Source: Candidatus Kuenenia stuttgartensis (GTDB taxonomy: Bacteria; Planctomycetota; Brocadiia; Brocadiales; Brocadiaceae). From it: DNA of 32,000 nucleotides. Positions 1 to 32,000 of this stretch are shown here, in pieces. Numbering within the stretch: position 1 is the stretch's first letter; every line of letters begins with the position of its first letter. The position numbers were made by a program, and so were the translations under genes. The notes beneath the pieces are model-generated. The model was not told where the DNA came from. It saw only the letters and a list, made by a program, of their open reading frames with translations, and searched no databases. The stretch is taken from positions 4,050,001 to 4,082,000 of the forward strand of contig NZ_LT934425.1 of NCBI RefSeq assembly GCF_900232105.1, in the 5' to 3' direction.

Positions 1-2
1 AT

Positions 3-1247
3 AGCACTTCAGCCGGGGAAAATTTTTCGAATAGTACTGATTCAGGGTATGAACTCTACGAAAAACTTTTGAAAAAAGAATGCGAACATGATGTATCAAT
101 TATCAAATGTGATGAATGCCGTTATGAAGTTGGCGTCGTCAAGGTTGACCCGTCTCTTTTGGGTGAAATCGTTACCATTGGCAAAGGAATGCCCATGGAT
201 ATTGGTATTACGCATGAGGCAACCGGAGAAGTGGGACCCAACCAGGATCGTTTTGTTATAGTTTCGCCAAGAATATCAGGGGTAGTGAAAGAAGTATTTG
301 TTGATTGGGGAGATCAGGTAAAGGAAGGGCAGAAATTAGCGCTATTGGATAGTATAGAACTCGGCGAAGCAAGGGCGGATTACCTGAAGGCTGCGGCCAT
401 GCTGAAACTGGCGGAAAAGAATTATTCGAGAGAAAAGGAACTTTACGGAAAAAATATTACTTCGGGAAAACATTTCTTTGATGCGGAGAATGCCCACGAA
501 CAGTCACACATAGAATTAAATGCCCTGATGGAAAAATTGCTTCTCATGGGTCAGGAAGAAGGGAGCATTAGACAGATGCAGGAAAAACTGCTCCTGATGG
601 ATCAGGAAGAAGTGGATATAAAGCACACGGCAGAAGCGGAGAAACATGTATCTTCGTTATTTACGCTCACCGCCCCTTTTGATGGAACCGTTATTGACAA
701 GAAGGTCGCGGTTGGCGAACTCAAAAATGCCTTTGATCCGATGCTTACCATCGCAGACCTCACACAACTGTGGGTATGGTTTGACGTCTATGAGAAGGAT
801 ATTCCAAAGGTAAGAATGGGAAATAAGGCGATGGTATCGGTAGCTTCTTATCCGGAAGAACAGTTCGAAGGGAACGTGACTTATATCGGGAATACCATAG
901 ACGAAAAGACACGCACCGTAAAGGTCCGTATCGAGGTTGCTAATCATCACGAAAAATTGAAACCCGGTATGTTTGCAAGGGTGCTGCTTCAGGTAGATGA
1001 TGCCAAAAGCGCTGTTGGATTACCGGAAGAAGCGGTACAGGTTGATGGGCAGGAGCGATTCGTCTTTGTGCCACTCAAAGACGGCTATTTCATTCGGCGC
1101 AACGTGATACTGGGAACGCGGTTGAACGGGTATGTAAAAGTCTTCAGTGGTTTAGAGGAAAACGACCCGGTGGTTGTCAAAGGAGGTTTCCTGCTTAAAT
1201 CCGAAACGATGAAAGAAAAATTTGGCGAAGGATGTGGAGGACATTAA
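3..1247 (+). CDS. czcB: RND efflux periplasmic adaptor (membrane-fusion protein), CzcB/HlyD family; 5' end lies outside the window
   Basis: Frame 3 is open from nt 3, with no stop before the TTG at 69, so the N-terminus is upstream of the window. It has a C-x-H...C-x2-C motif (KKECEHDVSIIKCDECRY), a lipoyl-like segment (VSPRISGVVKEVFVDWGDQVKEGQKLALLDS), a coiled-coil hairpin and a C-terminal barrel (KPGMFARV...VVVKGGFLLKSE). The stop lies 4 nt before the RND permease start. Confidence 0.85.
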   Translation, partial: STSAGENFSNSTDSGYELYEKLLKKECEHDVSIIKCDECRYEVGVVKVDPSLLGEIVTIGKGMPMDIGITHEATGEVGPNQDRFVIVSPRISGVVKEVFVDWGDQVKEGQKLALLDSIELGEARADYLKAAAMLKLAEKNYSREKELYGKNITSGKHFFDAENAHEQSHIELNALMEKLLLMGQEEGSIRQMQEKLLLMDQEEVDIKHTAEAEKHVSSLFTLTAPFDGTVIDKKVAVGELKNAFDPMLTIADLTQLWVWFDVYEKDIPKVRMGNKAMVSVASYPEEQFEGNVTYIGNTIDEKTRTVKVRIEVANHHEKLKPGMFARVLLQVDDAKSAVGLPEEAVQVDGQERFVFVPLKDGYFIRRNVILGTRLNGYVKVFSGLEENDPVVVKGGFLLKSETMKEKFGEGCGGH

Positions 1248-1251
1248 ACGT

Positions 1252-4200
1252 ATGTTGAACAAACTGATTGAAGGTACATTACAGCAGAAATTTCTGATTA
1301 TTCTTACCGTATGCGCCATTATCGGACTCGGTATATTTTGCCTGAAAAAGCTGCCCATTGACGCAGTCCCCGATATATCACCCAACCAGGTACAAATCAA
1401 TACCGAAGTGCCGGGGCTCGGACCGGTTGAAATGGAAAAACTCATATCGTTTCCCATCGAGTTCTCCATGAGCAGTTTGCCGGGGGTGAAAGAAATACGG
1501 TCACTTTCAAAAACCGGGCTTTCCCAGGTGCTTGTCTTTTTTGAAGACAACATCGATATTTATTTTGCCCGCCAACTGGTGCTGGAACGGTTGCAAACTG
1601 CAAAGGAACAACTCCCTCAACTCTTAAACGCCCAACCGGAAATGGGACCGGTCAGCACCGGCCTTGGCGAAATCTATCAATATGTAGTTACCGCTGAGAA
1701 TAAGGACGCCATGGAACTGAGGACCATTCAGGACTGGATGATTACCCCACGACTGCTGCTTATCCCGGGCGTCAACGAGGTGAACAGCTTTGGCGGTTTT
1801 GTAAAACAATACCAGGTATTAATCGACCCGAATAAACTTATCACTTACAACGTTACCCTTCGCCAGGTATTTGATGCCCTGACCGCCAACAATGTCAATG
1901 CCGGCGGGCAATACATAGAACATGCCTCGGAGCAATATCTGGTACGGGGAATTGGCCTGATCAATACCATACAGGACATTGAGAATATTGTAGTTCATGC
2001 CACAAGGGAAGGTACCCCCGTTTATGTTAAAAATCTGGCGGAGGTAAAGCTGGGCTCAGAGGTCCGCTATGGCGCCGTTACCAGGGATGGCAAAGGGGAA
2101 GTAGTAACAGGCATTGCCATGATGCTAAAAGGGGAAAATAGCCGCACTGTTGTGGAGGCGATAAAACAGAAGGTAAAAGAGATCAGACAAAGCCTGCCGA
2201 AAGGTGTTGATATGATCCCGTTCTATGACCGGGCAGGCCTGGTCAACAATGTTATTCACACGGTATTTACCAACATTGGCACAGGTGTTCTCCTGGTAAT
2301 TGGCGTGCTTATTCTTTTCCTGGGAAATTTGAGAGGGGCACTTTTGCTTGCGTTCTCTATTCCGCTCACGGCATTTTTAACCTTTACCGGTATGTATCAT
2401 CTGGGCATTGCGGCTACCGTAATGAGTTTGGGCGCTCTTGATTTTGGCATGATCATTGACGGCCCTGTCGTTATGGTGGAAAACATTATCAGAAGACTTT
2501 CTCTCAGAAAGAAAACCGGCGATTCCGACCTGGTAATACGCTCTTCTGCACAAGAAGTAGCCCGTCCCATTCTCTTTGCTATCGCCATTATTATTATCGT
2601 ATATTTACCCATTATGACCCTGCAGGGTATTGAAGGCATGATGTTCAGACCTATGGCCTTCACCATGGCCATTGCCCTCCTTAGTTCTCTCTTTGTTGCC
2701 CTATTTATTATGCCGCCCTTATGTTCCGTGGTTTTTAAAAAAGGCATAAAAGCCCATAAGATGAAGGTATCCTCCCTTCAATCGAAAGGAAACGATACGC
2801 ATAGTCTGGTAACAGAAGTATCATCGGAAGAAACGGATAATCGTGTTATTCGATTTCTAAAAAGGTATTATGGCCCCTTATTACAAAAGACGATAGCCCA
2901 TCCAGTGATAACAACCATTGCCGCTGCTTCATGCTTCTTTTTAAGCCTTATTCTTGTACAATTTTTAGGTTCCGAGTTTATACCGAAACTGGACGAAGGC
3001 GCTATTGCTATAAATGTCAATCGGCTCCCCAGTATCTCACTGATGGAATCGGTGGAGAGCTGTAAGTTGATAGAAAAGACCCTTTTGAAATACCCTGAGG
3101 TGAAAACCGTAGTATCCAAGACTGGAAGGCCGGAAATAGCAACCGACCCTATGGGTCAGCAAATCAGCGATGTATTTGTCATACTCAAACCAAAGAGTAC
3201 ATGGCGTAAAGGATGGACAAAGGAAGCGCTCATTGCAAAAATGAAAGAAGACCTGGAAAAGATTCCCGGCATGAGGTATAGCTTTTCTCAACCCATAGAA
3301 CTCCGGGTCAGCGAAATGATTGCCGGCGTTCGCTCGGATATCGCTATCTGGTTGTATGGTGAAGACTACGAAATATTACTCCCAAAGGCAGGGGAGATCA
3401 ATGCGGTTATTACGTCTGTCCCTGGCGCCAGCGAGGTAAGGACGGAACAGGTAACCGGTTTGCCTGCGATAGAGATAGAAATTGACCGCAAGGCAATTGC
3501 CCGTTATGGCATCAACGTCTCAGACGTACAGGATATTATAGAAATAGCCATTGGTGGTAAAGCAGCCACTCAGGTACTTGAAGGCGTAATGAGATTTGAT
3601 CTTTTAGTACGGTATACTGAGGAAACGAGGAATGATGTTGAGAAGATAAAAAATATCCTGGTGAGCGCTCCCAGCGGCGTGCGGGTGCCGCTAAGCCAGT
3701 TGGCCGATATCTCTGTAGTAGAAGGACCTGCGCAGATAAGCCGTCAAAACGGAAAACGCCGCATTGTGGTGGAATGCAACGTCCGCGGCAGGGATATCGG
3801 GAGTTTTGTCGCTGAGGCGCAAAAGAATATACAGGAAAACGTTGAACTTCCTGCCGGATATTATCTGAACTGGGGAGGCCAGTTTGAAAATATGCAACAG
3901 GCAAGGAAACGCCTGGCAGTTGTCGTTCCCATCGCCATGGGTCTCATTTTTATACTCCTCTATACAAGCTTCAATTCCTTTAGAAACGCCATCCTTATCT
4001 ATATTAACGTCCCCTTTGCGGCGACGGGTGGGATTATTGCATTGTTCTTACGTGATATGCACCTCAGTATAACTGCGGGGGTAGCATTTATTGCCCTTTT
4101 CGGCTTGTGCGTATTGAACGGTACGGTTATGGTTTCTTATATAAATGAATTACGGGAAAGTGGTATGAGGATGAAAGAATCTGTTATAGAGGGTGCATTA

Positions 4201-4404
4201 ACACGGCTCAGACCCGTCCTGATGACCGTTACAACCGATATTATCGGGTTTATGCCTATGGCCATATCCACCGATGTTGGTGCGGAAGTGCAAAAACCCT
4301 TTGCCACCGTTATCATTGGGGGGTTATGTTTTTCAACATTCCTTACCCTTTTTGTTATTCCCGCTCTCTACGAATGGTTTCCAAAAAAGATAGAGACAAC
4401 ATAA
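1252..4404 (+). CDS. czcA: Heavy-metal efflux RND permease, CzcA type (divalent-cation HME-RND)
   Basis: A 1050-aa polytopic RND protein. I moved the start to ATG 1252 (MLNKLIEGTLQQKF, a typical RND N-terminus, 4 nt after the upstream stop) instead of TTG 1222. The TM4 motif ALDFGMIIDGPVVMVEN matches the DFG-D-EN signature of CzcA-like pumps. Confidence 0.9.
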   Translation: MLNKLIEGTLQQKFLIILTVCAIIGLGIFCLKKLPIDAVPDISPNQVQINTEVPGLGPVEMEKLISFPIEFSMSSLPGVKEIRSLSKTGLSQVLVFFEDNIDIYFARQLVLERLQTAKEQLPQLLNAQPEMGPVSTGLGEIYQYVVTAENKDAMELRTIQDWMITPRLLLIPGVNEVNSFGGFVKQYQVLIDPNKLITYNVTLRQVFDALTANNVNAGGQYIEHASEQYLVRGIGLINTIQDIENIVVHATREGTPVYVKNLAEVKLGSEVRYGAVTRDGKGEVVTGIAMMLKGENSRTVVEAIKQKVKEIRQSLPKGVDMIPFYDRAGLVNNVIHTVFTNIGTGVLLVIGVLILFLGNLRGALLLAFSIPLTAFLTFTGMYHLGIAATVMSLGALDFGMIIDGPVVMVENIIRRLSLRKKTGDSDLVIRSSAQEVARPILFAIAIIIIVYLPIMTLQGIEGMMFRPMAFTMAIALLSSLFVALFIMPPLCSVVFKKGIKAHKMKVSSLQSKGNDTHSLVTEVSSEETDNRVIRFLKRYYGPLLQKTIAHPVITTIAAASCFFLSLILVQFLGSEFIPKLDEGAIAINVNRLPSISLMESVESCKLIEKTLLKYPEVKTVVSKTGRPEIATDPMGQQISDVFVILKPKSTWRKGWTKEALIAKMKEDLEKIPGMRYSFSQPIELRVSEMIAGVRSDIAIWLYGEDYEILLPKAGEINAVITSVPGASEVRTEQVTGLPAIEIEIDRKAIARYGINVSDVQDIIEIAIGGKAATQVLEGVMRFDLLVRYTEETRNDVEKIKNILVSAPSGVRVPLSQLADISVVEGPAQISRQNGKRRIVVECNVRGRDIGSFVAEAQKNIQENVELPAGYYLNWGGQFENMQQARKRLAVVVPIAMGLIFILLYTSFNSFRNAILIYINVPFAATGGIIALFLRDMHLSITAGVAFIALFGLCVLNGTVMVSYINELRESGMRMKESVIEGALTRLRPVLMTVTTDIIGFMPMAISTDVGAEVQKPFATVIIGGLCFSTFLTLFVIPALYEWFPKKIETT

Positions 4405-4532
4405 AATAATTTTCCGTAGAGATTACAGAGGTTGCGGAAAAGAATAGGAACTTAGGAGTAAGGTACGTCACCTTGAAGAATCGCTATAGTACCTTGTGAA
4501 AGAAAAGATTTCTAACGCAAAAGAGGAAAACC

Positions 4533-4871
4533 ATGGAAAAGATCGAGATTACAAAGTCCATTTTCTTCTTTATCCTTGCCGGATTCTGCGAAATAGGCGG
4601 CGGATACCTCGTATGGCTCTGGCTAAGAGAGGAGAAGAGTATTTGGCTTGGTTTATTCGGAGCGATAGTACTGGTTATCTACGGAGTCATACCAACCTTC
4701 CAGCCTGCAAACTTTGGCCGTGTATACGCCGCCTATGGTGGTGTATTCATAGTTCTCTCCATTCTATGGGGATGGCAGGTTGATAAGATAGCTCCGGATA
4801 AATTTGATCTGATCGGTGGTCTTATTGCCCTTATTGGTGTGGTTATCATCATGTACTGGCCACGGGGATAA
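4533..4871 (+). CDS. ynfA: YnfA/UPF0060 family small membrane protein (SMR-like)
   Basis: A 112-aa protein with 4 predicted TM helices. [16 protein letters not shown] and [12 protein letters not shown] match E. coli YnfA as I remember it. A GAGGA RBS sits just upstream of the ATG. Confidence 0.85.
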
Positions 4872-4923
4872 CATGTTTTATTGAACGGTTACTAAATACT
4901 ATAGTAAACGCTAAAAGAAAGTT

Positions 4924-5048
4924 GTCATTGCGAGGAGGAACAGTTGCGAGGCAAAGCCGAAGCAAACTATTGGTAAGATTCCTCACTTCGTTCGGAACAG
5001 GCTCCTCAATCTCATGGCATGGATTGCTTCGCTGTCGCTCGCAATGAC
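4924..5048. repeat. Nested palindromic (REP/MITE-like) element
   Basis: The outer 11-bp perfect inverted repeat is gtcattgcgag (4924-4934) and ctcgcaatgac (5038-5048). The inner pair is gaagcaa and ttgcttc. No ORF explains the element. Confidence 0.6.
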
Positions 5049-5087
5049 GGATTCATGTCAACTTATTTAGGATGTTTACTATTGAAA

Positions 5088-5483
5088 TTATTCCTTACAA
5101 AGGAAGTCTGTAATTTTTTGGTAAAGCATCCTCTCGCTGGAGCGGATGTCTTTGATTTCTTCGTAAAGTTCGTCAAAATATCTGGCGCTGAATCGGGAGC
5201 CATATTTGAATCTGTCGCTATCCAGCACATAACCTTTGTGGATATAGCTTTTGAGGATTTCTGTTGCCCACTGCCTAAACTGGATGCCTCTTTCAGAATT
5301 GACACGGTAACCAACCGCAATAATTGCTTCCAATGAATAAAAGGAGGCGCTTCTTTTTACCTCTCTGTTTCCTTCTTGTTGAACTTGTAAGAAATCCTTA
5401 CAAGTTGCCGGATGATCAATTTCGCCGCTTTCATAGATATTTTTCAGAAGGTATGAAGCTACAATTTGTATCTTTATTAATCC
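5088..5483 (-). pseudogene. RhuM-family protein remnant, truncated at both ends
   Basis: The minus-strand frame is open from 5483 to 5088. It reads LKNIYESGEIDHPATCKDFLQVQQEGNREVKRSASFYSLEAIIAVGYRVNSERGIQFRQWATEILKSYIHKGY...IRSSERMLYQKITD. This matches the conserved RhuM core, but only about 130 of about 330 aa remain and there is no credible start. Confidence 0.65.
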
Positions 5484-5544
5484 TTACTATTGGTTGTATC
5501 TCTACAAAATTTCCGAATTTTATATTTGAATATTGTTTCTTCAT
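5431..5544 (-). pseudogene. Possible N-terminal stub of a type I R-M specificity (HsdS-like) gene fused out of frame to the RhuM remnant
   Basis: The ATG at 5544 opens a 37-codon ORF, MKKQYSNIKFGNFVEIQPIVRINKDTNCSFIPSEKYL. Its pattern (KFGNFVEI ... SFIP-x-E) resembles HsdS N-termini. The call is by memory only and the fragment is short. Confidence 0.25.
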
Positions 5545-5578
5545 ACCCCAAACTTCCTAAAACTCTCATTCATCCATG

Positions 5579-5600
5579 GAGACGCAAAATCTTGCGTCTC
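5579..5600. repeat. Perfect 9-bp stem hairpin (gagacgcaa-aatc-ttgcgtctc)
   Basis: Read directly from the sequence. It lies in a non-coding stretch between the RhuM and DUF5615 remnants. Confidence 0.5.
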
Positions 5601-5701
5601 TACCTGGGTGTTTAAAATCTCTATTGCGCTCTTTCTCACGACTTATCCCCCTTCCGCATCAGTTCCGCCTCGCGCTCTTCTTCTCTACTGCAGATGATTG
5701 T

Positions 5702-5852
5702 TTAATCCTGATGTCTATGAATTCTATATCCAGATTCGGAAAGTACGATCATAAATGATTTTTCAGTATTCAATAGCACTTTTTCGTTGTTCATAACTTC
5801 AGTAATATTTTTTGCAATTCAACCGTATATTTTCATCTGCGAGTATTTTCAT
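5702..5852 (-). pseudogene. Decayed DUF5615 (PIN-like Mut7-C) toxin remnant downstream of DUF433
   Basis: ATG 5852 gives MKILADENIRLNCKKYY followed by a stop. The +1 frame continues AKNITEVMNNEKVLLNTEKSFMIVL. Both pieces resemble DUF5615 (MKFLxDENL ... DKDF region), but about half of the protein is missing and a frameshift is required. Confidence 0.4.
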
Positions 5853-5884
5853 GGTTACTCTTTATTTGCAAAAACATTAACCTC

Positions 5885-6097
5885 TTATCCCTGGAATTGT
5901 CTAGTGGCAAAATCCAGAGCTGCATCCAATCCTTCTTCTGTCAGTTTTGGATAACCCATGAGGATTTCCTCCCTGGTCATACCTGAAGTAATATTCTGCA
6001 GTATCAGAGCCACAGAGATTCTTGTGCCCTTGATAATAGGCTTTCCATTAAGAATTTTTGGGTCACATACAATATGACCTTTCTCCTGTTTCTTCAT
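5885..6097 (-). CDS. DUF433 domain protein (antitoxin-like)
   Basis: It reads MKKQEKGHIVCDPKILNGKPIIKGTRISVALILQNITSGMTREEILMGYPKLTEEGLDAALDFA, a typical DUF433 (GKPxIxGTRI ... YP-L). I chose ATG 6097, which has an AGGAGA RBS at 6103-6108. The GTG at 6115 in the ORF track lies inside the IS terminal repeat. Confidence 0.8.
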   Translation of the reverse strand: MKKQEKGHIVCDPKILNGKPIIKGTRISVALILQNITSGMTREEILMGYPKLTEEGLDAALDFATRQFQG

Positions 6098-6107
6098 AAG
6101 GTTCTCC

Positions 6108-8300
6108 TTTAACACCGATTTTCACAGGCATGAAAACCATCATAAAAACACCCTAATCATGCCGTCCAGACAATTTCAATAGATTTTCCTCCAAGCCATG
6201 GAACAGCGAATGGAGTTTGTAATTTTTTTACTTCCATCAAAACCGGAGTATGTGCTCTTTTTCTTATTTTCACAAAAAACTTACCACCGTCATAAACGAC
6301 CCTCCCCGGCATATCAATAAACTTCCTGAATATTGCAGGGGCAAGATTATTTTCAAAACGTCTCAGGTCGCATGCGAATCGATGATACAGGGTATCAGCA
6401 ATCATTGTCCATAGAATGTCAAAATGAATACGGATCATAATAGGTGAAGACAGAGAGTTCAGATTGAAAAACATTACCAGTTCGGCTATTTTGTTTTCTA
6501 TCCGCCATCGTTTAGCGTAAACTTCCAATACCCTTTGTAAGGACAGCTCTTTGCTATTGGTTAAAATAAATGTAGGGTTCTCCCGTCCGTGATCTTTCAC
6601 CACTATTTGCCTGAAAATGTTTTTACAATCTTTAAGCCTGACTTCGCTTTCATAAACTGAGACGTTTTTATACTTTCGCTTTGGAACCGGAATATAAACT
6701 TTTTTCCATACCTCCTTTGGAAGTACCAATGTTTCCTTCACAAGGCCGGCATAACGTTTACGAAGCGTTATGAACTTTACCTTGTCATTTTCAAGATCGT
6801 CAAGGATATTGTAAGCCGTAAACTTGCAATCAAAAACAAGTGTTTCGCTAACATTGCCTTTTATATTTTTCCAGTAACTTACAAACTTTTTAACCTCTTG
6901 CGACTCTTCGCGCCGTAGTATATCAGCTCTTGTATATAAAACTGCATTGCTTTTACTATCAGACGCAATGATGGTATTAGCGCCTTTCATGGTCTTACCC
7001 TTAGACCCACACCAGATCTTTTCCATTTCGGATTCATCCCCATAATGCGGGATCGAGTGAAAATCAAGATTTATATAGTCGCTACTATAAAAGTCCGGAT
7101 ACTTTTTCCTGAAAAGCGAAACAACTTTGCTTTGCAAATTCATCAACTGAGTTTCAGAGCAACGGCATGAATAGGTGTTCATGTATGTAGGCTTCGGAAG
7201 AACGTTTAATCCGGCAAAAACTCCAAAGCCAGGTTCCTGGTCATAAGCACAAATATGGGTCAGCCTCCTCTCGCCTATTAATTTCAGCAGTAACATGGAA
7301 AGACAGGCTTGCGTCGATCCAATATCGCTTGATTCAGGCAACTTACATTCCTGCAACAAATCAAGGATACCGGATTCTATGATATAAGGGATAAAAAAGA
7401 AAACCCCGGCCGTGGGGCAATCCACATTAAGATATTCGAGTATCTCAAAATCCAGGTGTTCCGAACGTTCCGGTATGATTTTGTTTTTAAGAGTTTTTCC
7501 AAGTTCATTATTCGTTCTGCGTTTTAGTTTGCCGAACCCTGCGGTTTTCAGAATACGTTCTACTGTGATTGCAGATATATTGATCTCCTCTTCCGCAAGG
7601 CGGCTATGGATGTCGGTTGTCGATAGTCCCTGTTTCCTGTATTTGATAATTTTATCCTGAACATCACAAGTAGTCCTTTTCTTTTTAGGGCCCTTTCGCA
7701 CGATAGGGAAAAGTTCTATTTTCCCTGCATTAACGTCTCTCATTAAAGAATAAACCGTGCCTGGCTTGTAACCAAATTTTGTTGCTACAGTCTCAACTGC
7801 CTGTTTGTCAATTACAATGGCCCTTACTGCTTCATATTGTTTTTGTCTTTGTGAAACAGGATTATTGAAATATGAAACTAGATTAAGTTTGCCATGTATT
7901 AGGGTGTTATTATGATGATTATGCATTTGTAATATTCTTGCTGAATACTGATAATACCGTCAAATACCTTCTATTTGAGAGGTATTTGCGCTTGCTAATT
8001 GGTTAATATTCAGAATTGTAGCACACTTATAATCATCAATCAAGCATTTTGTTCATCATATTATCACCCTAAAATCCCAAAATTTGCTGAAATTCCCGAA
8101 TAATGCAAAAATGCCCTGATTTAAAAATGTAATTTGTTACTACTAACAGGCAAGTAATGAAATACAAGGCATAGACTATTTTGTAATATAAGTTTACAAG
8201 GTAAGGGCAAAATAAATTCATCGCTCTGCAGCCTTCAAACACAGACGACTTTAAGGGGTGTATTATGATGGTTTATGTGTGTGTGAAAATCGGTGTTAAA
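6108..8300 (-). mobile_element. Insertion sequence, 2193 bp, with about 45-bp imperfect terminal inverted repeats; family not assigned
   Basis: The left end is tttaacaccgattttcacaggcatgaaaaccatcataaaaacaccc (6108-6153). The reverse complement of the right end (8255-8300) is tttaacaccgattttcacacacacataaaccatcataatacacccc. The outer 19 nt are identical and most of the next 27 match. One 589-aa transposase ORF lies inside. I found no target-site duplication. Confidence 0.8.
6157..7926 (-). CDS. DDE-type transposase, 589 aa, with N-terminal HTH domains
   Basis: The N-terminus carries two HTH-like segments (AVETVATKFGYKPGTVYSLMRD; GLSTTDIHSRLAEEEINISAITVERILK). A C-terminal Y-x2-R-x3-E motif (YAKRWRIENK) is characteristic of IS4-like DDE enzymes. 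The ORF is bracketed by the inverted repeats above. Confidence 0.85.
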   Translation of the reverse strand: MHNHHNNTLIHGKLNLVSYFNNPVSQRQKQYEAVRAIVIDKQAVETVATKFGYKPGTVYSLMRDVNAGKIELFPIVRKGPKKKRTTCDVQDKIIKYRKQGLSTTDIHSRLAEEEINISAITVERILKTAGFGKLKRRTNNELGKTLKNKIIPERSEHLDFEILEYLNVDCPTAGVFFFIPYIIESGILDLLQECKLPESSDIGSTQACLSMLLLKLIGERRLTHICAYDQEPGFGVFAGLNVLPKPTYMNTYSCRCSETQLMNLQSKVVSLFRKKYPDFYSSDYINLDFHSIPHYGDESEMEKIWCGSKGKTMKGANTIIASDSKSNAVLYTRADILRREESQEVKKFVSYWKNIKGNVSETLVFDCKFTAYNILDDLENDKVKFITLRKRYAGLVKETLVLPKEVWKKVYIPVPKRKYKNVSVYESEVRLKDCKNIFRQIVVKDHGRENPTFILTNSKELSLQRVLEVYAKRWRIENKIAELVMFFNLNSLSSPIMIRIHFDILWTMIADTLYHRFACDLRRFENNLAPAIFRKFIDMPGRVVYDGGKFFVKIRKRAHTPVLMEVKKLQTPFAVPWLGGKSIEIVWTA

Positions 8301-8559
8301 TCAGTTCAGTTTCAAGATGCTTTAAAATTTCAATCTCCCCTTCAAGTTCAATAAACTGCATGTCGTTGGTCTCTGTATGTTCAACATCTCACTTCATTAA
8401 CTTACCAGTATCAACTCCGAGCGTTTTTGTGAGAGAGTTAATCTTCTCCTTACTCTTCCTGATGGTATCCATAATGATTTTCTCTTCCCTCTCCACTGCG
8501 TTTTTTAAAAGAGGAGCCACAGTCTCCGGAGAGTCGCTTTTTAAGGTTATTGTCTTCAT
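8296..8559 (-). pseudogene. Small helical ORF (56 + 30 codons) interrupted by an in-frame TGA; its last codons and stop are supplied by the IS end
   Basis: ATG 8559 gives MKTITLKSDSPETVAPLLKNAVEREEKIIMDTIRKSKEKINSLTKTLGVDTGKLMK. A TGA follows at 8389-8391, then DVEHTETNDMQFIELEGEIEILKHLETELI, then a TAA at 8296-8298 that lies inside the IS repeat. No SD is visible. It is below the 60-aa cutoff of the ORF track. Confidence 0.4.
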
Positions 8560-8777
8560 GTTGGCACATAAGTTACTGGGAACAAATTTATGCCCTTGAA
8601 AGCTCGTATTTTACGTGTAAAAGCCTGTCCAGCATTACATGGTGTGACGCATCGAGGATTTCAATACCTACAATGCATCTATCATTGGCACAAATCTCTT
8701 GGAACGTAACCTACCAAAAAGGCTGAAAGCTAAAATGCTCGTCATTGCCTATCTATATAAGTTCTAATCGTTGTGTA

Positions 8778-10116
8778 TTACCCATCAACAATCTCCCAAT
8801 GCCCGCCTTTATCGGGACCGATGCGTTTGAGAATCCCCTTTTTTCTAAGTCTGGTTATATGATATTTTATTCCATCATCAGTTATTCCAATAAGTTCAGC
8901 CAGTTCTTTTTGAGTGATATCTGATTTCTTAGCGATAGCTTCTATAATTTTCTGGGTAGTTTTCTGGGTAATATCTTTCCCCGCTTTAAGAGAATACCTT
9001 GAATCACGGTAAAAAATGACCCGAAAGAACGCATCCATTTCAAACACAGGTTCTTTCAGTCCGGCCTCGCGCATAAGCTCTCTCATACGCTCGATACCAG
9101 AACCCATACGCTCAACTTTACCCATGCGATGGAACAGATCGGCAATAATCGGATTTCTTCTTACAGATGGCTTGCCGAAATCCCGCTTTGTAATTCCATC
9201 AGGCAATCCGCCGGGGTTTTCTATTTCCACGCGATCATCAAATATTCTTACATAAATACTTGTTCCGTTAATCGTATAATTCCTGTGGACTATAGCATTA
9301 ACAACTGCCTCCCTTAAGGCGTCTAAAGGAATCTCATAAATGTCAAAGCGGTCAAAACCCCGAATTTCACTGCGAACGTTTAAATGTTTCTTTAAAAATG
9401 CAACGGCTCCATTAAACTGGGTTAAGAGGTCGTCTTTCACATCATTTCTGTCATAAATATTCGTTTTATCCGTTCCCTTAAAAGATGCAAAGATGCTTTC
9501 TGCGAGGGATGAACTTTTCAACTTTGGAAGAAAACATTAAAGCCCCTGTATTGTTGATTTTGTCTTTCCTGTAAATGCTCAGACTTGTGAGAAAGGAGGC
9601 AAGATTTGCCTTGCTGACCTTGTAAGACATATTTGCTTCACGCAAAAATGATTTAACTTTCATAAGCGAAATATCCTTAAGGCTTAAATCTCTGCAAGGG
9701 ATATCCTCAAAGGAGATATTATCGGTTTCACGAAAAAGAGACCGCACCTCCCGATGAGTCATCTTCTGTGTCACTGCGTCAAGCCGTCTGTAATAACCGG
9801 AAGATGAACCATAAGGCTTTTCATCTCCCTCGGCAACCTCAACAACAACGATATTTCCCTCTTGATGGATTTTCTTAATGTGAATTGACGGATCACAGTT
9901 CCTGGCAATAGCATTTATTTCTGCTTTCATTTTATTGGTCAGTTTCTCACCAACAACCTTTCCTCTATCATCAATACCGAGAAGCAATAAACCGCCTTTT
10001 GAATTGGCAAAGGCGACAATATCACGGTCAATCTTTGGCGTGTATCTCTCCTTAAACTCAACCGTTAAGCCTTCGCCTTCTTTAATCAGAATGTTTATCT
10101 TGTCAGCATCTGTCAT
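8778..10116 (-). pseudogene. AlbA_2 (Schlafen-like) + HATPase_c_4 + wHTH protein, often annotated 'RecG-like ATP-dependent DNA helicase / transcriptional regulator', split by a frameshift
   Basis: The N-terminal ORF (start ATG 10116 with a GGGGAGA RBS) reads EGEGLTVEFKE...FANSKGGLLLLGIDD and ends ...ALMFSSKVEKFIP. The C-terminal ORF continues in another frame with LAESIFASFKGTDK...VNAIVHRNY...VEIENPGGLP...MGSGIERM plus a wHTH (ITQKELAELIGITDDGIKYHITRLRKKGIL). The junction near 9500-9510 needs a 1-nt correction. Confidence 0.8.
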
Positions 10117-10141
10117 TGGATATCTCCCCATCTTCAGCAGT

Positions 10142-10579
10142 TCAACCAATAAAAACAGTCTTTAACCCTTTATCGTTGGTAAATTCTGCCTGTCTTTTAT
10201 CAGAGGTAATAAATGTCAGCGCTATTCCTGTTGATTCCTGAAATAGCAGCGCCGAGGCTATGTGGATAGCATCAAGGGTTCGCGCACTTGAATGCAATAG
10301 AATTTCCTCAGTCCTCCTTAATACATCGTCTGTAAGTCTGACTATTTCAAGATACGGCAAGTCTTTTTTCACGCGGTTCACTAACCTGTCAAAGGTCTTA
10401 TCATCTATCTCTTTCCCTTGCCTTCGCCTTGAGAAGGCTGAAAAACACTCGCTCGTAAGAATGGCGGATGCAAGGAGTCTGTTTTCTTTGACCAGTTTCC
10501 TTACCTTGTCCGACCCCTCTTCCTTCAGGAATATCTTCAGATATGCGCTTGTATCAATATATATCCAGGGCGGGTTCAT
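10142..10579 (-). CDS. vapC: PIN-domain toxin (VapC)
   Basis: A 145-aa protein with the PIN acidic residues in the expected context (YIDTSA, SECFS, TLDAIHIAS, ITSDKRQ). Its start abuts the antitoxin stop (ATG 10579 next to TAA 10580-10582). Confidence 0.85.
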   Translation of the reverse strand: MNPPWIYIDTSAYLKIFLKEEGSDKVRKLVKENRLLASAILTSECFSAFSRRRQGKEIDDKTFDRLVNRVKKDLPYLEIVRLTDDVLRRTEEILLHSSARTLDAIHIASALLFQESTGIALTFITSDKRQAEFTNDKGLKTVFIG

Positions 10580-10861
10580 TTAAAACCTCTCTTCCCTTCC
10601 CTCTATGATGGTTTCGGATAAAGGCTTTCCTGTAATCGCAATAGTCCTGCCAAGCGGCAACTTCCCTTTAACAGCCCTTCGCAATATTCCCCGATCTTCC
10701 AAACTTTTGATCTTATCGTCCGGCGTCCCCTCTTTCATGATCGGCTTGATAACGGCAACAGGGTTTCCCCTCTCCGTTATAACAACCTCCTGCCCTTCTC
10801 TGACTAACTTCAGATATTTTGAAAAGTGCATATTTGCTTCCCTTAATCCAACTTGCAGCAT
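10580..10861 (-). CDS. vapB: Phd/YefM-type antitoxin (VapB)
   Basis: A 93-aa protein. VGLREANMHFSKYLKLVREGQEVVITERGNPVAVIKP is the classic Phd/YefM fold signature. An AAAAGGAGG RBS lies upstream and the gene is directly coupled to vapC. Confidence 0.8.
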   Translation of the reverse strand: MLQVGLREANMHFSKYLKLVREGQEVVITERGNPVAVIKPIMKEGTPDDKIKSLEDRGILRRAVKGKLPLGRTIAITGKPLSETIIEGREERF

Positions 10862-10874
10862 ATCAGTCCTCCTT

Positions 10875-10921
10875 TTGTAGTTATGTTACTACAATTTATC
10901 TGTTTATACCTTCTGTGTCAA
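10875..10921 (-). promoter_or_regulatory. Putative vapBC promoter with palindromic operator
   Basis: On the minus strand, -35 TTGACA (10921-10916), a 17-nt spacer and -10 TAAATT (10898-10893). The palindrome TTGTAGT-N6-ACTACAA (10875-10894) lies between the -10 and the RBS, as expected for antitoxin autoregulation. Confidence 0.45.
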
Positions 10922-10993
10922 TTTGTTTTTAAAGACCTTCAGGGCATTTCATTTATAGCGGTGTGCGCCACAACTATCATAATCTATTTACGA

Positions 10994-11240
10994 TTATATA
11001 ACTTTCCATCTGATAGTAAACAGTTCTGTTTGTTCAATCTTCTGCTTCAACCCCGCCTCAATTTCTTCAATTAATTGGTTTTTTTTATTATCCACGTCAT
11101 CCTGTGTCTGATACAAATTTAAACGCATGGTGTTTCGTTTCTTTTCCATTTCCTTTATCTGCCTATGTGCCATTACGCTACATAACAAAATTTGGTCTTC
11201 AGTTTCAAACGAATGAATTGTTAAGTTAATTACAGATAAC
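10994..11240 (-). pseudogene. C-terminal fragment of an unidentified larger protein, cut off by the MITE at 11241
   Basis: The minus-strand frame stays open upstream of the ORF-track start and runs straight into the MITE (..PGWLSVINLTIHSFETEDQILLCSVMAHRQIKEMEKKRN...IEQTELFTIRWKVI). It is a coiled-coil tail with no plausible start or RBS. Confidence 0.35.
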
Positions 11241-11388
11241 CAGCCGGGAGCATTCCCGTTTTTTTGTAACCGTTAATGATGGGGTCAGGACGAAACAACC
11301 CAGACAGGGTTTGTAACCTAGTCAGTGTTGTTTTTTCCTGACCTCATGAACGGTTACCAGGTTTGTAACCCGGCAGGAATCACGGCTG
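11241..11388. mobile_element. 148-bp MITE-like structured element (relative of the MITE at 18885)
   Basis: Terminal cagccg / cggctg repeats are flanked by a direct GATAAC (11235-11240 and 11389-11394). There are internal inverted pairs (gtaaccgttaatgatggggtcagga and tcctgacctcatgaacggttac). The left half is homologous to 18885-18960 (gggagcattcccgNttttttgtaa ... aaacaacccNgacagggtttgNaacc). Confidence 0.55.
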
Positions 11389-11480
11389 GATAACGAAAAA
11401 TTATTGACACTGTGGGATGTTATGAATTATATTTTGCATTAGTAAAAATATTTTTAATATTTCATTCTGCAAAATCTCTG

Positions 11481-11876
11481 ATGACAAAAATACAAACAGC
11501 CAAACTTCTTTTAATTTTAGTATCCATTGCATTCTGTTTATCGAATGCCACTATGGGCAAGATTATCACACACGAACATGAACTTCATTTTGAACACGGT
11601 ACTGTTCATGTTCATCATACCACCGGAGATCATGGCCCAGGAGAAACTGACCATAAAGACGCAAAGGATATTTTGTCTTTCGATTATTTACCTGCAAACC
11701 ATTCCAATTCCGCCAAGACGATTCACGCCATTAAACCATGTTTGTTTTCTCGTTTTTCACTTCAACCAGATGACCTATTTATCTGCATTTCTTCAAAGAA
11801 TTTCCATTTCTTATCTTTCCGCCAATCTTCTTCCTCCAATAAAATATACCAACTCAATTCTGCTTATCTTATCTAA
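11481..11876 (+). CDS. Putative secreted His-rich metal-binding protein upstream of the cusCBA-like genes
   Basis: A signal-peptide-like N-terminus (MTKIQTAKLLLILVSIAFCLSNA) is followed by THEHELHFEHGTVHVHHTTGDHGPGETDHKD. The C-terminal half is low-complexity, so the true end is uncertain. An overlapping alternative frame exists. Confidence 0.4.
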   Translation: MTKIQTAKLLLILVSIAFCLSNATMGKIITHEHELHFEHGTVHVHHTTGDHGPGETDHKDAKDILSFDYLPANHSNSAKTIHAIKPCLFSRFSLQPDDLFICISSKNFHFLSFRQSSSSNKIYQLNSAYLI

Positions 11877-11978
11877 ACAATTCGTATTACCACATTTCCC
11901 TTTGTTCGCAAATTTGTTTTCTTTCGGAAAATAGCGTCATTTTCATCGACTTTATTTTTCTATAAGGAAGCATCATCG

Positions 11979-12162
11979 ACAAACAGGTCGCTCCTATGGA
12001 GCTTTGATTGATTTAATCAATTTCCGTTATTACAAACAGTTCGTCCCTACGGGACTTTTACAAACAAATTATCCTTTTAGCTCCATCAGGAGCATACTGT
12101 TTGTAGTAGATAGAGATTATATTCCATACAGTTGGTTAGCTCCGTAGGAGCGGCCTGTTTAT
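11979..12162. repeat. Four copies (two forward, two reverse) of a ~24-nt motif ACAAACAG-N2-CGCTCCTACGGAGC containing a mini-hairpin
   Basis: The copies are 11979-12002 acaaacaggtcgctcctatggagc and 12032-12055 acaaacagttcgtccctacgggac (forward), and 12080-12104 gctccatcaggagcatactgtttgt and 12139-12162 gctccgtaggagcggcctgtttat (reverse). Confidence 0.6.
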
Positions 12163-12236
12163 TCTCTTATTGTTCATGCTTTGTCTTTCACCCGGTCAAC
12201 ATAAAAAGGTCTCATGCCATAAATAGGAGTAATAAA

Positions 12237-13529
12237 ATGAATTTTCTTAAAATTTTAAGTATTGCAATTCATCTGTTTATCGTTACGCATTTTGCAATAT
12301 CTTTCAATACCACTTTAGTGATTGCTTCTGATTTGGAATTCAAACAGAAAGAAAAACATCTAACCATTGAAGACGCTGTAAATATTGCAATCAATAATAA
12401 CCCCATCATTATGTCAAAGAAACATACCGTAGGTGCTGCCCAAGGAAAGATAAAACAGGCTCAATTAATGCCAAATCCGGAGATTACGCTGTTAACAGAA
12501 GAGATACCCACAGAAGAAATAGGGTTAAATCAAAGCCAAAATATGGTTTCATTATCGCAAAAATTAGAGATTGGCGGCAAAAGAGGACTAAGAACAGATG
12601 TGGCAAAAAAGGAAAAAAATATCCTAAGCTTTGATGTACAAACTACCATCTGGAATATTACAGCACAGACGAAAAAGGCATTCTTTGATCTTCTCACAGC
12701 GCAAGACGAATTAAACCTTGCAAAAAAGACCGTTGAAATAGCAATGAGCTTGAAAAACCTGTCAGACAAAAAGTTTAAAGTTGGTGATATATCAAAGTTG
12801 GGAGTTCTTAAGGCGGAAGTTGAATTATCCAACGCAAAAACAACTGTAGTCGAAGCTGAAAGGAATATGTTTAATGCAACTAAGAGATTGCAAACTGTTA
12901 TGGGGACAACAGGGGCTCCTTTACAAAAGCTTGTTCCTATTCCTGTTACCGATGCGCCGCTTCTCAAATTGGAAAAACTAGAGGAGTTATCATTAAAAAA
13001 TTATCCTGAGTTACAAGCGCAAAAAAGTATTGTCAACCTTTCGTTATTAAAGGTTAAAGAGGCAAAAAGAAAAATGATCCCGGATATTGATGTATCTATA
13101 GGATATAAGCGTCTTTCAGCAACAGATGACGATACAATCCAGGCTGGAATAAGCCTTCCTTTACCTTTTTTCAATAGAAACCAGGGCAATATTATCGAGG
13201 CAAAAGAATTGTCACACAAGTCAAAAGATGATGAGGCCGCCGCTAGAAACAAATTATTACTTCAATTGGACAATGCTTATTCTATGTACGCTTCAACTCG
13301 TGAACTGGTTCGTTCTTTTATTGACACGATAGTCCCACAGGCTGAAGAATCTTTGAAGATGTCAAAACAGGGATATGAACATGGTGAGTTTGATTTCCTT
13401 GAAGTATTAGATGCCCAACGAACATTGGTGACCGCAAATGTTTCATATTTAAAGGCTTTAAACGATCTTTTTACTTCAATAACAGAAATTGAAAGACTTG
13501 TCGGAGTTAAGATTTCTGATATTAAATAA
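12237..13529 (+). CDS. cusC: TolC-family outer-membrane efflux protein (CusC/CzcC-like)
   Basis: A 430-aa protein. I moved the start to ATG 12237 (AGGAG RBS at 12225-12229, signal-like MNFLKILSIAIHLFIV). It has two repeated coiled-coil/beta halves and the typical motifs LTIEDAVNIAINNNP and GEFDFLEVLDAQRTL. The symbol is assigned from operon context. Confidence 0.85.
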   Translation: MNFLKILSIAIHLFIVTHFAISFNTTLVIASDLEFKQKEKHLTIEDAVNIAINNNPIIMSKKHTVGAAQGKIKQAQLMPNPEITLLTEEIPTEEIGLNQSQNMVSLSQKLEIGGKRGLRTDVAKKEKNILSFDVQTTIWNITAQTKKAFFDLLTAQDELNLAKKTVEIAMSLKNLSDKKFKVGDISKLGVLKAEVELSNAKTTVVEAERNMFNATKRLQTVMGTTGAPLQKLVPIPVTDAPLLKLEKLEELSLKNYPELQAQKSIVNLSLLKVKEAKRKMIPDIDVSIGYKRLSATDDDTIQAGISLPLPFFNRNQGNIIEAKELSHKSKDDEAAARNKLLLQLDNAYSMYASTRELVRSFIDTIVPQAEESLKMSKQGYEHGEFDFLEVLDAQRTLVTANVSYLKALNDLFTSITEIERLVGVKISDIK

Positions 13530-13591
13530 TTTCATATTTACCACTTAAATTACTGAAAAATTAAAAACCTTTTTTACACAAGGATACTTAC

Positions 13592-15142
13592 ATGCTAAGA
13601 ACGTTCTTTATGAATAAAATAATCATTTCATTCGTCATCGTTGCAGGCTTATTAGCGGGCTGTAATGATGACAATCATAAACACGTTGATGCCGAACACG
13701 GTCATTTGCACGGAGACGAAGTACATACAGACGTAGAGCCTGAACCGCTTGCTTACACCCTCTACACAGACAAAATGGAACTGTTTGTAGAGTTTAAACC
13801 TTTGATCGTAGGGAAAACCTCAAAGTTTGCTGCACACTTTACCCGATTAGGAGAAAATTTCAAAGCAGTAACAGAAGGTTCCGTAACAGTCCGCCTGATC
13901 GGAAACGAGAGGCCATTAACGGATAAAGCCGAAAAACCATCATCTCCGGGCATATTCCGATTGGCTTTGAATCCTGAAAAACCCGGCACATATCAGTTGG
14001 TCTTTGACATCCGTACTAAGGAATTTTCCGACAAAATCATGATAGAAAACATCACTGTTTACCCTGACGCAAAAACCGCACTGTTACATCAACAGGAACA
14101 AACAATCAACGAAGAAATTGTTTACCTGAAAGAGCAGGCATGGAAGATAGATTTTGCCAATAGGGAAGTAAAAAGACAGCCCTTTACAGAAATAATCAAA
14201 ACCACAGGACAAATCTTGCCTGCACGGGGAGACGAGATAACTATAACAGCAAAAAGCAGCGGTATCATAACATTCGGAAACAATAAAAAACTGATCGGTT
14301 CTGCTGTAAATGTAGGCGAAACATTATTTGTAATTTCAGGAGCCGGTTTAACAGAAGGTAATTTAGACACGAAATACAAAGAAGCAAAAAATAACTATGA
14401 AAAAAGTAAAATAGATTTTGAAAGAGCCACAGAGTTGGCGAAAGACAATATCATTTCACAAAAACACTTTCAGGAAACACAACTCCAATACAAAAATGCC
14501 CAAACCACTTTTAATACTATTGAAACCAACTACACTGCTGGTGGACACAAAATCAAGTCGCCAATACAAGGGTATATAAAAAATGTGGTGATAAGCGAAG
14601 GAGAGCATGTTGGAATCGGGCAACTCATCGCCATCGTTTTCCAAAACCGCAAACTCATTTTAAAAGCCGAAGTGCCTCAAAAGCATTTCTCAAAACTCAA
14701 CAGTATTTCATCAGCGAATTTCATAACTGCCTATGACAGTAAAATATACCGCACTGACAGCTTAAACGGCAAGCTCGTTTCATATGGAAAAAGTGCCGAC
14801 AACAACGCTTATTATATTCCGGTAAACTTTGAGATTGACAATAATGGTGAAATCATTCCTGGTTCATTCGTAGAGGTGCTTCTAAAAACCAATGTAATTA
14901 GAGATGCTTTAGTAATTCCTTATTCAGCGCTCATAGAGGAACAGGGAAATTACTTTGCATATGTGCAAACATCGGGTGAGGGATTTCAAAAGCGTGAATT
15001 AAAAACCGGAGTCAATGATGGTATGAATGTACAGGTATTAGCAGGTATAAAGGAAGGCGAAAGAGTTGTCACTAAAGGAGCCTACCAAATAAAATTAGCA
15101 ACAATGTCAGGTAAAATGCCTGCTCATGGACACGAACACTGA
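13592..15142 (+). CDS. cusB: RND efflux membrane-fusion lipoprotein (CusB-like) with His-rich termini
   Basis: It has a lipobox (LLAGC), His-rich segments (HKHVDAEHGHLHGDEVH; C-terminal PAHGHEH), and an HlyD-type barrel and hairpin (ITAKSSGIITF..., IKSPIQGYIKNVVISEGEHVGIGQLIA). The alternative start ATG 13610 cannot be excluded. Confidence 0.85.
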   Translation: MLRTFFMNKIIISFVIVAGLLAGCNDDNHKHVDAEHGHLHGDEVHTDVEPEPLAYTLYTDKMELFVEFKPLIVGKTSKFAAHFTRLGENFKAVTEGSVTVRLIGNERPLTDKAEKPSSPGIFRLALNPEKPGTYQLVFDIRTKEFSDKIMIENITVYPDAKTALLHQQEQTINEEIVYLKEQAWKIDFANREVKRQPFTEIIKTTGQILPARGDEITITAKSSGIITFGNNKKLIGSAVNVGETLFVISGAGLTEGNLDTKYKEAKNNYEKSKIDFERATELAKDNIISQKHFQETQLQYKNAQTTFNTIETNYTAGGHKIKSPIQGYIKNVVISEGEHVGIGQLIAIVFQNRKLILKAEVPQKHFSKLNSISSANFITAYDSKIYRTDSLNGKLVSYGKSADNNAYYIPVNFEIDNNGEIIPGSFVEVLLKTNVIRDALVIPYSALIEEQGNYFAYVQTSGEGFQKRELKTGVNDGMNVQVLAGIKEGERVVTKGAYQIKLATMSGKMPAHGHEH

Positions 15143-15176
15143 TAAAATTTTGAATTTTAAATTAAGGACAATTTCA

Positions 15177-15527
15177 ATGAAAAAGGACAATATAATACTT
15201 GAGAAAACCTTTGATTTTGCTTTAAGCATTATCGAGCTGTATAAAAAAATGACTGAACAAAAGGAATATGTTTTGTCGAAACAAATTCTCCGGAGTGGAA
15301 CAAGTATTGGTGCAAATATAGAAGAGGCGATTGCAGCACATTCAAGAAAAGATTTTGCAGCTAAAATGATACTTGCATCAAAGGAAGCAAGAGAGACCCG
15401 ATACTGGTTAAGGTTACTTCAAAAGAGCCAGTTGGTTAAATTAGAATTTACAACTCAATTAAATGACATTGAAACTATAATCAACATTATTACTGCTATT
15501 GTAAAAACTACCCAGAGGAAATCTTGA
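15177..15527 (+). CDS. Four-helix-bundle protein (23S rRNA intervening-sequence protein family, TIGR02436/PF05635-like)
   Basis: A 116-aa protein reading FDFALSIIELYKKM...ILSKQILRSGTSIGANIEEAIAAHSRKDFAAKMILASKEARETRYWLRLL, the hallmark of this family. An AAGGA RBS lies 8 nt upstream. I moved the start to ATG 15177. Confidence 0.85.
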   Translation: MKKDNIILEKTFDFALSIIELYKKMTEQKEYVLSKQILRSGTSIGANIEEAIAAHSRKDFAAKMILASKEARETRYWLRLLQKSQLVKLEFTTQLNDIETIINIITAIVKTTQRKS

Positions 15528-15574
15528 ATTATGAATGTTAAATTTTAAACAAAAAATAAACAGTCAGTAAATTT

Positions 15575-15623
15575 AAAATCTAAAATCTAAAATCCAAAAT
15601 CCAAAATCCAAAATCTAAAATTT
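15575..15623. repeat. Seven tandem heptamers AAAATCY
   Basis: The units are aaaatct aaaatct aaaatcc aaaatcc aaaatcc aaaatct aaaattt, in perfect 7-nt phase. The array ends 5 nt before the cusA-like ATG. Confidence 0.8.
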
Positions 15624-15628
15624 CTACC

Positions 15629-18600
15629 ATGTTAAATAAAATTATACAATACGCCCTAAATAATCGCTTAATGATTATGGCAGCCTCAGCACTGCTTTTA
15701 ATAGCTGGCATTTATACGGCATCCATAATGGAAGTTGATGTATTTCCTGACCTTACTGCGCCAACGGTAGTAGTGTTAACCGAAGCGCACGGAATGGCTC
15801 CGGAAGAAGTCGAAAAATTAGTAACCTTTCAAATTGAAACGTCAGTCAATGGCGCCACCAATGTACGCAGGGTAAGGTCATCATCTGCCGCAGGAATATC
15901 AATTGTTTGGATAGAGTTTGAGTGGGGAACAGATATTTTTAAGGCACGACAAATCGTTAGTGAAAAACTGACAATCATTGCAGAAAAGCTACCACTGGGA
16001 GTCGGAAACCCTACAATGGCCCCTCAATCATCCATCATGGGTGAAATTATGCTTATCGGTTTATCATCGGAAAATACAACACCAATGGATTTAAGAACCA
16101 TTGCCGACTGGAATATACGGCCCAGGTTATTGGCGACAGGAGGAGTGTCGCAGGTTATTGTAATTGGCGGAGAATACAAGCAATACCAAATACTTGCCTC
16201 TCCTCAAAAAATGAAACATTACAACATTTCTTTAAACGAATTGCTGAGGGCAAGTAAAGAAAGCAATCTTAATGCCTCAGGCGGTTTTATGAACGAATAT
16301 GGCAACGAATACATCATAAGAGGTGTTGGAAGAACAAACAGCGTGGAAGAAATAGGCAATGCAGTAATCAAGGTTGTTGCTAATGTGCCGGTAAAAATAG
16401 AGGATGTTGCAGAGGTTAAAATAGGCGGAGCAATCCCTAAAATCGGGGACGGTTCACTCAAAGCAAGTCCGGCAATTATTATGACCGTAGCAAAACAGCC
16501 GGGAACCAACACCCTGGAACTCACAAAAAAAATTGATAATGCTATTACAGAGATTGCCAAAACCCTGCCTTCCGACATCAAAATCAACACCAATATATTT
16601 CGTCAGGCGGATTTTATTCAGGCTTCCATAAGTAATATTCAAAAAGCGCTAATTGAAGGTTCTGTCTTTGTAGTTATCATTATGTTCTTGTTCTTAATGA
16701 ACTTCCGAACCACCATTATATCCCTGATTGCTATTCCCCTTTCACTTATCGTTTCCATTATCACCCTTAAATTTTTGGGATTAACCATCAATACCATGTC
16801 TCTTGGCGGAATGGCAATAGCCATCGGCTCATTGGTAGACGATGCTGTTATTGATGTGGAAAACGTCTTTAAACGTCTAAAGGAAAATGCACAAAAAAAT
16901 AATGAAGCACGAGAAAGTACACTTGTTGTAGTTTATGATGCCTCAAAAGAGATTCGCTCATCAATCCTTAATGCGACCCTTATCATTATTGTTGCTTTTA
17001 TCCCCTTGTTTTTTCTTGGCGGGATGGAGGGAAGAATGTTGCGGCCTCTGGGGATCTCCTTTATCGTTTCTCTGTTTGCATCCCTGATTGTTGCGGTAAC
17101 ACTCACCCCTGTGCTTTGCAGTTTTATGCTTACCAACGACAAAATGCTTTTAAAGCAGGCAAAAGGCAGTTGGCTGGAAAGAGGGCTTCACCGATATTAT
17201 AATTCCGCATTAGGAAAGATAATGAAAATTAAAAAGACATTACTTGGGATATCCATCGTGTTGTTCATTATGGCGATTTTTCTAATGTTTGGTTTGGGAC
17301 GGAGTTTCTTGCCTGAATTTAACGAAGGCACTTTAACGGTAAATGCTGTCAGTATGCCGGGCATATCACTCGAAGAATCAAATAAAATTGGAAACAAGAT
17401 TGAAAATATCCTACTGTCGGTGCCAGAAATTTCAATTACTTCACGCAGAACGGGAAGAGCCGAATTAGATGAACATGCACAAGGTGTAAATGCCGCTGAA
17501 ATTGATGCTCCCTTTGTTTTGGCGGAAAGAAGCAAGGATGAATTTATGAAGGAAGTTCGAAAGAAATTAAGTGCTGTCTCTGAAGCGAACATCACCATCG
17601 GGCAACCCATAGGACACCGTATTGACCATATGCTTTCAGGCACAAGAGCCAACATTGCCATTAAGCTTTTCGGAACAGACTTATCCAAAATGTTTTCTGT
17701 TGCTAATCAGATAGAGCGCACCATTGAAGGCATAGACGGACTTGTGGATATTAGCGTGGAACAGCAGATTGAAATTCCGCAAGTACAAATAAAAGCGAAA
17801 CGGAATATGCTGGCTAAATATGGTATTTCAATAGGTCAATTTGCCGAATTCATTGATGTTGCCCTTGCAGGCGAAAAGGTATCTCAGGTTTTTGAGAGAA
17901 ACAAAAGTTTTGATTTGGTATTACGATTTAATGATGAAAACAGGGGCAAAATAGAAAATATCCGCAACGTCTTAATTGATACCAATATCAATCCAAACCA
18001 ACAATCCAAAATTCAAAATTCAACATCCAAAATCCCTTTACATTATATAGCTGATATTGTTTCAACAACAGGCCCCAACACCATTAACCGGGAAAATGTA
18101 CAACGGAAAATTGTGGTTTCAGCCAATGTGGCCGGACGTGATTTAAAAAGCGTAGTAAACCAAATCAAAGAAAAAATAGATGATACTGTTCAGTTGCCGG
18201 AAAATTACCGCATTCAATATGGCGGACAATTTGAAAGCGAAGCAAAGGCATCAAAAATATTATTCTTCACCTTTTTAATGGCTTTATTCATCATATTCCT
18301 TTTGCTTTATCAGGAATTTAAAAATATCAGGCTTGCAGGCATTGTTTTTCTCAATTTGCCTTTGGCGCTGATAGGCGGCGTCTTAAGCATTTGGTTTACA
18401 GGAAAAATCATAAGTATTCCCTCTATCATCGGGTTTATTACACTGTTTGGAATAGCGACACGTAACGGGATATTATTGGTTTCACGCTATCAGACATTGC
18501 AGAGTCAAGGCGTTGCTTTGTATGAAACCGTCATTAAAGGCTCTTTAGACAGGCTAAACCCGATTCTCATGACTGCCTTAACTACCGCTTTGGCATTAAT

Positions 18601-18748
18601 TCCATTGGCAATAACCGGCGACCTGCCAGGAAATGAAATACAAAGCCCAATGGCAATAGTGATATTAGGAGGTCTGCTCAGTTCCACCCTCTTAAACATC
18701 TTCATTATTCCTGCCGTTTACTACATTTCAAATGTGAGAAAAAAATGA
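15629..18748 (+). CDS. cusA: Heavy-metal efflux RND permease, CusA type (monovalent Cu/Ag HME-RND)
   Basis: A 1039-aa RND protein. Its TM4 motif GGMAIAIGSLVDDAVIDVEN matches the E. coli CusA pattern ([20 protein letters not shown], from memory), not the DFG-D-EN of CzcA. No SD is visible. Confidence 0.9.
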   Translation: MLNKIIQYALNNRLMIMAASALLLIAGIYTASIMEVDVFPDLTAPTVVVLTEAHGMAPEEVEKLVTFQIETSVNGATNVRRVRSSSAAGISIVWIEFEWGTDIFKARQIVSEKLTIIAEKLPLGVGNPTMAPQSSIMGEIMLIGLSSENTTPMDLRTIADWNIRPRLLATGGVSQVIVIGGEYKQYQILASPQKMKHYNISLNELLRASKESNLNASGGFMNEYGNEYIIRGVGRTNSVEEIGNAVIKVVANVPVKIEDVAEVKIGGAIPKIGDGSLKASPAIIMTVAKQPGTNTLELTKKIDNAITEIAKTLPSDIKINTNIFRQADFIQASISNIQKALIEGSVFVVIIMFLFLMNFRTTIISLIAIPLSLIVSIITLKFLGLTINTMSLGGMAIAIGSLVDDAVIDVENVFKRLKENAQKNNEARESTLVVVYDASKEIRSSILNATLIIIVAFIPLFFLGGMEGRMLRPLGISFIVSLFASLIVAVTLTPVLCSFMLTNDKMLLKQAKGSWLERGLHRYYNSALGKIMKIKKTLLGISIVLFIMAIFLMFGLGRSFLPEFNEGTLTVNAVSMPGISLEESNKIGNKIENILLSVPEISITSRRTGRAELDEHAQGVNAAEIDAPFVLAERSKDEFMKEVRKKLSAVSEANITIGQPIGHRIDHMLSGTRANIAIKLFGTDLSKMFSVANQIERTIEGIDGLVDISVEQQIEIPQVQIKAKRNMLAKYGISIGQFAEFIDVALAGEKVSQVFERNKSFDLVLRFNDENRGKIENIRNVLIDTNINPNQQSKIQNSTSKIPLHYIADIVSTTGPNTINRENVQRKIVVSANVAGRDLKSVVNQIKEKIDDTVQLPENYRIQYGGQFESEAKASKILFFTFLMALFIIFLLLYQEFKNIRLAGIVFLNLPLALIGGVLSIWFTGKIISIPSIIGFITLFGIATRNGILLVSRYQTLQSQGVALYETVIKGSLDRLNPILMTALTTALALIPLAITGDLPGNEIQSPMAIVILGGLLSSTLLNIFIIPAVYYISNVRKK

Positions 18749-18780
18749 TGATGATACTTGATATTTAATGGTAAAATCCG

Positions 18781-18828
18781 AAGTCTTCAGTCTTCAGTCT
18801 GCGATTTTGTACGATTGATGATTGCCGG
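18781..18828. repeat. Short degenerate heptamer fold-back repeat (CAGTCTT units followed by GATTG-type units)
   Basis: The sequence is aagtctt cagtctt cagtctg cgattttgt acgattg atgattg ccgg. It starts 33 nt after the cusA-like stop and is related to the arrays at 25509-25564 and 29430-29513. Confidence 0.5.
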
Positions 18829-18884
18829 GTGAGAGGGTGGGTGGGAAAGGATACATCCGGATGAATGGAAGGATGAGTCTCGAT

Positions 18885-19024
18885 GGGAGCATTCCCGATT
18901 TTTTGTAAGTGTTCATGGAGTTGGGGCAAAACAACCCTGACAGGGTTTGAAACCCTGTCAGGGTTAACATACTGTACGTTTTATTAAAACATGGCGGAAG
19001 TCACAAAAAATCGGGAATGCTCCC
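18885..19024. mobile_element. 140-bp MITE with 22-bp perfect terminal inverted repeats and a 9-bp target-site duplication
   Basis: The TIRs are gggagcattcccgattttttgt (18885-18906) and acaaaaaatcgggaatgctccc (19003-19024). The direct repeat AGTCTCGAT lies at 18876-18884 and 19025-19033. A central perfect 15-bp palindrome is aaccctgacagggtt-tga-aaccctgtcagggtt. There is no coding capacity. Confidence 0.8.
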
Positions 19025-19063
19025 AGTCTCGATACAAATATTGCTGAAAAGACCTGTCACAAA

Positions 19064-19100
19064 ATTACAAGGACGTTTCCCACCGTATTGACCTTGTAAT
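19064..19100 (-). terminator. Possible intrinsic terminator of the usp gene
   Basis: A 9-bp stem, attacaagg / ccttgtaat, with a 19-nt loop. On the minus strand it is followed by TTTTG. It lies about 90 nt downstream of the usp stop. The large loop weakens the call. Confidence 0.35.
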
Positions 19101-19187
19101 AACAGAAGTTTTCTTCACTACGAGAAACATATCCCGTAATGCGGAACAATCGCCAATGCTTTTTTCTCATTTATAAAACACGCTTAC

Positions 19188-20027
19188 TTACCGGTAAAGC
19201 AATAGTGGGCAATCAGTATGTCTCATTACCCTTGTAGTCGTGCTGCCCAAAATCATTTCTTGTAGTTTGGAATGTCCATACGCGCCCATCACTAACAAAT
19301 CGCAGTTGTCTTTACATGCATCCTGTATACCCTTTGCATGATCTTTTCCTTCTATTGGAACAATGTTTGGTGTGAGGTTAAGACCATCGAGAAAAGTTTT
19401 TGCTTTGGATAAGATTTGCAAGGCTTTTTCCCTGGTATCATCAACACATAGTAACGTCATATTTAATTCCATGAGTTGTGCCATCTCCGCCCCTATCGCT
19501 AATGCCTTATCTGCAAACAGGCTCCCGTCGTATGCAATTAGCATGTTACGAAAGGGTTTAAATCCAGCAGGCGTTATAAGTACGGGCTTATGTGTTTTCC
19601 GCACAACGAATTCTACGTTTGAACCAAGAAAGACATCCAGCCATTCAGCGTGAACCCCCTTTTTCCCCATAACAATCAAATCATAATTTGCCGATGATTT
19701 TACAATTTCATGATTTACAATGCCTTCTTGTATTTCACGGGTAAATGGTACTCCCGCTTGTATGCACTTCCCTTCTACCTGATTCAAAGCTGCGTCTGCC
19801 TTAGAATCAAGCATTTCCCTGACCGTTTGATTAAACGTCCCATAGGGAACCATACCGCCAATGCTTGTGCCAATGTCATGAATCAAAGGACCCGCCAGAA
19901 TTTTAATATCTTTCACAAATAGTCCATGCACACTCCCATCATTTGTTTTCGCGATACTCACGGCATAATCTGCTGCGGCAAGGCTATTATCGGAACCATC
20001 AGTAGGAACTATAATTTGTTTTAACAT
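19188..20027 (-). CDS. Universal stress protein with tandem Usp domains
   Basis: A 279-aa protein with two Usp repeats (IIVPTDGSDNS...LIVMGKKG...GSNVEFVVRKTHKPVLI and MLIAYDGSLFA...LLVMGAYGHSKLQEMILGSTTTRVMRHTDCPLLL). Confidence 0.85.
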   Translation of the reverse strand: MLKQIIVPTDGSDNSLAAADYAVSIAKTNDGSVHGLFVKDIKILAGPLIHDIGTSIGGMVPYGTFNQTVREMLDSKADAALNQVEGKCIQAGVPFTREIQEGIVNHEIVKSSANYDLIVMGKKGVHAEWLDVFLGSNVEFVVRKTHKPVLITPAGFKPFRNMLIAYDGSLFADKALAIGAEMAQLMELNMTLLCVDDTREKALQILSKAKTFLDGLNLTPNIVPIEGKDHAKGIQDACKDNCDLLVMGAYGHSKLQEMILGSTTTRVMRHTDCPLLLYR

Positions 20028-20160
20028 AGATAACCTTGATAAAAAAATTTATATTATTTGCCACTAATTACGTCATTAGGGCATTTTACAAAGCACAGAA
20101 GCAATGTGATTATTACGTTGTGATAAATTTTTGTCAAGTTAAAATATGACTTAAAAATTG

Positions 20161-20297
20161 ATAACACTTTATTTTTTAAAAAATTCCAATAATCGCAGTG
20201 TAAGGGCGAAGCATTTGCTGTAAATTGTCATAAGTGCGTTTATACCCAAAACGGGCAAATGCTTCGCCCCTACTTTTTCAAAAAAATAAAGTGTTAT
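20161..20297. repeat. Nested palindromic MITE-like element (GGGCGAAGCATTTGC family), complete copy
   Basis: The outer IR is ataacactttattttttaaaaaa (20161-20183) and tttttcaaaaaaataaagtgttat (20274-20297). The inner IR is agggcgaagcatttgc (20203-20218) and gcaaatgcttcgccc (20255-20269). A second, degraded copy lies at 25759-25855. Confidence 0.65.
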
Positions 20298-20456
20298 AAA
20301 GATGGTGAAATATATTTTCCACCACCATCTTTAGCATCTGAATGAATGTCAAAGAAATTCAGACACTCTTCAAGCCCTCATTAAATGCTAATATCGCTCC
20401 AGGAAGGCATATTCATTTGTTGTGTTTTATTTCTTATTTTTGTGGTTAATTTAGGC

Positions 20457-20484
20457 TTGACATTATGTGCTGCAGGTATATAAT
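20457..20484 (+). promoter_or_regulatory. Near-consensus sigma-70 promoter (TTGACA-N16-TATAAT) with an AT-rich upstream tract
   Basis: TTGACA lies at 20457-20462 and TATAAT at 20479-20484. The T-rich run gttttatttcttatttttgtggttaattt sits immediately upstream. Confidence 0.5.
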
Positions 20485-20553
20485 TTTTATCGATTTTTAT
20501 TTATTTCTGATTGTCGGATTTAACCTATTTTATAAGCGGGAGAAAGTAATAAA

Positions 20554-20721
20554 ATGATTTTAGAGGCTAATCATTCCACAGATAACCAGTCAAAGAAAAC
20601 TGAGCGTTTATCATTTATCAAAGAGAGATATAAGAAGTTAGTACTTGAGCCAAGAAAAGAAATTGAATTCGAAATTGAAAGATCTCTTGATGATGAAGAT
20701 GGCGCAGTAGAACCTGCGTAA
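20554..20721 (+). CDS. Small hypothetical protein, 55 aa, charged, acidic C-terminus
   Basis: The ATG at 20554 is preceded by GGGAGA. The protein is MILEANHSTDNQSKKTERLSFIKERYKKLVLEPRKEIEFEIERSLDDEDGAVEPA. It lies about 70 nt downstream of the promoter above and is below the ORF-track cutoff. I recognise no family. Confidence 0.4.
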   Translation: MILEANHSTDNQSKKTERLSFIKERYKKLVLEPRKEIEFEIERSLDDEDGAVEPA

Positions 20722-20786
20722 ACAGGCGATGTTATCCCACATACCATTTACATATACTTATTCCGAAAGAAGACTTCGCAGATTTT

Positions 20787-21890
20787 TTAATTTAAAAGTC
20801 CTTCCACTACAATATCGTCTGAAAATCTATAGTGCCTTACTTCTCTTATTTTCAGCGCATCGCAAACGTTTTCAACGCCCTTACCCAGCACCGGAGAGGT
20901 ATCCCCACATCCTCCAATTATGATGGGAGCGATAAATACAATAATTTTATCCGCAAGACGTTCTTTCAGTAATGAGGTGATTATTTTGCTACCACCTTCC
21001 ACCATAATATTGGTCAACCGCATTGACCCCAGTTTTAAAAAGAGTTCTTTTAAATCAACATGATCGTAATCGCCATTTGTTTCTATAACCCGGCATCCCG
21101 ATTGCCGTAATATCTCAACTTTTTTTTGGGGGGCGTTTTTACTCACCGCGATAATTATTTCACTTTGTTGGACAGTCCTGATAAGCGCTGATGTTAAGGG
21201 AAGCGAGGCCCTGCTATCAATAATGATTCTTTTTGGATTTCTCCCCCCATTAAAGCGGCACGTCAATAGCGGATCATCTTTCAAAACGGTGTTAATTCCC
21301 ACCATAACACCGTCAACCTGACTTCGTAATGTATGAACATACCGGCGGGATTCTTCCGACGTAATCCATTTTGAATCGCCGGTGACGGTGGCAATCTTCC
21401 CATCAATCGACATTGCCCACTTTACAATTATATAAGGCATCCCCTTTTGAATTAATTTAAAAAAAGGGGCATTAAGTTTTTTGGCTTGATCTTCCATGAC
21501 GCCCATGCGCACAGTTATTCCCGCAGCCTGTAATTGCTTCACCCCTTTGCCGGATGTAACCGGATTAGGGTCCACGCATGTAGTTACAACCTTTGCAATT
21601 CCCGCCAAAATTATAGCGGCAGCACAAGGCGCGGTTTTGCCATAATGAGCGCATGGTTCCATGGTTACATATAGCGTTGCGCCTTTGCAATTTACTCCGC
21701 CTTCATTTATCGCGTGTATTTCCGCATGAGCGCCGCCATAGTTCTTATGATACCCCTTCCCCACGATTTCATTGTTTTTTACAATGACAGCGCCTACCAT
21801 TGGATTCGGTTCAACCATCCCCCTGCCTTTTTCTGCAAGTTCCAATGCAAGCGTCATATATTCTTCGTCATGTTCTTTCATAAGCGGCAT
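20787..21890 (-). CDS. ribD: Bifunctional riboflavin biosynthesis protein RibD (pyrimidine deaminase / uracil reductase)
   Basis: A 367-aa protein. The deaminase zinc motifs are GAHAEIHAI and TMEPCAHYGKTAPC. The reductase half reads KWAMSIDGKIA...MVEGGSKIITSLL. Confidence 0.9.
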   Translation of the reverse strand: MPLMKEHDEEYMTLALELAEKGRGMVEPNPMVGAVIVKNNEIVGKGYHKNYGGAHAEIHAINEGGVNCKGATLYVTMEPCAHYGKTAPCAAAIILAGIAKVVTTCVDPNPVTSGKGVKQLQAAGITVRMGVMEDQAKKLNAPFFKLIQKGMPYIIVKWAMSIDGKIATVTGDSKWITSEESRRYVHTLRSQVDGVMVGINTVLKDDPLLTCRFNGGRNPKRIIIDSRASLPLTSALIRTVQQSEIIIAVSKNAPQKKVEILRQSGCRVIETNGDYDHVDLKELFLKLGSMRLTNIMVEGGSKIITSLLKERLADKIIVFIAPIIIGGCGDTSPVLGKGVENVCDALKIREVRHYRFSDDIVVEGLLN

Positions 21891-21892
21891 AA

Positions 21893-23167
21893 CTATCCCC
21901 GCAATTTTTCTATCAGTTGGAAATAATTAGGAAATGTTTTAGAGACACATTTCGGATTTTTAATAAATATCCCGTCTGATTTTAATCCTATCAAAGCAAA
22001 ACTCATTGCCATGCGATGGTCATCATAGGTTTCTATTTCCGCAGGTTTCGGCATAGAAGGTTCAATCTCAAAACCATCTTCATATTCCGTGACAGATATC
22101 CCCATTTTCCGCAATTCTTTTGCTACAGCGGCGATTCTATCCGTTTCCTTAATTCTCATGTTTTTAACATTTCGCACCCTTGTTTTGCCTTTCACATAAA
22201 CCGCAACCGCCGCTAATGTTTGAGCCACATCAGGCATATCCCCCATATCAACATCTACGCCATGTAATGCCCTGCCGCTGACTTCTATCCAGTCCCTTCC
22301 CCTATCCACATGACATCCCATTTTTTTTAAAACATCGGCAAATTGGACGTCGCCCTGCAAAGAATCTTTTCCTACACCTTCAACCCGCACTCTTCCGCCG
22401 GTAATCGCCGCAACAGCAAAAAAATAAGACGCTGCGGAAGCATCTCCTTCCACTTCATAAGAAATTGTTTTGTACCGCTGTCCACTTTTCACCAACAGTC
22501 TTTTGTAACCGATATTTTCAACAGTTACGCCGTGCTTGCCCATTAAATCAATGGTCATATCAACATAACGCTTTGACACCAGATCGCCCTTCACTTCTAT
22601 TGTCACATCATTCTCTGCATAGGGAGAAACCATTAATAAAGCGCTAAAATATTGACTGCTTAAATCGCCATTCACTATAGCCTTCCCTCCCTTTAACCCC
22701 TTGCCCTTGATGATGACCGGAGGGCAGCCATTGTCAAGTTTTGATTTTACTTCAGCGCCAAGTTGGTTTAAACCCTCCAGCAAATCCTGTATAGGTCTTT
22801 GTCCCATTCGTTCCACGCCGCCAATTTCATACACCCCGTACCCTAACGTAAGCAGAGCGGTAAGAAATCTCATGGCAGTCCCGGCATTACCAACAAACAG
22901 ATTTGCCTTCTCTGCGGGAATACACCCCCCCTTGCCATTAACAATAAATGTATTCGTGTCTTTTCGCTCCTCCACAGGAATCCCAAGAGAATTTAAACAT
23001 GACGCCATATAATGTGTATCATCGCTAAAAAGGGCATTATTTATTGAAGAGATTCCGTCGGCAAGTGCCGTTGTAATTAATGCCCTGTTTGTATAACTTT
23101 TTGAACCTGGAACCCGAATTATCGTGTTTATTCTTCCTGTAACAGGTTTAATCTCAATCACATTCAT
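21893..23167 (-). CDS. aroA: 3-phosphoshikimate 1-carboxyvinyltransferase (EPSP synthase)
   Basis: It carries VPGSKSYTNRALITTALADG, LFVGNAGTAMRFLTA and DHRMAMSFALIGL. I moved the start to ATG 23167 (MNVIEIKPVTG, 424 aa); the longer ORF-track N-terminus is non-homologous. The stop lies 2 nt before the ribD start. Confidence 0.9.
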   Translation of the reverse strand: MNVIEIKPVTGRINTIIRVPGSKSYTNRALITTALADGISSINNALFSDDTHYMASCLNSLGIPVEERKDTNTFIVNGKGGCIPAEKANLFVGNAGTAMRFLTALLTLGYGVYEIGGVERMGQRPIQDLLEGLNQLGAEVKSKLDNGCPPVIIKGKGLKGGKAIVNGDLSSQYFSALLMVSPYAENDVTIEVKGDLVSKRYVDMTIDLMGKHGVTVENIGYKRLLVKSGQRYKTISYEVEGDASAASYFFAVAAITGGRVRVEGVGKDSLQGDVQFADVLKKMGCHVDRGRDWIEVSGRALHGVDVDMGDMPDVAQTLAAVAVYVKGKTRVRNVKNMRIKETDRIAAVAKELRKMGISVTEYEDGFEIEPSMPKPAEIETYDDHRMAMSFALIGLKSDGIFIKNPKCVSKTFPNYFQLIEKLRG

Positions 23168-23391
23168 TCTGACATCCCGTCCGTTTAAAACTTGTTGTTC
23201 ATGATATAATAGATATTTTAATTTTACATCTGATTGACTGCAAACAAACTCAATATAGCAAACATATAGCGAATTAAAAGAAAATAATGCATACGTCAAA
23301 TATTTGAAAAAATATATTTAATAATCGTCATGTTCTGTTTTTCCACTATTTAAAAAGAACCATGACTGTCTGAATAACACATGTTCCAAAA

Positions 23392-23420
23392 TTGACTTTG
23401 TTTCTGTGATTTGATAGAAT
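23392..23420 (+). promoter_or_regulatory. Putative cooS promoter (TTGACT-N17-TAGAAT)
   Basis: TTGACT lies at 23392-23397 and TAGAAT at 23415-23420, about 80 nt upstream of ATG 23502. Confidence 0.45.
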
Positions 23421-23501
23421 CCCGCTGATTTTTAAAATACTAATAGGTACGACAGCTTTCTTTATATTGTTTTATTGCTTGGGAAAAATAAAGGTGGACA
23501 A

Positions 23502-25478
23502 ATGAAACATTTTTTAAAAAAAGAAAAGGAATTAAGAAAAAAAGCCTTTGCTGATAAGCAAATTGAGGAGACCGTTGATTTTTTGCGACAACAGGGTATT
23601 GAAACTGTTTGGGGTATACAGGCGGCTTACGATACAAGCCTGTTTGGATTAAAAGACAGGTGTGGATTTGGAAGTCATGGACTCTGTTGCCGAAACTGCA
23701 ACCTTGGTCCCTGCCGGCTGGATAGTGAAGAATTACCTCTTCATACAAGGCTTGCAGCCCCAAAGGTAAAGAGGAGTTCCTGCGGCAAAACGGCTGATAA
23801 TATGGTTGCCGGTATGTTTCTTCAAACGGTGCTGCGCGGCACAAGCTCGCACCTGGGGCATGCAATACATGTGGCGAAAGCGTTTGTCGCGGCAGCTAAA
23901 GGGTCTGAAAATTTCCCAATAAAAGATGAGGCAAAACTTTATGCCGTGGCAAAAGAATTGGGCATAAATACTGACGGCATGCAAATGCTTGATATTGCTA
24001 AGGAAGTCGGTCAAAAAGCGATGGAAGACCTTGTTGGGCAGGGAGAGGGACCTATGAATTTTGCTCTTGCCCTTGCACCAAAAAATATTGATAAACTGGC
24101 AAAGGCAGGCATTGTTCCTCAAAAAGGCGCTGCAGAGGCAATAGTTCAGGGAATCCATAGTACCGCCCAGGGGATGATGAGCAGCACAGACCACCTTATC
24201 ATGTCGTGTTTAAAATACGGGGTAATTGATGTATTGGCCCTCTACATTTCAACACAATTACAGGACATTTTGCTGGGAGTACCCACACCCAAAGAAAGCT
24301 CGATAGGTATGGACGCACTCGATAAAGACAAGGTAAATATCCTTGTACATGGCCATGTGCCGGTACTTTCTGAAATGGTAGTTCATTTTGCAAACAAACT
24401 TGAGGACATGGCAAAAGAGGCGGGGGCGAAAGGCATTAATGTGGTAGGAACCTGCTGCACCGGTACGGAAGTATTAATGAGGCTCGGCATACCCATGGCT
24501 GGTAGCACAATTATGCAGGAACTTGTGGTTGGCACAGGACTGGTAGACGCCGTATGTGTGGATGTACAGTGTGTGTATCCATCACTTTCGTCAATTACAA
24601 AGGGGCTCCATACCCGATTAATTACTACCATGCCTGAATTGCGGATGGACAATGATACCTATATTGAATTTACTCCGGAAAACGCCCATGAATCCGCAAG
24701 GCAAATTGTAGAGGAGGCAATCAAAGCGTATAAAGATCGTTTGTCTGACCGCGTATTTCTGCCAAAAGCCAAGGGGCATAAATTAATGGGTGGCTTTTCT
24801 ACCGAGGTAATGATTGACGTCCTGAAAAAATTAAATGCCCAACAGCCGCTAAAACCGCTTGTCGATCTTATAGTGGATGGTTCTATTCAGGGCGTTGCCG
24901 TGCTTGCCGGTTGTTTGTCCTCAAAGATTCAAACAGACATGAGTTTTGTTATCATGGCAAAGGAGCTTTTAAAGAATAACGTTTTGGTCCTTGCTACAGG
25001 CTGCGCGGCAACGGCATGCGCGCGTCACGGATTACTGACAGGAGAGGCGAAAAAATATGCAGGTGATTCTTTGCGGGGTGTTCTGGAAACAATAGGAAAA
25101 ACCTCTGGATTAAATGGAAGCATCCCCCCTATCCTTCACTTTGGTTCATGCGTGGATAATTCACGCTGCGCTGTATTGGCTTCAGCCATTGCAGATTATC
25201 TGAACACATCCATCGATAAGCTCCCTCTTGTTGCAAGCGCCGCCGAACATGTTGTGGAAAAAGCGGCCGCTATTTATATGGGGGTTATGGCGCTTGGAAT
25301 TACCACACACATTGGTGTAACGCCAAAGCTTGGAGGTTCTCCGTATGTAATTGATATGCTCACCAACAAACTGGAAAGTATCACCGGCAGCACATTAATC
25401 ATTGAAATCGACCCTGTTGAATCGGCAAAAAAGATGATACATCATATTCAAAAGAAAAGAAGGGCATTGGGGATATGA
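23502..25478 (+). CDS. cooS: Anaerobic Ni,Fe carbon-monoxide dehydrogenase catalytic subunit (CooS/AcsA family)
   Basis: The D/B-cluster motif is CGFGSHGLCCRNCNLGPCRL. C-cluster-context motifs are LVHGHV, VGTCCTG, VDVQCV, ATGCAA and HFGSCVDNSR. I moved the start to ATG 23502, which has an AAGGTGG RBS (658 aa). Confidence 0.9.
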   Translation: MKHFLKKEKELRKKAFADKQIEETVDFLRQQGIETVWGIQAAYDTSLFGLKDRCGFGSHGLCCRNCNLGPCRLDSEELPLHTRLAAPKVKRSSCGKTADNMVAGMFLQTVLRGTSSHLGHAIHVAKAFVAAAKGSENFPIKDEAKLYAVAKELGINTDGMQMLDIAKEVGQKAMEDLVGQGEGPMNFALALAPKNIDKLAKAGIVPQKGAAEAIVQGIHSTAQGMMSSTDHLIMSCLKYGVIDVLALYISTQLQDILLGVPTPKESSIGMDALDKDKVNILVHGHVPVLSEMVVHFANKLEDMAKEAGAKGINVVGTCCTGTEVLMRLGIPMAGSTIMQELVVGTGLVDAVCVDVQCVYPSLSSITKGLHTRLITTMPELRMDNDTYIEFTPENAHESARQIVEEAIKAYKDRLSDRVFLPKAKGHKLMGGFSTEVMIDVLKKLNAQQPLKPLVDLIVDGSIQGVAVLAGCLSSKIQTDMSFVIMAKELLKNNVLVLATGCAATACARHGLLTGEAKKYAGDSLRGVLETIGKTSGLNGSIPPILHFGSCVDNSRCAVLASAIADYLNTSIDKLPLVASAAEHVVEKAAAIYMGVMALGITTHIGVTPKLGGSPYVIDMLTNKLESITGSTLIIEIDPVESAKKMIHHIQKKRRALGI

Positions 25479-25494
25479 TAATTTTCAACACATC

Positions 25495-25610
25495 AGTACC
25501 TTAGTCAGCAATCTACAGTCGGCAAATTGCAGATTGAGGACTGAGGATTGAGGACTGCAGACTGTTTTCGTGTTTGTTTGGCTATGGCAGCTTAATGGGT
25601 AAGAAAGAGG
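25495..25610 (-). repeat. Heptamer-phased palindromic repeat element, copy A (inverted relative to copy B at 29383-29525)
   Basis: It has 8 phased units (caatcta cagtcgg caaattg cagattg aggactg aggattg aggactg cagactg, 25509-25564) plus a unique flank ctgttttcgtgtttgtttggctatggcagcttaatggg. The whole element is homologous to the reverse complement of copy B. It starts 17 nt after the cooS stop. Confidence 0.75.
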
Positions 25611-25758
25611 TGTATGATTCAGGCACAGGGCAATCGCATCATAACGGAAATCTTTTTGGTACTTTACAAAAATAATCGTCACCCCATCCGGCCATTCATT
25701 TTTTAGTACCAATATAGTTTTAGAAAAAACCAATAGTAGCGATGTTTGCCGCATATTG

Positions 25759-25855
25759 TAGGGGAGAAGCATTTGCTATAAATTGTTATAAATGCGTTCA
25801 TGCCCAAACCGGCAAATGTTTAGCCCCTGCTTTTCCAAAAAACTAAAGTGTTACT
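25759..25855. repeat. Degraded second copy of the GGGCGAAGCATTTGC palindromic element
   Basis: taggggagaagcatttgc ... ggcaaatgtttagcccctgc followed by ttttccaaaaaactaaagtgttac parallels 20200-20297. The left outer arm is missing. Confidence 0.55.
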
Positions 25856-26216
25856 CCGCATGTCATTTTATTATGTGTAACGTCCCAGTTGAGCGGTACC
25901 GGCTACAAACAGAACCGAGAAGCGCCGCGGCCGAGTCACGGCATCCGCCTCGAACGTAATGTTATACATCTATCTTTGTGGAAATCCTCAAAGACTTCAC
26001 TACTCTATTCCAACCAGAAAGCTTTCTAAAGTGGACGGGTCGGTTCCGGTTTCCGTTCATAATAATCATAATTATAAGTAGGTGACTATGGTCACATCTT
26101 AAATAATAAATATTAAGAAAAGAAATTGGAAAATCTTTACAGGCTATCACGAAATACAATACAAATTCACAAATTTCCTTTTAAACATTCATTGTTTTTT
26201 CCCACCCGCTATTCTT

Positions 26217-26426
26217 TTATGCGAAAATTAACCTGCCTTTAGGTTCGGGAACATGACGTCCTAATTCCTTAGCAGTCTCTAGCCAATCTTTGATAACAAT
26301 TTCAGCATTACTGAGCGCCTCCTGATATGTAGCTCCATCGGCTGCACAGCCTGGCAATTCCGGAACTTCTGCAATGAAGGCATGATCCTCTACGCTCCAG
26401 TAGATAATTATTTCATATCTGCTCAT
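26217..26426 (-). CDS. hicB: HicB-like antitoxin (UPF0150 family)
   Basis: A 69-aa protein, YEIIIYWSVEDHAFIAEVPELPGCAADGATYQEALSNAEIVIKDWLETAKELGRHVPEP, the typical short HicB/UPF0150 fold signature. Confidence 0.75.
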   Translation of the reverse strand: MSRYEIIIYWSVEDHAFIAEVPELPGCAADGATYQEALSNAEIVIKDWLETAKELGRHVPEPKGRLIFA

Positions 26427-26571
26427 TTTCTTTGTCTCCCAACTTGTATTTTAATATTATATTGCGTACCTGTTTAACTCCTAAGCTAAGCCCCCAGCTA
26501 TGCTGGGGAGAATGGCAAAAGCTATGCTGAAGTATTTGAAAAAGGAATGAGCTTTTGAGATTATTATTGCT

Positions 26572-28287
26572 CCTAAATCCTGCAAACGATTTTCGCAATG
26601 CGAAAATCAGTATTTTCCACTACCAAGATTGGCAAAAAGCGATAACAGATATCCGTTTTTTAGCAATTGTGGTAGCGCTATTGTACTACTTTAAACAAAA
26701 AGACATGGGAAATTGTCGGAAACGTGCTCTCTGATGCAATGAAAATCAAGATAGGGATGTACTGTCTCCATCTGCGGTATACTTACCACTCTCAAAAGAC
26801 TAAAAAAACGAAATACAACGTCGGTTTTCTACTGAAAAACTACATCCAGTGACATGCGTTCCCACTTTTCCCATTCCTCCTGATGGAGAAATTTCTCCGG
26901 CAATTTTAATGTCATCTGCCGGCTTCTCTCCACCAGTTTCCCTGCCACACGGATTAACCACAGTCTCATCGTCTTTACTTCCCACTGTTGTATCACTCCA
27001 CCACTGAGCAATCCCATCCACTTCAAAAGATTATACGCTAACACCGCACACTGAAATAGCGCAGCATTGGCCAAAAATTCACCCGTACGTATGTGCCCCG
27101 CATTCATCTGTCCTTTACTCTCTTCTATCAAAGTCTCGCAGGTAGCCCTCTTTCCATAACAACGATGCGCTTCCATCGGACTTAACCGCTCCGTTGTAAC
27201 GTAACAAAAATACTCATACACGGACACTTCTACTAATTTCTTTTCTCTTTTGACCAATTGCCGCACTGCCACAAAACGTCTCGCACGATCCCACCCTGCA
27301 CATCGATACCAAAATTCAGCCTGTTCCCATCCTGGCTCCCCTTTCACCTCATTCCATTTCTGCCCTTCAAGCAATCCTTCCAGATTCTTCAGCTTTACCT
27401 TAATCAGATATCCCGCCAATATTGACTCAAGGTATTCAAGTAATTCTCCGGTAAAAAAACCGCTGTCTCCCCGAAATACCACCCTTACCCCCTTATTCAT
27501 GTACGCCATACATTCCTTCATGAACTCTACTACTCCGTTACTCGTGTAGGCGCTTCCACAGCGGAACCAACTATGTAATACCTCCTTTGTTTCTGCAATA
27601 AATGCCATTAAGGGATGATACGCCTTCTGCCCCTTCTTGTGCGGATTATATCCTACCTCTGCACCCTCCTGTTTCCCATATACACCATCTACGGTAGAAT
27701 CAACATCTATCCATACTTCGCAAAGAGCACTCCTGAGTTTATGGCCTGATCTCACCGCACGCTTCCATATCTTTCCCCTAAACCGGTGGATCACCCCCGT
27801 CAGTTCCACTATATCTCCCTGACTCGCCAGCTTCATAATACGTCCTATCGTAGTATCTACAGGTACCTCTTTCCACCCGGACATCTTCTTCAATACCTCA
27901 TCTGTACACACCTTCATCACCTCTACCATCGATGTCGCCCCTGCTATCAACCCTATCACTACCATTTGTACCGCATCGACAAACTGATACCGGGCATTTG
28001 CTCCACGATCCTTATGGACCGCTTCATGGACTCTCTCCCGGAACATCAGCTTACCCATAAAATTCAATACCGGTAAAAGCCCTGCATGTACCGTTAAGCC
28101 TTTCCCGCTCATCTCTGCCTTGATTTTCGGTTGTCTTTTGCTGTATTTTTTTGCTATATTCTTCATCGAAATGGTGAATCTCCTTTCAGGTGTTTTTTGT
28201 TATCAATATACCGCCGAATACCTTGGAAATCCTACCATTTCAATCCTATTCCTGCAACAAGGCTTTGCCTTGTTTGCAGGATTTAGG
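26572..28287 (-). mobile_element. IS1380-family insertion sequence, 1716 bp, intact
   Basis: The perfect 16-bp IRs are cctaaatcctgcaaac (26572-26587) and gtttgcaggatttagg (28272-28287). The direct repeat TTGCT lies at 26567-26571 and 28288-28292. The size, the CC-initiated IR and the 4-5 bp duplication fit IS1380. Confidence 0.9.
26829..28166 (-). CDS. IS1380-family DDE transposase
   Basis: A 445-aa protein. IDVDSTVDGVYGKQEGAEVGYNPHKKGQKAYHPLMAF, VFRGDSGF and YGKRATCETLIEESK are characteristic of IS1380 transposases. Confidence 0.9.
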   Translation of the reverse strand: MKNIAKKYSKRQPKIKAEMSGKGLTVHAGLLPVLNFMGKLMFRERVHEAVHKDRGANARYQFVDAVQMVVIGLIAGATSMVEVMKVCTDEVLKKMSGWKEVPVDTTIGRIMKLASQGDIVELTGVIHRFRGKIWKRAVRSGHKLRSALCEVWIDVDSTVDGVYGKQEGAEVGYNPHKKGQKAYHPLMAFIAETKEVLHSWFRCGSAYTSNGVVEFMKECMAYMNKGVRVVFRGDSGFFTGELLEYLESILAGYLIKVKLKNLEGLLEGQKWNEVKGEPGWEQAEFWYRCAGWDRARRFVAVRQLVKREKKLVEVSVYEYFCYVTTERLSPMEAHRCYGKRATCETLIEESKGQMNAGHIRTGEFLANAALFQCAVLAYNLLKWMGLLSGGVIQQWEVKTMRLWLIRVAGKLVERSRQMTLKLPEKFLHQEEWEKWERMSLDVVFQ

Positions 28288-28361
28288 TTGCTTATTATTT
28301 CCACCTGTCAATTACAAAAAATTAAACATTTCAAAGAAAAGGCGGGGTCAAATCTTAATGA

Positions 28362-28389
28362 TTGACAAATAGCTTGTATCTGATATGAT
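28362..28389 (+). promoter_or_regulatory. Promoter of the Y1-transposase gene (TTGACA-N16-TATGAT), probably giving a leaderless mRNA
   Basis: TTGACA lies at 28362-28367 and TATGAT at 28384-28389. Only 6 nt (acccgc) separate the -10 from ATG 28396, and there is no SD. Confidence 0.5.
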
Positions 28390-28395
28390 ACCCGC

Positions 28396-29370
28396 ATGGC
28401 AAGACCACTACGCATACAATATAAAAATGCATTATATCTTGTGACCTGCCAGGGTAACAAGCGTAAGGCAATATTCAGGGATGACCAGGATAAGAAACTG
28501 TTTCTTGAGTTGTTGAATGACGGGCTGAAAACTTATACTAACCTTCTGTATGGTTACGTTCTCATGGAGAATCATTTCCATCTGCTTTTAGAAACACCCC
28601 TCGCCAATCTCAGTGAATTTATGAAATGGATTAACATTACCTACACCGCATATTACAATAAAAGACACAAAAGGACAGGCCATTTGTATCAGGGGAGATA
28701 CAAGAGCATTCTCCTTGAAAAGAAAGCGTATCTGGATATTGTGTCCCGATATATTCATTTAAACCCTCTCAATACGAGGCTGGGGAAAAAACTGCCGCTA
28801 TCGGAAAAGAGAAATTATTTGAAGAACTATGCGTGGAGCAGCCTTTTAGGTACTATCGATCATACCAAAAGAAATGACATTATAGCGTATGCCGGGGTAC
28901 TTGAGCCATATGGAGGCGACAACAAAAAAGGACGGCAATTGTATTGGGAGGCTGTTTGCAGTGATTTGCCGGCAGGTATTAAAATAAAAAATATGGTTGT
29001 TGGTGGAAACATACTGGGGAGCACCGGGTTTATCAACAGGGTGAGAGATAAATATTTACCGCTGAGATCACGTGAGATTTTACCTGCACGGCGGTTAAAA
29101 AACTATATCAGAAAAGAGACCATCATTAAAGCACTCTGCAAGGAGACAAAGAAAAGTTTTGATGAAATAAAGAATGAACGGGGTGTAATACGGCAAATAG
29201 CCATGGACTTATTGTACCGTTTTGGCGGGCTAAGCGGAACGGAGATCGGAGAAATGATGGGGATTGGCTATAGCACTGTAAGCATGGAGAGAAAACGATT
29301 ACGGGCAAAACTTAAAGGCAACAGGCATCTTTCCGGGATTATCAAAAGGATTGAAGCTATCCTCCAATGA
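28396..29370 (+). CDS. RAYT-like Y1 (HUH) tyrosine transposase, IS200-like fold, with C-terminal DnaA-domain-IV-like HTH
   Basis: The HUH motif is MENHFHLLLET and the catalytic-Tyr context is DIVSRYIHLNP; GHLYQGRYKS is typical of PF01797/RAYT proteins. The C-terminus IRQIAMDLLYRFGGLSGTEIGEMMGIGYSTVSMERKRLRAKL resembles the DnaA C-terminal HTH (PF08299). Confidence 0.8.
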   Translation: MARPLRIQYKNALYLVTCQGNKRKAIFRDDQDKKLFLELLNDGLKTYTNLLYGYVLMENHFHLLLETPLANLSEFMKWINITYTAYYNKRHKRTGHLYQGRYKSILLEKKAYLDIVSRYIHLNPLNTRLGKKLPLSEKRNYLKNYAWSSLLGTIDHTKRNDIIAYAGVLEPYGGDNKKGRQLYWEAVCSDLPAGIKIKNMVVGGNILGSTGFINRVRDKYLPLRSREILPARRLKNYIRKETIIKALCKETKKSFDEIKNERGVIRQIAMDLLYRFGGLSGTEIGEMMGIGYSTVSMERKRLRAKLKGNRHLSGIIKRIEAILQ

Positions 29371-29382
29371 GAAGGCATTGAC

Positions 29383-29525
29383 CCCTCTCCCCTTAAGCTA
29401 GCATAGCCAGAATCAAACAAACACGAAACAGTCCTCAGTCTTCAATCTTCAGTCTTCAGTCGGCAATCCTCAATCGGCAATTTGCCGACTGCCGACTGTA
29501 GATTGCCGACTGCAAAAAGATACTA
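29383..29525 (+). repeat. Heptamer-phased palindromic repeat element, copy B
   Basis: A unique flank cccctctccccttaagctagcatagccagaatcaaacaaacacgaaa precedes 12 perfectly phased heptamers (29430-29513): cagtcct cagtctt caatctt cagtctt cagtcgg caatcct caatcgg caatttg ccgactg ccgactg tagattg ccgactg. It starts 12 nt after the Y1-transposase stop. Confidence 0.8.
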
Positions 29526-29576
29526 ATAAAGCAGCTCCCCGATTACTTCTCCCGCACGACATTTCCAGACCGCATT

Positions 29577-30200
29577 ATGACTATTGAAAAATCGCGATTC
29601 CACCAATTTATTATAAAACAAAATAATTTTGACCGGCTAGGGTTTGAAAATTGGGTTTTTTACCCCGGCATGTTGTTTAATGATCATCATAAATGGTGGT
29701 CAGATGCAGGTATTCGCCGCCAACCTCACGAAGGAGTTGATTTCTGTTTTTACCGGGATACAACGGGAGGTATACGTACTATTGGCTATAAAACAAAGAT
29801 CCCGGCGCTCTATGATGGAAGGGTAGCGCATATCCACGATGATTTTCTGGGCAAATCTATCTATGTGCAGCACAATACCTACGACGAGCGCAGACATGCG
29901 CTTTTCACTATATATGGACATACCATTCCAGTGAATGGCCTTAATACGGGAGATATGGTGAGCGAGGGCAACATACTTGCAACCACCGCAAATGTGCGGG
30001 AACATGCAAGGATTCTTCCCCATGTGCATATCACAGTGGCATGGATACCTGTATCTTTTCCCCATGAAAGACTTACATGGAAAATGATAAATGCCCCACA
30101 GATAACCACCCTCTGTAATCCTCTTGAGTTTATCGATTGCAAATTTACCGTTGAAAGGGAATGGGTCGATCCGGAGGATTATTTTCCGGCAAAAGACTGA
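29577..30200 (+). CDS. M23 (LytM-like) metallopeptidase-domain protein without a signal peptide
   Basis: It has the HxxxD motif (PHEGVDF) and the HxH motif (LPHVHITV) with GDMVSEGNILA between them, in the order typical of M23 peptidases. No N-terminal hydrophobic segment and no clear SD. Confidence 0.7.
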   Translation: MTIEKSRFHQFIIKQNNFDRLGFENWVFYPGMLFNDHHKWWSDAGIRRQPHEGVDFCFYRDTTGGIRTIGYKTKIPALYDGRVAHIHDDFLGKSIYVQHNTYDERRHALFTIYGHTIPVNGLNTGDMVSEGNILATTANVREHARILPHVHITVAWIPVSFPHERLTWKMINAPQITTLCNPLEFIDCKFTVEREWVDPEDYFPAKD

Positions 30201-30246
30201 TTTTTGGCTTACCGAATTATTCTCCCATGTTACAAAAAGAAATGAA

Positions 30247-31146
30247 TCAAAATTGTTTCCCTTCTGATTGCAACGCCTCAAAGCCCGCTACTATATCAAG
30301 AAGTTCTTCAGTGATAGAGGTCTGATACTGATGACGATAGGACATATTCAACCCTTCAACCGTTTCTTTTATATTTTTTTCTGCAGTTTGCATGGAAGAA
30401 AGCCGGCTTGCGTTTTCACTTGCCATAGACTCTGCAAGTGCCCGATAGAGTAAAACAAAAATATACTGGCGAACAAGCGTTGAAAAAAGTTTCCTCCTCT
30501 CCATTGTAAATGTTGGAATTATATGAGATGGCCATTTTTTCCCCGCTAACGCATCCAACCATTCCTGATCCAGCGGCAAGAGATGCGCTGTTTGAGGTTT
30601 GCAGGAAGTGCTGGATAACAATTTATGGTGAAACAAAATAACCTTTGTAATTTTCCCCTTCTCTTCCAAACTGTTAAGCGCCGTTACAATTTTGTATCCG
30701 GTTTCTACAAGCTCTGAGTGGGACGCCGGTACAGGGAATATTTCTTCAACAGGATGCCCTCGTTCTTCGATAAGATCTGCTGCCCGCACTCCGACGCAGA
30801 GCAAAACATATCGTTCATGGGCAATGCTTTTGCTGTACATGCTTTCCAGCGCATATGATGTTATTTGACTATTGAATCCGCCACAAAGGCCATGGTCGGA
30901 ACCGAATACCACGGCGCATCCTGCAGTTTTTTCCTTTCCTGATATTTTTGAAACAACTTCTCCCTCTCCTTTTTGGAGAACCACCTGAAGGCCCATTTCA
31001 ATGGTTCGGTAGTAACCGGAAACCGCTTCAACAGCTTCCTCATAATGGCGAACATTTATCGCTGCAAGCGTTTTCATAGTTTTTACTATGGCATGCAAAT
31101 CTTCAGCGCTCTGAATTTTCCTCCTCAACCGTTCAAGTGTTAGCAT
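30247..31146 (-). CDS. atpG: F1 ATPase gamma subunit of the alternate (N-type) F1Fo ATPase
   Basis: A 299-aa protein. The N-terminus LRRKIQSAEDLHAIVKTMKTLAAINVRHYEEAV and the C-terminus QTSITEELLDIVAGFEAL are gamma-like but diverge from canonical gamma. It directly follows atpA and no atpD follows it. Confidence 0.8.
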   Translation of the reverse strand: MLTLERLRRKIQSAEDLHAIVKTMKTLAAINVRHYEEAVEAVSGYYRTIEMGLQVVLQKGEGEVVSKISGKEKTAGCAVVFGSDHGLCGGFNSQITSYALESMYSKSIAHERYVLLCVGVRAADLIEERGHPVEEIFPVPASHSELVETGYKIVTALNSLEEKGKITKVILFHHKLLSSTSCKPQTAHLLPLDQEWLDALAGKKWPSHIIPTFTMERRKLFSTLVRQYIFVLLYRALAESMASENASRLSSMQTAEKNIKETVEGLNMSYRHQYQTSITEELLDIVAGFEALQSEGKQF

Positions 31147-32000
31147 CTAAATGCCCTCTTCTTTTTCAGCAATAACATTTCTTGCCAGAGAGACAATTTT
31201 ATACCGGTCTTCGTCAATGAGTTGTTCTCCTTTTTCAATCTTCTGGCATACGTCAGGCAATTTTTCAGTCACTTCTTTACTGATGGCGGATTCCGCTGCA
31301 GAAATAAGCTCTATGGGCGATTTATCCAATAAGCCTTCCACTACTGCCATTAAAACAACAATTTGCACAGAAACCGGCACAGGTTGAAACTGTGGCTGTT
31401 TGAGAATCTCACGGACACGTTTCCCACGCTCAATAATTTTTCGGGTTGATTCATCTAACCGCGTGCTGAAACGCGCAAACCTCTCCAACTCCTCAAATTG
31501 AGCGTAAGAAAGCCGTAAATCACTTGCCACCATCCTGTAAGACGGAAATTGTGCCTTGCCCCCGACTCTGGATACCGACCTCCCTACATTTACAGCCGGC
31601 ATAATCCCTTTCTGCGCAAGTTCCGGAGATAGATAAATCTGTCCGTCAGTGATAGAAATCAAATTTGTAGGAATATACGCCGAAATATTCTGCGCTTCCG
31701 TCTCAATAATAGGCAAAGAGGTCAAAGACCCTCCTCCAAGCTCTTTTTTCAGGTGTGTGGATCTTTCCAGCAGGCGGGAATGAATATAAAAAATATCGCC
31801 GGGAAAAGCTTCCCTGCCAGGCGGCCTTCTCAGCAGGAGGGATAGTTCCCGGTATGCCCGTGCATGATTCGTTAAATCATCGTACACGATGAGCACATCC
31901 TCTCCCTTATACATGAAATATTCCGCCATGGCAGTGGCGGCATAAGGAGCGATATATTTCATTCCGGGAGTCGATTCACCAGCGGCAACCACGATAATTG
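31147..32000 (-). CDS. atpA: F1 ATPase alpha subunit, C-terminal ~284 codons; N-terminus lies outside the window
   Basis: It reads [32 protein letters not shown] and [33 protein letters not shown], conserved alpha-subunit blocks. The frame is open to the window edge. The stop abuts the atpG start. Confidence 0.9.

Follow-up and report, generated by a model that had tools for sequence, protein, structure and literature searches.

Does a transposase gene bracketed by inverted copies of a palindromic repeat constitute a new repeat-mobilizing system? This question is raised by a locus of Candidatus Kuenenia stuttgartensis, which we analyzed within a window of 32,000 nucleotides (the whole stretch of DNA considered here). 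The original prediction had described a REPtron-like unit, in which a Y1/HUH transposase with a DnaA-type helix-turn-helix (HTH) lies between two inverted copies, A and B, of a heptamer-built repeat. Its elements are the following:

25509 to 25564, plus strand: heptamer-phased palindrome of copy A, 8 in-phase heptamers, center CAAATTG
25564 to 25600, plus strand: tail module of copy A, TTTTCGTGTTTGTTTGGCTATGGCAGCTTAATGG (the predicted inner flank); sequence-model match of 31.1 bits, E value 6e-8
28396 to 29370, plus strand: TIRYT gene, 324 amino acids, Y1/HUH N terminus and DnaA-domain-IV-like HTH C terminus
29389 to 29431, minus strand: tail module of copy B; sequence-model match of 48 bits, E value 3e-13
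29429 to 29512, minus strand: heptamer-phased palindrome of copy B, 12 in-phase heptamers, strong hairpin

Alignment of copy A with the reverse complement of copy B confirmed two related copies in inverted orientation, with 8 versus 12 in-phase heptamers; the aligned region runs from the distal end through the heptamers to the ∼40-nucleotide (nt) inner flank, with ∼80% identity over roughly 60 to 110 nt. Copy A begins 31 nt past the stop of a Prismane/CODH-family gene (stop ending at 25478) and reads CAATCTA CAGTCGG CAAATTG CAGATTG AGGACTG AGGATTG AGGACTG CAGACTG. At the other end, the stop codon of the TIRYT gene (29368 to 29370) lies 12 nt before the predicted start of copy B, as had been noted. 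The inner flank, said to be unique, has only two sites within the window (18-mer; two or more matches in 0 of 100 shuffles) but is a dispersed Kuenenia repeat outside it.

The predicted nature of the protein held up: a RAYT-type Y1/HUH enzyme joined to an HTH that resembles DnaA domain IV. It matched Pfam Y1_Tnp at 6.5e-13, exceeding the curated cutoff, while the match to Bac_DnaA_C was weak (19.7 bits; cutoff, 31.5). The HUH motif (H60-F-H62) and the catalytic tyrosine (Y119) fall on residues conserved in the family, since H60, H62, and the Y119-I-H-x-N123 motif are invariant across 26 homologues. An AlphaFold2 model (pLDDT, 84) has its best PDB match in the RAYT 4er8 (TM score of 0.75 on the target), with further fold matches to 2a6o, 2vjv, and 2xm3, and its HTH part (about residues 240 to 324) resembles the DnaA DNA-binding domain 3pvp (TM score, 0.80; root mean square deviation, 1.7 Å). 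The open reading frame is under purifying selection in Kuenenia, with a dN/dS of 0.29 against the orthologue of a second Kuenenia species. This domain combination, of which the original prediction knew no characterization, has already been described as TIRYT, or “TIRtron,” by Di Nocera, De Gregorio, and Rocco in 2013 (PMC3733652); Quentin et al. in 2018 class it as TnpA-Y1 subclass 2.1, whose C terminus is of the Bac_DnaA_C/HTH type (PMC6006769). The gene is thus a member of a known family of tyrosine transposases with their own terminal inverted repeats (TIRs), which carry a GGGGWSAS motif (PMC3733652).

The conserved repeats of this Y1+HTH family are 27-nt TIRs (GGGGTCAAATCTT..TTGACAAAT), which start with GGGGTCAA and closely flank the gene. 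At the Kuenenia locus, they were found together with a promoter:

28344 to 28370, plus strand: left TIR of the TIRtron, GGGGTCAAATCTTAATGATTGACAAAT; one match in the window, GGGGWSAS at 7 of 8 positions
28362 to 28389, plus strand: σ70-type promoter of the transposase gene; TTGACA, 16-nt spacer, TG-TATGAT, 11/12
29359 to 29385, minus strand: eroded right TIR, reverse complement GGGGTCAATGCCTTCTCATTGGAGGAT; 17/27 versus the left TIR, counted by hand

The right TIR overlaps the final codons and the stop of the gene. The promoter, the best match in the region, has its −35 box within the left TIR, and its −10 box ends 6 nt upstream of the ATG, so that the mRNA would be leaderless or nearly so. This layout is kept at homologous loci, and we did not find it stated in the portions of PMC3733652 or PMC6006769 at hand. 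The left 27-mer recurs with 0 to 3 mismatches at seven non-Kuenenia loci (L011, L014, L015, L149, L150, L151, and L152), with near-identical copies preceding the homologous genes of Brocadia, Jettenia, and another planctomycete. In Jettenia (L014), the gene is bracketed by perfect 27-nt inverted repeats; a Brocadia locus (L015) holds three TIR copies, with a right TIR that is 94% complementary and, like that of L014, occupies the position of the eroded Kuenenia repeat; and in a Nitrospirae metagenome-assembled genome, TIRs lie on both sides of a gene whose protein is 55% identical. In Kuenenia sp. Bin_40, the left TIR lacks its outer half.

These repeats bear directly on the REPtron-like interpretation, whereby the Y1+HTH enzyme would recognize, nick, and disseminate or maintain the heptamer hairpins as RAYTs do REPs. 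The part that stands is the placement of the gene between inverted copies of a dispersed, genus-specific hairpin repeat, reminiscent of REP families, and the closest solved structure is that of the Escherichia coli RAYT in complex with a REP hairpin. Di Nocera et al. also speculate that TIRYTs could form repeat families like RAYTs (PMC3733652). The conserved flanks of the family are nevertheless the TIRs: homologues at 55 to 74% identity (Brocadia, Jettenia, another planctomycete, and Nitrospirae) keep the near-identical 27-nt TIR instead of heptamer arrays. The protein has at least 5,905 homologues (length, ∼325 amino acids), and none of the inspected non-Kuenenia loci has flanking heptamer elements, an outcome that the original prediction had itself named as counting against it. 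Furthermore, the NCBIfam RAYT score of the protein, 60.6, falls short of the cutoff of 80; the GTAG predicted beside the hairpin is present but belongs to one heptamer variant (TAGATTG), varies in position, and is absent from some copies; and Quentin et al. saw no REPs accompanying subclass 2.1 genes (PMC6006769). We therefore consider this interpretation unlikely.

The copies themselves behave as members of a dispersed family. Our census covered DNA samples rather than whole genomes. Across 211 kb of Kuenenia DNA, it counted 9 loci with heptamer palindromes, against none across 129 kb from Brocadia, Jettenia, and other planctomycete loci (Poisson P of about 0.02; most of these loci were fetched around TIRYT homologues). 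None was found in 555 kb of control DNA from unrelated genomes either. Besides A and B, 0 of the sampled Kuenenia palindrome loci adjoin a Y1+HTH gene. The ∼40-nt tail module gave 12 matches, all within Kuenenia loci; the copy A tail is no nearer to that of copy B than to the remaining ones, and the module also follows another array type, TTTCGTA, which marks the inner flank as a separate dispersed module and argues further against a REPtron. We found no description of the Kuenenia palindromes in the literature searched.

In single-stranded form, copy B has a folding energy of −22.8/−24.4 kcal/mol (z of about −6.4), while copy A folds weakly (−9.7 kcal/mol; z, −2.0). Copy A is identical across 10 of 10 Kuenenia assemblies. 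On the copy B side, the distance from the gene end to a downstream anchor is 123, 166, 173, or 187 nt; the 123-nt allele is a center deletion, and copy B is a variable-number tandem repeat that changes in 7-nt steps between strains. The palindrome occupies the same site in Kuenenia sp. Bin_40, there with a (TGTAGAT)x4 expansion. Polymorphism in unit number was thus observed, but no inversion. That A and B serve as arms of an inversion switch, flipping the 3.8-kb segment by site-specific or homologous recombination, would fit their orientation and similarity; gene order and orientation are, however, the same in 10 of 10 assemblies, the B side is unchanged in one metagenome contig and the second species, the interval holds no recombinase gene, and the arms are short and diverged, making a switch highly improbable.

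The interval between the copies also contains, as predicted, a hicB gene and an IS1380 element:

26217 to 26426, minus strand: solitary hicB-like antitoxin gene; Pfam HicB_lk_antitox, 1.7e-9; in all assemblies
26572 to 28287, minus strand: IS1380-family insertion sequence; transposase at 26829 to 28166, terminal inverted repeats matching at 16/16 positions

The IS1380 transposase (NCBIfam transpos_IS1380, 346 bits) lies in an element with a 5-bp target duplication, TTGCT (26567 to 26571 and 28288 to 28292). The element is missing from 7 of the 10 fetched assemblies (L002 and L005 to L010), with an empty site in L002. The insertion is recent and strain polymorphic; without it, copies A and B are about 2.05 kb apart, in line with the ∼2 kb first estimated. 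hicB is a passenger or neighbor outside the TIR-bounded unit. The intergenic stretch as a whole is rich in insertions (hicB, an IS200-type remnant, IS1380, and the TIRtron). Copy A lies 2.8 kb from the TIRYT gene, or about 1.07 kb once the IS is discounted, and hicB and the IS200-type remnant intervene, which again argues against a REPtron.

The copy B tail, by contrast, adjoins the outer end of the right TIR within about 6 nt. A preference of the TIRtron, shared with many IS elements, for inserting beside a hairpin repeat, with the heptamer and tail elements not mobilized and copy A merely nearby, would explain this abutment. Hairpins or REPs serve as target sites for IS200/IS605 and IS110/IS1111 elements, the interval has gathered further insertions, and at L149 and L150 the TIRYT right TIR is bordered on its outer side by an IS110-family element, which shows that insertions are drawn to repeat ends in these genomes. 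Yet this is a single insertion event, which allows no statistics, and TIR outer flanks elsewhere are purine rich, otherwise unrelated, and devoid of hairpin repeats; we regard such a preference as a tentative, rather doubtful explanation.

Mobility may in any case belong to the past. The TIRYT gene is at the same locus in 10 Kuenenia assemblies, and in Kuenenia sp. Bin_40 the same site holds an orthologue with 94% amino acid identity. Given this constancy and the eroded right TIR, the TIRtron is probably a resident, largely immobilized unit that is likely no longer mobile; its left TIR has been retained together with the promoter.

Taken together, we favor, with a probability of roughly two in three, two unrelated repeat systems side by side: a resident TIRtron next to Kuenenia REP/BIME- or STRR-like repeats, with copies A and B not being the substrate of the Y1 enzyme. 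The locus is probably not a new repeat-mobilizing system, because the gene family has been described and the palindromes form a separate repeat family. The TIRtron would be an IS-like unit of ∼1.04 kb (28344 to 29385), one gene bounded by 27-nt TIRs. By analogy with IS200/IS605 and RAYT enzymes, from which every mechanistic step is drawn, the HTH may bind the double-stranded TIRs and position the HUH/Tyr active site, so that one strand would be nicked at the TIR boundary via a 5′-phosphotyrosine intermediate. Since the −35 box falls within the left TIR, such binding would also autoregulate the gene. The second system would consist of intergenic repeats that form a mosaic peculiar to Kuenenia. 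They follow the pattern (CARTCNN)n-CAAATTG-(NNGAYTG)m, are frequently linked to the tail module, and are dispersed at roughly one per 25 to 35 kb in the sampled DNA. Their length may shift by replication slippage, as the 166-, 173-, and 187-nt alleles of copy B suggest, and they may act like REP/BIME elements or cyanobacterial STRRs, as hairpins where genes end or as modules directly preceding start codons; A and B would be two ordinary members. Against this two-system reading, the sole intact RAYT-like gene in the sampled Kuenenia DNA shows the REPtron signature, with a dispersed hairpin repeat in inverted orientation on either side, and in Kuenenia sp. Bin_40 the outer half of the left TIR, a presumed binding site of the protein, is missing. 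By rough estimates from the sampled density, the chance of such flanking copies is well below 1% for the palindrome-plus-tail subtype only and above 10% when all heptamer arrays are counted.

Among known systems, the Kuenenia gene corresponds to TIRYT, that is, TnpA-Y1 subclass 2.1, subgroup 2.1.2 (PMC3733652 and PMC6006769). It shares with TIRtrons the Y1/HUH core with RAYT-like motifs, the length of about 325 amino acids, the Bac_DnaA_C/HTH_23-like C terminus, TIRs starting GGGG(W)(S)A, an upstream TIR ∼25 nt before the start codon, a downstream TIR overlapping the gene 3′ end, and the lack of classical REPs. It differs in its eroded right TIR, its fixation at one locus across strains and a second species, an 8-mer motif ending in A rather than S, and, relative to TIRtrons as far as the accessible descriptions go, a left TIR that doubles as the promoter −35 region. 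With REPtrons it has in common the catalytic fold, a single resident gene, and inverted hairpin-forming repeats on both sides, of a type dispersed in intergenic regions. REPtron repeats are, however, 20- to 40-nt REPs with a fixed GTAG/CGTC tag in a tight layout, whereas the Kuenenia flanks are 56- to 84-nt heptamer arrays, one of them kilobases from the gene; the Kuenenia protein has an extra HTH and its own TIRs, falls below the RAYT equivalog cutoff, and has close homologues without the repeats. IS200/IS605 TnpA proteins (IS608 and ISDra2) show the same fold with HUH and a single catalytic tyrosine, but they have about 130 to 150 amino acids and no HTH, and their elements, usually multicopy, carry subterminal hairpins instead of TIRs. 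For the repeats, the cyanobacterial STRRs are 7-bp intergenic tandem units able to form hairpins, of unknown function (PMC2670836). The Kuenenia arrays are likewise hairpin-capable intergenic tandem units of 7 bp. STRR1, (CCCCAGT)n, also reads as (CAGTCCC)n and thus has a CAGTC core in common with the Kuenenia heptamers. Like E. coli BIMEs, the Kuenenia arrays combine in a mosaic with other short modules; unlike both STRRs and BIMEs, they are phase-preserving palindromes with a fixed center, CAAATTG, occur in a planctomycete, and are often joined to a conserved ∼40-nt tail.

The gene between the two inverted heptamer-built repeats encodes a protein of 324 amino acids in which Pfam detects a significant Y1 transposase domain (Y1_Tnp, 49.3 bits against a cutoff of 23, E = 6.5e-13), together with weak matches on residues 241 to 306 to Bac_DnaA_C (19.7 bits), HTH_23 (16.9 bits), and Sigma70_r4_2, the first two of which fall below their curated cutoffs. 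Across 26 homologues of 50 to 74% identity, no variation is seen at residues N59, H60, H62, Y119, I120, H121, and N123, which span the HUH and Y-I-H-x-N-P motifs. A PDB search with the single sequence gave no matches; a search with the profile of the 26 homologues did, its best sequence match being DnaA domain IV (3pvp, E = 0.005, residues 243 to 322). The fold search with an AlphaFold2 model (pLDDT 84) ranked the E. coli RAYT-REP complex 4er8 first (TM score of 0.75 on the target), followed by the TnpA proteins of IS608 and ISDra2, and the C-terminal domain of the model superposes on the DNA-binding domain of DnaA in 3pvp with a TM score of 0.80 and an rmsd of 1.7 Å. The domain call of the original prediction, a Y1 enzyme with a DnaA-type HTH, was thus correct.

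The same combination had been thought uncharacterized, but it has already been described twice. According to Quentin et al. 2018 (PMC6006769), TnpA-Y1 proteins of subclass 2.1 carry a C-terminal extension like Bac_DnaA_C, HTH_23, or HTH_28, were found to have no REP-like sequences nearby, and correspond to what Di Nocera et al. 2013 call TIRYTs; the latter work (PMC3733652) describes the TIRtron as a tyrosine-transposase gene between terminal inverted repeats (TIRs), many with a GGGGWSAS motif. On sequence grounds, the Kuenenia gene belongs to this TIRYT/TIRtron class, of which 26 TIRYTs are published, its probable placement in subclass 2.1 following from architecture and TIR motif. A protein homology search returned at least 5,905 homologues, nearly all of 324 to 330 amino acids, with hosts that include Kuenenia, Brocadia, Jettenia, Scalindua, other Planctomycetes, and Nitrospirae. 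To our knowledge, no TIRYT has yet been studied in vitro.

Features of the region around the TIRYT gene (positions in the window)
25495-25610: copy A of the heptamer-built repeat, 8 units at 25509-25564
25758-25853: 96-nt probable IS200-type end remnant with a CATTTGC...GCAAATG hairpin, ∼83% identical to 7278-7374 of another Kuenenia region (L138)
26572-28287: IS1380 with the 5-bp target duplication TTGCT, absent in 7 of 10 assemblies, where the A-B gap is ∼2.05 kb
28344-28370: left TIR, starting with GGGGTCAA, 7/8 to GGGGWSAS, same sequence as the Jettenia TIR
28396-29370, + strand: TIRYT gene
29359-29385: right TIR, 17/27 positions equal to the left TIR
29383-29525: copy B, 12 units at 29429-29512

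In Jettenia (locus L014), the gene lies between the arms of a perfect 27-nt inverted repeat, GGGGTCAAATCTTTATTGTTGACAAAT; the first arm stops 26 nt short of the ATG, and the second overlaps the stop codon. A Brocadia locus (L015) holds three TIR copies, the right TIR there being 94% complementary, and the left TIR recurs with 0 to 3 mismatches in the homologous loci L011, L014, L015, L149, L150, L151, and L152. For the 55% identical protein of a Nitrospirae MAG (L165), the left TIR reads GGGGGTCAATTCTTTATTATTGACAAAT and the right TIR, as its reverse complement, GGGGTCAATTCTTTATCTTTGATATAC. The TIR DNA is conserved across phyla at the protein's own level, as expected of the recognition site of the enzyme. 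Folding indicates a marginal TIR hairpin (-2.8 kcal/mol, z of -1.4). The best σ70 promoter of the region (TTGACA, 16 nt, TG-TATGAT; 11/12) has its -35 box within the left TIR, and its -10 box ends 6 nt upstream of the ATG, a layout kept in all homologous loci. At the loci compared, the conserved repeats of the family are the TIRs and not the heptamer arrays.

TIR sequence is also found in other settings. The third TIR of Brocadia L015 brackets an adjoining gene with an AbiJ N-terminal domain, beyond the transposase gene (5942-7405); a solo left TIR end lies 1.6 kb upstream in B. sinica (L011, 4325-4351); and at L151 (∼9900-9975) a tandem (GGCAAA)n array, together with a duplicate GGGGTCAA, precedes the TIR. 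At two loci of an uncultured planctomycete (L149, 4964-5400; L150, 1437-2574), the right TIR has other sequence in place of its outer GGGGTCAA, and the gene of an IS110-family transposase comes immediately after it, which looks like the insertion of an IS110-type element at the end of the TIR.

The exact 324-amino-acid protein is found in Candidatus Kuenenia stuttgartiensis genomes (e.g., CP049055.1, 4.33 Mb), and the unit sits at one locus in 10 of 10 assemblies; another species, Kuenenia sp. Bin_40, has it there too (94% amino acid identity). Its neighbors are constant, with a Prismane/CO-dehydrogenase-family gene and hicB at one end and, at the other, an M23-peptidase gene and an ATP-synthase operon; in other genera the TIRYT gene lies at unrelated loci. 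The orthologues of the two Kuenenia species differ at 38 nucleotides with a dN/dS of 0.29, and the G+C content of the window is 41%. The picture is that of a once-mobile element, now resident, whose right end has eroded and whose gene and promoter-bearing left end are maintained. On the Bin_40 contig (L147), which ends 166 nt upstream of the gene and leaves the copy A region outside, the left TIR (100-166) retains its promoter half, GATTGACAAAT, and has lost the outer one, GGGGTCAAATCTTAAT. In mechanistic terms, the HTH would bind the duplex TIR and thereby repress its own promoter, and the HUH/Tyr site would nick at the TIR boundary via a 5'-phosphotyrosine intermediate; with its right end decayed, the Kuenenia copy would probably no longer be able to excise.

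Copy A aligns with the reverse complement of copy B over the distal end, the heptamer block, and the ∼40-nt inner flank, with the heptamers strictly in phase and both blocks of the form (CARTCNN)n, center CAAATTG, (NNGAYTG)m. Single-strand folding predicts a strong hairpin for copy B (-22.8/-24.4 kcal/mol, z about -6.4) and a weak one for copy A (-9.7 kcal/mol, z of -2). Within the window the inner flank occurs twice only, which 0 of 100 shuffles equaled. The alignment, the heptamer counts, and the genes inside are as originally predicted; the inner flank, taken to be unique to A and B, proved to be a dispersed tail module (consensus TTATTTCGTGCTTGTTTGGTTCTGGCTATGCCAGCTTAGGG) of which a sequence model finds 12 copies, all at Kuenenia loci and some after TTTCGTA-type arrays. 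The tail of copy A is no closer to that of copy B than to the other copies. Nor do the repeats have a fixed GTAG tag: GTAG/CTAC is found solely within one variant of the unit, TAGATTG/CAATCTA, whose position varies, and it is lacking in the palindromes of two other Kuenenia regions, L143, (CAGTCGG)5 CAAATTG CAGATTG (GGGACTG)4, and L139, CGGCAGTCGGCAAATTGCAAATTGCCGACTGCCGACTGCCGACTG, which fold at -20 to -22 kcal/mol (z of -5.6 to -7).

The Kuenenia DNA sampled, 211 kb in all, has palindromes of the CARTCNN center type at 9 loci. This census covered samples of genomes (211 kb of Kuenenia, 129 kb of relatives, 555 kb of unrelated genomes), for which nine further K. stuttgartiensis regions were obtained via a look-up of the multicopy IS1380 transposase. 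The 555 kb of unrelated control genomes contain no CARTCNN arrays, and arrays of period 7, 14, or 21 number 35 there versus 40 in the 211 kb of Kuenenia. CARTCNN arrays are also missing from the 129 kb of Brocadia, Jettenia, and other planctomycete DNA, mostly fetched around TIRYT homologues, where 3.7 would be expected at Kuenenia density (Poisson P = 0.024), and from beside the TIRYT gene of the Nitrospirae locus. A contig scan with a 17-mer of the inner flank, an unspecific pattern, gave almost only chance hits among the matches listed; the useful one, in Kuenenia sp. Bin_40 (L034), adds to A and B a third palindrome with its flank, in another intergenic region with no Y1 gene there. A metagenome scan with a specific tail pattern recovered the copy B locus only (contig L136).

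Four tail copies end 7 to 28 nt before a start codon (L034 and three other Kuenenia regions, L138, L140, and L148) and others face gene 3' ends, the former suggesting a promoter or 5'-leader module. A σ54 reading of the tail (TGGC...GC) was dismissed on manual inspection, its spacing falling short by 2 nt; a σ70 reading was unconvincing, and the promoter scan had no good match there. TTTCGTA/ACGAAAT heptamer arrays followed by TTTTTTAT and the same tail are seen at L138 (7139-7176 and 13518-13558), L140 (14519-14542), and L144 (12050-12088). Another short module, AAACCTCAACTTATT, also combines with palindromes, and TTATAAAAACCTCAACTTATT... stands beside palindromes that lack the TTTCGTG tail at L139 (∼17945-17985), L141 (∼790-830), and L144 (∼9290-9325). 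With palindromes, tails, and other modules combined, the whole resembles BIME-like mosaics. Short tandemly repeated repetitive sequences (STRRs) are 7-bp repeats able to form hairpins, of unknown function (PMC2670836). A literature search for Kuenenia heptamer or REP repeats found only that the paper on the MBR1 genome mentions "260 short tandem repeats". The heptamer-phased palindromes are apparently a genus-specific family not described before, and a more original by-product than the TIRtron gene.

Could the resident subclass 2.1 Y1+HTH enzyme have been recruited to make or maintain these palindromes, with A and B as "home" REPs on a TIRtron chassis? Inverted copies of a dispersed, genus-specific hairpin repeat do lie on both sides of a RAYT-fold gene, and for the palindrome-plus-tail subtype this arrangement is unlikely by chance at the sampled density. 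However, a different, phylum-spanning TIR is present, the GTAG tag is not fixed, and, while copy B begins 12 nt past the stop codon, copy A is far from the gene (2.8 kb upstream, ∼1.07 kb without IS1380). The original prediction itself held that wide occurrence of the gene without flanking heptamer elements would refute it, and this is what our limited sample contains, in Brocadia, Jettenia, another planctomycete, and Nitrospirae (55 to 74% identity). We therefore regard such recruitment as very unlikely. A variant in which the TIRtron had a target preference and inserted beside the tail of copy B is also unlikely, and we favor a TIRtron that lies beside independent Kuenenia repeats.

The A-B interval is also an insertion sink, which argues against the REPtron reading: it contains hicB, IS1380, and the IS200-type remnant, and hicB and the remnant separate copy A from the gene. 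The remnant has the appearance of an IS200/IS605-type end or of a derived MITE, its L138 counterpart being closely followed by the N-terminal fragment of a classical IS200 TnpA (7451-7602), and a second Y1 system would thus have left remnants inside the interval. That Y1_Tnp fragment, near a tail copy, was discarded as evidence of association since it is not a TIRYT. A G+C-rich stretch at 25880-25960 (GAGCGGTACCGGCTAC...GCGCCGCGGCCGAGTCACGGCATCCGCC) in the A+T-rich intergenic region may be a structured RNA or a mobile-element remnant. Rfam gave nothing credible over 25000-30000, with no match at E ≤ 1 for 25880-25960, so neither this stretch nor the tail is a known RNA family.

Copy A is identical in all assemblies, and the copy B stretch measures 166, 173, or 187 nt, with steps of complete AAGACTG/AAGATTG units; the palindrome center is lost in the 123-nt allele of one assembly, and Bin_40 has a (TGTAGAT)x4 expansion at the site. 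Of the strain differences that had been proposed for inspection, unit-number polymorphism is therefore present at copy B, and neither inversion nor absence of the A-B interval was seen in any assembly, the B side being the same in the metagenome contig and the second species. The variation is slippage behavior and not transposition. The palindromes would lengthen and shorten by slipped-strand mispairing and may act as REP/STRR-like intergenic hairpins.

Heptamer arrays also accompany a large RND/ACR_tran efflux-pump gene in the window. An (AAAATCY)x7.6 array (15569-15621), preceded by CAGTCAG-TAAATTTA, which resembles a palindrome center, ends 10 nt before its ATG, and changes in array length could affect pump expression. 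A degenerate AATCCAA-type array of 6.7 copies (17990-18035) lies within the coding sequence, where slippage would shift the reading frame since 7 is not a multiple of 3; it is identical in L006, the one other assembly with both anchors matched. Just past the gene, (AGTCTTC)x2.7 (18782-18800), framed by AAAATC...GATTTT, is invariant in 8 assemblies.

As originally posed, the unit would have been a new repeat-mobilization system, and the evidence puts its gene in the known TIRYT/TIRtron class. The TIR, conserved nearly base for base from Planctomycetota to Nitrospirota and overlapping a near-consensus promoter, offers a clean, testable DNA-protein pair. The palindromes and their ∼40-nt companion module bear on the origin of STRR/REP-like repeats, and their 7-nt steps between strains make them useful strain markers. 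The residual chance of a TIRYT-palindrome link is cheaply testable; the link, if real, would tie a REP-type family to a TIRYT for the first time, with a self-folding tandem 7-nt array as the substrate.

Among known systems, IS200/IS605 elements have same-strand subterminal hairpins, no TIRs, and a TnpA of ∼130 to 150 amino acids, whereas the ends of the TIRtron unit are inverted repeats and the 324-amino-acid protein has an extra domain. The unit recalls REPtrons in that heptamer repeats are dispersed in the host DNA (9 loci per 211 kb sampled) and in that the fold is closest to RAYT 4er8, although the protein scores 60.6 bits against the cutoff of 80 of the RAYT equivalog (NCBIfam REP_Tyr_transpos). 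It differs in that REPs are 20- to 40-nt imperfect palindromes with a GTAG/CGTC tag at one end and the Kuenenia elements are 56- to 84-nt heptamer arrays, and in that the sampled DNA includes TIRYT loci without CARTCNN arrays, contrary to the repeat-transposase co-occurrence across genomes of REPtrons. A TIR pair of the GGGGWSAS type, as in TIRtrons, is clear in the family; the Kuenenia copy retains it only in part, as a left TIR of 7/8 to the motif and a right TIR of only 17/27, and its protein has both the Y1 core with HUH and catalytic Tyr and the C-terminal HTH extension of the TIRtron enzymes.
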